Shown here one piece after another: positions 1 to 64,000 of a stretch of 64,000 bases of DNA. Both the position numbers and the translations under genes were made by a program. The stretch covers positions 106 to 64,105 of the forward strand of contig CBDAVT010000001.1 in NCBI GenBank assembly GCA_965201145.1, in the 5' to 3' direction. This DNA comes from Dehalococcoidia bacterium (lineage in GTDB: Bacteria; Chloroflexota; Dehalococcoidia; Lucifugimonadales; UBA3495). Positions within the stretch are counted from its first letter, which is position 1. Every line of letters starts with the position of its first letter. Under the pieces are notes generated by a model. The model made no database searches, was not told where the DNA came from, and saw nothing but the letters and a program-made list of their open reading frames with translations.

Positions 1-2974
1 TCAACTTCAGGTACGCTTCCATCATCAGTATAAGTTTTCCGCATATAGAAGCTTTCGATGTAGAACGCATACTCGCTGTGCGGATCCAATTTCTCGATGG
101 TTTTCGAGGTTGCGTCGGCCTCGACCGACACAGTTTTCGCTCCCGGGCCGTAGTAGCGCTGGTTAAGAGTCAGATTCCAATAGGTAATCCGGTGTCCGAT
201 AAGCTGCATGTTCTTGCTGTAATCCGTTGCCTGCTCCGGCGCGGTCCAGGACAGGGTCATGGATGTAGTGGTAGTGCCGGATATGTGCAGCCCCCGGGTC
301 GGGCCGGCGAACTGGGGAACGCCGTCATCCCGGATTACGGCCCAATCGGAAAGGTCGGTGCGCTGGCCGTTCTTGTTCCGGAACAGTATGCGGTAACCCC
401 AGGTCACCGGCTCCAGGTAGGGAATCGTCAGATGATGGTAACCGACTTCCTCTGCGAGGGATTTCGCTCGGGAAGTTTCGCATCTCGCCCGGCCATGGGT
501 GTGGATGCTGCAAAGAACTTCAGAGCTGCCGGAACTGCCGATTATCGACGTCCCGATGTTATCGGCATAGATTGGCTGCGGCTGGGTGTCTTTCGCCGGG
601 ACTCCCCAACAGTCGATGTCTCCGCTTTCCTCCTCGATGCCGCAGGCCCAATGGCTGCCGGCATTAATTGCCGTGAGCTTTTCGTCCGGGGCCAGGTCAT
701 CGCTGCTGGCCTGATTATAGTTCCAGCAGATTGGCTTGTGGTCCTCTTTTTTGATGATGCAGCCGACTTACTCGCCAATGGAAACCTGCGACGCTTTATC
801 CGTTGGCAAAAGGCTGGCCCGCTCGGTGCCGGTGCCGTGATGCCAATAGTCTTCATCGCCCCCAGCAGGAAATTACGTCCTTTTTAGCGCCGCTGGCGGG
901 GATGCCGCAGGCGTAATGGGAGCCGACGGCGATTTTCCGCATAGTCACGTCCGGCGGGCCGGGGAGTTCGACGACCTTCGCCGCCGCGCCGCTGGTGTTT
1001 CCCCAGCAGTCGGGCTTGAGGTCGTTGGGGTTGGTGCTGTCGTCATGATGGATGATGATGCAGACCACGCTGTCGCCGGCGGAAATTTCCTTGGCCGGCT
1101 TGTCGGGAACGTCTTCGCGAACTTCAGTGTTCTTCGTCGTTGCGCCCCAGCAAGTCGGCTTGCGGTCCGAGTCCTTGATGGCGCAGGAGAAGCCATCCCC
1201 CACCTCAATGGCGGTAATGTCGTAATCCGGTGCGCCGGATACTTGTCCGTTGTCATCGGAGCCCCAGCAGATGGCCTTGCCGGCAGTGGGCAACGGGTTC
1301 GGCCGGGCTGCAGGATCGCCAGGATCCGCTACCCGGATGCCGCAGGCATGGGTAGCGCCGCTGTCAATATCGATGTAGTACCCGGTGTCCAGCCGGCCGG
1401 AGTCGGCGTGCAGTCCGGTGGTAACCTTGTCCGGCTTCAGCTCGTAATACCAGGTCCGGGCCTTATCCGTATTAGGATTGAAGCTCAGTTGGTCGAATTC
1501 ATCTTTGCAGTTGTTGGACCACCACGTTTGCTCGGCGCCGGCCAGGAACAGGGGGCAGGTATAGACCCATTCATAGAGCCTTTCTCCGCTGCGGCCACTA
1601 ATCTCTTTGTATCGGGTATCCCGGCTGGGATTAACCCAGGCCTCGGTGGCGTGGTCGTACCGGAGCCGTTCGATTTGCCAGTATTCATCGGCGACATAGC
1701 CGTCTTCGTCGACGCCATGCTCCCAGGATAGAGTGGTGTTCTTGGCTAATTCGGTTTGTCCATCGATTAGCTGCCAGGCATTCAGATTCGGAATCCGGTA
1801 GCCGGTATTGTTAATGGTCACGTCCCGCGAAACCCAGGTCTTGTCCGTGGACTGGGAGTTTTTGTTCTTCGCTCGGACGGAAATTCGATACTTGGTTTCG
1901 TGGGTAAGCCCGGATATCACCGACTCCATAGTGTCGTCATGGGGCGTACCCAACCAGACCTTCACCCAATAATTCTCGGTCCAGGTTTCCGTGGCGCCCT
2001 CGACATCCAGCGGGATGTACTTGATGTCCAGGTCCGTAATCGGGCTGCCGCCATCGCCTTGCTTGTTGGAGTAGTACTCATCGGAAGAAGGCATCTCGAT
2101 CATCAGCTCGACGGTTCCCGAATCAATCTGGAAGGCGTAGAAGGTTTCAATAGGCTGGGGGATGTCCACGAAGATGGACTGGATGTTGCTCCACCCTTTC
2201 CATTCGCCACCCATCTTGCCGCGTATTCGGAAGTAGTACTTGTCGCCCGTGCAGGGCTATCGCATATGAAAAAATTTCAGGCTCAGAACGGAACTTTCCG
2301 ATGTTTTGGCGGCGCTTTACTGGGTAATCAACATCAAAACCAACGGTTTAAGTCTTAAATTACCCAAATTTAGCAGTTAAAAACGGAGATTTACCCGTCA
2401 ATTGGCCTCTTAAATTCCATATGCGATAGCCCTGGTCGCCCGTGTTCAGACCCGACAAGGTCTCGTTGTAATAGATATAACCGTTTTCGTAATACCAGCG
2501 GTTAATCGATATCTTGGAGCCATCGACGGTGTTGGAGGCGAATTTGTTTCGATCCCACTGAATCTCATACTCCGTCGCCCGTAAACCCGGGCGCACCACG
2601 TGGGTCTGCCATTCTATTTTGGCCTTGCCTTCGCCCTGGGGGTAGGTGTGCAAAATCTTGTAGGGGGCCCATGTCGAGGCCGGGTCTTCGGTCGCTTCTA
2701 ACTCATCCTGAATGGACTGGGCCAGTTCCGGCGCGGCGGGGCGGTTCGTCGTCTCGATAGTCTCCAGGTTATTCTGTTGTTGATGCGCCAGCGCCGGGGC
2801 GCCGGCGGCAAGATTGACCAGCATGACTCCGACCATCAGGGCGACAATCAAACTGGCGGTCCACCAAAACATCTTTCCAGGAATCCGCTCAATACTCTTG
2901 GTCCGCATATTAGACGCTACCCCCTCCCTGACGGAAGGGGCCGTTGAGTGAGTTTCTAGAAGGGACTTGCCCAT
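1..2974 (-). pseudogene. Disrupted large secreted/surface protein with FN3 domains and RCC1-like repeats; runs off the window start
   Basis: N-terminal hydrophobic signal segment and FN3 (2360-2974). Removing the MITE restores ...LSGLNTGD-KYYFRIRGKMGGEW in frame with ORF 853-2214, which has RCC1-like IxxGxxxxCxI...CWG repeats. A frameshift in a G5 run (859-863) and an in-frame TAA (768-770) follow, then more RCC1 repeats and an FN3 (SMTLSWTAP...LDPHSEYAFY) open to base 1. Confidence 0.85.
2252..2434. mobile_element. 183-bp MITE, ISAs1-like ends
   Basis: Perfect 17-bp terminal inverted repeats CAGGGCTATCGCATATG (2252-2268 and 2418-2434), flanked by a 10-bp direct repeat GTCGCCCGTG (2242-2251 and 2435-2444). 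AT-rich interior with no transposase. Confidence 0.92.
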
Positions 2975-3868
2975 GGATTACTTAACTCCTTATAAGTAAA
3001 AAATTTGGTGACCCTTGACCGGGTTTTTAAGCTGAGGCCGGCTGTCCTCACATCGGGCGCCAGACTTGTGCCAGAACCAGGGGATCGCTTGGGCCGCAAG
3101 GCCGGCGATCCTCCGGTCCTCCCGTCAAGAATACGGAGGGATTCGGACTTTGGATTTATTGGAGTTGAACCTTTTGCAGGGCAGGCGTCGGTGGAATTCG
3201 GCAGCACAATGACGCAAGAGCATACGAAGCGCAGGCTGCCAGCGTGGAGCTAATTGGGCTTTAGTACCGACCGGGCACTACTTGTGTGATCAGGACAAGG
3301 GGTGTGGTTGAGGTCTTGAGCGTGATAGCTTTAAGCTTTATTTTGTCCGACTTGGTGGCCGCGCTGGACTTCAGCGCCCACCAACTATGCAAACTGCTGC
3401 AATTGGAATATTTCCGATCCTATCTCCGCTCGTGACGTTTGTGAGAAGTGTGGTGCCAACGGTTGGGGACTTTATCACAGACAATTTTACGAAGTCAATA
3501 GGTAAAAGGGACTAATTTCGTAAATCAAAAAGATTCGTAAAATCGGCGCAAAGACCAAGTTCGTCCATCGGTTTAGCGTCAGGCCCGACAGCTTCCACCG
3601 ACCTCGCCGGCTGCCGTAATGGGGCAATTAACGTTTGACGTTAGGGGTAAAGTCAATGGGGGAACCGCCGGCAGGAGGCTTGCCGCCCCAAAAGGCCGGC
3701 TACTCTGCCGGGAGCTTTCAACGCCCAGTCCGGGCGTAACCGGGAAGTCACCCGGCGTTCGGCGCCACCGGGAAGGGAGCGGGGCAGCAGATGATTTGCG
3801 GAATTAACGGAATCGTAAACCGGGCCGGGAGTTATTCCGGAAAGGCGATTAAAGAATGAGGACGATTC

Positions 3869-4669
3869 TCACTCTTCGTGGATTTTGACCCCTTCGGAAT
3901 CAAACTGTCTGGGCCGAATGTCAAAGACGGCTACCCCTTGAGTTTCGGCATGGCTGCGGAGCTGCGGATGCGGTCGAGGCGTGGCGACGACGGGAAATAC
4001 CTGGTGTCCCGTAATTTTCGCCAGGATTGCGGCCCTTTCTATGGCTCGGGTCAGGTCATGCTGGCTGGCGGACAGAGACGCTTCGATTACCGTGTGGCGC
4101 TCGTTGCTCCCGGTCATTATTACATCGGCATCGGTAAGCTCGTCGTATTCCTCGCTGGTAATTTTTCCTTCCCTTTCGGCCTCTTGCAGCATTTGCAGAA
4201 AGAAGGGCTGTCCATTGAATTGGGTATAGGCGGCGATGGGGTTCCGAATCTGAAGCTGTTGGATACAACGATTAATCGCCGCCATAGGAATCCGCTGTTC
4301 GTATTCGCTGCCGTCAATGTTTCCCAGCCGGCCTTCGATTCGGTTTAGCCGGACGTCGATGCGGTCCACCCGGGTCTCCATCCGGGCCTGCCCGGCTTTC
4401 AGGTCCGTTACGTCAGACTTTAGCTGGCCCACGTCAGCTTCCAGTCGGGCTTGGCCGGCTTCGAGGTTCTCAAATCGCTTTTGGTATGCTTCCAACTGGG
4501 CCTGAGTCGCCTCGACGAAATTTGCAACCACCGCGGCGAGGTGATTCAACTTTTCCGGCAGTTCCAACACTTCTCGGGGCAGTACGTGCCAGCGCAGCTG
4601 CTCTAACAGCTCCGGGTTTTGAGCGAGGGCTTCCAGGATGTCTTGAAAGGTATTGATGGGTGTGGTCAT
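3869..4669 (-). CDS. Heptad-repeat coiled-coil protein with C-terminal PD-(D/E)XK-like domain
   Basis: 7-aa repeats (LEAGQAR/LEADVGQ/LKSDVTD/LKAGQAR/METRVDR) followed by DADV...IEAS...RAIERA. Confidence 0.7.
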   Translation of the reverse strand: MTTPINTFQDILEALAQNPELLEQLRWHVLPREVLELPEKLNHLAAVVANFVEATQAQLEAYQKRFENLEAGQARLEADVGQLKSDVTDLKAGQARMETRVDRIDVRLNRIEGRLGNIDGSEYEQRIPMAAINRCIQQLQIRNPIAAYTQFNGQPFFLQMLQEAEREGKITSEEYDELTDADVIMTGSNERHTVIEASLSASQHDLTRAIERAAILAKITGHQVFPVVATPRPHPQLRSHAETQGVAVFDIRPRQFDSEGVKIHEE

Positions 4670-5189
4670 TGTTTGCCTTTTTTCTTGCTTTTGATTGGTT
4701 ATTGATTATAGCACTGTCGCTGCGGTTTCGTGAGTCCCGGGAAGAGCAAAACTGCATCCTTCCACTTGAAGCGCTTCCCTCACCCCCGACTTTTCTCCAT
4801 CGGGAAGAGAAGGGGAGTCCGGTCTTGGCAGGTAACGATTACGCGGTCGAGGTTATCGATAGGAGTTATCCATGGGTGGGGAGTAAGTTTGCCAGGCCTT
4901 TATTCTATGATTGGTAAGGGGTGTATCCGGTGGTTCTCCGAATCATCTCCATTATCTCCCTGACGGCTTCGGGTACTTCCCGGTGTATTCTAGGCTGGTC
5001 CAGGGGCGAAGGTTCGTGGGCGTAGATTACGGTCCCGCTGAACTCGGTCAGGTATAAATGTTCTGCTCCGGGCGTCGGCTCTTCCGGCTCCATTTGCAGC
5101 TCCCGGCGAATCAGCCTGGCTATCAGGTATCGGATAAGTCCCCTGTGCTAGAATACCGGTGTTAGCGCTACACTAAAAACCAGCCGGAG

Positions 5190-7790
5190 ATGCCGGATGT
5201 GATTCCGCTGAAGCTTGGCATTAGAAACTTCCTTTCCTATCGGGAGAATGTTCCAACGCTGGACCTAACCGGGGTGCACGTCGCCTGTCTTTGCGGCGAC
5301 AACGGGCACGGCAAGTCTGCGCTGCTGGACGCCATTAGCTGGTGCCTGTGGGGGCAAGCGCGCGGGAAGACCCATGACGACCTGATTTCTTATGGGGCCG
5401 ATGAAGCTCGGGTGGAGTTGGAATTTCTGGCGCGTAACAGCCGCTTCCGGGCCATTCGCAGTCGCCGCCGGGCTGGGGGCCGCCGCCGTCAGGGAGCCAG
5501 CGACTTGCAACTCCAGGCTTTGGGGGAGGCCGGCTCCGTCAGTCAGATAATAACCGGCAACTCGGTACGGGAAACCCAGGGAAAAATCGAACTCCTGGTA
5601 GGAATGGACTACGACACCTTCATCAATTCAGCCTTTCTGCTCCAGGGACGGGCCGATGAGTTCACCAACAAGACGCCGGCCGACCGCAAGGCGGTGCTTT
5701 CGGCAATCCTCGGCCTGGCCGCCTATGACCGATTTCAGACCCGGGCCCGAGAAAGAGCCGGAGAAATGCGCAGCGAGGTTGACCTACAGGCTGGCACCCT
5801 GCAGCGCATTGAGGAAGACATCAACAATATCGGAGACCCGGCGGCCGAGCTGACCGCCGTCAATCGAAAGTTGGCTGAGGTGGAAAGCCAATGGGAGCAG
5901 CAGCGGAAAGCCGTTGAAGAGCTGCGAGAAAAAGTAAGCCACCACCGGCGCATCGAGTCCCAACTGACCCAACAGCGGGCTCAAATCGAGGGGAACCAAC
6001 AGGAGCTTAACCGAATCGAGGCCGACATCCGGGCAACTCAAGCCCAAATCGACCAGCTCCAAAATCTCCTCGCTAAATCCGAAGAAATCGAAAAAGGTCT
6101 CGCTGAGTTGGAACGAGCCCGACGGCAGTTCGCCGACCTGGAAGCGGCCCGCCAGCAATACAATGCCCGGCGGGAAGAGATTAGCGAGGCGACCCGCAGC
6201 ATTGAGGTGGAAAAGGCTCGGCTTGACTCGGAAGTAAAGCAGTTGGGCCACAAAGTCCGAACTGAGTTGACACCCCGGGCCGAATCAAGCCCGACCATTT
6301 TGGCCGAATTGGAAGAAACGCGGCAAAAGATAGCCGAGCTGACCGGAAAGGAAAAAGGGATAGCGGCTGACCGCAGCCGACTCCAGACTCTGGCCGAACT
6401 GGTCGGCGAAGCCCAGTCAGTTGCTATCCGCTGCGAGGAGGAGGGGAAGCAAATCAAGGAAAAGCTGGACTTGCTCCACGGCGCTGCCTCCCACACCGCG
6501 TTATGTCCTCTCTGCCAAACTCCACTGAGCGAGGACGGACACCGCCGGCTGTCAGCAGCCTACCAGGAGGAAATTCAGGAGAAACGGGCGCTTTACCGCA
6601 ATAATCGGGACTACCTGAAAAACCTGGAAAGGGAAAAGGGTGAACTGGAAAAGGAACTGCCCCGGCAAGAACAAGCGCTAACTCGCGCGGCTAACGAGCT
6701 AAAGGCGCATGCGATTAGGCTGGAAGAGCATTTGCGGACTTCCGAATCGGCAAGGGTCGAACTGGAGCAAGTTGAAGGTCAACGGCAAGTCCTGGTGGTT
6801 AAACTGCAAAGCGGCAGTTTTGCCGAGCCGGCCCAAGCCAAGCTAGCCGCCGCCGAAAGGGGGTTGGCCGATCTGGCCTACGACGAGGCAGCCTTTCAGG
6901 AGACCGTCCAGAGCATCCGGGAATTTGAGCCTTATAATCAGCTGAAAGCCCGGCTGGACCAGGCCGCAATCCAGTTGCCCCGGGACCAGCAGTCCATCTC
7001 ACAGAACCGGGAAACGCTGGCAAGACGGCAGGAAGAGTTGGAAATTCTGCAAAGTCAGGTCCGGGAAGCGGAAACCACTCTGGCCGAGCTGCCTGGACTG
7101 GAAGCGCGATTGAGTGAAGCGTCGGCAGCCCTTTCCTTGCTGGAGCAGGACCGACAGGACCTGCTGGCCCGGCGAGGCTTTATCGAGGGCGAGGTTAATC
7201 GTCTAGGCAGCTTGCGCACGGAAGCGGCAGAACGCCGGGCCCGGCTATCGGCAACCCGGGAAGACCAGAGCATATATCAGGAATTGGCGAACGCTTTTGG
7301 CCGCCAGGGGATTCAGGCCATGCTCATCGAAACGGTAGTTCCCCGGCTGGAAGAAGAAGCCAATCAGCTGCTGGGCCGCATGACCGACAGCCGGATGCAC
7401 GTCAAGCTGGAGACCCAGCGCGAGCGCCGTTCCGGCTCCGGGGAGCCGATCGAGACCCTGGAGATAAATGTCAGCGACGAAATGGGCGCCCGCAGTTACG
7501 AGATGTACAGCGGCGGTGAAGCTTTCCGGGTTAACCTGGCGCTGCGCATCGCCCTGTCCCGGGTGCTGTCCCAGCGCACGGGAGCGCCGCTGCCGACCCT
7601 GTTCATCGACGAAGGCTTCGGCACCCAGGACGCTTCGGGACGGGAGCGCATCCTGGACGTAATCAGCGCCATTGAGAACGACTTTGACAAGATAATTGTC
7701 ATCACCCACCTGGATGACTTGAAGGATATGTTCCCGGTTCGCATCGAAGTACGGAAGGAAGCCAGCGGCTCCACCTTCTGGTTGAGTTGA
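5190..7790 (+). CDS. sbcC: SbcC/Rad50 SMC-family ATPase
   Basis: Walker A GDNGHGKS, Q-loop LLQG, coiled coil with CPLC zinc hook, signature YSGGE, Walker B FIDEGFG, ITH motif. Confidence 0.92.
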   Translation: MPDVIPLKLGIRNFLSYRENVPTLDLTGVHVACLCGDNGHGKSALLDAISWCLWGQARGKTHDDLISYGADEARVELEFLARNSRFRAIRSRRRAGGRRRQGASDLQLQALGEAGSVSQIITGNSVRETQGKIELLVGMDYDTFINSAFLLQGRADEFTNKTPADRKAVLSAILGLAAYDRFQTRARERAGEMRSEVDLQAGTLQRIEEDINNIGDPAAELTAVNRKLAEVESQWEQQRKAVEELREKVSHHRRIESQLTQQRAQIEGNQQELNRIEADIRATQAQIDQLQNLLAKSEEIEKGLAELERARRQFADLEAARQQYNARREEISEATRSIEVEKARLDSEVKQLGHKVRTELTPRAESSPTILAELEETRQKIAELTGKEKGIAADRSRLQTLAELVGEAQSVAIRCEEEGKQIKEKLDLLHGAASHTALCPLCQTPLSEDGHRRLSAAYQEEIQEKRALYRNNRDYLKNLEREKGELEKELPRQEQALTRAANELKAHAIRLEEHLRTSESARVELEQVEGQRQVLVVKLQSGSFAEPAQAKLAAAERGLADLAYDEAAFQETVQSIREFEPYNQLKARLDQAAIQLPRDQQSISQNRETLARRQEELEILQSQVREAETTLAELPGLEARLSEASAALSLLEQDRQDLLARRGFIEGEVNRLGSLRTEAAERRARLSATREDQSIYQELANAFGRQGIQAMLIETVVPRLEEEANQLLGRMTDSRMHVKLETQRERRSGSGEPIETLEINVSDEMGARSYEMYSGGEAFRVNLALRIALSRVLSQRTGAPLPTLFIDEGFGTQDASGRERILDVISAIENDFDKIIVITHLDDLKDMFPVRIEVRKEASGSTFWLS

Positions 7791-7824
7791 CTGGGCCGGG
7801 CTGAATTACAACAATGGGGGAGTT

Positions 7825-8247
7825 ATGCTGGACGATAATCTCAAGAGATTTGTGGCCGAAAACCGGCGGGGGGTGCTGACTACCTTCCGGCGAGATGGCT
7901 CGGCTCAGATGAGCATCATCACCTGCGGCCCGCTGCAGGACGGAGTGGCCTTCACCACCACCGAAGACCGGGCCAAACTGAAGAATCTGCGCCGCAATTC
8001 CCGGTGTTCCTTAATGGTGGCCCGGGAAAACTGGGCGGCCTATATCGTGCTGCAGGGTTCCGCGCGGCTGCTTTCGGCCGCCAATACCGACGCCGAGGAA
8101 CTGCGGCTAACTCTGCGGGATGTTTACCGCACTGCAGCCGCAACCGAACATCCTGACTGGGATGAGTACGATCAGGCCATGGCGGCGCAGGGAAGGTCGG
8201 CGATAATCGTTGTGCCGGAACACATCTACGGCGGCAACGTTTCCTGA
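7825..8247 (+). CDS. PPOX-class (pyridoxamine 5'-phosphate oxidase-like) probable F420-dependent oxidoreductase
   Basis: GVLTTFRRDGS...KLKNLRRNSRCSL, typical of the split-barrel F420 enzymes. Confidence 0.8.
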   Translation: MLDDNLKRFVAENRRGVLTTFRRDGSAQMSIITCGPLQDGVAFTTTEDRAKLKNLRRNSRCSLMVARENWAAYIVLQGSARLLSAANTDAEELRLTLRDVYRTAAATEHPDWDEYDQAMAAQGRSAIIVVPEHIYGGNVS

Positions 8248-8343
8248 TTTTTCCGGCGGCGCGCCTTCGGACAAACCGCTTGGGATAGCGGGGAAGACCC
8301 CAGGACTCCGCTCGGGTCCGCCGCTCCGGAGCGGGTATAACTA

Positions 8344-8553
8344 CTAGCTGACCGGCCGGCGCGGCAACGCTGCCAGCAGTCTTTCGGAAGCGGCGGCAAT
8401 CTCGGCTACCGCCAGTTCGAAAGCCTCCCGGTTTACCCGGGACGGGACCCGGTAGCCGCTGATTTTCCGGACATACTGAAGCGCCGCGGCGTTGATGTCT
8501 TCCGCTGCGACCGGATCGGGCTGAGTGCGCAAATTCTTGATGCTTCGACACAT
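8344..8553 (-). CDS. DUF2277-family small protein
   Basis: MCRSIKNLR...AAALQYVRKISGY...NREAF, matching the family pattern as I recall it; ATG at 8553. Confidence 0.8.
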   Translation of the reverse strand: MCRSIKNLRTQPDPVAAEDINAAALQYVRKISGYRVPSRVNREAFELAVAEIAAASERLLAALPRRPVS

Positions 8554-8595
8554 CCAGGGGCTATCTCCCGTTATCGGCAAAACCGCCGGGCGGAT

Positions 8596-9216
8596 TCACT
8601 CGGGCCACTTCCACTGGAAAGCGGCATAGTGACCGTTCTTGCCGGAGTTGTCCCAGACCATTCCGTGGTCAGTGTAGGTGCTGTTAGTACCTTCCGCCAG
8701 GGCTAACGAAGAACTGACCGGGTGTCCGGTGTTTTCCAGCCGCATGGCTTCGGCGCGACGCCCAACAACCAGCCCCTGGACGTTGAAGTCGATGATGCCG
8801 GGAATCTGTATGCTGCGCCGGTGGCCTTCGGCAGTGTAGGTTATCGAACAGTATTTGATGCCCAGGTAGTTGGTCGTCAGCCGCATCCACCGTTCGGAAG
8901 GGCCGCCGATTTCACCGGACAGAATTCGGCTCAGGGCCGCCCGCTGAAAATGGTCGGCCCGGTCGTCAATATAATTAGCCAGAGTCCAGTCGCCTTCGCC
9001 CATATTGCCCGGGGTATAGGCCACGACCAAAAAGTTCAAGTCATCCAGCGCAACACCTTTGTAGTCACCTTCCTGAATGTGAAAGGCGAAGGCTACATCG
9101 CAGTGCCCTTCGGTGGGTACTGCCGGGCCGCCCCGGACGATGCAGGGACAGAGGATTTCGCAATTACAGTTCTCAAAATAGTCTCCCCGGAGGGACCAGC
9201 GTTCTTCCCCGGTCAT
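8596..9216 (-). CDS. DUF1326-family cysteine-rich putative metal-binding protein
   Basis: WSLRGDYFENCNCEILCPC...PTEGHC; YIDDRA...QRAAL. Confidence 0.82.
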   Translation of the reverse strand: MTGEERWSLRGDYFENCNCEILCPCIVRGGPAVPTEGHCDVAFAFHIQEGDYKGVALDDLNFLVVAYTPGNMGEGDWTLANYIDDRADHFQRAALSRILSGEIGGPSERWMRLTTNYLGIKYCSITYTAEGHRRSIQIPGIIDFNVQGLVVGRRAEAMRLENTGHPVSSSLALAEGTNSTYTDHGMVWDNSGKNGHYAAFQWKWPE

Positions 9217-9332
9217 CTTTACTCACCCCCCTCAAGCAGCTTGGCTCAAGAAACTCACCCCTGCTACCTTTATGGGCGCAGGGGTGGTGTTCTGTGGTGC
9301 AGCCGGCCGAACCCGGCTGTTGCCGGGCCGAC

Positions 9333-11381
9333 TTAGCTACCGGCATACGGCTGAATCAGCACCCGCAATGTGCCGTCGTTTTCCTTGCGTTGCGTAAGCA
9401 GCCTATGCCCGGCCTGCTCCGCCCAGTAAATAACGTCGTAGATGTTGAGGGCATCGTGCAGGATGGCTTCAACAAAGGAGCCCCGGTCATCGTCCATCTG
9501 CCGACTGAGCGCAGCGATAACACCGGCGCAGTTCTTGCCTCTCCCGTCAACGATGGCCCAACCGCCATTGTGCCCATTGCCATTGGCCCCGACCGGCTGA
9601 CGGTGCACGTCAATCTGACCGGACTTGCGCAGGTCCAACTGCTCCTTAAAGTGGGCTACGGCTTCCCAGGCCACGGCCCGGTCTCGTTCGCCGCTGGAGC
9701 AGACTGCGCCCCGGACACCGACTATGTCGGGATTTACCCGGGCCAATTCGTCCAGATTATCCAGCTTCAGGTGGCCGGACAGGGCGGTACTCATCCCCGC
9801 CTGCTTGGCCTCCATAACCATTTCCCGCAGTCTAGCTTCGGGAATAAAGTCGAAGAGGTTCCGTCCATCCTTGGTCAGGGTATCAATCAGGAACCCGTCG
9901 CACTGCCCCTCAATAGCCAGCTTGACCATCAAGTCCGGGTCCAGACCGCCCTTGAACAGGTGGTTGTCGGCGAAGAGGGAGCCAATCAGCTTGGTATCGT
10001 AACCCTGCAAAGCTGCCCGGGCGCCCTGGAGTATTTCCACCGCCGTCGCGTAATCGGCTTCGCAGAACCCTACCTTGACCGACGTTGCGTCCAGCATACC
10101 GGCAGCGCGCACCGCCATCGCCACGGTGCCAGCCTGATTCGGGACCACGCCCAGAGTAACGCTGACGTGCTTGTGGGCGGGAATGCGCTGGCGCACTTCC
10201 TCCACCAGCTTGGGATGACCGGAACCGACCAATGCCTCCTGCAGGTTCTTGACGTCAATAATGTCCGCTCCGCCCCGGTCAGCCTCCAAAGCTTCGGCCA
10301 TGTCCTGGACGCTGACCAGCAGCATCATCCCGGAATCCGAGGCTCCGCTGCCGTGACTGCCATTAAGCCATGGCGCATGAACTCGGGGCTGCGCCGGGAC
10401 GGTCACAGCCGGCGGTCGGGGAATCAGAGGTGTCAATTCCCGCTTGAGTTCGGCCTTTTCCCCTTCGGTCAGCGGCATTAAGGGCGGACGGACGTGCCCA
10501 CCGGCCATACCCATCAATTCCCCCCAGTACTTGCACATGGGAGCCGGCAGAGCTCCGCCGGACTTCTTGACCGTACCACCCCACCATTTGTCGGAAAGAG
10601 CCTTGATGTCCTTCAAATGCTTATTGTAAAACTCCAGGTCCAGGTCGCCCCGGCTAGCCCGATTAATGAACTGGACATAGTAATTGCACTTCGGGGTATC
10701 GAAGCGCCAGTCGGAGGTATTGGCGAACATTACCTGCTGGTGGAAACCCAGTTCTTTAGCTTTGGGATAAATCCACTCATCCGGGGTACTGATAATGGAC
10801 TGCTTTCCCACCAGCAGGTGCGTCTCAATGGAAATCTGCTGGTTGAAACTGGCCTCTTTGACCCCAACCACGTTGGGAATCTGGCAGAGCCGCTTCAAGC
10901 CCTGGGGACTCATTACCATCCCGAACTGGGGAGAATTGTAGAACATTATAGCCAGGTTAGTATGATCAGCCAGGGTCTTGACGTAGTCGTAAACCACATC
11001 TTCAGTCTTGGCGACCATGTAGGGGGAGGCGACTACCAGCAAGTCAAAGCCGTCAGCCTCGGCCCGGTCGGCCAGAGCCAGCATATCGCCAACCGAGGTG
11101 TGGGTAACGTGGGCGGCAATGCCCCAGCGACCGGCGGCTTCCTCGGCCACAATGTCCATCACGCGGGTGCGCTCTTCGAAGGTCAAACTCCAGAACTCGC
11201 CCATACCCCAGGTGCAGCCGCCACCCCGGGTCCCCAGGCTGCGCATATAGCCGATGTTGCGGCGAAGGCCGGCCTCATCAACCCGATTATCCGGCGTGAA
11301 CGGGGTCATAATAGTAGTCCACTGGTCTTTCAGAAACCCCCACGCCCATTCCTGTGCCTCATGCTTGCTATAATCAGCCAT
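9333..11381 (-). CDS. Triple fusion: DapA/DHDPS-family aldolase + MfnB (DUF556)-like synthase + TusA/SirA-like domain
   Basis: aa ~1-320: TPF, GMGEF, YNSP, GVKEAS. aa ~352-585: MMLLVSV...GGADIIDVKN, VKVG, IDTLTKDG, ALSG, DIVGVRGAVC. aa ~608-682: VDGRGKNC...D...DVIYWAEQAGH. Confidence 0.85.
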   Translation of the reverse strand: MADYSKHEAQEWAWGFLKDQWTTIMTPFTPDNRVDEAGLRRNIGYMRSLGTRGGGCTWGMGEFWSLTFEERTRVMDIVAEEAAGRWGIAAHVTHTSVGDMLALADRAEADGFDLLVVASPYMVAKTEDVVYDYVKTLADHTNLAIMFYNSPQFGMVMSPQGLKRLCQIPNVVGVKEASFNQQISIETHLLVGKQSIISTPDEWIYPKAKELGFHQQVMFANTSDWRFDTPKCNYYVQFINRASRGDLDLEFYNKHLKDIKALSDKWWGGTVKKSGGALPAPMCKYWGELMGMAGGHVRPPLMPLTEGEKAELKRELTPLIPRPPAVTVPAQPRVHAPWLNGSHGSGASDSGMMLLVSVQDMAEALEADRGGADIIDVKNLQEALVGSGHPKLVEEVRQRIPAHKHVSVTLGVVPNQAGTVAMAVRAAGMLDATSVKVGFCEADYATAVEILQGARAALQGYDTKLIGSLFADNHLFKGGLDPDLMVKLAIEGQCDGFLIDTLTKDGRNLFDFIPEARLREMVMEAKQAGMSTALSGHLKLDNLDELARVNPDIVGVRGAVCSSGERDRAVAWEAVAHFKEQLDLRKSGQIDVHRQPVGANGNGHNGGWAIVDGRGKNCAGVIAALSRQMDDDRGSFVEAILHDALNIYDVIYWAEQAGHRLLTQRKENDGTLRVLIQPYAGS

Positions 11382-11529
11382 TAATCATCACCTTCCGAAA
11401 ATAGTTAATGAACGAGAGGCTTCTAGCCAACAGTAACGGTCCGACCCGGCTAACGAGCAGGCTTTTGCGGACTCCGGTTGCAGCGCCCGGCAAGCGGGGG
11501 CGCAATTTCGCTGCCAAGTCATTAATTCC

Positions 11530-11558
11530 ATTGTAAGCAACCTATATTCAAGCGTCAA
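11530..11558 (-). promoter_or_regulatory. Sigma70-type promoter of the fusion gene
   Basis: Minus strand TTGACG-N17-TACAAT, about 140 nt upstream of the ATG at 11381. Confidence 0.7.
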
Positions 11559-11749
11559 CCTTGACATTCAGAGCCGAAGGGAACATCGATACACCAGGCA
11601 AATTCATCACCGCGGCGTAAGGGCGAAGCCGGTTTTGAGTAGCAAGTTGCCCGGTACGGAATTAAATTAGCGCCTGAATCCGGGAGGTACATCGGCAATG
11701 GACGCCGGGTTTGTGTCTCGATTCGACCGGGTGCGACGGAATTCCGCCA

Positions 11750-12562
11750 CTAGGCTGCCGGTTGGCAGGCGGGACAAAGATAGGTAGTCCGTCCCCGCAC
11801 CCGGATCGAAACAATATTCGCAGCACACCGTAGGCAAGGTTCGCCTTCCTTGCGCGGGATGGTCCAGGTATGCAGAGCCGAGGGCGGGTCCGGCCACTGC
11901 TCCTCGCGGGCCCGGTCATACCGGGAAATGGCGGCCTTCAGTATCTTTACGATATTGTCCCGCAAATTGGAAACCTCTGCCAGGGACAGGCTACCCGCCC
12001 GGCGCTCCGGGTGGATGCCGGTGTAGTAAAGAGATTCGTCCACATACAGATTGCCCAGGCCAGCAACCACGGACTGCTCCAACAGCAGCGCTTTTATCGG
12101 GGCATTGCGGTTATCGAGCTTTTGCGCCAGCCTTTCGACGGTAAAGTCGGCGGACAGCGGCTCCGGCCCCAGGGCCGGCAGGGTTTCGTCGAGATTATCG
12201 GTAAGCCACAAGTGGCCGAATTTGCGCGGGTCCCGGAACCACAGAGTCCTTGCGTCATCCAGAAGGAAGGTGTGCCGCACCATCAAGTCTCGGTCCCGGG
12301 AGGCGGATTGTACGCTCAGTCCCCCAGTCATACCCAGGTGAATTATGAAAGTCTCCCCGGTATCCAGCGGCAGCAGCAGATATTTGCCCCGGCGCCCTAC
12401 GTCTTCCACTCGCTTTGACGGGAGACCCAAAAGGAAGTCTTCCAGGGCGGGCTGCCTGACGGTAGCGGCCCAACCCACCTGGACATCCGTAATGGTTCGG
12501 CCCGGCAGCCCGGCGCGCAAAAGGATACGCCGGGCATTTTCTACTTCCGGGAGTTCAGGCAT
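11750..12562 (-). CDS. mutM: Formamidopyrimidine-DNA glycosylase (Fpg)
   Basis: MPELPEVE, RRGKYL, HLGMTG, DPRKFG, GLGNLYVDE, C-terminal zinc finger. Confidence 0.96.
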   Translation of the reverse strand: MPELPEVENARRILLRAGLPGRTITDVQVGWAATVRQPALEDFLLGLPSKRVEDVGRRGKYLLLPLDTGETFIIHLGMTGGLSVQSASRDRDLMVRHTFLLDDARTLWFRDPRKFGHLWLTDNLDETLPALGPEPLSADFTVERLAQKLDNRNAPIKALLLEQSVVAGLGNLYVDESLYYTGIHPERRAGSLSLAEVSNLRDNIVKILKAAISRYDRAREEQWPDPPSALHTWTIPRKEGEPCLRCAANIVSIRVRGRTTYLCPACQPAA

Positions 12563-12621
12563 CGGTCAGCTAAACCTCGCCTTCGTGAAAAATGTTGCGG
12601 GAGCATAATGCGCCGGTCTGG

Positions 12622-15600
12622 CTACACCCGCTTGACCGCCAGAGTAACTTCCATACCTTCAATCTTCTGGGTTTCGCTGCCCTCGGCGTCCGGCAGCGGG
12701 CCGGCCACCAGTTGCTCGCTCAGCGTCTCCTGAATGATGTAATCGGCGTGGCTCTGCATTACCCGGGCCACTTCCGCCGGCCCCTGGTAGTAGGTAACTA
12801 TACGGTCGGTCAGGTCAAACTGGGCGCTGCGTCTGAGCCCCTGAATACGATGCGCCAGTTCTCGCGCCAGACCTTCCTCCGCCAACTCCGGGGATACCCG
12901 GGTGTCGATCGCCACCAGGCAGCCGGGCTCCACCGAAACCCAGTAATTGTCAACCTGCTGGATGCCATGCCCCGAGAACTCTCCCTTGCCGCTGGCCTGG
13001 GTCAGATCCCGGACTGCGTCATGGTAGCTTTGCGCTTCGTCCCTGAAATCTTCCATTACGGTCAACTGCTTTATGTTCAACTCTTCCAGGATTTGCGACC
13101 GGACCTGTCTGAGCCGTTCCGCCGGGCCCCAGACCTTGACCTCGGCCAGGGGCTGCCGCACTTTAACTCCGGCGCGGGAACGGGCGGCCCGGCCCATACT
13201 GGAAACCTGCATCGCCAGCCGGGTAGCTGCCATCAAATCCCGGTCAATCAGGGCCGGGTCAGGCTGGGGATAACTGTCCAGATGGACGCTGTCCGGAGCG
13301 GAGGGATCCACCGCGCAAACCAGGTTCTGGTAGATTTCCTCGGCCATGAAGGGAGCCAGGGGCGCCATCAAGCGAGCCACCGTTACCAGGCAGCGATAGA
13401 GGGCAGCATAGGCCGAAAGCTTGTCCGTATCATTTTCGCTCTTCCAGAAACGGCGTCGGCTGCGGCGCACATACCAGTTCGAAAGCTGGTCGATAAACTG
13501 CTGGAGCCGGCGCCCCGAGTCGGTGGGGTTGTAGGCGTCCATATAGCCATCCACCTGCTCGATCAGGACGTTCAACTCGGCAAGAATCCAGCGATCCAGT
13601 TCGTTTTCCGGCTGCCAGTCTTCGGGAACCTGGTCGGGATGGAATCGGTCAATGCTGGCGTAGTTGGTGAAGAAGGAATAGACATTCCACAAGGTGAGCA
13701 GGACCCGCCGCAGGGTCTCGTTGACCAGCTTGTCCGAGAAGCGGCGCGGTTCCCCGGAATGGGAAGCGGTGTAGAGATACCAGCGCAGGGCGTCGGCGCC
13801 GTGGCTGTCCAGCACCTCACTGGGGGCAACCACATTGCCACGGCTCTTGCTCATTTTTTGGCCCCGGCTGTCCAGAATCAGGCCCAGGCAGATGACATTG
13901 CGGTAGGAAGGTTCCCCCTTCAGCAAGGTCGCCAGGGCGTGCAGGCTGTAGAACCAGCCTCGGGTTTGGTCCACCGCCTCGCAGATGTAGTCGGCGGGGA
14001 ATCGACCATCTTCGGCAATTTTGGAGTTGTCGAAGGGATAGTGCCATTGGGCAAAGGGCATCGCCCCGGAATCAAACCAGGCATCCATCACCTCGGGAAT
14101 GCGGTACATACTGCCAGCGCAATTTTCCCGGGGACACCGCAGGACTACTTCATCGACATAGGGACGGTGCAGGTCCAGGCTGTCCAGGTTCGAGTGGTCG
14201 CCGGAATCCGCTTTTTCCTTCAGCTCGGCCAGACTGCCAATGCAAATTCGATGGCTGCAAGCCGCGCACTGCCAGATGGGGATCGGGGTGCCCCAGTAAC
14301 GTTCCCTGGAAATGGCCCAGTCCACGTTATTGCGGAGCCACTCGCCAAAGCGACCTTCCCGGATATAGTCGGGGTACCAGTTAATCGAACTGTTGCCTTC
14401 CACCAGGCGGTCCTTGTGGGCCGTAGTGCGGATATACCAGGAAGACTTGGCGTAGTAGAGCAAGGGGGTATCACAGCGCCAGCAGAAGGGGTAGGTATGC
14501 CGGTAAATGTCCCGGTGATGCAGCAGACCCCGGTCAGCCAGGTCCTGCATGATGTCCTCGTCCGCAGTCTTTACGAACTTGCCGGCGAAAGGATAATCGC
14601 CGGTTACTTCGCCGCGGAGATTCACCGACTGAACAAAGGACAGCTCCTTTTCCCGGCCCAAACCCAGGTCTTCATCACCGAAGGCGGGGGCAATGTGGAC
14701 AATGCCGGTGCCGTCTGCCATGGAAACGAAATCGCCGGAAACAACCCGGGGCGAGAAATCGGCATCCGCGACCAACTCGGTAACGGCAGTTCCACTCGGG
14801 CCGGCACGCCGCACAAAACGGCGGATGTCGGCGCCGTACTCAGCGGGAGGATACAGCGGCGCATACCCGGTTCCAATCAAGGCCGAACCCTTAAAGGAGT
14901 TAACTGTCGCATACTCTTCCCGGAGGTTGGGTTCCAGAAGCTGAGTGGCGAGAATCAACCGCTCCTTCCGGCCCTCCCGAACCAGTTCCACCTGGGAATA
15001 ATCGGCGTCGGCATCTACGGCCAGCGCAGTGTTGCCGGGCAGCGTCCAGGGGGTGGTAGTCCACGCCAATAAATAAGTCGGCACGTCGGCTTCGACAGCC
15101 AAACCCTGGGCCGGCTCAGTAATCCTGAATTTGACGAAAACCGAAGGGTCCGGCGTATCTTCCTGGTAGCCCAACGCTACTTCGTGGGAACTGAGGCTGG
15201 TTTCGCAGCGGGGACAATGGGGAGTGCCGCGCAATCCTTCATAAAGCAGGCCGTCGTCCCAAAGCTGCTTCAGAATCCACCAGCCGGTTTCGATGAAATC
15301 GTTGTGCAGGGTAACGTAAGGGTCATCCATATCAACCCAGAATCCGATGCGGTCGGTGAGGACTTCCCAATCCTTGACGTAACGAAAAACGCTTTCCTTG
15401 CATTTCTGGTTGAATTTCTCGATACCGTATTCTTCAATCTCCCGCTTGGAACTGAGTCCCAGTTCTTTCTCTATCTCCAGTTCCACCGGGAGGCCGTGGG
15501 TATCCCAACCGCCCTTGCGCAGGCAGCGATAGCCTTTCATGGTTCGATAGCGGCAGATTACGTCCTTGAAGACTCGGGCCAGGACGTGGTGGATTCCGGG

Positions 15601-15768
15601 GCTGCCGTTAGCCGTGGGCGGCCCCTCATACAGCATGAACAGAGGGGCATCGGGACGTTCCGATTCGGTGCGCCGGAACACATCCTTATCTTTCCAGTAC
15701 TGGAGAATCCGGGCGTCAAGCTCCGGCACATTAACGCGGCTTGAGACGGGCGTGAACATAGTTGGCAA
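12622..15768 (-). CDS. ileS: Isoleucine--tRNA ligase, type 2
   Basis: EGPPTANGSPGIHH, GWDTHGLP, WTTTPWTLP, DWAISRERYWG, KMSKS; 1048 aa with a type-2 C-terminus. Confidence 0.97.
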   Translation of the reverse strand: MPTMFTPVSSRVNVPELDARILQYWKDKDVFRRTESERPDAPLFMLYEGPPTANGSPGIHHVLARVFKDVICRYRTMKGYRCLRKGGWDTHGLPVELEIEKELGLSSKREIEEYGIEKFNQKCKESVFRYVKDWEVLTDRIGFWVDMDDPYVTLHNDFIETGWWILKQLWDDGLLYEGLRGTPHCPRCETSLSSHEVALGYQEDTPDPSVFVKFRITEPAQGLAVEADVPTYLLAWTTTPWTLPGNTALAVDADADYSQVELVREGRKERLILATQLLEPNLREEYATVNSFKGSALIGTGYAPLYPPAEYGADIRRFVRRAGPSGTAVTELVADADFSPRVVSGDFVSMADGTGIVHIAPAFGDEDLGLGREKELSFVQSVNLRGEVTGDYPFAGKFVKTADEDIMQDLADRGLLHHRDIYRHTYPFCWRCDTPLLYYAKSSWYIRTTAHKDRLVEGNSSINWYPDYIREGRFGEWLRNNVDWAISRERYWGTPIPIWQCAACSHRICIGSLAELKEKADSGDHSNLDSLDLHRPYVDEVVLRCPRENCAGSMYRIPEVMDAWFDSGAMPFAQWHYPFDNSKIAEDGRFPADYICEAVDQTRGWFYSLHALATLLKGEPSYRNVICLGLILDSRGQKMSKSRGNVVAPSEVLDSHGADALRWYLYTASHSGEPRRFSDKLVNETLRRVLLTLWNVYSFFTNYASIDRFHPDQVPEDWQPENELDRWILAELNVLIEQVDGYMDAYNPTDSGRRLQQFIDQLSNWYVRRSRRRFWKSENDTDKLSAYAALYRCLVTVARLMAPLAPFMAEEIYQNLVCAVDPSAPDSVHLDSYPQPDPALIDRDLMAATRLAMQVSSMGRAARSRAGVKVRQPLAEVKVWGPAERLRQVRSQILEELNIKQLTVMEDFRDEAQSYHDAVRDLTQASGKGEFSGHGIQQVDNYWVSVEPGCLVAIDTRVSPELAEEGLARELAHRIQGLRRSAQFDLTDRIVTYYQGPAEVARVMQSHADYIIQETLSEQLVAGPLPDAEGSETQKIEGMEVTLAVKRV

Positions 15769-15881
15769 ACCTCTGCTGGGAAGTGGATTTAAGGAGCATT
15801 ATACCGCAAACCGCAGAAAGCGGGATTTGACCACTAAAGACCGGCGGAATCGGTCAGCGACTGTATTTGCTTCCATCCGTG

Positions 15882-16682
15882 TCAACTCCATAACCGCCAG
15901 AAATGGTGCACCGGGCCGTGCCCCTGGCCCAGGGGATAAGAATTGCGGATGGCCTCGGTAACGTATTCTTTGGCCTGATCCACGGCTTCGGGAACCGACT
16001 TTCCCTGGGCCAGGCCGGCGGCCGCCGCCGAAGCAAAGGTGCAGCCGGTGCCGTGGGTGTTGACCGTATCGAAGCGCTCCGCCGAAAACTCAACAAACTC
16101 GGACCCGTCGTAGAGCAGGTCGGTAGCTGGCCCGGCCCGGTGGCCGCCCTTGACCACCACCGCTCCGGCGCCCATGGCTAAAATACGTTCCGCCGCCGCC
16201 CGCATATCCGCATCGCTTTCGAGGGTCAGGCCGGTTAAAGTTTCCGCCTCAGGGACGTTGGGAGTCACCAGAGCCGCCAGAGGAATCAATTGCCTCCGCA
16301 CCGAATCCACCGCATCCTGCCGCAGCAGCGAATCGCCGCTCTTGGCTACCATCACCGGATCTACCACCAGCCGATCAATGTCGTGGCGTCGCACCGCACC
16401 AGCGACAGCTTCCACGATGGCCGCGCTGGAAAGCATCCCGGTCTTAACCGCATCAACCCCGATGTCGGAGACCACCGCATCTATCTGGGCAACGATAATG
16501 TCAATGGGCAGCTCGTGAACCGCAGCAACCGCCACGGTATTTTGCGCGGTTATGGCAGTCAGAGTTGAAGCTCCGTAAACGCCCAGCGCCGAAAAGGTTT
16601 TAAGGTCGGCCTGTATGCCGGCGCCGCCGCCGGAATCGGAGCCGGCGATGGTCATTGCTACCGGCGTTTTTCTTGTATTCAT
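15882..16682 (-). CDS. thiD: Hydroxymethylpyrimidine/phosphomethylpyrimidine kinase
   Basis: [35 protein letters not shown]. Confidence 0.95.
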
Positions 16683-16831
16683 CACGCTGCCTTCAAGTCT
16701 CCCGTCGCGGATCTGGGAGCATCAGAGTTGGTAAGTCTTTAACTTACGCCAAAGTCAGGCCCCCCAGTATCCCCACCGCCGATTCGGCTGGGGATAACGG
16801 CGCAGCCGGATTCCGGTCCGGGTTGAACAAG

Positions 16832-17191
16832 CTAATTCGGCTCTGGGTCGGGAATCCGCCAATCTTCACCGCCGGGTTCGGCATAAACCGCCTCTCCCTC
16901 TGCCTCATCACCACCCTGGTCGGCCGGCTGACCCAGGACGATAGCCGGCAGAGTTTCGATGTCCATCCCCACCAGACAGCTCATTTCCAGCGAAAGCCGG
17001 GCTACCGCATCGTTGTCCCGGGCGTCCGCCAGCATAACAAAGTCGTAGCGGCCCAAAACGGCGTACTGGGTCAAAATCTCGGCGCCCTCGCAATCACAAG
17101 CCCGGACCGACTCCACAATCAGGTCCGGATTCTCCCGAAGCCGTATGTGACCGTTTTCGGTAACGTTGCCCAACAAAAAATAAAGCGGCAT
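16832..17191 (-). CDS. GYD-domain protein
   Basis: QYAVLGRYDFV motif; about 95-aa core plus acidic tail. Confidence 0.7.
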   Translation of the reverse strand: MPLYFLLGNVTENGHIRLRENPDLIVESVRACDCEGAEILTQYAVLGRYDFVMLADARDNDAVARLSLEMSCLVGMDIETLPAIVLGQPADQGGDEAEGEAVYAEPGGEDWRIPDPEPN

Positions 17192-17335
17192 TTTCTCCCC
17201 CGTCGCCTGTCCCGATTAATTCATACCTCTATCGTACAGTTTAGTATAGCACTGCGACAGCAAGTCGGGGGCGGGATTTGGTCTCTACAAGAGATGATTA
17301 AGCGCCCGTAACCGGAAATTCCTCGTAGCTGGGCA

Positions 17336-17364
17336 TTGACATTAGCGCTGGGTGTTGCTACAGT
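17336..17364 (+). promoter_or_regulatory. Sigma70 promoter of the str/S10 superoperon
   Basis: TTGACA-N17-TACAGT with extended TG. Confidence 0.7.
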
Positions 17365-17418
17365 ATCACATCACGTTGACATTAATCCCTTGAATTCGAG
17401 GGCGAGGAATACCGTGTA

Positions 17419-17829
17419 ATGCCTACAGTTAACCAGTTGGTTCGAAAGGGACGCAAGCCGGTGCGCAAGGGAACCAAGGCCCCGGCCCTGCACTGGGTAC
17501 AAAATTCGCTGCGCAACCGCATAAAGTGGGGCGAAGGGTGTCCCCAGCGGCGCGGGGTATGTATTCAGGTGCGTACCATGACCCCCAAGAAGCCTAACTC
17601 AGCTTTGCGCAAGATTGCCCGGGTACGCCTGACCAACGGTGTTGAAGTTACCGCCTACATCGGAGGCGAAGGACACAACTTGCAGGAACACTCGGTAGTG
17701 TTGGTGCGAGGCGGCCGGGTCAAGGATTTGCCCGGAGTGCGGTACCACGTGGTAAGAAGCGCGCTGGACACTGAAGGCGTGCGAAATCGACGGAGAGGCC
17801 GAAGCAAATACGGGGCCTCGAAACCTTAG
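17419..17829 (+). CDS. rpsL: 30S ribosomal protein S12
   Basis: [28 protein letters not shown]. Confidence 0.98.
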
Positions 17830-17984
17830 TGAACCTCCGTTGGGAATTGGGAGTGAATGGCTCCAATTCCCGGGAGTGAACCTGAATCAGCCCCTCCAAG
17901 TTCACTTTCCGGGCAGGGAAATGTCATTCCTTGCCTAAAAGTGGATTTTGTTTTGTATCTGACAAGCGCAAGGGTGCGGCAGTT

Positions 17985-18455
17985 ATGTCAAGAAGAAGAA
18001 GAGCAGTCCCTCGGGTAATCGCTGAAGACTCACGCTATCAAAGTGTGCCATTGGCCCGGTTCATCAACCGGGTAATGACTCGCGGCAAGAAAACTACGGC
18101 GCAGCGGGTGGTTTACGGCGCCCTGGACCTGGTTCGGGATGAGTCGCGGCGGGATCCAATGGAGATTTTTGAACAGGCCCTTAAGAACGCTACGCCTTTG
18201 GTAGAAGTTAAACCCCGCCGTATCGGCGGGGCTACTTATCAAGTGCCAACCGAATTGAGATCAAACCGGAGTGAAGCCCTGGCGATGCGGTGGCTGATCC
18301 GCGGGGCCCGGTCCCGGTCCGGTATGCCCATGCGTCGGGGTCTGGCTAATGAGTTGCTGGATGCCGCCCGAGGCGAGGGTTCGGCCGTGCGCCGCCGGGA
18401 AGAGCTGCACCGGATGGCCGAAGCCAACCGGGCCTTCGTACACTACCGGAGATAA
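17985..18455 (+). CDS. rpsG: 30S ribosomal protein S7
   Basis: MSRRRRA...GGATYQVP...HRMAEANRAF; ATG at 17985. Confidence 0.97.
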   Translation: MSRRRRAVPRVIAEDSRYQSVPLARFINRVMTRGKKTTAQRVVYGALDLVRDESRRDPMEIFEQALKNATPLVEVKPRRIGGATYQVPTELRSNRSEALAMRWLIRGARSRSGMPMRRGLANELLDAARGEGSAVRRREELHRMAEANRAFVHYRR

Positions 18456-18520
18456 TACCGAGACGCAAAGTAAACTGCCGGCAAATATGGCGGCAAAGAC
18501 ATGAGGTTTCCTGTTAGAAG

Positions 18521-20602
18521 ATGGTTTCTGCTTATCCCATAGAAAATATTCGCAACATCGGGTTCATCGCCCACATCGACGCGGGCAAGACTACCGTTAC
18601 GGAAAGAGTGCTCTACTTGACCGGGCGGATTCACAAGGTTGGCGGCGTTGATGAAGGCACCACCGCCATGGACTATATGCCCCAGGAAAGAGAGCGGGGC
18701 ATCACAATTACGGCGGCGGCTACTACCGCCGAATGGGACGGGCACCGGGTCAACATTATCGACACCCCGGGGCACGTGGACTTTACCGCAGAAGTGGAAC
18801 GCAGCCTGCGAGTGCTGGACGGCGGCATAGTTGTTCTGGATGCCGTCGCCGGAGTGCAGTCCCAGTCGGAAACGGTCTGGCGGCAGGCCGATACTTACCT
18901 GGTTCCCCGAATTTGCTTCGTAAACAAGATGGATCGGGTGGGCGCCAGCTATTCCCGTACTATTGACTCCATCAAGCGGCGGCTGAAGGCTAATCCGGTT
19001 CCGGTGCAGCTGCCCATCGGCGAGGAAGAAGGGTTTGTTGGCGTCATCGACCTGGTGGGCGGACGGGCCTCCGTGTATCCCAAGGGACGCGACAACAGCA
19101 ATGGTTTGACGCCCCCGGAACAGGTGCCGGTACCCAGTGAGTACCAGGAAACCTTTGATGAATACCGTCAGGCCATGATTGAAAAGATTGTGGAGACGGA
19201 CGAAAAGCTGCTGATCCGTTATCTGGAAGGGGAGGACCTGAGCGAGGCAGACCTGAGGGCGGCTTTGCGGGAAGCGACCATCCAGCGGCAGCTGGTTCCG
19301 GTGCTTTGCGGCAGCGCAATTTCCGGCAAGGGCGTGCACCCGTTGCTGGATGCCATCGTGGACTATCTCCCCTCTCCCGCCGATGTGCCGCCGGTAGAGG
19401 GAGTTGACCCCAAGACGGAAGAACCGGACCTGCGCTTCCCCGATCCCGACAGCCCGTTGTCCGCCCTGGCTTTCAAGGTAGTTACCGACCCTTATGTGGG
19501 ACGGCTGGTATTCCTGAGAATATATTCCGGCTCGGTAAATGCCGGCGCCTCCGTTTTGAATGTCAGCAAAGGCCAGCGGGAACGAATGGGGCGATTGTTG
19601 CACATGCACGCCAACCATCGCGAGGAACTGGAAGCAATCCAGGCCGGGAATATCTGCGCCGCCGTCGGCCTCAAGAATACCTTTACCGGCGATACCATTT
19701 GCAATCAGGACAGCCCCCTCATACTTGAACCTCCCAAGTTCCCCGAACCCGTAGTTTCCGTAGCCATTGAACCCGCTTCCCGCGCCGACCAGGACCGACT
19801 TTCCGACGCCTTGCGCAAGCTGGCCGACGAGGACCCTACTTTCCAGGTCAGGTACAACGATGAGACGGCCCAGACCGTAATGTCCGGTATGGGCGAACTG
19901 CATCTGGAAGTGCTGGTGGACCGGATGCGCCGGGAATTCTCCGTTGAAGCCCACGTAGGCAGTCCCCGGGTTTCCTATCGGGAGACGCTGACCCGAGCGA
20001 TTCGAAGCGAGGGGCGCTTTGTGCGGCAGTCCGGCGGACACGGTCAGTTCGGCCACGTTTGGCTGGAAATCGAACCCCAGGAACCGGGTACGGGCAATTC
20101 CTTTGTGAATGCCATTACCGGCGGGACAATCCCCCGGGAATACATCCCCGCCGTGGAGAACGGAGTAAAACAGGCCCTGGACAACGGCCCCCTGGGCGGG
20201 TATCCGCTGGTGGACTTGAAAGTTACCCTCTACGACGGCAGCCACCATACCGTCGATTCCTCGGAAATGGCCTTTCGCAGCGCCGGGATGTTGGCCGTCC
20301 GGGAAGGAGCGCCAAAGGCCGGCCCGGTGCTGCTGGAGCCAATGGTGCAAATGGATGTGGTTACTCCCAGCGAGTATCTCAGCGAAGTATTGGGCGACCT
20401 GGGAATGCGCCGGGCCCAGATTCGCAGCATTGAGGGTGAAGAGGAAATCCAGACGGTGCGCGCAATGATACCGCTGGGTGAGACTTTCTCCTATACCACC
20501 GCTCTTCGCTCTCTAAGCCGGGGGCGCGCTTCCTTTACTATGGAGTTCAAGTATTACGAGCAAGTGCCGGAAAATCTGGTAAGGACTTTGGTCCACGCCT
20601 AG
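18521..20602 (+). CDS. fusA: Elongation factor G
   Basis: AHIDAGKTT, ERERGITI, DTPGHVDF, NKMD, GMGELHLE. Confidence 0.98.
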   Translation: MVSAYPIENIRNIGFIAHIDAGKTTVTERVLYLTGRIHKVGGVDEGTTAMDYMPQERERGITITAAATTAEWDGHRVNIIDTPGHVDFTAEVERSLRVLDGGIVVLDAVAGVQSQSETVWRQADTYLVPRICFVNKMDRVGASYSRTIDSIKRRLKANPVPVQLPIGEEEGFVGVIDLVGGRASVYPKGRDNSNGLTPPEQVPVPSEYQETFDEYRQAMIEKIVETDEKLLIRYLEGEDLSEADLRAALREATIQRQLVPVLCGSAISGKGVHPLLDAIVDYLPSPADVPPVEGVDPKTEEPDLRFPDPDSPLSALAFKVVTDPYVGRLVFLRIYSGSVNAGASVLNVSKGQRERMGRLLHMHANHREELEAIQAGNICAAVGLKNTFTGDTICNQDSPLILEPPKFPEPVVSVAIEPASRADQDRLSDALRKLADEDPTFQVRYNDETAQTVMSGMGELHLEVLVDRMRREFSVEAHVGSPRVSYRETLTRAIRSEGRFVRQSGGHGQFGHVWLEIEPQEPGTGNSFVNAITGGTIPREYIPAVENGVKQALDNGPLGGYPLVDLKVTLYDGSHHTVDSSEMAFRSAGMLAVREGAPKAGPVLLEPMVQMDVVTPSEYLSEVLGDLGMRRAQIRSIEGEEEIQTVRAMIPLGETFSYTTALRSLSRGRASFTMEFKYYEQVPENLVRTLVHA

Positions 20603-20645
20603 GCGAGTGGATGCCGCCAGAAATTAAGGTCAGGATTTAGATTTT

Positions 20646-20957
20646 ATGGTCACGCGACAGAAGGTCAGGATAATTCTCAAGTCTTTTGAACACAAAGTGC
20701 TGGACAGCTCTACCGAGCAGATCGTGGAAACGGCGGAGCGGACGGGAGCGAGAATCGCCGGCCCGGTGCCTCTGCCCACCCACATTCGGCGGTTCTGCGT
20801 GATTCGCGGCCCTCACGTGGACAAGGACTCGCGAGAACATTTCGAAATCCGAACCCACAAGCGGCTCATCGACATACTGGAGCCGACATCCAAGACCATT
20901 GATTCCCTGACTCGGCTCAATTTGCCGGCCGGGGTGGATATTTCAATCAAACTTTAG
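20646..20957 (+). CDS. rpsJ: 30S ribosomal protein S10
   Basis: [25 protein letters not shown]. Confidence 0.98.
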
Positions 20958-21011
20958 GGCAAGCTCCGGGGCGGAAACAGCCACGGAGGCGAGTGACGAC
21001 AGGAGATAACC

Positions 21012-21647
21012 ATGCTCCGGGGATTCCTAGGCAAGAAAGTTGGAATGGGTCGGGTCTTCCGGGAAGACGGGCGAGTTGTACCAGTTACCATGATTCAAGC
21101 CGGGCCTTGCTCGGTAACCCAGATTAAAACCAACGAGACCGACGGGTACGAAGCGATTCAATTGGGCTTTGACCCGGTAAAGAAACTGAACAAGCCCAGA
21201 ACCGGCCACTTGAAAGGCAGCCCGCTGGCTCGCTACCTGCGGGAAGTCAAGGTGGACGACTTGGACGAGTTCCAGTTGGGCCAGCAGATTAAAGTGGACA
21301 TTTTCGAGCCTGGCGAACTGGTTGACGTAATCGGCAAGTCCAAGGGCCGCGGCTTTGCCGGTACGATGAAGCGGCACGGTTTCGGCGGCGGCCCCCGGAC
21401 TCACGGGCAGTCCGACCGGGCCCGGGCCCCCGGCTCCATCGGCGGCGGCACTACGCCCGGCAAAGTGTTCAAGGGCCTGAAAATGGCCGGCCACATGGGA
21501 AACGTCCGCCGGACGGTTAAGAATCTTGAAGTGGTACAGGTGGATGCGGAACGCAATCTGCTCTTTTTGAAAGGCGGAGTGCCCGGAGCGCCCAATGGAC
21601 TGCTGATGATTCGCAAGACCGGAAAACGAGCTTCCGGCGCCGCCTGA
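21012..21647 (+). CDS. rplC: 50S ribosomal protein L3
   Basis: GKKVGM, SKGRGFAG, RAPGSIG. Confidence 0.98.
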   Translation: MLRGFLGKKVGMGRVFREDGRVVPVTMIQAGPCSVTQIKTNETDGYEAIQLGFDPVKKLNKPRTGHLKGSPLARYLREVKVDDLDEFQLGQQIKVDIFEPGELVDVIGKSKGRGFAGTMKRHGFGGGPRTHGQSDRARAPGSIGGGTTPGKVFKGLKMAGHMGNVRRTVKNLEVVQVDAERNLLFLKGGVPGAPNGLLMIRKTGKRASGAA

Positions 21648-21693
21648 TTTAAGCGCGATTCTGCAGGATTTTTGGGAAGATAAGGATACTGTT

Positions 21694-22386
21694 ATGGAAA
21701 TCCCGGTTATTAATCACAGGGGCGAAACGGTAAGCCAGGTCGAGGTTGACGACTCGGTTTTTGATGTTCCGATGAATCATTCCCTGGTTCATCAGGCAGT
21801 GGTAATTTATCAAGCCAACAAGCGCCAGGGAACCCACGACACCAAGACCCGGGGAGAAGTGTCCGGCGGGGGCCGGAAACCGTGGATTCAGAAGCATACC
21901 GGCCGGGCCCGGCAAGGCAGCATCCGCTCGCCTCAATGGCGGCACGGCGGCACCGTCTTCGGCCCGCACCCCAGAGACTACCGAATGGACCTGCCCAAAC
22001 GGATGCGCCGGCAAGCCCTGAAATGCGCGCTGTCCGAAAAAATTCGCCGCGGCGGCCTCATCTGTATTGACAACCTGGACAACCTGGACGGCAAAACCAG
22101 GTCTATGGTTGCCTTGCTGGAGACTTTGGGGATTACCAGTTCAAGTATGGTGGTTACGGCAGACGCGGATGCCAACGTGAGTCGGGCCGGCCGCAATTTG
22201 CAGCGGGTATGGACTCTTCCGGTAAATCAATTGAATGCCCACGAGGTTTTGCGGCGGGCAACGCTGCTGATTACGGTGGACGCCCTGAAAAAGGGAGAGG
22301 CTATGTGGTCTGCCACCCCGAACCGTCGCCCGGCTTCGGTGCGTAACGGCGCCGCCGCCGGGGAAGCGGAGGAGGCCTCTGAATGA
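21694..22386 (+). CDS. rplD: 50S ribosomal protein L4
   Basis: RQGTH, GGGRKPWIQKHTGRARQGSIRSP. Confidence 0.98.
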   Translation: MEIPVINHRGETVSQVEVDDSVFDVPMNHSLVHQAVVIYQANKRQGTHDTKTRGEVSGGGRKPWIQKHTGRARQGSIRSPQWRHGGTVFGPHPRDYRMDLPKRMRRQALKCALSEKIRRGGLICIDNLDNLDGKTRSMVALLETLGITSSSMVVTADADANVSRAGRNLQRVWTLPVNQLNAHEVLRRATLLITVDALKKGEAMWSATPNRRPASVRNGAAAGEAEEASE

Positions 22387-22667
22387 ACATTTATGAAGTT
22401 CTGCTGAAACCGACCATCACCGAGAAAAGCACCCTGCTCCAGGAGGATGGTCGTTACACCTTTGAAGTCGCCTTGAAAGCAAACAAGGGGCTGGTTAAGG
22501 AAGCCGTAGAGAAGAACTTTAACGTGACGGTGACCGATGTCAACATCACCATGCTCCGCGGCAAGCGCAAAAGGTACGGCCCCAAGATAAAGAAGCAGCC
22601 CGATACCAAGAAGGCGGTAGTAACCCTGAAAGCGGGCGATCGCATTAACTTGGTAGAAGGTCTTTAG
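22383..22667 (+). CDS. rplW: 50S ribosomal protein L23
   Basis: PTITEKS, KKAVVTL. Confidence 0.97.
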
Positions 22668-22699
22668 GCCGACGGGATTCCCCGGCAAAGGAACTAGCT

Positions 22700-23530
22700 A
22701 TGCCACTGAAGAATCTGAAACCAATAACTCCCGGCACGCGTAACGCAGTCCGCCCTTCCTTTGAGGAGATAACGCGCAGGAAACCGGAAAAATCGTTGCT
22801 GGAGCCGCTGGCCAAGCACGCCGGTCGCAATAACCGGGGGCGCATCACTACCCGCAGCCGGGGCGGCGGCAGTCGTCGGATGTATCGAGCCGTGGACTTC
22901 AAACGGAAAAAGGACGGTGTGCCCGGTCGGGTCGTCTCCATTGAGTATGACCCCAATCGCACTACCCGGATTGCCCTTATCTACTATGCCGACGGCGAAA
23001 AGAGCTACATCCTGGCTCCCATTGGCTTGGAAGTGGATCAGTGGATCGAAGCCGGGCCCAATGCTGAAATCACGCCGGGCAATGCCCTGCCTTTGCGCAA
23101 CATTCCCACCGGCACGGTGATTCACAATCTGGAATTGACCCCCGGACGGGGCGGCCAACTGGTAAGGAGCGCCGGCGTAGGCGCCCAGGTGCTTTCCCGG
23201 GAAGGCGAGTACGTCCTGATACGGCTGCCTTCGGGTGAAATGCGCCGGGTACTGCTCAATTGCCGGGCCAGCGTCGGGCAGTTGTCCAACCCGGACCACA
23301 AAAATGAGAGTCTGGGTAAAGCCGGGGCCAGCCGACACCTGGGCCGAAGGCCGAAAGTTAGGGGAGTTGCCAAGAATCCGGTGGATCATCCCCACGGCGG
23401 CGGTGAAGGACGGTCTCCCATCGGAATGCCCGGGCCCAAGACGCCCACCGGGAAACCGACCCTGGGCTACAAGACTCGCAGGAAGACGAAGACCAGCAGC
23501 AAATTCGTAATACGCGGCAGGCGGCGGTAA
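22700..23530 (+). CDS. rplB: 50S ribosomal protein L2
   Basis: [19 protein letters not shown]. Confidence 0.98.
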
Positions 23531-23533
23531 AGT

Positions 23534-23818
23534 ATGTCCAGATCAGTTAAGAAGGGGCCTTACGTACACCCCAAGCTAATGAAGAAAGTAAACGCAGTTC
23601 AGCGAGCCGGAGCTGCCACGGTAATCCGGACCTGGTCTCGGGCTTCCATGATTATGCCCGAAATGGTGGGACTGACCATGGGCGTTCACGACGGTCGCCG
23701 GCACATACCGGTCTTTGTAACCGAGAATATGGTGGGCCATCGGCTGGGGGAGTTTGCCCCTACCCGAACCTACCGAGGCCATGTCTCCCGCTCTGAGCGG
23801 ACCAGCCGGGTGAGGTGA
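23534..23818 (+). CDS. rpsS: 30S ribosomal protein S19
   Basis: [22 protein letters not shown]. Confidence 0.98.
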
Positions 23819-23822
23819 CGCT

Positions 23823-24170
23823 ATGCCGCCGGTAAAAGCCGTAGCCAAGCAGATTGGCGCCTCCCAGAAGCGCCTCAAGCCAATTCTGGACCTGGTGCGG
23901 GGCCAGGATGTGGACGCCGCGCTGAGTGCCTTGAGTCTCCTGCAGTCGCCCTGGGCCCGGACAGTTTACAAGGTGGTTCAGTCGGCCGCTTCCAACGCCG
24001 AGAATAATATGCTGATGAACCGGGACAACCTGCGTATCGTGCGAATTACCGCCGACCCCGCAACTTCCGTAAAGCGTTTTCGTCCTCGAGCCCGCGGGCG
24101 CATTGGACGAATTACCAAGCGTTCCAGCCATATCACCGTAGTAGTCGATGAAATAGAAGGGGAGGCCTAG
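23823..24170 (+). CDS. rplV: 50S ribosomal protein L22
   Basis: SAASNAENN, RPRARGR, SHITVVV. Confidence 0.97.
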   Translation: MPPVKAVAKQIGASQKRLKPILDLVRGQDVDAALSALSLLQSPWARTVYKVVQSAASNAENNMLMNRDNLRIVRITADPATSVKRFRPRARGRIGRITKRSSHITVVVDEIEGEA

Positions 24171-24173
24171 CTT

Positions 24174-24956
24174 ATGGGCCACAAGACACATCCATACGGG
24201 TTCCGGTTGGGTATAATCAAGGACTGGAAAACTCACTGGTACGCCAATAACGCCGCCAGCTATCGCGGACTGGTTCTGGAAGACCTGAAACTGCGCAACA
24301 CGGTGCATAACGAGTACCGGGGGTTCTCCGACGCCGGAATTTCCCGAGTGGAGATTGACCGGGGCGCCCAGGACACGGTAATCAATATTCACTCAGCCCG
24401 GCCCGGCATCCTTATCGGCCGGGACGGCGAACGGGTGAAGAATCTGCGCAGCAAGCTGGAGGGCATTACCCGTCGCCGGGTGCAGCTCAATATCGTCGAA
24501 ATTGAACAGCCGGAGCTGGACCCTTACCTGGTGGGACGCAATATAGCCGACCAGTTACAGCGCCGGGTAGCCTACCGCCGGGCTATGCGCCAGGCGGCCC
24601 AGCGGGCCATGCAGGCCGGCGCCCAGGGCATCAAGATTATCGCTAAAGGACGCATTTCCGGCGCGGAGATTGCCCGTACCGAGAAGCTGATGATGGGACA
24701 GGTTCCCCTGCATACCCTGCGGGCCGACATCGAGTATGCCCTGGCCGAAGCGGCTACCGCGATGGGGCGAATCGGAATTAAAGTCTGGATTTACCGAGGC
24801 GAGATTCTCCCGCCGCCGCCCGAGATTGTAGAGGAACTGGAAAATATTGAGGTTCGGGTCGAGTCGGGGCCCGACGATGAAGATTTGACCGAGGCCATCG
24901 CCGACGACGTTATCGACGGTGTGCCCATCAGGGGGGCTTTCGATGTTGCAACCTAA
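24174..24956 (+). CDS. rpsC: 30S ribosomal protein S3
   Basis: [28 protein letters not shown]. Confidence 0.98.
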
Positions 24957-25377
24957 GCGAACCAAGTACCGCAAAATGGGTCGGGGCCGCCGGAAGGGTA
25001 TGGCTACTACCGGCAACAGTGTCCATTTTGGGGAGTATGGCCTGAAGGCTATGGGCGCCGAGTGGATTACCGCCCGCCAGATTGAGTCGGCTCGTATCGC
25101 CATTACCCGCCACCTCCAGAGGGGCGGTCAGGTTTGGATTCGGGTATTCCCGGACAAGCCCATCAGCAAGAAACCCGCCGAAGTGCGGATGGGTGGCGGC
25201 AAGGCGGCCAACGACCACTGGGTGGCCGTGGTTAAGCCGGGGCGCATTCTGTTTGAAGTAGGCGGCGTCCCGGGGAATCAGGCCGTCGAGGCCCTCCGGC
25301 TGGCCTCCCACAAGCTGCCGATCCCGACCAAGACGGTGCAACGGGACCAGGTAGCGGCAAGTTTGGGCAGTTCCTAA
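24943..25377 (+). CDS. rplP: 50S ribosomal protein L16
   Basis: [19 protein letters not shown]; ATG at 24943. Confidence 0.97.
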
Positions 25378-25396
25378 TTGAAGTAAAGGGCTTGGC

Positions 25397-25594
25397 ATGG
25401 ACATTCAGGAAATACGTTCTCTCACCGACCAGCAATTAACGGAAGAGCTGAGCAAAACTTATCGGGAATTGATGAATCTCCGCTTTCGGGCGGCGACCAA
25501 TCAGCTCATCGATACTAATCAGCCCCGGAAAACCCGGAAGGACATCGCCCGCCTGTTGACGGTGATGCGGGAACGAAACATTACGGTGAATTAA
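25397..25594 (+). CDS. rpmC: 50S ribosomal protein L29
   Basis: ELMNLRF, RKDIARLLT; operon position. Confidence 0.95.
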   Translation: MDIQEIRSLTDQQLTEELSKTYRELMNLRFRAATNQLIDTNQPRKTRKDIARLLTVMRERNITVN

Positions 25595-25596
25595 AT

Positions 25597-25965
25597 ATGT
25601 CAAAAGAGATGCGCAAGGTGCGCACCGGCGAGGTAATCCGAACCAGTATGGACCGAACCGCAGTAGTGGAGATGGTGTGGAAACAGCGACACCGGCTGTA
25701 TCGAAAGCCGGTCCGCCGAGTTACTCGATTCTACGTCCACGACCCGCAGAATCAGTGCCGCGTGGGTGATACGGTGCGAATTCAGGAGACTCGCCCGATT
25801 TCCAGAACCAAACACTGGCGCCTGCTGGAAATTTTGCAGCGCCGACAGGTGGCCGAGATACAGCCCATCGAACTGGAAACGGACCTGAATGTCGAGTTAG
25901 CCGGCGCGGCGGAAGTTGCGGACTCCCTGGAGGAGAATGACGCCGCGGGAGAGGCCGAACAATGA
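25597..25965 (+). CDS. rpsQ: 30S ribosomal protein S17
   Basis: [22 protein letters not shown]; acidic tail. Confidence 0.96.
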
Positions 25966-26330
25966 TTCAAACATATACCCGATTAAATGTGGCCGATAAC
26001 AGCGGCGCCAAGCTCATCCGGCTAATCAATATTCCGGGAGCCAGCCGGCGGAAGTATGCCAAGGTGGGAGACGTAATCGTCTGCACCGTCCGGGAAGCAG
26101 TGCCAAACTCCCCGGTGCGGAAGGGGACCGTAGTCAAAGCAGTAGTAGTCCGACAGGCACAGGCTTTGCTCCGTCCCGACGGCACCTATATCAAGTTTGA
26201 CGACAATGCCGCAGTGATTATCCAGGATAACCTGATGCCCCGGGGGACTCGCATATTCGGGCCGGTAGCCCGCGAGTTGCGGGAAAAGGGATTTATGCGG
26301 ATAGTTTCCCTGGCGCCGGAGGTGGTCTGA
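25962..26330 (+). CDS. rplN: 50S ribosomal protein L14
   Basis: [21 protein letters not shown]. Confidence 0.98.
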
Positions 26331-26650
26331 TGAATATTCGCAGCGGCGACGAGGTGCTGGTTATCGCCGGGAAGGATAAGGGAAAAACCGGCCGGGTCGA
26401 GCGTCAGTTGGTTGCCGAGAACCGCATAGTGGTAGAAGGGGTCAACGTTATCACCCGCCATATCAAGCCCAGACCGGGACTGCGCCAGGCTGGCCGTATT
26501 CAGCAGGAAGCTTCCATTCATATTTCCAACGTAATGCTTATCTGCAACAAGTGCAGCGGCACGATACGACCCAAGTCGATAACCCTGGAAACCGGTCTAA
26601 GAGTTCGGGGATGCCCCAAGTGCAAGGAAGTGATCGACGATGCCCGATAA
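26330..26650 (+). CDS. rplX: 50S ribosomal protein L24
   Basis: GDEVLVIAGKDKGK, EASIHISNV. Confidence 0.97.
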   Translation: MNIRSGDEVLVIAGKDKGKTGRVERQLVAENRIVVEGVNVITRHIKPRPGLRQAGRIQQEASIHISNVMLICNKCSGTIRPKSITLETGLRVRGCPKCKEVIDDAR

Positions 26651-27335
26651 CGAACAGAATGAACAGCAGGCGGCCAATTCCGGGTCGGGAAACCAGCAAG
26701 CCCCCCGACAGCAGCGTCAGTCCCGGGGCCGCCAGGGCGGCGGAGCGGCAACGGCGGAAGCGGAAGTCGCGGAGCAGTCCGGGCCGCCTTTTCCCCGACT
26801 GCTGGAAACTTACCGGAACGAAATAGTCCCCGCAATGATGACGGAATTTGGGTTCAGCAACGTTATGCGGGTGCCCCGAGTTCAGAAAATTGTGGTGAAT
26901 ATCGGTCTGGGCGAAGCCCTGACCAATGGGCGCGCGATGGAAGCCGCCACCCGCGACCTGACCACCATTACCGGGCAAAAGCCGATTATTACCCGGGCCC
27001 GGAAGTCTATCGCCGGCTTCAAGCTGCGAGAAGGAAATCCGGTAGGAACCTGCGTTACCTTGAGAGGGGCCAGGATGTACCATTTCCTGGACCGATTGAT
27101 TAATACGGCCCTGCCTCGTATCCGGGACTTCCGCGGCATTTCCCGTCGGGGATTTGACGGACGCGGCAATTTCTCCATCGGTATCCGGGAACAGATAATT
27201 TTTCCTGAAATCGATTACAACCAGATCGACCGGTTCCGGGGCTTTCAGGTAACAATTATTACCACGGCCCAAAATGACGCCGAGTCCATGCGACTCCTGG
27301 AACTGTTCGGAATGCCCTTTATTCGACAGAATTAA
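26640..27335 (+). CDS. rplE: 50S ribosomal protein L5
   Basis: KIVVNIGLGEA, LPRIRDFRG, IFPEIDY; N-terminal extension. Confidence 0.97.
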   Translation: MPDNEQNEQQAANSGSGNQQAPRQQRQSRGRQGGGAATAEAEVAEQSGPPFPRLLETYRNEIVPAMMTEFGFSNVMRVPRVQKIVVNIGLGEALTNGRAMEAATRDLTTITGQKPIITRARKSIAGFKLREGNPVGTCVTLRGARMYHFLDRLINTALPRIRDFRGISRRGFDGRGNFSIGIREQIIFPEIDYNQIDRFRGFQVTIITTAQNDAESMRLLELFGMPFIRQN

Positions 27336-27369
27336 TTCCTGAAAATTAGTAACCGTCTGAGGAGCTGTC

Positions 27370-27555
27370 TTGGCAAAGAAGTCAATGATCCAAAAGTGGA
27401 TGCGGGAGCCTAAATACCCGGTGCGGAAATATAACCGCTGTAATCGCTGCGGACGGCCCAGAGCTTACATCCGGTACTTTGGCATTTGCCGAATTTGCTT
27501 CCGACAGTTAGCCTTGACCGGTGACTTGCCGGGGATTCGCAAAGCCAGTTGGTAA
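27370..27555 (+). CDS. rpsZ: 30S ribosomal protein S14 type Z
   Basis: 61 aa with CxxC...CxxC, PGIRKASW. Confidence 0.96.
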
Positions 27556-27614
27556 AGCGCGACGGCGCCGGAAAGTTTCCCATCATTGTCTGAAGACCAG
27601 GAGAAAAAAGGAAT

Positions 27615-28013
27615 ATGCCGGTTAATGACCCAGTAGCAGATATGCTGACCCGGATTCGCAACGGGATTCACGCCCGCCACGAATCGGTGTTAGTGCCTCA
27701 TTCCAGGCTGAAAGCATCGGTGGCTGCCATCCTGAAAGAGCAGGGTTACATTCGGGATTTTGATATGCCCCGGGGCCACCAGTTTCCCACAATGCGGGTG
27801 CATCTGGCTTACCGCACCGGGCGGGAGCCGGTTATCAGCGGTCTGAAGCGGGTCAGCAAGCCCGGGTTGCGAGTTTATGTCGGCAAGGGCGAAATTCCCC
27901 GGGTGTATGGCGGCTTGGGTCTGGCTATTCTCTCAACTTCGCAAGGGGTGATGAGCGGCCGGCAGGCCTGGCGACTCGGCATAGGAGGAGAATTGCTCTG
28001 TTATGTCTGGTAA
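27615..28013 (+). CDS. rpsH: 30S ribosomal protein S8
   Basis: DPVADMLTRIRN, SKPGLRVY. Confidence 0.98.
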   Translation: MPVNDPVADMLTRIRNGIHARHESVLVPHSRLKASVAAILKEQGYIRDFDMPRGHQFPTMRVHLAYRTGREPVISGLKRVSKPGLRVYVGKGEIPRVYGGLGLAILSTSQGVMSGRQAWRLGIGGELLCYVW

Positions 28014-28593
28014 TCCGCTGCAACGAGAACAGACCGAAGGAAGGACCCTTTCCCGCATTGGCCGCAAGCCTATTCCCGTGCCGGACGGAGTCCGGGTAGA
28101 AGTAGGCTACGGCGAGATAACCGTTACCGGCCCCCGAGGGGTCCTTACCCAACGCTACCACCCGGAAGTTATTGTGCGGGTAGCGGATGGGCAGGTGCTG
28201 GTAGATCGCTTGTCGGAACGCAAGTTTCACCACGCCCTGCACGGCCTGACCCGAAGCCTGATTGCCAATGCTCTGGTGGGTGTAACGGAAGGCTACACCA
28301 AAACCCTGGAGTTAATGGGTGTAGGCTATCGGGTTCAGCAATCGGGAGACGGTATAGTCCTCAACGTAGGCTACAGTCACCCGGTGGAGATTAAACCCCG
28401 GGAAGGCGTTACTCTGGAGGTGGAAGGAAATAACCGGGTCCACGTCCGGGGCATCGACAAACAGAAGGTAGGCGAACTGGCAGCCCAGGTACGGAAAGTT
28501 CGTCCCCCCAACGCATACAAGGAAAAAGGTATCCGCTACCAGGGCGAGGTGCTTCACTTCAAGCCCGGCAAGGCGGCCGCCCGCAAAGCATAA
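28003..28593 (+). CDS. rplF: 50S ribosomal protein L6 (start uncertain)
   Basis: SRIGRKPI, GVGYR, GYSHP, YKEKGIRY. Confidence 0.96.
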   Translation: MSGNPLQREQTEGRTLSRIGRKPIPVPDGVRVEVGYGEITVTGPRGVLTQRYHPEVIVRVADGQVLVDRLSERKFHHALHGLTRSLIANALVGVTEGYTKTLELMGVGYRVQQSGDGIVLNVGYSHPVEIKPREGVTLEVEGNNRVHVRGIDKQKVGELAAQVRKVRPPNAYKEKGIRYQGEVLHFKPGKAAARKA

Positions 28594-28637
28594 CTGACCT
28601 GACCGGATAACCATCCAACGGAGAGTAAGGCTAGAAA

Positions 28638-29006
28638 ATGCCCAGAGACAGAGATGCCCGTAAACTCAGGAACGTGCGACACCGCCGAGTGCGTAAGAAG
28701 GTTTCCGGTACGCCGGAACAGCCCAGGCTATGCGTGTTTCGCAGTTTGCGGTCTATTTACGCCCAGATAATTGACGATACCGGGGGGACAACCCTGGTGG
28801 CCGTCTCCAGTCAGGAAACGGCTGACGCGAACAACGAAGCAATACGCCCCAAGACGGCGGTTTCTACGGCGGTAGGCGCGCTCCTGGCCCAACGCGCCCA
28901 GGAACGGGGAATTACCCGGGTAGTCTTCGACCGGGGCGGTTACAAGTATCACGGACGGGTTAAGGCTCTGGCCGAAGCGGCCCGCGAGGGAGGGTTACAG
29001 TTCTAA
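28638..29006 (+). CDS. rplR: 50S ribosomal protein L18
   Basis: [20 protein letters not shown]. Confidence 0.98.
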
Positions 29007-29539
29007 TGGTTAACGCTGCCAGCAGACCCAGATCCAGCAGACCGCCCCGGGAAGGGGAAGAAGACCCTTCCGGGTTTACTGAGAGAGTAGTCTATACTCG
29101 CCGTATCGCCAAAGTAGTCAAAGGCGGCCGCCGACTGCGCTTTAACGCCCTGGTTGTTGTGGGCGACGGCGGCGGCAATGTGGGCGCGGGAATGGGCAAG
29201 GCCCTGGTTATTCCCGATGCGGTCAGAAAGGGGAACGCCATCGCCCGGCGCAGTATAGTTCAGGTGCCAATCAAGGGAAGCACGATTCCCCATGAAATGA
29301 CCGTTAAGGTCGGCGCTTCCATCGTAGTCCTCAAGCCGGCCCCGGAAGGAACCGGGATAATCGCCGCCGGAGCGATGCGCGCCATCCTGGAACTGGCCGG
29401 CGTAAGGGACGTGGTAGGCAAGTCCCTGGGTTCCAGAAACCCTATAAATACAGTTCAAGCTACCCTGGAGGCCCTGCGTCGGCTCCGGGACCCACAGGTG
29501 GAAGTCGCCCGCCGCCTGGGTAACCAATCCGCCGGTTAA
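29006..29539 (+). CDS. rpsE: 30S ribosomal protein S5
   Basis: KVVKGGRR, PAPEGTGIIA. Confidence 0.97.
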   Translation: MVNAASRPRSSRPPREGEEDPSGFTERVVYTRRIAKVVKGGRRLRFNALVVVGDGGGNVGAGMGKALVIPDAVRKGNAIARRSIVQVPIKGSTIPHEMTVKVGASIVVLKPAPEGTGIIAAGAMRAILELAGVRDVVGKSLGSRNPINTVQATLEALRRLRDPQVEVARRLGNQSAG

Positions 29540-29563
29540 AGGCGAAATTCGACAGGTGTTTCG

Positions 29564-29752
29564 ATGGCCCAATTGAAGATAACCTGGACCAAAAGCTTTA
29601 TCGGAAAACCCCAGGACCAACGGCGAGTAGTCCGCGCCCTGGGTTTACGCCGGCTGCATCACTCGGTAACCCATGGCGATACCCCTACTATCCGGGGGAT
29701 GGTCAACAAAATCTCGCACCTGGTTACCGTGGAAGAGATAGCCGAAGACTAA
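29564..29752 (+). CDS. rpmD: 50S ribosomal protein L30
   Basis: ALGLRR, TPTIRGMV. Confidence 0.96.
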   Translation: MAQLKITWTKSFIGKPQDQRRVVRALGLRRLHHSVTHGDTPTIRGMVNKISHLVTVEEIAED

Positions 29753-29874
29753 CCGAGCATTGCCAGCGGGAGGCCGAATTTCCGGCCGCCCGAACAACTG
29801 AAGGAATATAACCCGGCGGCGCAAGTTTGATGAACTTGCGTTCCGGACTGAGTTTTCCAGGAGAAATATCCACT

Positions 29875-30318
29875 ATGATGGAGCACAACATTGTTCCCTC
29901 GCCGGGGGCTCGCAAGGCCCGCAAGCGGGTCGGTCGAGGGGATGCCGCAGGACAGGGCAGTTACGGAGGCCGCGGGATGAAGGGGCAGAAATCTCGCTCC
30001 GGCTATCGCATCCGGCCGGGATTTGAGGGTGGACAATTGCCCCTGATCAAAGGGCTCCCGATGAAGCGGGGGTTCAATAATAAATTTAAGACCGAGTATT
30101 CGTTAGTTAAACTGCAAGACCTGGACAGCTTCGACGCGGGAGAGCGGATTACGCTCGACCTGCTCTACCAGCAAGGGTTAGTGAACAACCTGAAGCGGCC
30201 GGTGAAGGTGCTGGGAAACGGCGAACTGGGAAAAGCGTTGACTGTGGTAGCCAACGAGTTTACCGATTCGGCCCGGAGCAAGATTGAAGCGGCCGGCGGG
30301 TCAGTTGAGGAAATCTAG
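29875..30318 (+). CDS. rplO: 50S ribosomal protein L15
   Basis: RVGRG, GRGMKGQKSRSG, GFEGGQ; ATG at 29875 after GGAG. Confidence 0.97.
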   Translation: MMEHNIVPSPGARKARKRVGRGDAAGQGSYGGRGMKGQKSRSGYRIRPGFEGGQLPLIKGLPMKRGFNNKFKTEYSLVKLQDLDSFDAGERITLDLLYQQGLVNNLKRPVKVLGNGELGKALTVVANEFTDSARSKIEAAGGSVEEI

Positions 30319-30321
30319 GCG

Positions 30322-31653
30322 ATGATTTCCGCGGAAACACAAGGTGGCGGTCGATGGCCCCGTCTGATTCAGGCGGCGGTGGATGCCTTCAGCCTCCCGG
30401 ATTTGAGATACAAAATTCTCTTTACGCTGGGTATGCTGGCAATTTACCGGTTCGTGTCCCACGTTCCCATCCCCGGCATCAATACGGCACAACTGAACGA
30501 GCTATTTGAGAATAACCCGCTGCTGGGTTTCCTGGACCTGTTCAGCGGCGGCGCCCTGAGCCGAATGAGTATCGTGGCTTTGGGCGTGTTTCCCTACATT
30601 ACCGCTTCCATCGTGATGCAGCTGCTTACTCCGGTGATTCCATCGCTGCAGCAGTTGTCCCGGGAAGGGGAAGCGGGCCGGGCCAAGATTAACCGAATTG
30701 TGCACTGGCTCACTGTTCCCATTGCCCTGGCTCAGGGGTTCGGTCAGTTGATTCTGTTGCAGCAAAGCAATGTCTTGACCAATGTAGGCTTTACCGGAGA
30801 TGCTCTGCTGCCCACGATGGCCGCCATAATTTCGATGACCGCGGGAACTATGTTCCTGGTCTGGCTCGGCGAGCTAATCACGGAACGGGGTATCGGAAAC
30901 GGTATTTCGTTGATTATTTTCGCCGGAATCGTTGCCGGTTTCCCCGGCTTGATAACCCAGGGGTTCCTGGACCGGCAGGATGTGTTGGGGATCGGTTTCT
31001 TCGTCATTATCGGGGTGCTGATTATCGCCCTCATTGTACTGTTCAATGAGGCGCACCGCCGGATTCCGGTCCAGTACGGACGCAGTATCTTCCGGGGCGG
31101 ACGTATGTACCGGCAGAGCGGTGGCACTTACATCCCGCTGCGGATAAATTCGGCGGGAATGATTCCCCTCATCTTCGCCTTCTCCATCGTGATTCTGCCG
31201 GGCACCGTGGCAACTTACTTTGCCACCAGCACCGGAACCGTCGGCGATGTAGCCAGATTCCTGGTCGATTTATTCAATCCAACGTCGGTGGTGTACTGGA
31301 TTCTGGTCTTCATTCTGGTGGTGATCTTCACCTTCTTCTACACGCTGGTGGTGTTCCAGCAGCAGAACCTGGCCGAGAATTTGCAGCGAAACGGCGGGTT
31401 TGTGCTCGGCATCCGGCCGGGACGGCCCACGCAGGATTATTTGAACCGGATAATCGTCCGAATTACCACCGGCGGAGCCCTGTTTCTTGGGTTTGTAGCG
31501 ATAGTGCCTTATCTGGCATCCCTGGTAACAAATGTTCAAGCTATTCAGTTGAGCAGCACCAGCCTCCTGATTATGGTGGGAGTGGGTTTGGACACGCTGC
31601 GCCAGTTGGAAGCCCAACTGCTGATGCGAAACTATGAAGGATTCCTGAGATAA
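30322..31653 (+). CDS. secY: Preprotein translocase subunit SecY
   Basis: ALGVFPYITASI, GIGNGISLIIF, IRPG; multiple TM segments. Confidence 0.98.
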   Translation: MISAETQGGGRWPRLIQAAVDAFSLPDLRYKILFTLGMLAIYRFVSHVPIPGINTAQLNELFENNPLLGFLDLFSGGALSRMSIVALGVFPYITASIVMQLLTPVIPSLQQLSREGEAGRAKINRIVHWLTVPIALAQGFGQLILLQQSNVLTNVGFTGDALLPTMAAIISMTAGTMFLVWLGELITERGIGNGISLIIFAGIVAGFPGLITQGFLDRQDVLGIGFFVIIGVLIIALIVLFNEAHRRIPVQYGRSIFRGGRMYRQSGGTYIPLRINSAGMIPLIFAFSIVILPGTVATYFATSTGTVGDVARFLVDLFNPTSVVYWILVFILVVIFTFFYTLVVFQQQNLAENLQRNGGFVLGIRPGRPTQDYLNRIIVRITTGGALFLGFVAIVPYLASLVTNVQAIQLSSTSLLIMVGVGLDTLRQLEAQLLMRNYEGFLR

Positions 31654-31656
31654 ACT

Positions 31657-32334
31657 TTGGCTGCATCGCTGAGAATGGCCCTGTTTGGGCCGCCCGGAGC
31701 CGGCAAGGGAACTCAAGCCCAATTACTTAAGGAAAAGCTGCACCTGGCCCATATAAGCTCGGGCGACTTGTTCCGGTCCCATTTGCATGAAGGCACTCCC
31801 CTGGGTCTCCGGACCGCCGAGTTTATGAACAAAGGCCACCTGGTTCCCGACGACCTGGTAATCGAGATGGTGCTGAACGCGGTTCAGGAATTAGACCCGG
31901 ATTCCGGGTTTATCCTGGACGGCTTTCCCAGAACCCGGGAGCAGGCAATTGCTCTAGCCCAGGCCCTGGACGCTCAATCCAGAAACTTGGACAACGTCCT
32001 GCTGGTGGATGTACCCGAGGCTGAACTGGTCCGGCGGTTGGGCGGCCGGTTTTTGTGCCGAGGATGTCAGGCGCCCTATAACCTGTCTGAAGAGCAGTTT
32101 TCCGCTCCGCCGGCTTGTGTCCGGTGTGGCGGCGAATTGTACCAGCGCGCCGACGATAAAGCCGAAGCGGTACAGGTCCGGATTAATGTATATCAGGAAC
32201 AGACCGCGCCGGTGCTGGACTTTTATCGACAGCAGGGATTACTGCGGGAAATATCCGGTGTTGGCCCGGTGGAAACTATTAACCAACTGGCCCTGACGGC
32301 CCTGGGACTGGACAGCCCGGGGAACTTGGGTTAA
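31657..32334 (+). CDS. adk: Adenylate kinase
   Basis: GPPGAGKGTQA, LDGFPR, Zn-type lid. Confidence 0.97.
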   Translation: MAASLRMALFGPPGAGKGTQAQLLKEKLHLAHISSGDLFRSHLHEGTPLGLRTAEFMNKGHLVPDDLVIEMVLNAVQELDPDSGFILDGFPRTREQAIALAQALDAQSRNLDNVLLVDVPEAELVRRLGGRFLCRGCQAPYNLSEEQFSAPPACVRCGGELYQRADDKAEAVQVRINVYQEQTAPVLDFYRQQGLLREISGVGPVETINQLALTALGLDSPGNLG

Positions 32335-32378
32335 AATCGGGGTTTCCAACGGGCGTTAACGGGAGTAAGATAGACGGA

Positions 32379-33185
32379 ATGAATCGCAAACGAAAAGTAG
32401 AAACCGCTTCCAATACCCCTTCCCCTTACAGCGGTGGAATAACCATAAAGTCCCAGCAGGAAATGGAGGCGATGCGCCGCGCCGGCGCCGTCGTGGGCGC
32501 TACCTTGACTCTGCTCAAGCGCTCCGTCGAGCCCGGGATAACTACCCGCGAGCTGGATAACATCGCCTATAAGGAAATTATCCGGCATGGAGCCACGCCG
32601 GCCTTCAAGGGGTACCAGGGCTTTCCCGGTTCCATTTGCGCCTCGGTTAACGATGAGATAGTTCACGGCATCCCCGGTCGTCGAGTCCTCAAGGAAGGCG
32701 AAATCATCAAGATGGACGTGGGCGCCACAATTGACGGTTTCATCGGTGATGCCGCCGTCTCGGTGGCGGTGGGAGAAGTCAGCCAGGAAGCCCTGGATTT
32801 AATGGAAGCCACTCGTCTTAGTCTGGAAGAGGGCATCAAAGCGGCTCGCCCCGGCAACCGCATCGGCGACATCGGCGCCGCCGTGCAGACCTTTGCCGAG
32901 GCTCGCGGTTACGGCGTGGTTCGGGAATATGTGGGACATGGAATAGGCCGTTTCCTCCACGAAGACCCCCAAGTGCCCAATTACGGTCAGCCGGGACGCG
33001 GCCAACTCCTGCGCGCCGGAATGTGTATCGCCATTGAACCTATGCTGAACGTGGGAGACCGGCGCACCAGGGTACTGGACGACAACTGGACCGTGGTAAC
33101 CGCCGACGGTTCCTTGTCCTCCCATTTTGAGCATACTATTGGGATAGCTGAAGACGGTCCCGAAATTCTTACCAAGCATTCCTGA
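32379..33185 (+). CDS. map: Methionine aminopeptidase type I
   Basis: [16 protein letters not shown]...HEDP, EPM, HFEHT. Confidence 0.97.
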
Positions 33186-33246
33186 CCGGTCAGGCAAGGT
33201 CTTTGATGCGTCGCTTCGGCGACGCGACGCCAATGCAAGGAGAGTT

Positions 33247-33465
33247 ATGCCGAAGAAAGAGGCTATAGAGGTAGAAGCCAAAGTTACTGAAGCTCTGCCT
33301 AATGGTATGTTCCGGGTGGAACTCCCCAACGACCACCAGGTATTAGCCCATGTTTCCGGCAAGATACGGATGCACTTTATCCGGGTACTGCCCGGAGACC
33401 GGGTGCTGGTAGAACTCTCTCCCTACGATTTGAGTCGGGGACGGATTACTTACCGCTTCAAGTAA
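33247..33465 (+). CDS. infA: Translation initiation factor IF-1
   Basis: [21 protein letters not shown]. Confidence 0.98.
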
Positions 33466-33503
33466 GGAAGGCTCCGACATTATCCAGGTTCCGGGAGGTT
33501 TAT

Positions 33504-33617
33504 ATGCGAGTAACGGCATCGGTCAAGCCCAGGTGCGATAAATGCCGGATAATCCGGCGCAAGCGAATAGTGCGAGTGATTTGCTCTAATGCGCGCCATG
33601 CCCAGCGGCAGGGTTAG
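33504..33617 (+). CDS. rpmJ: 50S ribosomal protein L36 (absent from ORF track)
   Basis: Manual translation [37 protein letters not shown]; GGAGG RBS. Confidence 0.96.
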
Positions 33618-33644
33618 CTGACCGAATTTCAGGAGGATTAGGTT

Positions 33645-34037
33645 ATGGTTCGTATAGCCGGTGTTGACGTTCCCGACCGCAAGAGGGCCTATATTGCCTT
33701 GCGCAGTATCTACGGCGTCGGGCCCCTAATTGCCGCCGAGATTCTGGAGAAAGCCGGAATCGACCCGGATATGTCCCCCAGGATGAACGAATTAGACGAA
33801 TTCCAGGTGGACCGGATTCGAGAAATCGTGGACCGGGAGTATTTAACCGAAGGCGACCTGCGCCGGGAAGTAAACCAGAACATTCGCCGCCTGATCGAGA
33901 TTGGCTCCTACCGGGGTCTGCGCCACCGCCGGGGATTGCCCGTGAACGGGCAGCGGACTCGCACCAATGCCCGCTCCCGCAAGGGCCCCCGCCGCACCGT
34001 TGCCGGTCGGGGCCGCCGCACCGGTGGCAAGAAGTAA
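33645..34037 (+). CDS. rpsM: 30S ribosomal protein S13
   Basis: [28 protein letters not shown]. Confidence 0.98.
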
Positions 34038-34062
34038 AGCAGCGTATTGTTGAGGGAAGTTT

Positions 34063-34446
34063 ATGCCCAGGCCAAGAACCAGACGGCGGGAACGCCGCAC
34101 AGTGCCCCAGGGGCGCGCCTACATTTATTCCACCTTTAATAATACCCTGGTAAGCATCACCGATTCGGACGGCAACGTAATTGCCTCGGCCAGCGCCGGT
34201 ACGGTGGGCTTTAAGGGTTCCCGCAAGGGAACCGCCTTCGCCGCGCAACGGGCGGCGGAACAAGCCGCCCGCCGGGGTATGGATATGGGGCTGCGACAGA
34301 TCGATGTATATATCAAAGGGCCCGGAGCCGGTCGGGAGGCAGCGATTCGTTCGCTGCAGGGAGCCGGTCTGCTGGTTACCAGCATCCGCGACGTGACTCC
34401 CATCCCCCACAATGGCTGCCGACCGCCAAAACGAAGAAGGGTATAG
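34063..34446 (+). CDS. rpsK: 30S ribosomal protein S11
   Basis: [24 protein letters not shown]. Confidence 0.98.
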
Positions 34447-34455
34447 TAAAGAAAT

Positions 34456-35082
34456 ATGGGAAGATATACAGGGCCATCCTGCCGCCTCTGCCGGCGGGCA
34501 GGGGAAAAGTTATTCCTGAAAGGAGACCGGTGCTTCACCCCACGGTGCGCCGTGGAAAAGCGCCATTCTCCCCCAGGCGATCAGATGAACCGCCGGCGAC
34601 GCTCTTCGGATTACGGGGTGCATCTGCGAGAGAAGCAGAAGGCCCGGCAGATTTACGGCGTTATGGAAGGCCAGTTCCGCCGCTATATGGCGGAGGCTTT
34701 CAACAACCCCGGAATCTCCGGTCTCAATCTGCTCCGAACCCTGGAACGCCGCCTGGATAACATCGTGTATTTGTTTGGTTTCGCCGATTCACGCAAGCAG
34801 GCGCGGCAGATGGTGCGCCACGGCCATTTCATGGTCGGCGGAGTCAAGACCGATATTCCGTCTTTTCTGGTCCGGGCCGGAGACGTTATTTCCTGGAAAG
34901 AGTCTTCAAAGAACAGCGACTTCTTCAAGGAAAGAACCGCCGGTATTCCCAAGCGGCCCATACCCGGTTGGCTGTCGCTGGACATCAATGAAATGGTGGG
35001 CGAAGTAGTGGCCCTGCCGGCAGATGAGGACCTGACCCAGAGTATCAATTCCCGGCTAATCGTAGAGTTCTATTCGAGGTAG
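34456..35082 (+). CDS. rpsD: 30S ribosomal protein S4
   Basis: MGRYTGP, LERRLDN, IVEFYSR. Confidence 0.98.
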   Translation: MGRYTGPSCRLCRRAGEKLFLKGDRCFTPRCAVEKRHSPPGDQMNRRRRSSDYGVHLREKQKARQIYGVMEGQFRRYMAEAFNNPGISGLNLLRTLERRLDNIVYLFGFADSRKQARQMVRHGHFMVGGVKTDIPSFLVRAGDVISWKESSKNSDFFKERTAGIPKRPIPGWLSLDINEMVGEVVALPADEDLTQSINSRLIVEFYSR

Positions 35083-35090
35083 TAAGTCTC

Positions 35091-36281
35091 ATGTTAGAAA
35101 CTTATATCCTCCCTTCGGGGCCGCCGGAAAGCGCCTCGGAAAATATCAGGCCCAGTATCACCGTCCTGGAATCCACTGAGGATTACGCCCGGGTGGCGCT
35201 GGAACCGTTGGTGCCCGGATTTGCCCATACCCTCGGCAATCCCCTGCGCCGCTTCCTGATTAGTTCCATCCGGGGCAGCGCCATAACCTGGGTCAAAATT
35301 GACAACGTAGTCCACGAATATACCGCTATCCCGGGAGTCAAAGAAGAGGTCATGGACCTGCTGCTCAACATCAAGCGCATCAGAATTCGCTCGCAAAGCG
35401 AACGAACCGGCAAGATGCGCCTGGACGTACAGGGGGAAGGTCGAGTCTGCGCCGGCGATATTGCTACATCCAGCGATTTTGAGATAGTGAACCCGGAACT
35501 CCATCTGGCGACTCTGGACGATACCGAATCCAACCTGTCCATCGAGTTTAACGTCGAGTCCGGTCTCGGTTACCAGTCGCAAGCGGAGGGCAACACCGGA
35601 TTGCAGGTTGGGGTATTGCCGGTGGACGCTATTTTTAACCCGATCAAGAAGGTCAACTACACCCGGGAACCTACCCGAGTCGGCCAGAGAACCGATTATG
35701 AACGTCTGGTAATGGAGTTGTGGACGGACGGCACTATTACCCCTCTGGATGCCCTGGGTGAGGCGGCGAACGCGCTGGTGGATGACTTTTTCCTTTTCAA
35801 GAATCTCTCCGGAGGCGAAACTACCGTTTTCAGTCGCCCGAAACTAAGCTTGTCCCCGGAGATTTACCAGACCCCCATCGAGCGGTTGGAATTGTCACAC
35901 CGAACCTTGAACTGTTTGAAACGCGCTCACATTACCCGGATGGGCGAAGTCCTGGAAATGTCCGACGAGGACTTGCTGAAGATTCGCAACTTTGGGGAGA
36001 AATCTTTGAGCGAGTTACGAGGCAAACTTGCCGAACAGGGAGTAGGCCCGGGGTCGGAGCGAGCCGGCGCCGAAGGCGGGTTCGCTATCTTACCCGGTGG
36101 CGACATCGATGTTGCGGAAGACGATGAGATGGACGGTATTGCAGTTATTCAGCCATCTCAGCCCGACAATAATTCGCTGAATGAATTTACTGGAACCTCA
36201 GCTTCGGACTACGAAGACGAAGAGGATGATTCCGATGAAGACCCTGATGATGATTACCCAGACGACGAGGAGGACTGCTAA
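35091..36281 (+). CDS. rpoA: RNA polymerase subunit alpha with long acidic tail
   Basis: [31 protein letters not shown]. Confidence 0.97.
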
Positions 36282-36283
36282 CC

Positions 36284-36637
36284 ATGGCATCCCATCGTGT
36301 CGCCGGCCGTAATCTGAGCCGGTACAAGGATCAGCGGAAAGCCCTCCTGCGGGGCCTTACCTGCGAGCTGATTCGACATGAACGAATAACCACTACTCTG
36401 GCCAAGGCCAAGGAAACTCGTATCGTTGCGGAAAAACTGATTACCCACGGCAAGAAGGGGAATCTCCACCATCGCCGGCTGGCTTTGGCCCAGATACCCA
36501 ATAAGCAGGTGGTTAAGAAAGTATTCGACGACCTAGCCCCTCGCTACGAGACCCGTCCCGGTGGGTACACCCGCATCGTCAAACTCGGCCCACGGCAGGG
36601 CGACGGCGCCCAAATGGCTGTGATCGAGCTGGTGTAA
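36284..36637 (+). CDS. rplQ: 50S ribosomal protein L17
   Basis: [18 protein letters not shown]. Confidence 0.98.
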
Positions 36638-36683
36638 CCTTGTATCGACACCGGTATGGATCGGCGCAGGGTATTTAGAGGGA

Positions 36684-37526
36684 ATGAGCAACGCTGCGGC
36701 CGGCGGGGATCCCCCCGACACCGTCCGCAGGCTGGCGCTGACGCTGGAATATGACGGCGCTGGCTATGCCGGTTTTCAGATTCAGGCCAATGAGATTACA
36801 ATTCAGGGAGCGGTAGAAGAAGCGTTAAGGAAGTTCCTGGGGCAGCATATACGGATTCGTGGGGCCAGCCGCACCGATTCGGGCGCGCACGCCTTTGGTC
36901 AGGTAATAGATTTCACTACCGACCGCAAATACGAAGCCGATATTTTCGTGAGGGCGCTCAATTACTACCTGCCCGGGGACATCAAAGTAATTAGGGCGAT
37001 GGAAGTAGAGCCAGGATTTGACTCTCGCCGGAGCGCAGCCAGCCGAGTGTATCAGTACCGGCTCCTGAATCGGTCTTTGCCTTCCCCCCTGATGCGGCAT
37101 TACTATCACTGGGTACGGGAACCGTTAAAAATCGAAGATATGCACCGGGCTGCCCAAGACCTGCTGGGGATTCACGATTTTCGCCCCCTGGCGCCGGGCC
37201 ACCCCATAGACCGGAGCGCAGTCAGACAAGTCTTCCGCTGGGAAGTCGCCCCGGGATTGGAGTTTCCCGATACGGTGTCCATCACCTGCGAAGCCAACGG
37301 ATTTATGCTGCATCAGATACGCCGAACCAATGCAGCCCTGGTCCAAATCGGCAAAGGAATCTGGCCCGGCAATGCCCTGAAAATCATCCTGGGTGAGGCA
37401 GCTGAACCAATCGGAAGCCTATCGGCAGAGTCTTTAGGTTCCCTGCCGGCCCGGGGATTGTATCTGATGGAAGTGAAGTATCCGGATTGCCGGTTACAAG
37501 TCAAGGACGATTATGAAACGAACTAG
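36684..37526 (+). CDS. truA: tRNA pseudouridine(38-40) synthase
   Basis: [23 protein letters not shown]. Confidence 0.95.
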
Positions 37527-37962
37527 CACCTACTTTCCAAAGAGCGGGCAGGTCCCGCAAAACTGGCGCGTAATCGACGCCACCGGCCAGTCTCTCGGTC
37601 GGCTGGCCCGGGATGTGGCCGTTGCCCTCCAGGGCAAAGGCCGGCCCACCTATACGCCCCATGTCCTGACCGGGGACCACGTAGTCGTGGTCAATATGGA
37701 CAAGGTTCGGATTACCGGCGACAAGCTGATGCAGAAGACCTACTATCGGCACAGCGGTTACGTCGGCAATCTCAAGTCCTTTATCCTGCGGGATATGCTG
37801 GCCTCCCACCCGGACCGGGTGTTGCAGTTGGCAGTCAAGGGTATGCTGCCCCGCAACAAGCTGGGCCGGGAAATGCTGAAACGACTCAAGGTTTATACCG
37901 GCGCCACTCACCCGCATCAGGCGCAGGTAGGTCAATTGTCGGAACAAACTGAAGGAAATTAA
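37513..37962 (+). CDS. rplM: 50S ribosomal protein L13
   Basis: LGRLA, YTPHV, AVKGMLP, HPHQAQ. Confidence 0.98.
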
Positions 37963-37977
37963 GGACGGATTATAGTT

Positions 37978-38391
37978 TTGGTGCAGGCGGAATCACAACA
38001 GCAGTATTTCTACGGTACCGGAAAACGCAAGACGGCCATCGCCCGGGTGCGCCTCTACCCGGTCGCCGACGGCGGGCCAATGCTCGTTAATGGCAAGCTG
38101 GTCGAGGACTACTTTAACTGGCTCCCCTGGCAGGTCGTTATCAACGAACCCTTCCGGGTAACCAACACCAACAATCGCTTCCAGTTGGTAGCCCAGGTAA
38201 CCGGAGGCGGGGTAAACGCCCAGGCGGAAGCGATCCGGCATGGCATTGCCCGCGCTTTGATCGTTTACGACCTGAATCTCAAAGCCACCCTGCGGCGCCA
38301 CGGGCTGGTTACTCGGGACTCCCGCATCAAGGAAAGCAAGAAGTACGGCTTGAAGCGGGCTCGCCGCGCCCCCCAGTACACCAAGCGTTAA
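37978..38391 (+). CDS. rpsI: 30S ribosomal protein S9
   Basis: GTGKRKTA, KKYGLKRARRAPQYTKR. Confidence 0.98.
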   Translation: MVQAESQQQYFYGTGKRKTAIARVRLYPVADGGPMLVNGKLVEDYFNWLPWQVVINEPFRVTNTNNRFQLVAQVTGGGVNAQAEAIRHGIARALIVYDLNLKATLRRHGLVTRDSRIKESKKYGLKRARRAPQYTKR

Positions 38392-38419
38392 CCCAGGCTG
38401 TCCGGGAGTAGCAAATAGG

Positions 38420-38453
38420 AACGAGGACGGCAGCCAAAGGCCGTCCTCGTTTT
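38420..38453 (+). terminator. Intrinsic terminator ending the ribosomal superoperon
   Basis: AACGAGGACGG...CCGTCCTCGTT stem followed by T residues, between convergent genes. Confidence 0.7.
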
Positions 38454-38484
38454 GGCGTTTCGGGTTAAATGCTCTGACGCCTGG

Positions 38485-39387
38485 CTATCCCTGAAAAAGG
38501 CCGCCAATAGTCAGCCAGTAGAAGGTGATGTAGGTGCCGGCCAGCACCATCAGCCAGTATCCCAGCGGCTGAATGTATGGCAGCGCTCTCCGCAGTCCAC
38601 CGACCATTGCCCCCCGAAAGAAGGCTATCCCCAAAGTCAGCACCACAATAACCAGACCCATCCCCAGGGAAAACAGGAAGAAGTCCAGCAGGATGCCGAA
38701 GAAGCTGACGTCGGAAGCGGTAAGACCCAGTACGGCCAGGAAGATGGGAAGAGTGCAGCTCAGGGAGGCCGTCCCGTAGCTAACGCCAAAGAGGAAGTAG
38801 CCTTTGATATTCACTTGACGCGGGTCGCCAATGCGGGAAGCAGCGCGGGCGGCTACTCCGGTATAGAGCTTGCCGCCGCCAATCAGCCAGGCCCCGGTAA
38901 GCGACAGCAGCAGACCAATTATCAATCCAATCCAGGGGATGTAACTGACTACAATGGAAGCTCCCAAGCCAATTACCGTACCGGCCAGTCCGAACAGGGC
39001 CACGAAACCGGCGGTAACCGCCGCGCCTACCAGCCCCGCCTGGCGCAGTTGGGCCAAAGGCCGAGCGCCGGCCTCATCGGCTGCCCCGGAACCCAGATAG
39101 AGGCCCAAATAGGCCGGCAGCATGGCAAATCCGCAGGGGTTGACCGCCGAAGCCAGACCGGCAGCGAAAGCGAAGAGGGACGAAGCTCTGACCAATCCAC
39201 CCAGAAAAGAAGCGGAGTTGCCGGACAGCCGTTCCACAAACAGATTTATGAAATCCACATCGGCGCCCCGTCCGATGGTTTGGGAAGCGAGCACCGCCAC
39301 TAAAATAGAGCCTGTCGCGACCACGCCGGCAATTATGTAACTGCGACCGGCGCGACTTTCCGAAATTTCAGACACAGCGTACCCCAC
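38485..39387 (-). CDS. ccdA: CcdA/DsbD-type membrane protein (cytochrome c biogenesis family)
   Basis: Multiple TM segments; NPCGFAMLP and LSCTLPIF catalytic cysteines. Confidence 0.82.
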   Translation of the reverse strand: MGYAVSEISESRAGRSYIIAGVVATGSILVAVLASQTIGRGADVDFINLFVERLSGNSASFLGGLVRASSLFAFAAGLASAVNPCGFAMLPAYLGLYLGSGAADEAGARPLAQLRQAGLVGAAVTAGFVALFGLAGTVIGLGASIVVSYIPWIGLIIGLLLSLTGAWLIGGGKLYTGVAARAASRIGDPRQVNIKGYFLFGVSYGTASLSCTLPIFLAVLGLTASDVSFFGILLDFFLFSLGMGLVIVVLTLGIAFFRGAMVGGLRRALPYIQPLGYWLMVLAGTYITFYWLTIGGLFQG

Positions 39388-39484
39388 TCAAATTTTGTGG
39401 CTGCCGCAATCTATTATACCCGGCAGGCGCAGCAGAGAGATACGCCGGGTCGAAATCAATCGCCCTGCCAAGCCAAATCAGCCG

Positions 39485-40900
39485 CTAAACACCCAGATAT
39501 TCGGAAGCGGCGTCCAGCAAGCGATCTACCAGGGCCGGACTTTCCGCTTCGCAGTATATCCGCAGCAGGGGCTCGGTCCCGGAAAAGCGGGAGGCCAGCC
39601 AGGCCTGGTCAAAAAAGAGACGCCGACCGTCAATCTCATCGGTTCCACGAATGGGCAAACCGGCCAATTCGGTCAGGGCGGTTGATCGGAGCCGCGCCTG
39701 GATTTCGGGCCGGGCTGCCGGACTAAAGCTGACGTCGCGACGCCGGTAGTAGTGAGGGCCCACCAGCGAGAACAACTCCTCGACCAACTGGGAAGGCGTC
39801 CTGCCGGTTCGGGCCATAAATTCCAGGATATAGAGAGCGCTCAAAATTCCGTCCCGCTCCGGAATGTGTCCCCGGAAGGCGAATCCGCCGCTTTCCTCGC
39901 CCCCGATGACGCCATCAACCTGACTGAATCGCGGGCCAATATGCTTAAAGCCTACTTGCATCTCGTGGATGGCTACACCGAATCGGTCGGCCAACTTGTT
40001 GAGCATACTGGAAGATGTTACTCCCTTTACGATGGCCCCGCGCTGTCCCTTACAGTCCAGCAGGTAGAGGGCCAGCAGCGAAAATACTTCCAGGGTGCTC
40101 AGAAAATTGCCTTTTTCGTCCACTATGCCTACCCGGTCCGCATCGCCGTCCAGGGCAATCCCTACCGAGGCTCCGCTGCTCGGCACCCGTTCCATCAGCT
40201 CGGCAAGGTTGGGCGCAATTGGTTCCGGCTGGGTCATACCCGGAAAGGCCGGATTCCGGCAGCCATGCAGCTCGCTTACGGTCGCAGGCCCTCCCGACAG
40301 CAACTCCGGGATGTAACCGGCTCCTGCCCCGTACATTGCATCCACCATCACCGAGAATCCCGCCCGCCGTATCGCCGGCAAGTCCACCAGCCCGGCGATA
40401 CCCTCCAGATAAGCCGGTTCAGGGTCGAACTCCACTACCAATCCCTTTTCCTTTCCTTCCGACAACGCCATGTAACCGGGAGCTTGGGAAGCCTCGATTT
40501 TCGCTTCCAGGCGGTCGGTAATTTCGTCAGTGGCGCTTCCGGCGTATTCGGGCTTGAACTTGAACCCGTTCCAGATGCCGGAATTGTGGCTGGCGGTAAT
40601 GATGGCTGCCCCGGCTGACTTCTGGGCTAGGACGCTGAAGCTGACTACCGGAGTCGGGGCCGGCTGCCGGGTCAGTAATGCCCGAACCCCGTTGCCGGCG
40701 CAGACCGACGCCACTGTCTCGGCAAACTCCCGGGAAAGGAAGCGGGTATCATAGCCGACCACCAAACCTCTGTCAGCTGTTCCCTCTTCCTTCAGATACT
40801 CCACCACCCCTTGCGCGCAACGAGCCACGTTAGTAAAGGTAAACTCGTCGGCAATGATGGCCCGCCAGCCATCGGTGCCAAATTTTATCGACGTCGTCAT
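39485..40900 (-). CDS. Phosphoglucomutase/phosphomannomutase family protein
   Basis: FGTDGWR, TASHN, DGDADR, GGEESGG, SGTEP. Confidence 0.93.
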   Translation of the reverse strand: MTTSIKFGTDGWRAIIADEFTFTNVARCAQGVVEYLKEEGTADRGLVVGYDTRFLSREFAETVASVCAGNGVRALLTRQPAPTPVVSFSVLAQKSAGAAIITASHNSGIWNGFKFKPEYAGSATDEITDRLEAKIEASQAPGYMALSEGKEKGLVVEFDPEPAYLEGIAGLVDLPAIRRAGFSVMVDAMYGAGAGYIPELLSGGPATVSELHGCRNPAFPGMTQPEPIAPNLAELMERVPSSGASVGIALDGDADRVGIVDEKGNFLSTLEVFSLLALYLLDCKGQRGAIVKGVTSSSMLNKLADRFGVAIHEMQVGFKHIGPRFSQVDGVIGGEESGGFAFRGHIPERDGILSALYILEFMARTGRTPSQLVEELFSLVGPHYYRRRDVSFSPAARPEIQARLRSTALTELAGLPIRGTDEIDGRRLFFDQAWLASRFSGTEPLLRIYCEAESPALVDRLLDAASEYLGV

Positions 40901-41020
40901 TACACTTCCCGCCAAAACACCTAATGCCCCTCACCCCGGCTTGCGCTGACAGGCAAAGTCGAAGTGAGGGACATTGTACCGCAAAGCATTAAGTTAATTT
41001 AGCGTCAACGGGTCAGGAAC

Positions 41021-42238
41021 CTAGATTCCCGCCTGCTGCCGCAGCGTGTCCGCCTTGTCCGTGCGCTCCCAGGGCAAGTCCATATCGTTGCGTCCGAAGT
41101 GGCCGTAGGCCGCCGTCCGGCGATAGATGGGACGGCGCAGGTTCAGGTCCTCGATAATTGCGCCGGGACGCAGGTCGAAGTTTTCCCGGACCAGCTCTTC
41201 AATGCGACCGTTGTCCAGGTGGTTGGTGTCAAAGGTTTCCACCGACACCGAAATAGGCTCGGCAACGCCGATAGCGTAGGAAACGATGACCTCCACCCGG
41301 TCGGCCAGTTTGGCGGCTACCAGATTCTTGGCGACGTACCGGGCGGCGTAGGCGCCGGACCGGTCAACCTTCGTCGGGTCTTTACCGGAGAAAGCGCCGC
41401 CGCCGTGCCGGGCAATGCCCCCGTAGGTGTCCACCAGAATCTTGCGCCCGGTCAGGCCGGTGTCCCCCTGGGGCCCGCCAACGACGAACCAGCCGCTGGG
41501 GTTCACGAAGATGTTGGTATCATCGTCCATCATCTCGCCGGCAATGGGATCAATAACGTGCTTCCTGATGTCCTTGCGCAACTGCTTGGTGAAGGCGTCC
41601 CGGTCTTGCTGGTCCTCATGCTGGGTGCTGATAACCACGGCATCTACCCGGTGTGGCCGGCCGTGGCGATACTCGACGGTTACCTGAGATTTGCCGTCGG
41701 GGCCCAGGTAGGGAAGAACGCCATCCTTGCGAACTGCGGACAGTCGCTCCACCAGACGGTGCGACAAGTCCACCGTAAGGGGCATCAACCCTTCGGTCTC
41801 GTTACAGGCGAAGCCAACCATCATACCCTGGTCGCCGGCCCCGGTAGCGCGCCGGGCGTCGGCCTCCGATTCGCCCCGATGTTCCAGCGAGGTGGTTACG
41901 CCACTGCTGATGTCCGGCGACTGTTGGCTGACGTGAGCGATTACGCCGCAGGAATTGCCGTCCAGTCCGTACTTGACGTCAACATATCCGATTTCCTGCA
42001 TTACGCCGCGGGCAATCTCGTTGAAATCCAGCGGAGAGCCGGTGGTAATCTCGCCGGTCACCATCACCAGATTCTTGGTGGCAACGGTTTCGCAGGCCAC
42101 CCGACTCATCCGGTCTCCGGACAGGGCAGCATCCAGGACGGCATCCGAAATCTGGTCGCAAAGCTTGTCCGGGTGGCCTTCGGTCACCGATTCGGAAGTC
42201 AGCAGATATTTAGGGGAAGTCATAAATTGTATTGGCAT
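41021..42238 (-). CDS. metK: S-adenosylmethionine synthetase
   Basis: [26 protein letters not shown]; ATG at 42238 after GGAGG. Confidence 0.97.
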
Positions 42239-42351
42239 TGGTAAATCCTCCATTTGATATTGCGGGGAACGGGAATAGTTGCAAATTGCCAGGGACTTGA
42301 AGTGGTGTTCCGCCGCAAACAGATTTGGTGGGCCGAGGGGCGGTGCGGGAA

Positions 42352-43626
<1,275 letters not shown>

Positions 43627-43674
43627 TCAACTCCTCTTTGTTCTGTTTTGCGGTTTTTCGTTACCGCATACGCA

Positions 43675-44025
43675 TTAGTGGTAGGCAGTGGGATGTCCTC
43701 CGGCAATCCAGGCCGGCGTACCGTCATCGATGTTATAGAGATTTTCGGTATCGTAGCCCATGGAAAAGGCTACTTCGCACGCCAGACCGCTGCGGACACC
43801 CATAGCGCAGATAAACAGCACTTTTTTATCCCGGGGCACTTCCTCTATCCGGTCGGGAAGGTCATCTATGGGGATATGAATCGCGCCGGCAATATGGCCG
43901 GTAACCCATTCGTCGTCCCGCCGGACATCAACCACGACTGTTCCGCCGGCGTCTTCATCCAGAATCGACCGGGCTTCATCGGAATCCACCCGGTAATAGG
44001 GTTCGCCAGGTGCTTGCCTGGGCAT
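43675..44025 (-). CDS. Single-domain rhodanese (sulfurtransferase)
   Basis: DVR...EW..GHIAGA, active-site loop CAMGVRS. Confidence 0.88.
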   Translation of the reverse strand: MPRQAPGEPYYRVDSDEARSILDEDAGGTVVVDVRRDDEWVTGHIAGAIHIPIDDLPDRIEEVPRDKKVLFICAMGVRSGLACEVAFSMGYDTENLYNIDDGTPAWIAGGHPTAYH

Positions 44026-44107
44026 AGTACTTACCTCCTGTTTGAATAGCGGTCGCGCCGCCGCTCGATTTACTGATTCCGATAGGCTTCCCGCATTTAC
44101 CAATCCG

Positions 44108-44977
44108 CTAACCCAGATACTTGCCTACAATGGGGGCCAATTTTTGTTTGACCTCCTCCGGCACTGCTTCGGGAGCCGTTATAATGGCGTCCTTCAGGGC
44201 GGAATTGCAGGCGCAATCCGAGGCTGTTCCCAACTGCGGAATAACCCGGCGCAGCATTTCCCGGGAATTTGACACATTCTGCAGCAGATTTTGCACCACC
44301 AGCTCAACGGTTACGGTCTCTTCCGACTCGTGCCAGCAGTCATAGTCGGTTATCCAGGCCATGGTGGCATAGCAAATTTCCGCTTCCCGCGCCAGCTTCG
44401 CTTCCGGCAGCGCAGTCATCCCGATGATGTCCGCACCCCAGGAACGGTACATAAAGGACTCGGCCCGGGTGGAAAAGGCCGGGCCTTCCATAACTACCAT
44501 CGTTCCACCCGAATGGGTAGGCACTCCAACTTCATTCCCGGCCGCCGCAATAACCGCACTGGCCTGGGGACAGAAAGGGTCGGCAAAACCGATATGCGCT
44601 ACAATCCCTTCGTTAAAGAAAGTATTGACTCGACTGCGGGTGCGGTCGATTAGCTGGTCCGGAACAACCAGGTCCAGCGGAGCAAATTCCTCCTTCAGGC
44701 TGCCGACGGCGCTGACCGAAACGATGCGCCGAACCCCCAAAGTTTTCAGGGCGAAAATGTTGGCCCGAGCCGGTATCCCGGTAGGGTTAATGCGATGGCC
44801 TCTGCCGTGCCGGGGCAGGAAAGCAACCCGGATTCCATCCAGCGTACCGATTACCACGTTGTCCGAGGGTTTGCCAAAGGGTGTGTCCAGGTCAACGTAA
44901 TCAACATCGGTCAGCCCCTCCATTTCATAGAGACCGCTGCCGCCAATTACACCGACAGTTACTTCCTGACCAACCAT
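44108..44977 (-). CDS. mtnP: S-methyl-5'-thioadenosine phosphorylase
   Basis: IGGSG, LPRHG, EGPAFSTRAES, GMT, TDYDCW. Confidence 0.95.
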   Translation of the reverse strand: MVGQEVTVGVIGGSGLYEMEGLTDVDYVDLDTPFGKPSDNVVIGTLDGIRVAFLPRHGRGHRINPTGIPARANIFALKTLGVRRIVSVSAVGSLKEEFAPLDLVVPDQLIDRTRSRVNTFFNEGIVAHIGFADPFCPQASAVIAAAGNEVGVPTHSGGTMVVMEGPAFSTRAESFMYRSWGADIIGMTALPEAKLAREAEICYATMAWITDYDCWHESEETVTVELVVQNLLQNVSNSREMLRRVIPQLGTASDCACNSALKDAIITAPEAVPEEVKQKLAPIVGKYLG

Positions 44978-44984
44978 ATCACTC

Positions 44985-46073
44985 CTATAAATTGGGAACT
45001 TCACCGGCAGCGTAAAAAGTGGACCGGAAAACCCGGTTTACAACCTGCCCTTCTGCGTCGGCATAGAAATAAGGGTTAATGTATTCCCAAACAACTTCAC
45101 CGGCAGCAGTTACCTGGAACATTCGGCCAAACATCCCCTCAGTTATCAGGGTGTTCCCGTTAGGGATCCGGCGCGCCCCGGAAATGTAGGGGCTGAAAAA
45201 GTTATAGGCCGGCGAATCCTGATACTGCCAAACTATTTCGTTGGTGGCCGGGTCAACTTCGATGACCCGCGAAAAGGGAAGCCCGACGTGCTTCCGGTGG
45301 GAACCGTTATCGTAGATGAGGACATTGCCGTTGGGCAGCAGGTTAGGGTCGTGCTGCTGGGCCAGTACTGTATCTCCCAGTTGCCAGGTTATGTCTCCCG
45401 ACTTCTTGTCGATTATTCCCACAGTAGATATGTTTCGGAAGCTGAACATCACCCGGTCGCCATCCAGGGGAGCTACCGTATTGCCGTGGCTCCACTCATC
45501 CCTAAGGTCGTTGAAGGTAAGGATATGCTGCGCCGGGTCCAGATGTGCGGCGGCGTGCCATTCCCAGACTCGATTGCCGGACGCATCCACTTCAACTATG
45601 ACATCCGCCCACATACCCTCGGCGTCGGTGCCGGGCACTCCACCCTGGACTTGGGCCGCCAGGTCCGGGTTCATCAATTCTACCGTCAGATACATCGCGC
45701 CGCCTTCCGGTGTCCGGCGAGCGTCATGGTGATGTTCCGGGTCGAAGTGTTCCCAGACTATATTGCCCTCCCAATCGACCTCCAGCACTACGCCGCCCTT
45801 GAACCGCTTCCAGGAAGGGAAGCGATCCCAGGTCTCATCCCGGGTCTTGCCGCCATAGAACAGGTTCCCGTTAGGCAGCAGGTAGCCGTACAGGCCCGGC
45901 GGATGGGGCAGTTTCCACTGGTGGACTTCCTCGCCTTGCAAATTCACCAGGTACACCTCGCCAGCACCGCTCATAGGCGCATAAAGCAAGTAACCCGGGC
46001 AAGCCTTGTCTTCCTCACATACGGTCAAACCGGTGCGGGCCATTCGGCGGCGTGTCTGCTGGTCGGTGGGCAT
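44985..46073 (-). CDS. Aryl-sulfate sulfotransferase (ASST) family beta-propeller protein
   Basis: HHD, WSHGN, SFRN, QQHDP, YDNG, LPNGN repeats. Confidence 0.82.
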   Translation of the reverse strand: MPTDQQTRRRMARTGLTVCEEDKACPGYLLYAPMSGAGEVYLVNLQGEEVHQWKLPHPPGLYGYLLPNGNLFYGGKTRDETWDRFPSWKRFKGGVVLEVDWEGNIVWEHFDPEHHHDARRTPEGGAMYLTVELMNPDLAAQVQGGVPGTDAEGMWADVIVEVDASGNRVWEWHAAAHLDPAQHILTFNDLRDEWSHGNTVAPLDGDRVMFSFRNISTVGIIDKKSGDITWQLGDTVLAQQHDPNLLPNGNVLIYDNGSHRKHVGLPFSRVIEVDPATNEIVWQYQDSPAYNFFSPYISGARRIPNGNTLITEGMFGRMFQVTAAGEVVWEYINPYFYADAEGQVVNRVFRSTFYAAGEVPNL

Positions 46074-46118
46074 AATATATCCTCAACAATCCCTGATTTG
46101 GGTGCGCCTGGCTGTCGA

Positions 46119-47162
46119 TTATCCGGCTACGGCCAGCTTCAAGCCATCTACATAGGGCGGGCGAACTACTGCGTTTTCGGTAACGATTGCGCTGATATAA
46201 CGATGGGGCGTAACGTCAAAGGCCGGATTCAGAGCATCCACCCCGGACGGCGCGGTGGATACACCCTGAATTTGGGTAACTTCCACGCCGGGTCGCTCTT
46301 CAATCTGAATTTCTTCGCCCGATTCCAGACTCAGGTCAACGGTGCTGGTGGGCGCGGCGATATAGAAGGGTATTCCATTCTCCCGGGCCAAGACGGCCAA
46401 AGCATAGGTGCCAATCTTGTTGGCCGTATCGCCATTGGCCGCAATACGGTCAGCGCCGGTTATGACACAGCTTATCTCACCCCGCTGCATCAGCAGCCCA
46501 GCCGCCGAATCCACAATCAGGGTAGCGGGAATACCCAACTGCTGAAACTCCCAGGAGGTCAGCCGGGCGCCCTGCAGAAAAGGCCGAGTCTCGGTATTGA
46601 AAACCTTGAACCGCCGGCCCGCTTCCCAGCCGGCTCGTATAACGCCCAGGGCAGTGCCGAAAGCCGAAGTAGCCAATGCGCCCGTATTGCAGTGGGTCAG
46701 CACCGCTCCGCCGTCAGGCATCAATGTCTTGCCAAAATCTCCCATGCGGCGGTTAATTTCCTCGTCTTCCTCCTGAATGCGCCTGGCCTCAATCAGCAGC
46801 CGTTCCCGGGCGCCTGCCGGAGTCGCTTCCGCCTCGGCCACGGCCAGCATCCGGCTCACGGCCCATTGCAGGTTAACCGCCGTAGGCCGAGCGGCGTTAA
46901 TCACCGCCGCCGCTTCCCGAAGGTCGGCCAAAAAGGACTCTGCGTCATTGGCTGCCGACTCCGCCGCCGCCATAACCACGGCGTAGGCCGCCGTTACGCC
47001 AATGGCGGGAGCGCCCCGAACCTGCATACTCCGAATCGCGTCCACGGCGCCGCGGTAGTCAGCCAACTCGACGACCAGCTCCTCGGCCGGAAGCCGGGTC
47101 TGGTCCAAAAGTTTCAGAATACCGTCCGCCCACCGGATGGGACGTATTTCGTTTACGGTCAA
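46119..47162 (-). CDS. mtnA: Methylthioribose-1-phosphate isomerase
   Basis: LDQT, VRGAPAIG, RPTAVNL, THCNTG, ETRP, ANKIGTY. Confidence 0.96.
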   Translation of the reverse strand: MTVNEIRPIRWADGILKLLDQTRLPAEELVVELADYRGAVDAIRSMQVRGAPAIGVTAAYAVVMAAAESAANDAESFLADLREAAAVINAARPTAVNLQWAVSRMLAVAEAEATPAGARERLLIEARRIQEEDEEINRRMGDFGKTLMPDGGAVLTHCNTGALATSAFGTALGVIRAGWEAGRRFKVFNTETRPFLQGARLTSWEFQQLGIPATLIVDSAAGLLMQRGEISCVITGADRIAANGDTANKIGTYALAVLARENGIPFYIAAPTSTVDLSLESGEEIQIEERPGVEVTQIQGVSTAPSGVDALNPAFDVTPHRYISAIVTENAVVRPPYVDGLKLAVAG

Positions 47163-47186
47163 AAACTACCTCGCTTTCCCAAGCAT

Positions 47187-47212
47187 AAAAAAAGCTTCTC
47201 ACTGAGAGAAGC
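47187..47212 (-). terminator. Riboswitch expression-platform terminator
   Basis: Minus strand GCTTCTC-TCAGT-GAGAAGC followed by T7, between the aptamer and mtnA. Confidence 0.8.
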
Positions 47213-47230
47213 ACACTTTTTTCGCGGCTC

Positions 47231-47354
47231 CCTCATCTTTCCTCTACCCCACATACCGGGGAGAAGCCGGATTTAGCACCTTGCCCCAAGGTTCCACCAC
47301 CGGGGCCGGTTGCTTGGCTTCATCGGGCCGTTCCCTCTGCCTTTCTGGATAAGG
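47231..47354 (-). ncRNA. SAM-I (S-box) riboswitch
   Basis: Minus strand CUUAUC-CAGAAAGGCAGAGGGAACGGCCCGAUGAAGCC-AAGCAACC...GGUGCUAAAUCC...GAAAGAUGAG; P1 CUUAUC/GAUGAG; upstream of SAM-cycle genes. Confidence 0.93.
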
Positions 47355-47398
47355 GTTCCAGATATAGTATTCTCTTTTTAAGCTATCAGGTGAGGGTT

Positions 47399-47428
47399 AT
47401 AATAACCAATCAGGTCAAAGGCTGTCAA
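47399..47428 (-). promoter_or_regulatory. Sigma70 promoter for the riboswitch/mtnA operon
   Basis: TTGACA-N18-TATTAT on the minus strand. Confidence 0.6.
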
Positions 47429-47587
47429 ATCAGGATATTTCATTAGTTCGTAATATAATATGTCGTTTTTTGACTACTTCACCGACTTAATCTATCGATT
47501 ACAGTTATAATTTGCTATTTTAGTAATGATTACGCTATTAACTGCCATAACTCAGGTTCTCCGGCCAATAACTGATGCTCTGGAATG

Positions 47588-47698
47588 CCCTCACCCCCGG
47601 CCCCTCTCCCTGAGGGAGAGTGAAGATGGTGGTTGAAGACAATGCACGCTTATCTCCTTTGAAATCCCTTTCCTCCGGGGAGAGGGCTGGGGTGAGAG
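47588..47698. repeat. Pair of inverted REP-like palindromic repeats
   Basis: CCCTCACCCCCGGCCCCTCTCCC-TGA-GGGAGAG (47588-47620) and an inverted copy (47666-47698); degenerate copy at 4777-4815. Confidence 0.65.
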
Positions 47699-47807
47699 CG
47701 GCTCGGAGTTTTGCGCTTCCTCTTGCCAAACAGATTACTGCCTTGCCGGAAACTCTGTGTTATACTTTTCGCCGGTAAAACTCGACATTCTATAGGGGGC
47801 GCCTTTC

Positions 47808-49028
47808 ATGGCCGGTGCAATAGAGTTCATGGACGGTGGCACGATTACCTCGCCGCAAGGCTTTGTGGCCGGGGCTACCTTTGCCGGGCTAAAAACTTTT
47901 GCCGAAGACAAGCTGGACCTGGGCATCCTCTTTTCCGATGCCCCTTGCGCTACTGCCGGTGTTTTTACTACCAGCACCGTCAGGTCGCCCGGAGTCACGG
48001 TGGACCAGGAACGGCTGGCCCAGGGGATTCCCATGCGGGCGCTGATTGTCAACGCCGGTATCGCCAATACCTGCGTGGGAGAGCAAGGATATATTGACGC
48101 CGTCGAGATGACCGGCCTGGCCGCAGCCAAGACCGGCGTTACTCCGGAAGAGGCTCTGGTGTGCAGCACCGGCGTTATCGGGGTGGAACTGCCTATGTCC
48201 CTGATTCGCGACGGGGTGGAACAAATAGAACTGGAAAGTCAGGGCGGCCCCGCGCTGGCCCGGGCGATTATGACTACCGATACTCGTCCCAAAGAGGCAG
48301 CGGTTTCCTTCCAACTGGACGGCAAGGAAATCCGACTGGGCGGCATTGCCAAAGGTTCCGGTATGATTCACCCTAATATGGCTACTATGCTGTCCTTCCT
48401 GACCACTGATGCGGCGGTGGAACCCGGTTTCCTCCGGAAGACCCTCAGCCAGGTAGCCGACGATACCTACAATATGCTGACGGTGGATGGTGACTCCAGC
48501 ACCAACGATACTGTGCTGCTGATGGCTAACGGCGCCGCCGGCAATGCGGAAATCACCGAGGGAACCCCGGAGGCAGCGACTTTTGCCGAAGCTCTGCGCC
48601 AGATCTGCACCTACCTGACTCGCGAGTTAGCCCGGGATGGCGAAGGCGCTTCACACCTGATCGTGGTGGATGTGGACGGCGCAGCCAGCGTCGCCGAGGC
48701 CCGTATGGCGGCGAGAACCATCGCCTCCTCCAGCCTGGTCAAGTCGGCGGTTTTCGGGACCGACCCTAATTGGGGACGAGTGTTAGCCGCCCTGGGACGC
48801 AGTGGCGCCGCCGCGGATGAGGACAAGATAGACCTCTTCATCAACGGGGTCTGCATCATGGAGGCCGGTAAACCCATACCCTTTCACCGGGATGCGGTAG
48901 TCGCGCTGATGAAGCGGCCCGAAGTAACTTTCCGGTTGCAGCTAAACCTGGGCGACGGCGACGCCACCGCCTGGGGCTGCGACCTGACCGAAGAATACGT
49001 AATCATCAACAGCGCCTATACTACCTAG
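47808..49028 (+). CDS. argJ: Bifunctional ornithine acetyltransferase/N-acetylglutamate synthase
   Basis: STGVIG, IMTTDT, KGSGMIHPNMATML, DGEGA, WGCDLT. Confidence 0.97.
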   Translation: MAGAIEFMDGGTITSPQGFVAGATFAGLKTFAEDKLDLGILFSDAPCATAGVFTTSTVRSPGVTVDQERLAQGIPMRALIVNAGIANTCVGEQGYIDAVEMTGLAAAKTGVTPEEALVCSTGVIGVELPMSLIRDGVEQIELESQGGPALARAIMTTDTRPKEAAVSFQLDGKEIRLGGIAKGSGMIHPNMATMLSFLTTDAAVEPGFLRKTLSQVADDTYNMLTVDGDSSTNDTVLLMANGAAGNAEITEGTPEAATFAEALRQICTYLTRELARDGEGASHLIVVDVDGAASVAEARMAARTIASSSLVKSAVFGTDPNWGRVLAALGRSGAAADEDKIDLFINGVCIMEAGKPIPFHRDAVVALMKRPEVTFRLQLNLGDGDATAWGCDLTEEYVIINSAYTT

Positions 49029-49194
49029 TTCCCGACTCCGGCAGCCCGGAGCAGCATTGGCCGGCGCCAGGAACGGAATGAGGAGACCGGTTGCCGGTTC
49101 CCCGGTTAATAATCCTCCCAGCGTTGCGGCAAACACCGGTTGGGAGGATTTTTAACTTTGCTGCGGTAAACTCTAATCCAACCCGGAGGTTGGC

Positions 49195-49992
49195 GTGCCA
49201 GACCGGCAAGCAGTTTCACCTATAGTAGTAAAAATCGGGGGCAGCACCCTGGGCAGTAATGACACCAGCCTGATGGACCTGGTTGCATTGCAGCAGCAGG
49301 GACGGGACGTGGTAGTAGTTCACGGCGGCGGCCCGGTTATATCCCAATGGATGCAGCGACAGGGAATTGCGCCCAGATTCGTTAACGGGCTGCGGGTTAC
49401 CGATGCTGATAGCCTGGACATTGTGGTCGCAGTCCTCACCGGCCTCGTCAATAAGGAGCTGGTAAGCATCCTGCACGGACTAGGCGCCCGGGCGCTGGGG
49501 ATTAGCGGCATTGACGCCGGTATCCTGGAAGCCCGCATCGCCAACCCGGACCTGGGCTATGTGGGCGAAATCAGCCGGGTAAACCCGGACCCCATCTATG
49601 CCCTGCTGGAGGGCGGCTACATCCCGGTCCTGGCGCCGCTGGCTATGCAGGAACGCGACGGATCCGAACACGCCGGCCAGGCCTTGAACATTAACGGCGA
49701 TACCGTAGCCGGGGAGTTGGCCCAGGCCCTGGGGGCGGCCCACCTGATTTTCCTGACCGATGTGCCCGGAGTAATGGACGGCAACGGCCGGGTCCTCCGC
49801 CGGCTGGACCGGCGGCGCGCCGGCCTGCTGCTCAATTCCGAAGTAGTGCGCGGGGGGATGATTCCCAAACTGGAGGCCTGCTTGCGCGCTCTGGAAAAAT
49901 CTCCGGTGGCCGACATCGTGGACGGACGGGAATCCGGGGCGCTGCTGCAGTGCCTTGAAGGCGACGGCGGCGGTACGCGTATTCTGGGGTGA
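49195..49992 (+). CDS. argB: Acetylglutamate kinase
   Basis: KIGG, VHGGG, GLRVTD, NINGD, GGMIPK. Confidence 0.95.
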   Translation: MPDRQAVSPIVVKIGGSTLGSNDTSLMDLVALQQQGRDVVVVHGGGPVISQWMQRQGIAPRFVNGLRVTDADSLDIVVAVLTGLVNKELVSILHGLGARALGISGIDAGILEARIANPDLGYVGEISRVNPDPIYALLEGGYIPVLAPLAMQERDGSEHAGQALNINGDTVAGELAQALGAAHLIFLTDVPGVMDGNGRVLRRLDRRRAGLLLNSEVVRGGMIPKLEACLRALEKSPVADIVDGRESGALLQCLEGDGGGTRILG

Positions 49993-50072
49993 GGTAAATT
50001 TGCCGGCAGCCAATGCAGAAACCTCGCCGCCCATTAAAACAGGCGACCTGATTTTCCAGCGAGCAGCTTCCC

Positions 50073-52796
50073 GTGAGCCATGACCTGATTAACGATGCAG
50101 ACCCGGTGGCCGGCCCGCCGCTGCCCGGCATTTCCGCTGCCGGGTTGCGGCAGGCGCGCCGTTGGCTCACGGCAGCGGCTGTAGTCATCGCTTTGCTCTT
50201 CCTGGGCCGCTGGCTGATTGGCATCTATGCTGACTGGCTGTGGTACAACCAACTGGGTTACGGCCACGTCTTTATCACCATTTTATCCGTCAAGGCAACC
50301 ATCTTCGCCGTAGGCGGCCTGATGGCCGCCACCCTGGTCTCCCTGAATCTGGCGATAGTACTGCCTCTTTCCCTGGGCCCGGTCACCAGAGTACTGCCGG
50401 AGAATTTTTTAAGGCTGGTCCTGGGCGCCCTGCGGCTTCTTATCCACCTCAGCGTACTCACTACCGGCCTGGTTTTCGGCTGGGTGGCTGCGGAGCGCTG
50501 GGAATTGGGCATTATGCTGCTCTACCAAACCCCTTTTGGCATCGACGACCCCCAATTCAGCCGGGATATTATGTTCTATATAGTCAACCTGAACGTGGTT
50601 CGGGCTGGGCATTCCTGGCTTTTGGCCCTGTTTATTGTAACTATCGCCTTGTCCCTTTCCCTTTATGCGGGAATTTATTTCCTGCGCGGATCGCGCCCGG
50701 TGCTGACTCCCCGAATTATGCTGCACCTGGCAATGCTGGGCCTGCTGCTGATGCTGGTTCTGGCCCTGCACCACATTATCAGCGTCTATGAGCTAGTTCT
50801 CTCCGACCGGGGCGTAGTTGCCGGAGCGACCTACGCCGACGTGAACGCCCGTATTCCCGTTTACTGGTTTCTGGTGGGGATTGCCGTTCTGGGGGCCGTG
50901 GGATTTGCCGGCAGTATATTTTTTGCCGGGCTGCGGTTAATGGTGGGTTCCTTCTCCCTGTGGGTGATTATGTTTCTGTTGGCTGGCATAATTTACCCGA
51001 TGCTGTTCCAGCGGTTTCAGGTTAACCCCGATGAGTTTGCCCGTGAACAGCCCTACATCCAGCGCAACATCGACGCTACCCGGGCTGCCTACGGGCTGGA
51101 CCAAATCCAGAAAAGTATCTATCCGGTGGCTGATTCCCTGACCGAATCCACCGCCCGGGAGAACCGCAGCACTCTGGACGGTATTCGACTGTGGGATGCC
51201 GGCACCTTGCAGGGAGCGTACAATCAGCTTCAGTTTATGGAACTCTACTATAATTTTTTGAATATTGATTCCGACCGATATATGGTGGACGGGAAACAGC
51301 AGCAGGTGTTGCTCGGAGCCCGGGAGCTGGACCCGGAAAACCTGCCCGGAGATGCCCGGAACTGGGTTAACCAGCGACTCCAGTACACCCACGGTTTTGG
51401 GGTATCCATGACCCCGGCTACCGGCTATACTCCCGGTGAGGGCCGTCCCGAGTATTTCATTCAGGACATCCCGATTCGTGGCACGCTGCCCGTTACCCGC
51501 CCGGAAGTATATTACGGAGAATCCCCGGTAGAGTTCGCTATCGTAAACACCGAAATGCGGGAAGTGAATCCTGACTCTGAATCGTGGAGCTACCAGGGGG
51601 AAGGCGGCGTCCCGCTGAATTCCCTGTTCCGGCGGCTGGTTTACGCCGTGGAATTTGGCGATGTGAACATCGCTCTCAGTGACCAGGTAACTCCGAACAG
51701 CCGTATCCAGTTCCGCCGCCATATTCAGGAAAGAGTAAAGACCGTTGCCCCCTTCCTGATGCTGGATGAAGACCCATACCCGGTACTGGACGAAGCGGGT
51801 AAGCTATGGTGGTTTCAGGACGCCTATACGGTTACGGACAGCTATCCCTACTCCACCGTCAGCGAGGACGGTTTCAACTACATTCGCAACAGCGTCAAAG
51901 CCGTAGTTGACGCCTATAACGGTCAGGTTACACTGTACGTCGTGGATCGAGAAGACCCGGTGCTGCAAATATACCGCAACGCCTTCCCGACCGTGTTCCG
52001 GCATCTGTCGGAAATGCCGGCCGACTTGAGGCTACACATTCGATACCCGATAACTCTCTTTTCAGCTCAGTCCCGGATGTACCTGCGGTATCACGTTGCC
52101 GACCCGCAAGTCTTCTTTAACCAGGCGGAGCAATGGGATATTCCCCTGGAAACCCGTTTCGGCAAAGACGGAGTAAGGGTTACCCCTACTTACCTGCTAA
52201 TGCGTCTGCCGGGCGAGGATGAGGATGAGTTCGTGCTGCTGATGCCCTTTTCTCCCGCCGGACAGAAGAAGAATCTGGTAGGGTGGCTGGCCGCCCGCAA
52301 TGACCCGCCCAATTACGGCCAACTGCGAAGTTACCATCTGCCCGACGACCGGCAAATTGACGGCCCCAGCCAGGTAGAGGCCCGTATTGAGAACGACCAG
52401 GAGTTTTCCCAGCAGTTTACCTTGTGGGATGGCTCCGGTTCCGAGATAATTCGGGGACGCCTGCTGTCTATACCCATTGCTGATACAATAGTCTATGTCG
52501 AGCCACTGTACCTGAGGTCCTCAATGCTGGACTTTCCCGAACTGAAAAAGGTTATACTGGCAGACAACACTAACCTGGCAATGGCCGATTCCATGGCGGA
52601 GGGCATCGCCCGGTTGACGGGAGCCGAGTACGAAGACCGGCCCGATGTCGCCGCCAGCGCCGGCTCCATCAGCCCCGAGCAGCAGGCCCAACTGGACCAA
52701 ATCGAGGCGAAAGTGACCGAACTGGACACCGCTCTGGAAGAACTGGAAAGCGCACTGCAAAATCTACGCAACACCTTGGGAGGTAATTCGCCATGA
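50073..52796 (+). CDS. UPF0182-family membrane protein
   Basis: N-terminal TM segments, DPQF..D..FY, NIDATRAAYGL, YTHGFG, NYIRNSVK, YVEPLY. Confidence 0.9.
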   Translation: MSHDLINDADPVAGPPLPGISAAGLRQARRWLTAAAVVIALLFLGRWLIGIYADWLWYNQLGYGHVFITILSVKATIFAVGGLMAATLVSLNLAIVLPLSLGPVTRVLPENFLRLVLGALRLLIHLSVLTTGLVFGWVAAERWELGIMLLYQTPFGIDDPQFSRDIMFYIVNLNVVRAGHSWLLALFIVTIALSLSLYAGIYFLRGSRPVLTPRIMLHLAMLGLLLMLVLALHHIISVYELVLSDRGVVAGATYADVNARIPVYWFLVGIAVLGAVGFAGSIFFAGLRLMVGSFSLWVIMFLLAGIIYPMLFQRFQVNPDEFAREQPYIQRNIDATRAAYGLDQIQKSIYPVADSLTESTARENRSTLDGIRLWDAGTLQGAYNQLQFMELYYNFLNIDSDRYMVDGKQQQVLLGARELDPENLPGDARNWVNQRLQYTHGFGVSMTPATGYTPGEGRPEYFIQDIPIRGTLPVTRPEVYYGESPVEFAIVNTEMREVNPDSESWSYQGEGGVPLNSLFRRLVYAVEFGDVNIALSDQVTPNSRIQFRRHIQERVKTVAPFLMLDEDPYPVLDEAGKLWWFQDAYTVTDSYPYSTVSEDGFNYIRNSVKAVVDAYNGQVTLYVVDREDPVLQIYRNAFPTVFRHLSEMPADLRLHIRYPITLFSAQSRMYLRYHVADPQVFFNQAEQWDIPLETRFGKDGVRVTPTYLLMRLPGEDEDEFVLLMPFSPAGQKKNLVGWLAARNDPPNYGQLRSYHLPDDRQIDGPSQVEARIENDQEFSQQFTLWDGSGSEIIRGRLLSIPIADTIVYVEPLYLRSSMLDFPELKKVILADNTNLAMADSMAEGIARLTGAEYEDRPDVAASAGSISPEQQAQLDQIEAKVTELDTALEELESALQNLRNTLGGNSP

Positions 52797-53992
52797 CCAC
52801 CGACAAAAGCAGCAGCGAATGGATTGCCATCGAGAACAAGTACTACGCACAAACGGTGCGCCGTCAGCCCGTCGTAATCGTCCGGGGCGAAGGCTCCCGG
52901 GTCTGGGACGCGGACGGCAAGGAATATCTGGACTTTGTGGCCGGCTGGGCCGTAGATAACCTGGGACATTCCCATCCAGCCGTTACCCAGGCCATCGTGG
53001 AGCAGGCCGGTACTCTACTTCAAACTTCCAATCAGTTTTACACCGTACCCCAACTGCTGCTGGCCGAGCTGCTGGTGGAGAACAGCTGCCTGGATCGGGT
53101 TTTCTTTGGCAACAGCGGCGCCGAGGCCAATGAAGGCGCCCTGAAGCTGGCCCGCCGCTACGGCAAGCAGAACCGGGACGGCGCCTACGAGGTAATCACC
53201 GCCTACAACTCTTTCCACGGGCGCACTATGACCACGGTAGCCGCCACCGGTCAGCCACACTACCAGGAAGCCTTCCAGCCCCTGCCGCCGGGCTTTGTCC
53301 ACGTGGACTATAACGATGTGGAAGCAATTATGAACGCCACCACCGACCGAACCGCCGCCGTGATGGTGGAGCCGGTTCAGGGCGAGGGTGGGGTGAATAT
53401 CCCTGACGCCGATTATTTGCAGCGCGTGCGCCAGTGGTGCGACAGCCAGGGCCTGCTCCTCATTCTCGACGAGGTACAGACCGGTATGGGTCGGTTGGGC
53501 AGCCTCTTCGGTTACCAGGAATACGGAGTCGAGCCGGACGTGATTACCCTGGCCAAGGGCCTGGGCTACGGCGTTCCTATAGGGGCCTTTATGTCGAAAG
53601 AGGCGGCTATGGCCCTGGTGCCCGGCGACCACGGTTCCACCTTTGGCGGCAATGCCCTGACCACCGCTGCCGCCTACGCCGGCTTCAAGTTCCTGATTGA
53701 CAATGACATCCCGGCCTACGTCAAAGATATGGAGCCGGTACTGCTGGGTCGGCTGAACGACCTGAAGTCCCGCTTCTCCTTCATTTCCGATGTACGGGGC
53801 AAGGGTCTGCTGGCCGCCCTGGAATTTGACCAGGACATATCCGGGCGAGTCCTGGCCAATGCCAACGAATCGGGAATCCTGCTGAATGGGGTCAAACCCA
53901 ACGCCGTGCGGTTTATGCCCCCCCTGAACATTACCCCGGCAGAAATTGACGAGGGCATCGGACGGCTGGAGCAGGCCTTGGAGCAGATTTAA
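52793..53992 (+). CDS. argD: Acetylornithine aminotransferase
   Basis: NSGAEANE, SFHGRT, DEVQTG, LAKGL, HGSTFGGN. Confidence 0.93.
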   Translation: MTTDKSSSEWIAIENKYYAQTVRRQPVVIVRGEGSRVWDADGKEYLDFVAGWAVDNLGHSHPAVTQAIVEQAGTLLQTSNQFYTVPQLLLAELLVENSCLDRVFFGNSGAEANEGALKLARRYGKQNRDGAYEVITAYNSFHGRTMTTVAATGQPHYQEAFQPLPPGFVHVDYNDVEAIMNATTDRTAAVMVEPVQGEGGVNIPDADYLQRVRQWCDSQGLLLILDEVQTGMGRLGSLFGYQEYGVEPDVITLAKGLGYGVPIGAFMSKEAAMALVPGDHGSTFGGNALTTAAAYAGFKFLIDNDIPAYVKDMEPVLLGRLNDLKSRFSFISDVRGKGLLAALEFDQDISGRVLANANESGILLNGVKPNAVRFMPPLNITPAEIDEGIGRLEQALEQI

Positions 53993-54028
53993 GGTCAGGA
54001 ATCCTGGTTTCGGAGGTAAATCACACCG

Positions 54029-55216
54029 ATGGCAAATGACAAAATCGTGCTGGCCTACAGCGGCGGGCTGGATACCTCGGTAGCCGTGCCCTGGCTGAAA
54101 GAGGAGTACGGCGCCGACATCATTACCCTCACCATGGACTTGGGCATGGTGGACCTGGCGGCCATTCAGGAACGGGCGATGCAGGTAGGAGCGGCCAAGG
54201 CCCTGACGGTGGACGCCCGGGAAACGCTGGTTAACGAGTTCCTGTTTCCCGCGCTGCAAGCCGGGGCCATCTACGAAGAGCAATATCCGCTGGCTACCGC
54301 CCTGGGCCGTCCCCTGATTGCCCGATGCCTGGTGGAGGCGGCCCGGGCCGAAGGCGCCTTCGCCGTGGCCCACGGCTGCACCGGCAAGGGCAATGACCAG
54401 GTACGCATCGACGTCGGCGTCGCCGCCCTGGCCCCGGAGTTGAGGGTCATTGCCCCCATACGGGACTGGGGGATGCGCCGGGAAGATGAGATTGAGTACG
54501 CTCAGGCCCGCAACCTGCCCATCAACGCCAGCAAGAGCCGGTTTTCCGTGGACGAGAACTTGTGGGGCCGCAGCGCCGAGGCCGGAGAACTGGAAGACCC
54601 CTGGCTGGAACCGCCGGAGGACGCCTACGAATGGACTCAGCCGGTCAGCAATACCCCGGATGAACCCGTTTACGTGGAAATTAACTTCCAGGAAGGGCTA
54701 CCCACCGCCCTGGACGGCGAAACTATGTCGGGAGTGGACTTAATCCGACACCTGAACACATTGGCCGGCCAGCACGGGGTAGGGAGAGTTGACCACGTTG
54801 AGAACCGATTGGTGGGCATCAAGTCCCGGGAGGTGTACGAAACCCCGGCAGCCGTCGTCCTGCACGCCGCGCATAAGGCCCTGGAAACGCTGACTTTGAG
54901 CAAAGACCAGGCCCGCACCAAAGCCCGCATCGCTCAGGAGTACGCCGATATGGTGTATAACGGCCTGTGGTTCACCCACCACCGCCTGGACCTGGATGCC
55001 TACATTCGCAGCACCCAACGCTACGTTTCCGGCGACGTAAGGGTACGGCTGCACAAAGGAACCTGCACCGTAGCCGGGCGGACTGCGCCGCAAGCCTTGT
55101 ACAACTACAGCCTGGCTACCTACGACCGGGAAGACGAGTTCGACCACTCGGCCGCCGCCGGCTTCATCAACATCTACGGCCTGCCGGTGCGGACGCAAAA
55201 TCAGGCGCAAAAATAA
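54029..55216 (+). CDS. argG: Argininosuccinate synthase
   Basis: AYSGGLDTS, HGCTGKGNDQ, ENRLVGIKSRE. Confidence 0.97.
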   Translation: MANDKIVLAYSGGLDTSVAVPWLKEEYGADIITLTMDLGMVDLAAIQERAMQVGAAKALTVDARETLVNEFLFPALQAGAIYEEQYPLATALGRPLIARCLVEAARAEGAFAVAHGCTGKGNDQVRIDVGVAALAPELRVIAPIRDWGMRREDEIEYAQARNLPINASKSRFSVDENLWGRSAEAGELEDPWLEPPEDAYEWTQPVSNTPDEPVYVEINFQEGLPTALDGETMSGVDLIRHLNTLAGQHGVGRVDHVENRLVGIKSREVYETPAAVVLHAAHKALETLTLSKDQARTKARIAQEYADMVYNGLWFTHHRLDLDAYIRSTQRYVSGDVRVRLHKGTCTVAGRTAPQALYNYSLATYDREDEFDHSAAAGFINIYGLPVRTQNQAQK

Positions 55217-55239
55217 ACCTGGCGGAAGCGGACAACGAT

Positions 55240-55467
55240 ATGAACGAAGTAATGACCTGGCCGGAAATAGAAGCCGCCTTTGACTCGGAATGGATTCTGG
55301 TGGACGCCACGGAGTGTACCCGGTCCCACGAAATCATCAAAGGCAGGGTTGTTTTTCATAGTCCGGATCGGAAAGAGGTCTATCGGAAGCTGAAAGAGCT
55401 GCCACGACTGCACCATGCTGTCAGGTATATTGGCAAGCATCCGAAAGACATTGTGTTTGCTCTGTGA
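55240..55467 (+). CDS. Small hypothetical protein (DUF5678-like)
   Basis: 75 aa MNEVMTWPEIEAAFDSEWILV...GRVVFHSPDRKEVY; stop overlaps the next start (GTGA). Confidence 0.65.
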   Translation: MNEVMTWPEIEAAFDSEWILVDATECTRSHEIIKGRVVFHSPDRKEVYRKLKELPRLHHAVRYIGKHPKDIVFAL

Positions 55468-55847
55468 GTGTATTTTTCGACCCGTCCGGGACATTTATAC
55501 CAATCCCAGTCCAATTTTTTCGTTTAGATAAGTACGTCTCGGTCCGGTTGGCGCTGGATACCGGCGCAACCCAAACGCTTATCGGCAAAGATATAGTGGA
55601 GGCGTTGGGATATGATGTCGAGGCGGCCCCCGTGATGAGACAAATTACCACTGCCAGTGGCGTGGAAACCACGCCGGTCGTAAACATTGAACGAGTCAAG
55701 GCATTGGAACAAGAGCGTTTGGATCTGCCAGTTATTTGCTATAACCTGCCATCTGGTATCCCTTTTGACGGCCTGATTGGTTTGGATTTCTTTCGAGGCC
55801 AGCGGCTTGCCATAGACTTTCGTGAAGGACTTATAGCCCTGGACTAG
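55464..55847 (+). CDS. Retropepsin-like (clan AA) aspartic protease
   Basis: LALDTGA catalytic motif, TASG flap, GLIGLDF. Confidence 0.88.
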   Translation: MSVFFDPSGTFIPIPVQFFRLDKYVSVRLALDTGATQTLIGKDIVEALGYDVEAAPVMRQITTASGVETTPVVNIERVKALEQERLDLPVICYNLPSGIPFDGLIGLDFFRGQRLAIDFREGLIALD

Positions 55848-55883
55848 ACTCACCAACGACCTGTAGCAGTATCCGGAGGACTT

Positions 55884-57050
55884 ATGACCTTAGCCGAGCG
55901 AATGAACAACCTGGGCACCGAGACCGCTTTCGAGGTATTAGCCAAGGCGCGCGCGCTGGAAGCTCAGGGAAGAGAAATCATCCATCTTGAGATTGGCGAA
56001 CCGGACTTTGACACGCCCCGACACATCGTCGACGCCGGGGTTCGCGCCCTGCAAGAAGGCTATACCCATTACGGTCCAACGCCGGGTTTGCCCGAGCTGC
56101 GCGAGGCCATCGCCCGCAACAGTCGGAAAGTACGCGGTATCGACACCGACCCGGGGCAGGTAGTAGTTACACCCGGGGCCAAACCGATTATGTTCTACGT
56201 CATCCTGGCCCTGGCGGAACCCGGGGCGGAAGTGATTTACCCTAATCCCGGATTCCCGATTTATGAATCGATGATCCGCTTTTCCGGCGCCACTCCGGTT
56301 CCCATGCAGTTGCTGGAAGAAAAGAATTATCACCCGGATTTGGACGACCTGGCGAACAAGATTACCGACCGCACCCGTCTGATAATCATCAATTCCCCGG
56401 AGAATCCCTGCGGTTCAGCGCAGAGTCGGGATGAGTTGGAGACTATCGCCAACCTGGCCCGGGGCCGCAACCTTTACGTGATGGCCGACGAGATCTACAA
56501 GGACATTCTCTACACCGGCGAACACTTCAGCATCGCGGCTTTCCCGGATCTGGCCCGGCAGACGGTTATTCTGGACGGATTCTCCAAGAGCTACGCAATG
56601 ACCGGATGGCGGCTGGGCTACGGCATAATGCCCGAAGAGTTGGTACCGCATATAACGCGGTTGGCGGTCAACAGCGTTTCCTGCGCCGCCTCCTTCAGCC
56701 AGCGCGCCGCTGTCGCCGCTCTGGATGGCCCCCAGGATGAGGTTCAGGCCATGATTGCCGAGTTTGCCCAGCGCCGCCGCCTCATTGCCGACGGCCTGCG
56801 CAGTATCCCCGGCATAAACTGTCCGGAACCGGAAGGCGCATTTTACGTATTCCCCAGTATTAAGGAAACGGGTATCAGCAGCAGCGAGTTCGAGAACCGG
56901 GCTTTGAACGAGGCCGGCGTAGCCCTGCTGTCCGGCTCCGCCTTTGGCGCTTACGGCGAAGGGTATGTCCGCCTGTCCTACGCCAACTCCCAGGAAAACA
57001 TCGCCAAAGCACTGGAACGCCTGGCCGAGTTTGTGGGCAATCTGGTATAG
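55884..57050 (+). CDS. Class I/II PLP-dependent aminotransferase (aspartate aminotransferase-like)
   Basis: GEPDFDTP, DEIY, GFSKSYAMTGWRLG. Confidence 0.93.
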   Translation: MTLAERMNNLGTETAFEVLAKARALEAQGREIIHLEIGEPDFDTPRHIVDAGVRALQEGYTHYGPTPGLPELREAIARNSRKVRGIDTDPGQVVVTPGAKPIMFYVILALAEPGAEVIYPNPGFPIYESMIRFSGATPVPMQLLEEKNYHPDLDDLANKITDRTRLIIINSPENPCGSAQSRDELETIANLARGRNLYVMADEIYKDILYTGEHFSIAAFPDLARQTVILDGFSKSYAMTGWRLGYGIMPEELVPHITRLAVNSVSCAASFSQRAAVAALDGPQDEVQAMIAEFAQRRRLIADGLRSIPGINCPEPEGAFYVFPSIKETGISSSEFENRALNEAGVALLSGSAFGAYGEGYVRLSYANSQENIAKALERLAEFVGNLV

Positions 57051-57062
57051 GGTTGGGGATAG

Positions 57063-57462
57063 ATGGTTAGCCAAGGAGCAATAGCGCCGACGGAACGAGT
57101 GATGGTGTTTATTGACGGCAGTAACTTTTATCATTTATTTAGCTAGAATACCCAACTTCGAACTAAAATTGGGACAACTGGTGTATCCTCCCAATCCGCC
57201 GGGGGCGACTCCTTATGAAAAGGGAGTAGATGTCAGACTCGCTACCGATATGCTGGTTCATGCTGCCCGCAACAACTATGATACTGCTATATTGGTTAGC
57301 GGCGACGCAGATTTTGCCGATATGGTTCAAGCGGTCAAGGACTGGGGCAAAAACGTGAAGATAGTTCTGTTTGGCCGAGACGGGTCCCGGGTACTTAGGG
57401 ACGTAGCGGACAGAATAATTGAAGTGGACCCTTCGTTTCTCGATGACTGCTGGAGACAATGA
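57063..57462 (+). pseudogene. NYN (LabA/DUF88) ribonuclease-domain gene with internal deletion and frameshift
   Basis: One frame reads MVSQGAIAPTERVMVFIDGSNFYHLFS* (57063-57146). A second frame carries EKGVDV and LVSGDADF. The central part of the domain is missing. Confidence 0.82.
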
Positions 57463-57570
57463 TAAGGGTTGCTCAGGCAACCCTTAACTTATCAAAAGCC
57501 CAAGTTTGGCGAGCAAACTTGGGGAGGTAAGAAACCCAGGTTTGGCGAGCAAGCCTGGGGAGGTAAGACA
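57463..57570 (-). ncRNA. Predicted small RNA of two 36-nt hairpin repeats plus a terminal hairpin
   Basis: Repeats start at 57499 and 57535; hairpin at 57463-57486; the upstream minus-strand promoter predicts a start at the repeat edge. Confidence 0.55.
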
Positions 57571-57575
57571 GGAAC

Positions 57576-57604
57576 ATCATACTATACCGGCAGTGCGAGG
57601 TCAA
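57576..57604 (-). promoter_or_regulatory. Sigma70 promoter firing into the repeats, convergent with NYN
   Basis: TTGACC-N17-TATGAT on the minus strand with no plausible ORF downstream. Confidence 0.65.
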
Positions 57605-57752
57605 CAACCAGATTAAGGCGATCCAGTCTTATCTATAACTGAGTCAAGGTTCTGTACGACTGGCCGGAATGCACCTCATTCCCTTTTGCGCTATACTACC
57701 GGAGCGGCTACCCCTTAAATCATAGACCATTCCTTGTTACCAGGAGTGTAGT

Positions 57753-58886
57753 ATGGACCTGGGCTTGACCGAAATTCAACAGATGCTCAAAAACAGCGCC
57801 AGAGAGTTCCTTAATCAGGAATGTCCGCTGACCCTGGTGCGAGAGATGGAAGAAGATTCCCGGGGATACACCGACGAACTTTGGCGGCAGATTGCCGGAC
57901 TGGGTTGGCCCGGCGTCGCCTTCCCGGAACGGTATGGCGGCACCGGCGGCGCTTTCCTGGATTTGGCCGTTTTGCTGGAGGAAATCGGGCGCTCCCTTAC
58001 CCCCGGCCCCTTCTTTTCTACGGTGGTGCTGGGCGGCCTCACTATTCTGGATGCCGGGACTGATGCCCAGAAGCAGGACATCCTGCCCCGGATATGCAGC
58101 GGTCAACTGCTGCTGACCCTGGCCCTGACCGAATCCTCAGCCACTTATGAGGCTTGGGGGATAGAGACTACCGCCACCCGGGAAGGCGACTCCTTCCGGA
58201 TTAGCGGCCGGAAACTCTTCGTACCCGATGCCCACGCTGCCGACTTAATCCTGGTGGCGGCCCGCACTGCCCAATCCGGCGAACCCGATGCAGGCATTAC
58301 GCTGTTCATCATTCCCTCCGACAGTCCGGGGGTGACAATTAACCAGTTGAGCACCATATCTTCCGACCGCCAGTGTGAAATTTCCCTGGATGATGTCGCA
58401 GTCTCCGCCTCTGCTGTGGTGGGCGAAGTGGATAATGGCTGGCCGGTTATCCAGCGAACGCTGCACCGAGCCGTCGCCGGCAAGTGCATCGAAATGCTGG
58501 GCGGCGCCGATGCGGTGCTGGAAATGACGGTGGAGTACGCCAAACAGCGTACCCAGTTCGGGCGACCGGTGGGTACATTCCAGGCGGTGCAGCACCATTG
58601 CGCCAATATGGCTACCGACGTGGAGGGCTGTCGCCAGATTGCTTACCAGGCGGCCTGGAAAGTGTCGGAAGGCGAGGACGCCATCCGGGAGGTCGCTATG
58701 GCTAAAGCCTGGGTCAGCAGCGCCTACCAGCGGGTATGCAACCTGGCCCACCAGTGCCACGGCGCTATCGGATTCACTAAAGAACACGACCTGCAGCTCT
58801 ACACCCGCCGGGCCAAGGTGCAGGAACTGACCTACGGGGACGTGAATTTTCACAAGGAACTGGCCATGCGGCAACTGGAGGCTTAA
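57753..58886 (+). CDS. Acyl-CoA dehydrogenase family protein
   Basis: PERYGG, ALTE, ISGRKLFV, RTQFGRPVGTFQAVQH, QCHGAIG. Confidence 0.92.
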   Translation: MDLGLTEIQQMLKNSAREFLNQECPLTLVREMEEDSRGYTDELWRQIAGLGWPGVAFPERYGGTGGAFLDLAVLLEEIGRSLTPGPFFSTVVLGGLTILDAGTDAQKQDILPRICSGQLLLTLALTESSATYEAWGIETTATREGDSFRISGRKLFVPDAHAADLILVAARTAQSGEPDAGITLFIIPSDSPGVTINQLSTISSDRQCEISLDDVAVSASAVVGEVDNGWPVIQRTLHRAVAGKCIEMLGGADAVLEMTVEYAKQRTQFGRPVGTFQAVQHHCANMATDVEGCRQIAYQAAWKVSEGEDAIREVAMAKAWVSSAYQRVCNLAHQCHGAIGFTKEHDLQLYTRRAKVQELTYGDVNFHKELAMRQLEA

Positions 58887-58983
58887 GCAACCGGGGGAAT
58901 TTAGAATCTCTTTGTCAGCCAACTGAAAAAGTCCGGATATCCGGCCGGCCGGCAGTCCAATATCACCGGGGAGAGAGGACAGG

Positions 58984-59331
58984 ATGACTACCAGTGAATG
59001 TATTTTTTGCGGAATGGCCCGCAACGCCACTCACGAATCGGTAATTTATCGCGACGAACGGGCCTTTGCGGTCAAGGACATTAACCCCAAGGCCGCTGTC
59101 CACCTCCTGATTATTCCCAATATGCACCTCAATTCCCTGGCCTACATTGGCCCGGGGCAGATACCGATTATGGGCCACCTTTTCGTCGTGGCCGAGGAGA
59201 TGGCCCGGCGGGAAGGCGTGGCTCTGAGCGGCTACCGCCTGACCCTCAACCAGGGCCCGGACTCAGGGCAGGAGATAGCCCACTTGCATCTGCACCTGCT
59301 GGCCGGTCAGCCCCTGGGCGCTATGGGGTAG
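58984..59331 (+). CDS. HIT-family nucleotide hydrolase (HinT-like)
   Basis: CIFC, DINP, GQEIAHLHLHLL. Confidence 0.93.
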   Translation: MTTSECIFCGMARNATHESVIYRDERAFAVKDINPKAAVHLLIIPNMHLNSLAYIGPGQIPIMGHLFVVAEEMARREGVALSGYRLTLNQGPDSGQEIAHLHLHLLAGQPLGAMG

Positions 59332-59490
59332 AGTCCCCGCCCGGCGTATCCCGACCTTGGCTAAGGAACCGGCACGCCTTTTCCCGCTGCGGTAGCCTGA
59401 CCGGACAGGTATTTCAACTTAGCGAAAACTGGAAGGACCGGGTCTTGCGGTAAATCCCCGCTTAATTGTGGAGCTGACCGGAGAGAATGT

Positions 59491-60099
59491 ATGCTATCTC
59501 GAACGGAAACCGATTTAGAAGCTCGCATACGCCGACGGGTAGAGTCTCTGCCGGCCGGATTGCAGGCCCATATTGCCCGGGCCCAGGAAGTGGCGCGGGA
59601 TCTGGCCTCCTATCATAACGTCGATGCTGATCGGGCGGCCTTGGGAATTTTGGCCCACGACGTCGCCCGCGCGATGACCGGCCTCGAACTGCTGGAGCAG
59701 GCTAACCGATTCCAGCTGCCAATTCGGCCGGTGGAAGCGCAAATTCCCCTGCTGCTCCACGGCCCAGTAGGGGCGGAAATTCTGCGGGCCGAAGACGGTC
59801 TAGCCTCAGCCGGATGTGAAGCAGACCTGTATCAAGCCGTTTACTGGCACACTACTTTCCACCCATCCCTGGTGGATGAAATGGGCAAGGTGGTTTTCCT
59901 GGCCGACAAGCTGGACCCCAACAAGCGCAAGCGCATTCCTTACCAGCCAGAGATTATGGAGATTGCCCGACAGGACCTGGATGCGGCAATTCTGGAGTTC
60001 CTGGAGCGGCAGCTAATTGACCTGGCGGCGCAGAACAAGGCAGCCCACCCGATGATGCTGGAAGCTCGGAATGCACTGCGCTTCCGCATATCGTCCTGA
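59491..60099 (+). CDS. HD-domain phosphohydrolase, YqeK-like
   Basis: AHI, LAHDVAR, LLHGPVGA, WHT, FLADK. Confidence 0.8.
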   Translation: MLSRTETDLEARIRRRVESLPAGLQAHIARAQEVARDLASYHNVDADRAALGILAHDVARAMTGLELLEQANRFQLPIRPVEAQIPLLLHGPVGAEILRAEDGLASAGCEADLYQAVYWHTTFHPSLVDEMGKVVFLADKLDPNKRKRIPYQPEIMEIARQDLDAAILEFLERQLIDLAAQNKAAHPMMLEARNALRFRISS

Positions 60100-60156
60100 A
60101 GGCCGCCCCCACCTGAACAATGCGGAAGTCTCCCCCAAAGACAGCCGGAAGCTCGG

Positions 60157-61224
60157 CTACAGGCCGCTATAATTCACGAAGGCGTTAAGCGCTTCCAGCG
60201 ATGTATAGCTAAAGCGATATTTCAGGGTCTGCTTGACCTTGCCCGTACCCATTACAATGGAATATCGCGACCGGTTAATATGCCAGGCGCCGTCGTAGGT
60301 GTGGCCCAGCAGATGTTTCAGATTTTGCCTGGAACGTTCCACCCGCGACCGGCTTTGCCGCGGCGGCATTCTCTCCCGCCAGCCCCTATCGTTGATTGCG
60401 GTCCAGGCGTATCCCATTCGAGTAATTGGCCCCGCCAGGAAAACCGGCAAGCGGGTCAGCTTGCGGCGGGTAATGTCGGCCAGCTCATTGAAAAAAACTA
60501 TTCCCTCGCCGGCTACGTTAAACAGGCCTTCGGCTTCCTGTTGAATGACATCTTCCAACACTTGCGCCAGGTCCACTTCGTGGATGAACTGAAATGTCGG
60601 ATTTTCACCCACTCCCCAAAAACGGTGCGGGAACATACGCACAGCCCGTTCGTGGTCATCCGAGTACCCCAGAACGGTGCAGACTCGCAAGATTGTCACC
60701 AGCGTTTTTGCCCCGTCCGCTTCCTTTTCCCGGGTCGCCCCAAATTCCCGCATCTGCCGGTCGGCGGCCAGACAGGCTTGGCCCAGGAGGTCATCCGGTT
60801 CTCTGGGGATGGGATAAGTTTCCGCTATCGGAACAGGGCTGTCGGCAAAGGCTCCGTAAACGGTGTAAGAACTCATAAATATGATGTGCCTCACACCGGC
60901 GCTGACGCAGGACTTCCAGGTCGCATTCAGTATCTTCAGATTTTGCCGGACTGCCTCGGGCCAGTTCTGGAAAGAGTTCGTGTGGGAATAAGGACAGGCC
61001 AGGTGCACCAGGGTATCCACCTGATGCTCGCGCAGCATTCGGTCGATCGGCTCGGACACATCCGTCTGGTAGAAGGATATATTGCGGATGGGGTAGGGCA
61101 ACGGCTTTTCGTCGAAAGCCACTATCTTGCTGACATTCGGATTTACCTCCAGATGCAGCAGCAGTTGAGTGCCAATGTAACCGGAAGCCCCGGTAATGGC
61201 GACTACTTTAGGCGCACCGGGCAT
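60157..61224 (-). CDS. NAD-dependent epimerase/dehydratase family protein
   Basis: ITGASGYIG, HLA, SSYTVYGA, QFIHEVD; the catalytic YxxxK appears degenerate. Confidence 0.8.
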   Translation of the reverse strand: MPGAPKVVAITGASGYIGTQLLLHLEVNPNVSKIVAFDEKPLPYPIRNISFYQTDVSEPIDRMLREHQVDTLVHLACPYSHTNSFQNWPEAVRQNLKILNATWKSCVSAGVRHIIFMSSYTVYGAFADSPVPIAETYPIPREPDDLLGQACLAADRQMREFGATREKEADGAKTLVTILRVCTVLGYSDDHERAVRMFPHRFWGVGENPTFQFIHEVDLAQVLEDVIQQEAEGLFNVAGEGIVFFNELADITRRKLTRLPVFLAGPITRMGYAWTAINDRGWRERMPPRQSRSRVERSRQNLKHLLGHTYDGAWHINRSRYSIVMGTGKVKQTLKYRFSYTSLEALNAFVNYSGL

Positions 61225-62632
61225 AAGAGTCCGACCTCCGACTTCGAATGACCGCTTGCGCCGCGCGGTATCCACTGCGAACTGCCCCCTCCATTGTGGA
61301 AGGCCAGCCGGTGTTAGTCCACTCGCCGGCCAGGAAGAAGTTGGGGATTGGTGTAACCGGATCCGGGCGCAGTCGGTTAGCCCCCGGCAGACATCTGAAG
61401 GTAGCTTCCCTCTGTTTCACCACAGTTACGCTCTCAATCTGAGCTTCCCTGGCCGCTGGAAAGACCTGGGCCATTTCGTCCACAAAGGTTTGAGTCAATT
61501 CTTCCCGGGATAATCCGGCATACTCCCAGGCGGCGCTAACCGATATGGTGAGCAACTGTTTCCCCCGGTCGCGTCCCGCCCCGGAAATGGCGCTGCGGTT
61601 GAACACCCATTGCAACGGGCTGTCAACCAGGACGCAAAAGGGCTCCTGCAAAACCGGGCGGTCATACAAAATATGCAAATTGATTATGGGGGACCACTGT
61701 AAATCTCCGATACTGCTGAAAGGTGACCGCGCCAGCGTCGACGGCGGTAAGATACGCTGCAAGGCGGAGAAAGGCAAGGCGCTGACAAACTGTCCGCCGG
61801 TCACCTGCCGGCCGGAAGCCAGTTCCACGCTTTCTACCTTATCCGGAACCGAATCAGGGGAGGCCGCCAGCCTAATCCGGGAAACCGGAGATCCCAGCAG
61901 CAGGCGCACTCCCCTGGACTCCAACAGCTTTTGCGCCGGCTCTCCCAGGGATGGCAGGAGTTCCGCCGTGGCGTAGCCCAGATTAGCGTCGTTAGCTCCG
62001 GCCAGCATTCCATCCTGGACAATCATCAACCCCATAGCTGCGCTGACGTCGCGAACGTTGTCGTTCAAGGTGGGTTCCACCGCCAGATTCCAGAGATTGT
62101 TGATCCCTCGTTCCGACTGGCCCTGCTCCCGCAGCCATTGGTAGAAAGTTATCCGCTCCAGCCGGGGATTGGTTCGGTTGGTCAACCGGGCCCGCACCAT
62201 TCCGGCCAGCACTCGCATCTTGTCAATAGCGCCCAAGTGGGGATAGGTCAGGAAAGAGGGGAGCAGGTGCAGCGGCGATGGTAATCGAGAGCCGGCCAGC
62301 CGACCAGCCCGCCCCCGGCGACTCAACACCGGGATGCGCAGGCGTTCCTGCAGCACCCACCGGTCCCGAGCGCCGATTCGCGTCAGAAAGTCCAGGAACT
62401 GGGTGCAGCAGCCAATAAATACGTGCTGGCCGTTATCCAGAGGCCAGCCAGCGCCCCGGTCGGTGAAGGAAAAAGCGCGGCCGCCCAGGAATCCTCTGGT
62501 CTCTATCAGCGTTACCTGACAGCCGGCATCCAGCAAATCCAGGGTGGCTGCAATGCCGGCAATTCCCCCACCCAAAACGACGACATCGCGGCTCGGGACG
62601 GCTGACACCGGGTTAAAATCGGGAGCAGACAC
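61208..62632 (-). CDS. hpnE: Hydroxysqualene dehydroxylase HpnE
   Basis: GGGIAG, LGGRAFSF, LDNGQH, AGEWTNTGWPSTMEGAVRSG; adjacent to hpnCD. Confidence 0.88.
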   Translation of the reverse strand: MSAPDFNPVSAVPSRDVVVLGGGIAGIAATLDLLDAGCQVTLIETRGFLGGRAFSFTDRGAGWPLDNGQHVFIGCCTQFLDFLTRIGARDRWVLQERLRIPVLSRRGRAGRLAGSRLPSPLHLLPSFLTYPHLGAIDKMRVLAGMVRARLTNRTNPRLERITFYQWLREQGQSERGINNLWNLAVEPTLNDNVRDVSAAMGLMIVQDGMLAGANDANLGYATAELLPSLGEPAQKLLESRGVRLLLGSPVSRIRLAASPDSVPDKVESVELASGRQVTGGQFVSALPFSALQRILPPSTLARSPFSSIGDLQWSPIINLHILYDRPVLQEPFCVLVDSPLQWVFNRSAISGAGRDRGKQLLTISVSAAWEYAGLSREELTQTFVDEMAQVFPAAREAQIESVTVVKQREATFRCLPGANRLRPDPVTPIPNFFLAGEWTNTGWPSTMEGAVRSGYRAAQAVIRSRRSDSYARCA

Positions 62633-62641
62633 TGACCGAGC

Positions 62642-63517
62642 CTAGGCCGGATCGGTTAGCCGCCGCGGCCACATACTGCCGGCCCAGGAATGAGCCATAA
62701 TCCCCAGTTTCTCGGGAGTAGAGAGGCTAACCCGGTGATTAAATACGTCATAGTCGGAGGATTCGATCCGGTCCAGCAGCTTGCTGTAAATTCTCCCTAA
62801 CACACTGGCGCAGGCGCGCGCCCGGGGGGTGAGGTAGGGCAGCAACTGGAAGCCGCTCTGGAAATAGTCCCGGGCCCGCTGGGTCTGGAATTGCATCAAG
62901 TCCTGGAAGGCGCCGTTGAACCGGCCGGAAAGCAGGTCTTCTTCCGAATACCCGAAACGCGCCAGCTCATCTTGCGGTAAATAGATGCGGCCAAATTCCA
63001 GGTCTTCCTTCACATCCCGCGCGATGTTGGTTAGCTGCATCGCCAGGCCCAGGTCAATGGCATGAGTTTTGGCTTGCTCACCGGTAGCCCCGACAATGTA
63101 AACGCAGATGAGGCCAACCGCCGATGCCACCTGATAGCAGTACTGGCGAAGCTCCTCAAAGTTCGGGTAACGGGTTTTGACCAAATCCGTTTCCATCCCC
63201 GACAGAATGTCCCCGAAATACTCCTGAGGGATATTGCACTGGCGGGCAACCTGGGACAGGGCCAGAAAGACGGGTTCATCCGACTGGCCCCGGTAACATC
63301 GGTCCAACATATCCCTTAATTCGGCCAGGCGCTGCAGTTTTTCCTCGACCGGAGCTTCCGAGTCCACCGCATCGTCGCAATAACGGCAAAAAGCATAGGC
63401 GACATAGAAGGCCATTCGCTGCCGGGGAGGCAGCAAGACGAAGGCATAGTAAAAATTCCTGGCCTGCCGCCGGGTAATTTCCCGGCACTCGGCGTAAGCC
63501 GCGTCCAGATTAATCAC
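62642..63517 (-). CDS. hpnD: Presqualene diphosphate synthase HpnD (phytoene/squalene synthase family)
   Basis: NFYYAF, YAFCRYCDDAVD, QLTNIARDVKED, GRIYLP; GTG start at 63517 inferred from the RBS. Confidence 0.85.
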   Translation of the reverse strand: MINLDAAYAECREITRRQARNFYYAFVLLPPRQRMAFYVAYAFCRYCDDAVDSEAPVEEKLQRLAELRDMLDRCYRGQSDEPVFLALSQVARQCNIPQEYFGDILSGMETDLVKTRYPNFEELRQYCYQVASAVGLICVYIVGATGEQAKTHAIDLGLAMQLTNIARDVKEDLEFGRIYLPQDELARFGYSEEDLLSGRFNGAFQDLMQFQTQRARDYFQSGFQLLPYLTPRARACASVLGRIYSKLLDRIESSDYDVFNHRVSLSTPEKLGIMAHSWAGSMWPRRLTDPA

Positions 63518-63565
63518 TACAACCTCGCATTTCCGCAGCAATAAATTGCAACACTGCAACTGCCT

Positions 63566-64000
63566 CTAGGGAAATCCGGCCTTGTCAGCAGCGCGGGGGC
63601 CCGGCAGTCGGAAGCCCAACCCCATTTTCCAGCTGAGCCAGGTGGACAGGAACAGCCCGGCCTTTTTCGCACGGGACAAAGAAGGGCGGCCGGTCAAAAC
63701 ATCATATCCCTGTTTGCGTATGGCCTCAAGCACTGCCACCCCGCCCCGGGTAAAAAGGGCTACATCCAGGCGGGCAACACCGTCCAGGGTTGACGCCAGA
63801 GGCGCGCCTTCGCGAAACAGGTCCATCGTCCGCTCCACCTGAAATGCCATCAACCGTCGGAAGTTGGCAGTGCAACTACCGGAGGCCAGTTCCGCCTCAG
63901 TACAGCCAAAGCGTTCCAGGTCCTCCAGCGGCAAATAGATTCGCCCCATCCGATAGTCCCGCGCTACATCTTGCCAGAAGTTAGCCAACTGAAGGGCGGT
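63566..64000 (-). CDS. hpnC: Squalene synthase HpnC, C-terminal part (5' end outside window)
   Basis: LQLANFWQDV..D...GRIYLP, HpnC-type motif. Confidence 0.85.
   Translation of the reverse strand, partial: TALQLANFWQDVARDYRMGRIYLPLEDLERFGCTEAELASGSCTANFRRLMAFQVERTMDLFREGAPLASTLDGVARLDVALFTRGGVAVLEAIRKQGYDVLTGRPSLSRAKKAGLFLSTWLSWKMGLGFRLPGPRAADKAGFP

Follow-up and report, generated by a model that had tools for sequence, protein, structure and literature searches.

The three-domain gene described here represents the fused version of a conserved enzyme system of two or three genes that belongs to one SAR202-type order of Chloroflexota, and a previously undescribed route to the menaquinone ring in SAR202-type Chloroflexi may have this system at its core. 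Judging from comparative sequence evidence, we regard it as an even call that the system supplies the menaquinone head group, replacing MqnA, MqnE, MqnC and MqnD. The case for this role is built on zero overlap with the Mqn genes, co-occurrence with the UbiD-family decarboxylase MqnL, the lack of any known early route in the same genomes, the order of genes in operons, repeated switches between the two states, and an MqnA-like remnant. To the best of our knowledge the menaquinone ring is reached by just two described pathways, the classical Men pathway and the futalosine pathway.

The gene lies within the window, the whole 64,000-nucleotide stretch of DNA that was analyzed, and its three domains (T1, T2 and T3) and other features are located as follows.

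9333..11381, minus strand: whole gene, a single ATG open reading frame encoding the 682-aa three-domain protein (T1-T2-T3)
10431..11318, minus strand: T1, DHDPS-family (beta/alpha)8 barrel, residues 22-317 (Pfam PF00701, 107.9 bits, E 5.3e-31)
10938-10940, minus strand: Tyr148 codon of T1, in YNSP at 148
10857-10859, minus strand: Schiff-base Lys175 codon of T1, in VKEAS at 174
10323..10430, minus strand: linker 1, Pro/Gly-rich, residues 318-353, poorly conserved (pLDDT <50 at 325-350)
9648..10322, minus strand: T2, MfnB-like (4HFCP_synth) barrel, residues 354-578 (PF04476, 179.1 bits, E 1.5e-52)
10248-10250, minus strand: Lys378 codon of T2 (equivalent to MJ1099 K27), in IIDVKN at 374
9351..9560, minus strand: T3, TusA-fold domain, residues 608-677 (PF01206 over residues 610-677, 24.1 bits, E 3.3e-5)
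9528-9530, minus strand: Cys618 codon of T3, at the N-terminus of helix 1, in DGRGKNCAG at 612
11530..11558, minus strand: candidate sigma-70-like promoter TTGACG-17-TACAAT, about 150 nt 5' of the start codon, a consensus match only
8596..9216, minus strand: downstream DUF1326 gene (Pfam PF07040) on the same strand, outside the conserved system

An AAGGTGA-like ribosome-binding site is found 7-8 nt 5' of the start codon, and the promoter listed above is the one match in a scan where 1.3 would be expected by chance. The original observation was of a single unbroken reading frame spanning the domains, and this is borne out by contigs assembled from RNA libraries (four runs, all belonging to a single study), which showed 0 differences and no stop across 9333..11381, as well as by full-length uninterrupted matches in at least 12 other genomes. 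One of these runs (X1) yielded a 2670-nt contig covering 9296-11965 at a depth of 42.9 versus 5-7.5 in the flanking contigs, a figure that cannot rank genes and may include DNA, and the contigs serve here purely as a check for stops and variants. Homologues of the protein numbered 503, the best 120 of them all being 660-776 aa in length and at least 68% identical, and the three-domain architecture is conserved far beyond chance. The DHDPS-like, MfnB-like and TusA-like composition proposed beforehand was confirmed by Pfam together with AF2 and Foldseek, each motif that had been named was found at its given residue position, and the residues said to be kept (Lys175, Lys378 and Cys618) show no substitution in any of 62 homologues. 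The architecture had also been thought to lack any earlier description, with which our literature search agrees. In the full-length AF2 model the three folded domains are separated by low-confidence linkers (residues 325-350 and 595-606), and the model's pTM of 0.50 gives low confidence in the placement of Cys618 relative to either active site.

The first domain is a divergent member of the PF00701 class I aldolase family, which also takes in NahE-type hydratase-aldolases. It has the same barrel, Schiff-base Lys and YNxP Tyr as DapA, NanA and KdgD of the DHDPS/NAL family, with Tyr148, like Lys175, invariant among the 62 homologues and the motifs TWGMGEF, YNSP and VKEAS starting at residues 57, 148 and 174. 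On the other hand, T1 lies far under the cut-off of every named subfamily model (best KdgD, 84 vs 278 bits; the DapA model TIGR00674, 82.5 vs 206.15 bits), and alignment to the DHDPS structure 3flu shows that both Thr residues of GTTGE are absent (WGMGE), that the second Tyr of PYY is replaced (PYM), and that the Arg following YNxP, which we take to bind the carboxylate of aspartate-semialdehyde, is a Phe. Relatives of T1 from other phyla (30-44% identity) were collected with a profile built from DHDPS-like proteins of 35-48% identity, giving 80 loci in Nitrospinota, Binatia, Alphaproteobacteria and others. An MfnB-like or TusA-like neighbor was present at 0 of these 80 loci, which are paralogues and uninformative about the system. 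As for archaea, cluster names showed no archaeal hit to T1 or T3, the 120 listed of 138 hits to a T3 profile were all fragments or bore Dehalococcoidia names, and an Atlas search yielded Chloroflexota clusters and MfnB clusters.

T2 matches PF04476 over profile positions 1-227 of 228 and far above the gathering score (179.1 vs 22.4 bits), and aligns to chain residues 8-237 of MJ1099 (4rc1) with an E-value of 2.8e-40 and approximately 40% identity. The motifs IIDVKN (374, containing Asp376 and Lys378), NLQEALVG (379), VKVG (435) and DTLTKDG (500) are all present, Asp376 and Lys378 being the counterparts of MJ1099 D25 and K27. MJ1099 D25, K27, K85 and D151 are counted among the catalytic residues of MfnB. 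Together with Lys155 and Arg217 these positions (Asp25, Lys27, Lys85 and Asp151) are identical in T2 and invariant in the 62 homologues. PMC11365854 assigns a catalytic role to Lys155 of MfnB and a probable one in phosphate binding to Arg217.

The third domain scores below the PF01206 gathering score (24.1 vs 28.6 bits), and was also examined by structure prediction. Modeled alone by AF2 (pLDDT 89.1), T3 adopts a beta-alpha-beta-alpha-beta-beta fold, for which Foldseek returned TM-scores of 0.77-0.85 to TusA, SirA-like and YeeD proteins, all with E-values >0.001 (TMq/TMt 0.77/0.78 for E. coli TusA, 3lvj_C; 0.80/0.85 for the SirA-like 3hz7; TMq 0.80 for YeeD). The predicted invariant Cys on a TusA fold is upheld by these models and by Cys conservation in each of three sequence sets (22 of 22, 41 of 41 and 62 of 62). 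A survey of the loci revealed no desulfurase or sulfur-relay gene as a conserved neighbor of the system, and nothing pointed to the thiophene or thio-sugar product, or to the sulfur transfer, that had been envisaged for this protein. The accompanying idea of a channelling enzyme for a novel cofactor was judged right, with the evidence now redirected to menaquinone: exclusion of the Mqn genes, co-occurrence with MqnL and the presence of late-menaquinone operons favor menaquinone over a thiophene or thio-sugar.

The distribution of the system was followed across 201 genomes of the same SAR202-type order. Either fused or as adjacent genes, the system occurs in 126 of these genomes, and canonical futalosine genes (two strong PF02621 matches plus MqnC, the latter at no less than 410 bits) in 30, with an overlap of 0. 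A UbiD-family decarboxylase accompanies the system in 123 of the 126 genomes, and only 3 of 34 genomes lacking UbiD possess the system. In both groups of genomes the decarboxylase is MqnL: a UbiD-family protein exceeded the TIGR03701 cut-off of 495.9 bits in 4 of 4 system-positive genomes examined, and scores of 602-640 bits were obtained for our own genome, G411, G422 and G419, as well as for two Mqn genomes and G404 (genus f87). Moreover, our MqnL shares 66-71% identity with its counterparts in the Mqn-positive families f96, f100, f119, f125, f131 and f141, versus 39-44% for the divergent f2-type MqnL.

Searches for a known early route in system-positive genomes were negative. MenB and MenD above cut-off were found in 0 of 5 examined, and MqnE was absent from 4 of 4 (no match in G411, G422 and G439; in our own genome, G000, a CofH-like best match of 310 bits vs a cut-off of 434.55), the Mqn control being positive. 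The best match to MqnC in our genome was likewise CofH-like (341 vs 428 bits), and the other system-bearing families gave 0 PF02621 matches. The sole trace of the early futalosine pathway in our own genome is one diverged MqnA-like protein, which in our family shares 38% identity with MqnA of an Mqn-positive relative and has the look of a relic left behind when the pathway was displaced. A 2026 genomic survey (PMC13386864) refers to many Chloroflexota that seemingly lack any known quinone pathway.

Using the MqnL gene tree as a stand-in for the species tree, the system and Mqn states require 4-5 changes, at least 3 of them forced by supported branches, and the AU test rejects a single clade of system-bearing genomes (p = 0.007). 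With so few independent contrasts (3 on supported branches, 5 on all branches), a sign test cannot reach significance. One genus, f87, has MqnL, MqnP and UbiX in 5 near-complete genomes, in which neither the system, an MfnB-like gene, PF02621, MqnC nor MenB was detected; late menaquinone genes can thus occur without either early route.

Gene order provides a further connection. At locus L135 all genes lie on one strand in the order MqnL-MqnP-UbiX-T1-T2T3-MenG, at L006 the order is MqnL-MqnP-UbiX-fusion-luciferase-like monooxygenase, and at L025 the late genes MqnL, MqnP and UbiX converge on T2 and T1. Late-menaquinone operons that contain the system were found in two families, one of the L135 type with MenG and one of the L006 type with the monooxygenase. 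At L137 a luciferase-like monooxygenase is located about 0.9 kb from UbiX. At 12 of 41 loci a 96-aa ORF comes after T2; this ORF and the monooxygenases of L006 and L137 are candidates for further genes with the phyletic pattern of the system. Positions of both the system and MqnL on one contig were available for 72 system-bearing genomes, and the two are no more than 25 kb apart in 46 of these, which are spread over 21 of 29 families. At most loci the 7-12 kb between them is occupied by unrelated housekeeping genes (PheA, Trk genes and an epimerase). In our own genome the fusion is on contig C1, apart from an MqnL-MqnP-like-UbiX-MenG operon on contig C2 (about 600.7-604.7 kb). Of the late enzymes encoded there, three are above cut-off (MqnL, TIGR03701 639.8 vs 495.9; UbiX, 193.8 vs 188; MenG/UbiE, 206.5 vs 158), and the UbiA protein has MqnP_DT as its best model, at 284 bits below the cut-off of 430.

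Among the immediate neighbors, PheA adjoins the system in 22 of 41 loci. None of the 5 genomes checked has a second PDT gene, which makes this PheA the housekeeping copy and not a specialized paralogue. A connection with the window's ThiD, PNPOx, DUF1326, Fpg or Rad50 genes was also rejected, as these are not conserved beside the system in other families; the DUF1326 gene is a neighbor in our own genome alone and not kept at other loci. The 1048-aa ORF and Fpg recur near the gene only in f1 relatives.

Several observations count against the menaquinone reading, namely the few contrasts, genus f87, the separation of our own fusion from the late operon, the housekeeping genes between the system and MqnL, and two fragmented system-positive MAGs (G456 and G583) that contain parts of an Mqn cluster on small contigs.

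Although speculative, a sequence of reactions can be sketched in which the domains act together. T2, an MfnB-type Schiff-base enzyme keeping all the residues that MfnB uses to convert triose phosphate to a furan aldehyde phosphate, would still start from glyceraldehyde-3-P or DHAP. T1, as a divergent DHDPS-type Schiff-base aldolase, might then extend the aldehyde intermediate with the enamine of a 2-oxo-acid, and Cys618 on the TusA-fold Cys domain could serve either as a tether for the intermediate or as a sulfur carrier between the two barrels. The product would most likely be a carboxylated quinol head group, whether 1,4-dihydroxy-6-naphthoate itself, a near analogue or one of its precursors, to be finished by the prenyltransferase MqnP, the decarboxylase MqnL with UbiX, and the methyltransferase MenG. 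The early futalosine enzymes MqnA, MqnE, MqnC and MqnD would be replaced. Stated more boldly, and with confidence falling somewhat short of an even chance, this would be a third head-group route, used by abundant SAR202-type Chloroflexota and operating without radical-SAM chemistry, in which MfnB-type and DHDPS-type barrels coupled by a Cys-bearing TusA-fold arm draw on sugar phosphates and 2-oxo acids of central metabolism to build a carboxylated quinol, and which would have displaced MqnA, MqnE, MqnC and MqnD several times within the order. We know of no chemically worked-out path from triose phosphates to a naphthoate, and this counts against the ring-synthesis reading.

Other explanations must be weighed. 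It is unlikely, but by no means far-fetched, that the system yields, as originally proposed, a different metabolite or cofactor, either derived from a furan or bearing sulfur, the link to menaquinone being a product of shared ancestry and an accident of synteny. A furan aldehyde phosphate is the simplest expectation for a T2 with every MfnB catalytic residue, T3 has a sulfur-carrier fold with an invariant Cys, the proximity to MqnL is mostly through a housekeeping synteny block, independent contrasts are few, and f87 has late menaquinone genes in the absence of the system. However, such an explanation does not account for the complete exclusion of MqnA, MqnC and MqnD among 201 genomes, the rarity of the system where MqnL is missing, or its insertion between UbiX and MenG (L135) and after UbiX (L006), and under it the late menaquinone enzymes of system-bearing genomes would have nowhere to obtain their substrate.

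We consider it improbable that the system instead tailors the quinone, adding sulfur or another substituent or creating a non-naphthoquinone head group, with the ring precursor salvaged or made by other genes. Sulfur-containing quinones occur in other prokaryotes. The slot between UbiX and MenG at L135 is the usual place of tailoring genes, and the TusA-fold Cys domain and the monooxygenases following the fusion at L006 and near UbiX at L137 would suit such a role. Yet aldolase-type barrels for small phosphorylated sugars would be an odd tool for a membrane-bound prenylquinone, and tailoring does not predict exclusion with MqnA, MqnC, MqnD and MqnE.

A replacement for another ring synthesis from sugar phosphates, either an archaeal-type shikimate entry (DKFP/ADH-like) or that of vitamin B6, is largely refuted and has very little probability left. 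The chemistry is analogous, given that class I aldolases make rings from triose-derived C6 compounds and DHDPS makes N-heterocycles, and PheA is frequently adjacent while ThiD and a PNPOx-like gene lie near the fusion in the window. Nevertheless, all 5 system-bearing genomes examined have both DAHP synthase and DHQ synthase, so that an alternative shikimate entry was rejected, and 4 of 5 have PdxS, so that an alternative PLP synthase was rejected too; in addition, the neighboring PheA is a housekeeping gene and ThiD and PNPOx are not conserved neighbors. Finally, that T2 is an ordinary methanofuran MfnB merely fused to neighboring genes is scarcely credible and was rejected, for despite its PF04476 score and identity to MJ1099 it misses the NCBIfam equivalog models for (5-formylfuran-3-yl)methyl phosphate synthase by a wide margin (NF002573, 179.2 vs 341; NF002575, 166.1 vs 304), PF01913 (Ftr, the formylmethanofuran:H4MPT formyltransferase) had no match in our 99.57% complete genome and matched both control methanogens, and fusion or adjacency to T1 and T3 is kept in 126 genomes, all in line with the original view that this is not ordinary methanofuran synthesis.

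Should the menaquinone reading prove correct, the source of the electron carrier in a very large group of respiring bacteria would be accounted for, and biosynthesis of aromatic rings would gain a new type, in which Schiff-base enzymes start from sugar phosphates. MfnB-type and TusA-type domains would gain a role beyond methanogen cofactor synthesis and sulfur relay, and genome-based predictions that these organisms are quinone-free would need correction.

From MfnB (MJ1099; PDB 4RC1 and 4U9P) T2 keeps the IIDVKN pair, the VKVG Lys, DTxxKDG and the GVRGA...R loop, but the MfnB loop NPKEGSLG reads NLQEALVG, T1 and T3 always accompany T2 as fused domains or adjacent genes, and its context is one of menaquinone genes and not of methanofuran genes. 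T3 has the two-layer alpha/beta fold of the single-domain TusA, SirA and YeeD entries (PDB 3LVJ, 1DCJ, 3HZ7 and 8K1R; TMq 0.77-0.80, TMt 0.75-0.85) and, like them, a Cys at the N-terminus of helix 1; the CPxP motif of TusA is, however, replaced by DG(R/T)GxxC(A)(G/S), the Cys context being C-A-G-V/I. Unlike the TusA carriers, T3 is joined to the C-terminus of an aldolase, and its conserved neighborhood contains no sulfur-relay partner.

The closest functional parallel would be the early futalosine pathway, which leads from chorismate to 1,4-dihydroxy-6-naphthoate and whose late enzymes the system is proposed to feed. The two occupy the same genomic niche and alternate strictly across the 201 genomes, yet they share no homology: the early futalosine pathway employs a PBP-fold dehydratase, two radical-SAM enzymes and MqnD, the present system two Schiff-base barrels and a Cys domain. 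Whereas the former consumes chorismate and SAM, the substrates of the latter are probably sugar phosphates.

Reading of the ORF, Pfam profiles and an AF2 model confirm that the target gene encodes a single protein of three domains, as the original prediction had observed, and each of the motifs quoted there was found at the position assigned to it:

Window 9333-11381, minus strand: target ORF, ATG start, 682 aa, uninterrupted (ORF reading)
Residues 22-317: T1, DHDPS domain, 107.9 bits (Pfam)
Residues 354-578: T2, 4HFCP_synth domain, 179.1 bits (Pfam)
Residues 610-677: T3, TusA domain, 24.1 bits versus a gathering score of 28.6, sub-threshold (Pfam)

An AAGGTGA-like ribosome-binding site lies directly 5' of the start codon, and the full-length model (62 homologues) consists of three folded domains and two disordered linkers (mean pLDDT 78.5, pTM 0.50). 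No stop codons were seen between the domains, and the ORF is covered without a single difference by contigs from four RNA-library runs, all of one study. In RNA-library run X1 the contig over window 9296-11965 takes in the gene plus the spacer upstream of it, at approximately 6-8x the depth of the flanking contigs; this is suggestive, but no proof, of target transcription, given the caveats that attach to contig depth as a measure.

Modelled alone, the TusA-like T3 reaches a pLDDT of 89.1 (AF2) with the order beta-alpha-beta-alpha-beta-beta. By TM-score it comes closest to YeeD (TMq 0.80), a SirA-like protein (TMq/TMt 0.80/0.85) and E. coli TusA (0.77/0.78); for a domain this small the Foldseek E-values are weak (none at or below 0.001). 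Cys618 sits at the start of T3 helix 1 and is invariant in 41/41, 62/62 and 22/22 aligned homologues, as well as in all 24 locus translations printed. Our data show two Schiff-base barrels whose lysines are intact and a TusA-fold arm bearing the invariant Cys.

Homologues of the target number 503. Each of the best 120 measures 660-776 aa, has at least 68% identity, possesses the same Pfam pair or triple and, where a source name is given, is called Chloroflexi or UPF0264/DHDPS. Clustering at 50% identity left what is essentially a single full-length cluster, accompanied by split forms (T1 on its own, ~330 aa; T2T3, ~330 aa). Across a phylum-wide sample of 401 genomes the whole system was found in the window's genome only, and in a sample of 201 genomes from its order it was present in 126, spanning 62 of 102 genera and being nearly all-or-none per family. 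The uninterrupted fusion occurs in at least 12 of the order-sample genomes, most other target genomes having adjacent genes; all three parts are conserved together.

Counts of menaquinone genes were all taken from this order sample. UbiD, the family of the late enzyme MqnL, was found in 167/201 genomes, PF02621 (the MqnA/MqnD family) in 42/201 and MqnC at 410 bits or more in 30/201, the last set coinciding fully with the 30 genomes in which PF02621 has two strong matches. Every one of these 30 carries UbiD and none the target, and UbiD is present in 123 of the 126 target genomes. UbiD occurs with neither early route in 14/201 genomes, and 31/201 have none of the three (UbiD, Mqn early genes or target). 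The decarboxylase passed the MqnL equivalog cut-off of 495.9, at 602-640 bits, in four target genomes (one of them the window's own), in two genomes with canonical early futalosine genes (Mqn genomes) and in G404 of genus f87. MenB and MenD rose above cut-off in 0/5 near-complete target genomes, and MqnE solely in the Mqn-positive control among the genomes examined. With late futalosine-type enzymes present and the early and Men routes absent, the target genomes are left without a known source of substrate.

Exceptions do exist. The five genomes of genus f87 (G404, G461, G496, G524 and G548; locus L128) possess MqnL at equivalog level, an MqnP-like gene and UbiX, and no target, PF04476, PF02621, MqnC or MenB was found in them. 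Two fragmented target MAGs (G456, G583) hold Mqn-cluster pieces on small contigs. In the window's own family, f1, one diverged MqnA-like PF02621 gene was found in 8/8 genomes (own plus seven relatives), although MqnC, MqnD and MqnE are missing:

Own genome (G000), contig C2 1868190-1869056 (L002:1486-2352), minus strand: diverged MqnA-like gene, adjoining a MetF-like gene

Its product shares 38% identity with one of the two PF02621 proteins (MqnA) of an Mqn relative and matches a solved structure of the chorismate dehydratase MqnA (E 3e-24); we take the gene for a remnant or else a copy put to new use.

The independence of this pattern was judged on an MqnL tree of 48 sequences (31 from target genomes, 14 from Mqn genomes and 3 from genomes with neither), which is a gene tree and not a species tree. 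Twenty-four target lineages form one supported clade, and f1, f91, f102, f106, f110 and f122 are interleaved with Mqn lineages. The target/Mqn state needs 4-5 changes on this tree, supported branches accounting for at least 3, and a single target clade is rejected (AU test, p = 0.007). Since independent pairs number only 3-5, a sign test is uninformative.

For the neighbourhood survey, 40 loci were fetched from different genera and their ORFs clustered. The own-genome neighbours (a 1048-aa ORF, Fpg and DUF1326) are common to close relatives only. Just downstream of the window's DUF1326 gene are an 866-aa Rad50/SbcC-like ATPase with a zinc hook (5190-7790, plus strand) and a PNPOx-like protein (7825-8247, plus strand); elsewhere in the window a SAM riboswitch (RF00162, 72.3 bits; 47230-47355, minus strand) lies upstream of a 347-aa ORF (46119-47162, minus strand). 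Split-gene lineages share a conserved, mostly housekeeping block that starts with aconitase, HemA, FakA, DegV and RecG, continues through T1, T2T3, a 96-aa ORF, YtxH, PheA, TrkA and TrkH, and ends with an epimerase, a cytidylyltransferase-like gene, UbiD and UbiA. The ~96-aa ORF, which has no Pfam family (cluster 9; L017:8450-8740, minus strand, and equivalents), lies 3' of T2T3 on the same strand in 12/41 loci, usually with the YtxH-like gene next.

Three of the loci combine late genes and target: L135 reads MqnL(UbiD)-MqnP(UbiA)-UbiX-T1-T2T3-MenG on a single strand, L006 reads MqnL-MqnP-UbiX-fusion-luciferase-like monooxygenase, and in L025 the same late genes converge on T2 and T1. Among the 72 target genomes with both places printed on one contig, the target lies within 25 kb of the best UbiD match in 46, representing 21 of 29 families. 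Luciferase-like (PF00296) genes directly follow the L006 fusion (11054-11926, plus strand; 12011-12943, minus strand), and a similar one lies ~0.9 kb from UbiX in L137 (9-560, minus strand); these monooxygenases could be further pathway members. On contig C2 of the own genome lies an MqnL-MqnP-like-UbiX-MenG operon, followed by two leucine-rich-repeat proteins (L133:14374-15846 and 15867-16640, both plus strand) whose NCBIfam similarity is only to the LRR regions of Xop/internalin models, far under cut-offs.

As the best explanation, at roughly even odds, we propose that the target system forms a new module for the early steps of menaquinone biosynthesis. T2 would supply 4-HFC-P or a related reactive C6 aldehyde phosphate; T1, in which the residues suited to aspartate semialdehyde are lost, would add a 2-oxo-acid enamine to an aldehyde; Cys618 may tether an intermediate or carry sulfur, and the end product would be a carboxylated quinol, prenylated by MqnP and decarboxylated by MqnL. 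A convincing carbon-by-carbon route to 1,4-dihydroxy-6-naphthoate was sought and none was derived. As for other roles, an alternative PLP synthase is ruled out by PdxS in 4/5 genomes, and an alternative shikimate entry by DAHP synthase and DHQ synthase in 5/5; PheA beside the target is a housekeeping copy, because it is the sole PDT gene in each of five genomes. Our literature search, judged partly by title and abstract, returned no link of MfnB/UPF0264 with quinones and no description of the architecture, and no new menaquinone route appeared among the titles of part of the matches to a further search. A survey notes that many Chloroflexota seemingly lack any quinone pathway, and that more quinones, or more routes to them, may still be undiscovered (PMC13386864). 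New in our analysis are the strict alternation of the target with MqnA/C/D/E, the MqnL scores at equivalog level, the finding that Men genes are absent and the evidence that the state switched several times.

T1 shares with a solved DHDPS the Schiff-base lysine (Lys175) and the YNxP tyrosine (Tyr148). It lacks the two GTTGE threonines, the second tyrosine of PYY and the arginine that follows YNxP, and it scores far under the cut-offs of DapA and the other named DHDPS subfamilies. Around distant DHDPS-like relatives in other phyla, MfnB or TusA neighbours were found at 0/80 loci. T2 likewise misses all NCBIfam MfnB equivalog models widely (179 bits versus a cut-off of 341), and a profile search of the own genome (99.57% complete, 3 contigs), whose single PF04476 gene is the target, found no formylmethanofuran:H4MPT formyltransferase; on both grounds an ordinary MfnB identity is rejected. 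The original prediction of a repurposed enzyme building or dismantling a furan/thiophene or thio-sugar-type molecule is partly supported: it stands as regards departure from ordinary MfnB, and the comparative evidence ties the system to menaquinone instead. In MfnB, Lys155 is named as catalytic and Arg217 as a likely phosphate binder (PMC11365854). T2 aligns with the whole of MJ1099, the solved Methanocaldococcus MfnB (E 2.8e-40), and differs from it in the loop NPKEGSLG, which reads NLQEALVG. Common to both are the Asp/Lys pair of IIDVKN, the lysine of VKVG, DTxxKDG and the GVRGA...R loop, and the conserved residues other than Lys155 and Arg217 have roles in the enzyme as well. The MfnB-type site of T2 should still be able to bind a triose phosphate.

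Follow-up and report, generated by a model that had tools for sequence, protein, structure and literature searches.

A candidate family of tandem-hairpin small RNAs neighbouring NYN ribonuclease genes in Dehalococcoidia and other bacteria

Results

A predicted small-RNA gene facing the remnant of a NYN gene

The locus described here lies in the window, by which we mean the whole 64,000-nt stretch of Dehalococcoidia bacterium DNA that was analysed. Its + strand carries what is left of a gene for a NYN protein (PF01936). The N-terminal remnant (57063..57143, +) translates as 27 codons, including the VMVFIDGSNFYH motif, and ends at a TAG codon; in alignments, intact relatives begin with this motif. 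The C-terminal remnant (57121..57462, +) is read in another frame and comprises 113 residues (57121-57459) followed by the stop codon TGA at 57460-57462. It matches the PF01936 profile at positions 73-144 of 145 (E = 1.1e-17) and is 65% identical to residues 77-189 of an intact relative. Intact relatives cover positions 1-145 of the profile, with the aspartates invariant; no full-length domain can be read in the window, where the IDGSN motif is out of frame with positions 73-144. A preliminary description of the stretch, made from its letters alone, had implied that the gene is broken. This is borne out by the two frames and by the absence of approximately 48 residues relative to the intact protein, that is, by an internal deletion combined with a frame change. 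To judge from these features, the nuclease gene looks dead and the RNA gene alone appears intact. Elsewhere in the window, a 127-residue ORF (55464-55847, +) between the argininosuccinate synthase and aminotransferase genes gives a match to aspartyl protease families of the retropepsin-like type (PF13650, E = 3e-13).

Facing the NYN remnant on the - strand, positions 57455-57604 are predicted to constitute a small-RNA gene endowed with its own sigma-70-type promoter. The promoter (TTGACC-N17-TATGAT, 57576..57604, -) matches at 10 of 12 positions and would initiate transcription near 57569. The predicted RNA of about 115 nt (57455..57569, -), whose ends we infer, contains three hairpins with C-rich single-stranded tracts between them and scores 70.9 bits with model R1 and 63.9 bits with model R2 of the family presented below. 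It folds at -43.5 kcal/mol (z = -5.96), as against -54.1 kcal/mol for the + strand, which wobble pairs favour when the window is taken alone; the count over the whole family favours the - strand.

The hairpin abutting the NYN stop codon, H0 (57463-57486, -), has a perfect 10-bp stem and a 4-nt loop (TAAGGGTTGC-TCAG-GCAACCCTTA) and is the presumptive terminator; the U-run that follows it is weak in the window (UCAUUGUC) and strong in relatives. Repeat unit 1 (57496-57531, -) combines hairpin H1 (57499-57523) with the tract UUUCUUACCUCC on the RNA strand, and repeat unit 2 (57532-57567, -) combines hairpin H2 (57535-57559) with the tract GUCUUACCUCC. Each unit has a 10-bp stem and a 5-nt loop. 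The two repeat at an exact 36-bp period with 89% identity over 36 nt, a match seen in none of 100 shuffles of the window. Three positions differ between their 34-nt cores. Two of these turn an A-T pair into a G-C pair; the third makes a U.G on the + strand and a C.A on the - strand, the RNA strand, leaving one unpaired position in the fold of that unit. The perfect hairpin directly past the stop codon, the two repeats with their exact period, the compensatory A-T to G-C pair and the opposite-strand promoter (57604..57576) had all been pointed out in the preliminary description, and all were found as described.

No second copy of the repeat was detected in the organism's own 3.09-Mb genome by pattern search, BLAST or the covariance model. 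A dispersed or REP-like repeat could therefore be ruled out, the element being present in a single copy in this genome and its copies elsewhere being tied to NYN genes. Genome-wide occurrence independent of NYN, which the preliminary description had named as an observation that would count against it, was not seen. The 13-mer CCAAGTTTGGCGA has four further occurrences in the genome, in coding frames reading TKFGE/D, and these we take as chance. One + strand frame of the element reads KPKFGEQTWGGK twice; a peptide repeat was rejected because what relatives conserve, by compensatory changes, is the hairpins and not the peptide. In metatranscriptomes, the region was recovered from 4 runs of one study, as contigs of 1.9-6 kb with flat depth. 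Three of the four assemblies have a contig end at 57502-57544, inside the tandem repeat; these breaks look like an effect of assembly and not like RNA ends.

Covarying hairpins and conserved single-stranded tracts

Covariance-model searches identified the RNA at 36 loci in all. In its general form a TTGACA-type promoter precedes two units (three in the window), and the last hairpin together with a U-run makes up an intrinsic terminator. A unit joins a single-stranded C-rich tract, about 11 nt long and close to rAUnAnCYCC in consensus, to a hairpin of about 25 nt. The tract is the most conserved primary sequence of the element, above the stems, with the consensus UAAAUGAACUC then C over 52 linkers, and it is single-stranded in the consensus fold. 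A third hairpin is restricted to the window and to loci L004, L005, L016 and L055. Repeat unit 2 is a duplicate of unit 1 that arose in one lineage: most members have a single unit of this type followed by a terminator unit, and the two-copy 36-nt duplication is specific to the lineage of the window's family. In one relative (L028:1863-1947, genome G411) both hairpins are nearly identical (GGGGUUGC-CUC-GCAACCCC), so that the terminator is visibly a second copy of the unit.

The hairpins are maintained by compensatory substitutions. In a first alignment of 14 two-hairpin cores, 14 of 21 consensus pairs showed compensatory changes and 93.8% of the cells were paired, against 77.3% in shuffles (none of 500 as high) and 33-52% in slid controls. 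An alignment of 26 sequences raised the number of such pairs to 18 of 21; paired cells amounted to 95.9% against 73.0% and the covariation score was 0.625 against 0.176 (0 of 500 shuffles as high), values to be read bearing in mind that this alignment was fitted to the covariance model and is biased towards structure. The helix homologous to H0 has compensatory changes at 11 of 11 pairs, and covariation is seen at 7 of 10 pairs in the H1 helix.

Three features agree on the strand that is transcribed. A promoter matching at least 9 of 12 positions lies upstream of the RNA at 14 of 20 related loci, compared to 5 in the other sense and to a mean of 1.4 (maximum 5) in shuffles. A U-run, taken as 5 or more U among the 9 nt past the last hairpin, follows 18 of 26 RNAs on this strand and 2 of 26 on the other. 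Finally, G.U pairs outnumber A.C pairs on the RNA strand by 14 to 3 across the family, the second unit of the window, with C.A on the RNA strand and U.G on the other, being an exception to this bias. For the window this means the strand opposite to NYN, and the same three counts uphold the original suggestion of a promoter-driven RNA facing the gene. Searches of Rfam 15 returned nothing relevant at E <=10 for the window or at E <=1 for 20 related loci. The RNA is a well-supported candidate family absent from Rfam 15.

Three gene orders around one group of NYN genes

The association with NYN genes was examined from both sides. Genomes were scanned with the RNA model in a class set and a phylum set of 151 genomes each, at a threshold of 45 bits. 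Matches reaching it occurred in 9 genomes, in 8 of them beside a NYN gene or a remnant of one. The class set gave strong matches to model R1 in 7 of its 151 genomes, 6 of which lay beside NYN or a remnant; the phylum set added two (genomes G499 and G490), in which the RNA is upstream of NYN on the same strand. At these two loci the order is promoter, tract and hairpin, tract and hairpin with U-run, Shine-Dalgarno sequence and ATG. Among the 5 genomes of G499's class, G499 alone has RNA matches; at its upstream-type locus a tRNA gene (L139:2265-2351) lies about 140 nt past NYN. The ninth genome (G107) is 1.2 Mb in size, is rated 100% complete and has no NYN homologue at E <=1e-5. Its RNA (L074:1501-1591) and promoter are convergent with leuB, and the last few bases of a NYN gene seem to remain.

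From the protein side, 80 further loci were fetched with a profile of 15 RNA-linked NYNs and scanned with the model. Upstream cases came from metagenome-assembled genomes labelled Omnitrophota, Planctomycetia, Armatimonadota and Bacillota and from two unclassified ones; convergent cases came from three members of the phylum Chloroflexota (two labelled Dehalococcoidia, one Chloroflexota) and from one Pirellulales genome, in which the match was weaker (34 bits). A scan of 75 other NYN loci yielded four more upstream cases (Nitrospirales, Acidobacteria, Holophagae and a 'proteobacterium'), and model R2 matched neither of the CPR NYN loci L022 and L023.

By layout, the 36 loci divide into 22 convergent, 12 upstream on the same strand, 1 divergent and 1 without NYN. 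At the convergent loci, which are mostly from Dehalococcoidia and include the window, the terminator abuts the NYN stop codon. At the upstream loci (L139, L140, L144, L145, L147, L150, L151, L178 and L018-L021) merely 10-30 nt separate the terminator from the NYN start, and this interval contains the Shine-Dalgarno sequence. The divergent locus (L148) belongs to a metagenome-assembled genome labelled Proteobacteria. Taken together, these comparisons indicate that, in at least 8 phyla, the RNA family is dedicated to a particular group of NYN (PF01936) genes as their neighbour; that it represents a real RNA gene partnered with NYN we consider very probable.

The RNA-linked partners are soluble nucleases of 175-190 residues, and the catalytic aspartates are invariant in 15 of them. 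Two congeners of the window's organism (G002 and G016) possess an intact NYN gene of 189-191 residues, past which come a terminal hairpin, a pair of units each about 37 nt long and a TTGACA promoter pointing back towards the gene. The preliminary description had proposed looking for just such hairpins and convergent promoter beside intact homologues, and these two loci are examples. The gene upstream of NYN in both differs from that of the window; in a further congener (G014) an acyl-CoA dehydrogenase gene is present with another upstream neighbour. At 5 of the 36 loci (the window, L057, L071, L140 and L074) NYN is broken or missing next to an intact-looking RNA, a count that is biased, since scans starting from the RNA detect loci without NYN and those starting from NYN cannot. 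The damage consists of a gene in two frames at L057, a remnant of 54 residues at L071 and an internal deletion at L140.

NYN relatives without the RNA

NYN homologues are present in 176 of 401 sampled genomes of the class (E <=1e-25). Within the organism's own family, the orthologue is patchily distributed: 8 of 61 genomes gave a match (E <=1e-20, own genome included), and only three or four of the matches are close. When the 34 nearest loci were inspected past the stop codon, 11 had the hairpin element and 19 continued with a radical SAM gene; among more distant NYN loci, 36 of 40 were without the RNA. Since the majority of Dehalococcoidia NYN relatives are devoid of it, the RNA is not an antidote that NYN proteins at large depend on.

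The loci with the radical SAM gene (L025, L026, L030, L031, L033, L035, L036, L039-L045, L047, L049, L050, L052 and L053) lack the RNA element; in all of them the gene directly downstream of NYN, in the same orientation, encodes a B12-binding radical SAM-like protein of about 480 residues. In a tree of 39 NYN proteins these genes form one clade (support 100/99), with the RNA-linked genes outside. In a quick tree of 71 NYN proteins, unrooted and with weak backbone support, the radical SAM clade is nested in a convergent-RNA group of Dehalococcoidia (support 99), a large RNA-less Dehalococcoidia clade adjoins another convergent group, and the upstream-type genes of several phyla group together. 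We read this pattern as suggesting an old NYN-RNA partnership that underwent several losses.

The flanks of the RNA-linked loci consist of housekeeping genes, and no mobile or defence genes were recognized among the 10 of 26 ORFs with a Pfam match. Close relatives were found on neither plasmids nor phages: NYNs of 27-28% identity occur on 6 plasmids, and phages gave none. At one upstream locus (L019:2027-3457), as well as at L020 and L021, the RNA-NYN pair is followed by an overlapping AAA_15 ATPase gene (OLD/AriA-like) whose best PADLOC matches are Old and AriA; the genomes concerned are labelled Acidobacteria, Holophagae and 'proteobacterium'. This combination of RNA, NYN and ATPase looks like a defence system.

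Discussion

Relation to known RNA-protein pairs

The layout seen in the window is reminiscent of type I toxin-antitoxin pairs. In the txpA/RatA and bsrG/SR4 pairs of Bacillus subtilis, convergent antisense RNAs overlapping at their 3' ends control small membrane peptide toxins through long antisense pairing. The window likewise has a convergent small RNA whose 3' end overlaps the 3' end of the partner gene. However, the overlap here is the terminator hairpin alone, the same RNA is also found upstream of the gene, and the partner is a soluble NYN nuclease instead of a hydrophobic peptide. The upstream-type loci evoke the autoregulatory 5' leader hairpins of the Escherichia coli ribonuclease genes rnc, rne and pnp, which act in cis alone: the ribonuclease gene is preceded by a structured RNA that its own product might cleave. 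Unlike those leaders, the RNA described here has its own terminator and occurs also in convergent, divergent and gene-less settings.

Another parallel is the abiF motif, an RNA that is included in Rfam. RCd22 from a Clostridioides difficile prophage is reported to carry two copies of this motif and to bind and neutralise AbiF in cis and in trans (10.1101/2025.04.15.648962). Common to both cases is a conserved RNA motif in tandem, in two copies, by the gene of an RNA-targeting protein, which in the case of AbiF is toxic. The protein there belongs to Abi_2 and here to PF01936, and the RNA here is without a match in Rfam.

The preliminary description had likened the locus to type III toxin-antitoxin systems. 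According to the survey by Blower et al. 2012, the toxIN, cptIN and tenpIN families have units of 31-62 nt in 1.9-5.6 copies, those of ToxI being 36 nt long (PMC3401426). Here too an endoribonuclease gene has as its partner a short non-coding RNA built from some 2-3 units in tandem; the window has two of 36 nt and the terminator unit, and relatives have two of about 36-45 nt. Moreover, at 12 related loci the promoter, repeats, terminator and nuclease gene succeed one another in an order that agrees with the locus criteria of that survey (PMC3401426). On this point, owing to the upstream order in other phyla, the likeness is stronger than the first description could have perceived. It weakens where the protein is concerned: the nuclease is NYN/PIN-like and matches PF01936 alone, so that, judged by its Pfam match, it is not of the ToxN type. 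Further differences are that the units are plain hairpins with single-stranded tracts as opposed to the pseudoknots of ToxI, that the terminator itself is the last unit, and that in the window and at 21 other loci the RNA is convergent and lies downstream of the gene, not upstream. Nothing was found in support of another proposal made initially, that of a guide system. Our searches of the literature retrieved no paper joining type III toxin-antitoxin systems with NYN, and the titles and abstracts of papers on the NYN domain in connection with small RNAs and antitoxins describe no such RNA.

What the RNA might do

The reading that we tentatively favour, while holding it to be less than an even bet, is an inhibitory RNA-protein pairing in which the RNA serves NYN in the manner of a type III antitoxin. 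The link between the two genes is kept in three incompatible gene orders, which suggests that the RNA exerts its effect on the NYN system in trans and is more than a 3' antisense RNA or leader. Most likely the RNA would bind the NYN protein, which may cut it within the single-stranded tracts; binding would hold the nuclease inactive, as type III antitoxins do with their toxins or RCd22 with AbiF. How much RNA is made relative to nuclease mRNA would, at upstream-type loci, be governed by the terminator. It is the combination of the three layouts, the type III features of the upstream loci and the AbiF/RCd22 precedent that leads us to prefer inhibitory pairing. A broken NYN gene next to an intact RNA is the order of decay expected for a toxin and its antidote. 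The invariant catalytic aspartates of the RNA-linked NYNs and the OLD/AriA-like ATPase gene that follows some of the pairs also count in its favour. Several observations speak against this reading. Many NYN relatives lack the RNA, the annotated neighbours of the RNA-linked loci are housekeeping and not mobile or defence genes, and close relatives are missing from plasmids and phages. By its Pfam family the protein is not of the ToxN fold, and its RNA units are plain hairpins where ToxI has pseudoknots. In addition, PADLOC matched the NYN to HEC-09, a NYN-containing candidate which gave no phage defence when tested (10.1101/2024.01.29.577857).

An account that is unlikely, yet deserves serious consideration, is that the RNA is a base-pairing regulator. 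Its C-rich tracts would anneal to the ribosome-binding site on the NYN transcript, possibly also to those on other mRNAs, and so repress their translation, in cis at the leader-type loci and in trans elsewhere. The tracts are indeed single-stranded in the consensus fold, and at upstream-type loci they share a transcript with the Shine-Dalgarno sequence of NYN. The anti-Shine-Dalgarno character initially ascribed to them stands for some members, which read ACCUCC (the window and loci L024, L055 and L178) or CUCC (the upstream-type group), and is lost in many others, where ACCCCCC would pair poorly with GGAGG. Pairing with the NYN start regions inspected leaves the conserved rAUnA portion unexplained, and a crude duplexfold comparison of whole sequences from 15 loci gave practically the same energy for cognate and non-cognate combinations (-54.8 vs -54.6 kcal/mol). 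We give still less credit to the notion that the element works exclusively in cis, as a leader or attenuator at upstream loci and as a bidirectional terminator with an antisense promoter at convergent ones, where it would act through transcriptional interference or 3' overlap, with nothing acting in trans. This would suit the 12 loci in which a promoter-proximal leader and its terminator stand right before the NYN start, and the 22 in which the terminator abuts the stop codon. It is at odds with the occurrence of one RNA family in three mutually exclusive layouts, the divergent locus L148 included, and with the fact that RNA and promoter have survived the deletion of NYN in G107 and its inactivation in the window, L071 and L140.

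The resemblance of the tract to the end of 16S rRNA raises the possibility, in our opinion a very slim one, that the RNA is a decoy or substrate which mimics what NYN naturally acts on, the 3' end of 16S rRNA, and titrates the enzyme or reports on it; hairpin and tract would correspond to helix 45 and the GAUCACCUCC tail that follows it. When the matrix built from the tract, with its consensus UAAAUGAACUC(C) over 52 linkers, was applied to the organism's own 16S tail, UGGAUCACCUC scored 6.9 bits and ranked in the top 0.17% of genome 11-mers, at 1 of 13 offsets; the corresponding probability of a chance match is about 2% once the 13 offsets are corrected for. Two loci point the same way, L024 carrying GAUAACCUCC and L178 carrying GAAUUACCUCC. 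Against this, the likeness is short and is to be expected of any RNA pairing with Shine-Dalgarno sequences, CCCCCC replaces CCUCC in many members, and we know of no experiment that ties bacterial PF01936 proteins to 16S ends. A bolder version, equally speculative and to be regarded as a long shot, would merge this idea with that of an antidote. The NYN-RNA pairs would then be phylum-spanning, RNA-neutralised ribonuclease toxins forming a fourth, non-ToxN branch of type III-like systems with three gene orders; the units would mimic a helix-45-like hairpin with its GAUCACCUCC-like tail, the target of the toxin would be the anti-Shine-Dalgarno end, and the RNA would be the decoy. Lastly, the palindromes might be DNA operators for a dimeric regulator with no RNA structure involved, as the nearly invariant palindromic core of H1 in the Dehalococcoidia set (GGTTGC-N3-5-GCAACC) could be taken to imply. 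This we find hardly credible: covariation is free at the outer stem positions, other clades have different cores (CCAUUCUUGU/ACAAGGAUGG and CCCGCCAU/AUGGCGGG among them), G.U exceeds A.C by 14 to 3 on one strand, and a U-run follows the second palindrome.

Implications

To our knowledge, the PF01936 (NYN/LabA-like) proteins of bacteria, common as they are, have no established role. A covarying, dedicated RNA partner in at least 8 phyla offers a concrete handle on the function of one group of them, and it constitutes a new candidate RNA family, absent from Rfam 15, whichever mechanism holds. The RNA, whose gene lies next to a dead ribonuclease gene in the window, may serve as antidote or regulator of this kind of enzyme, and a toxin-antitoxin relationship is plausible. 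Should the RNA inhibit the nuclease, a PIN-like toxin would join those controlled by RNA antidotes, and RNA antidotes would be freed from the classical order of repeat, terminator and toxin. Searches that demand that order would then miss systems of this kind.
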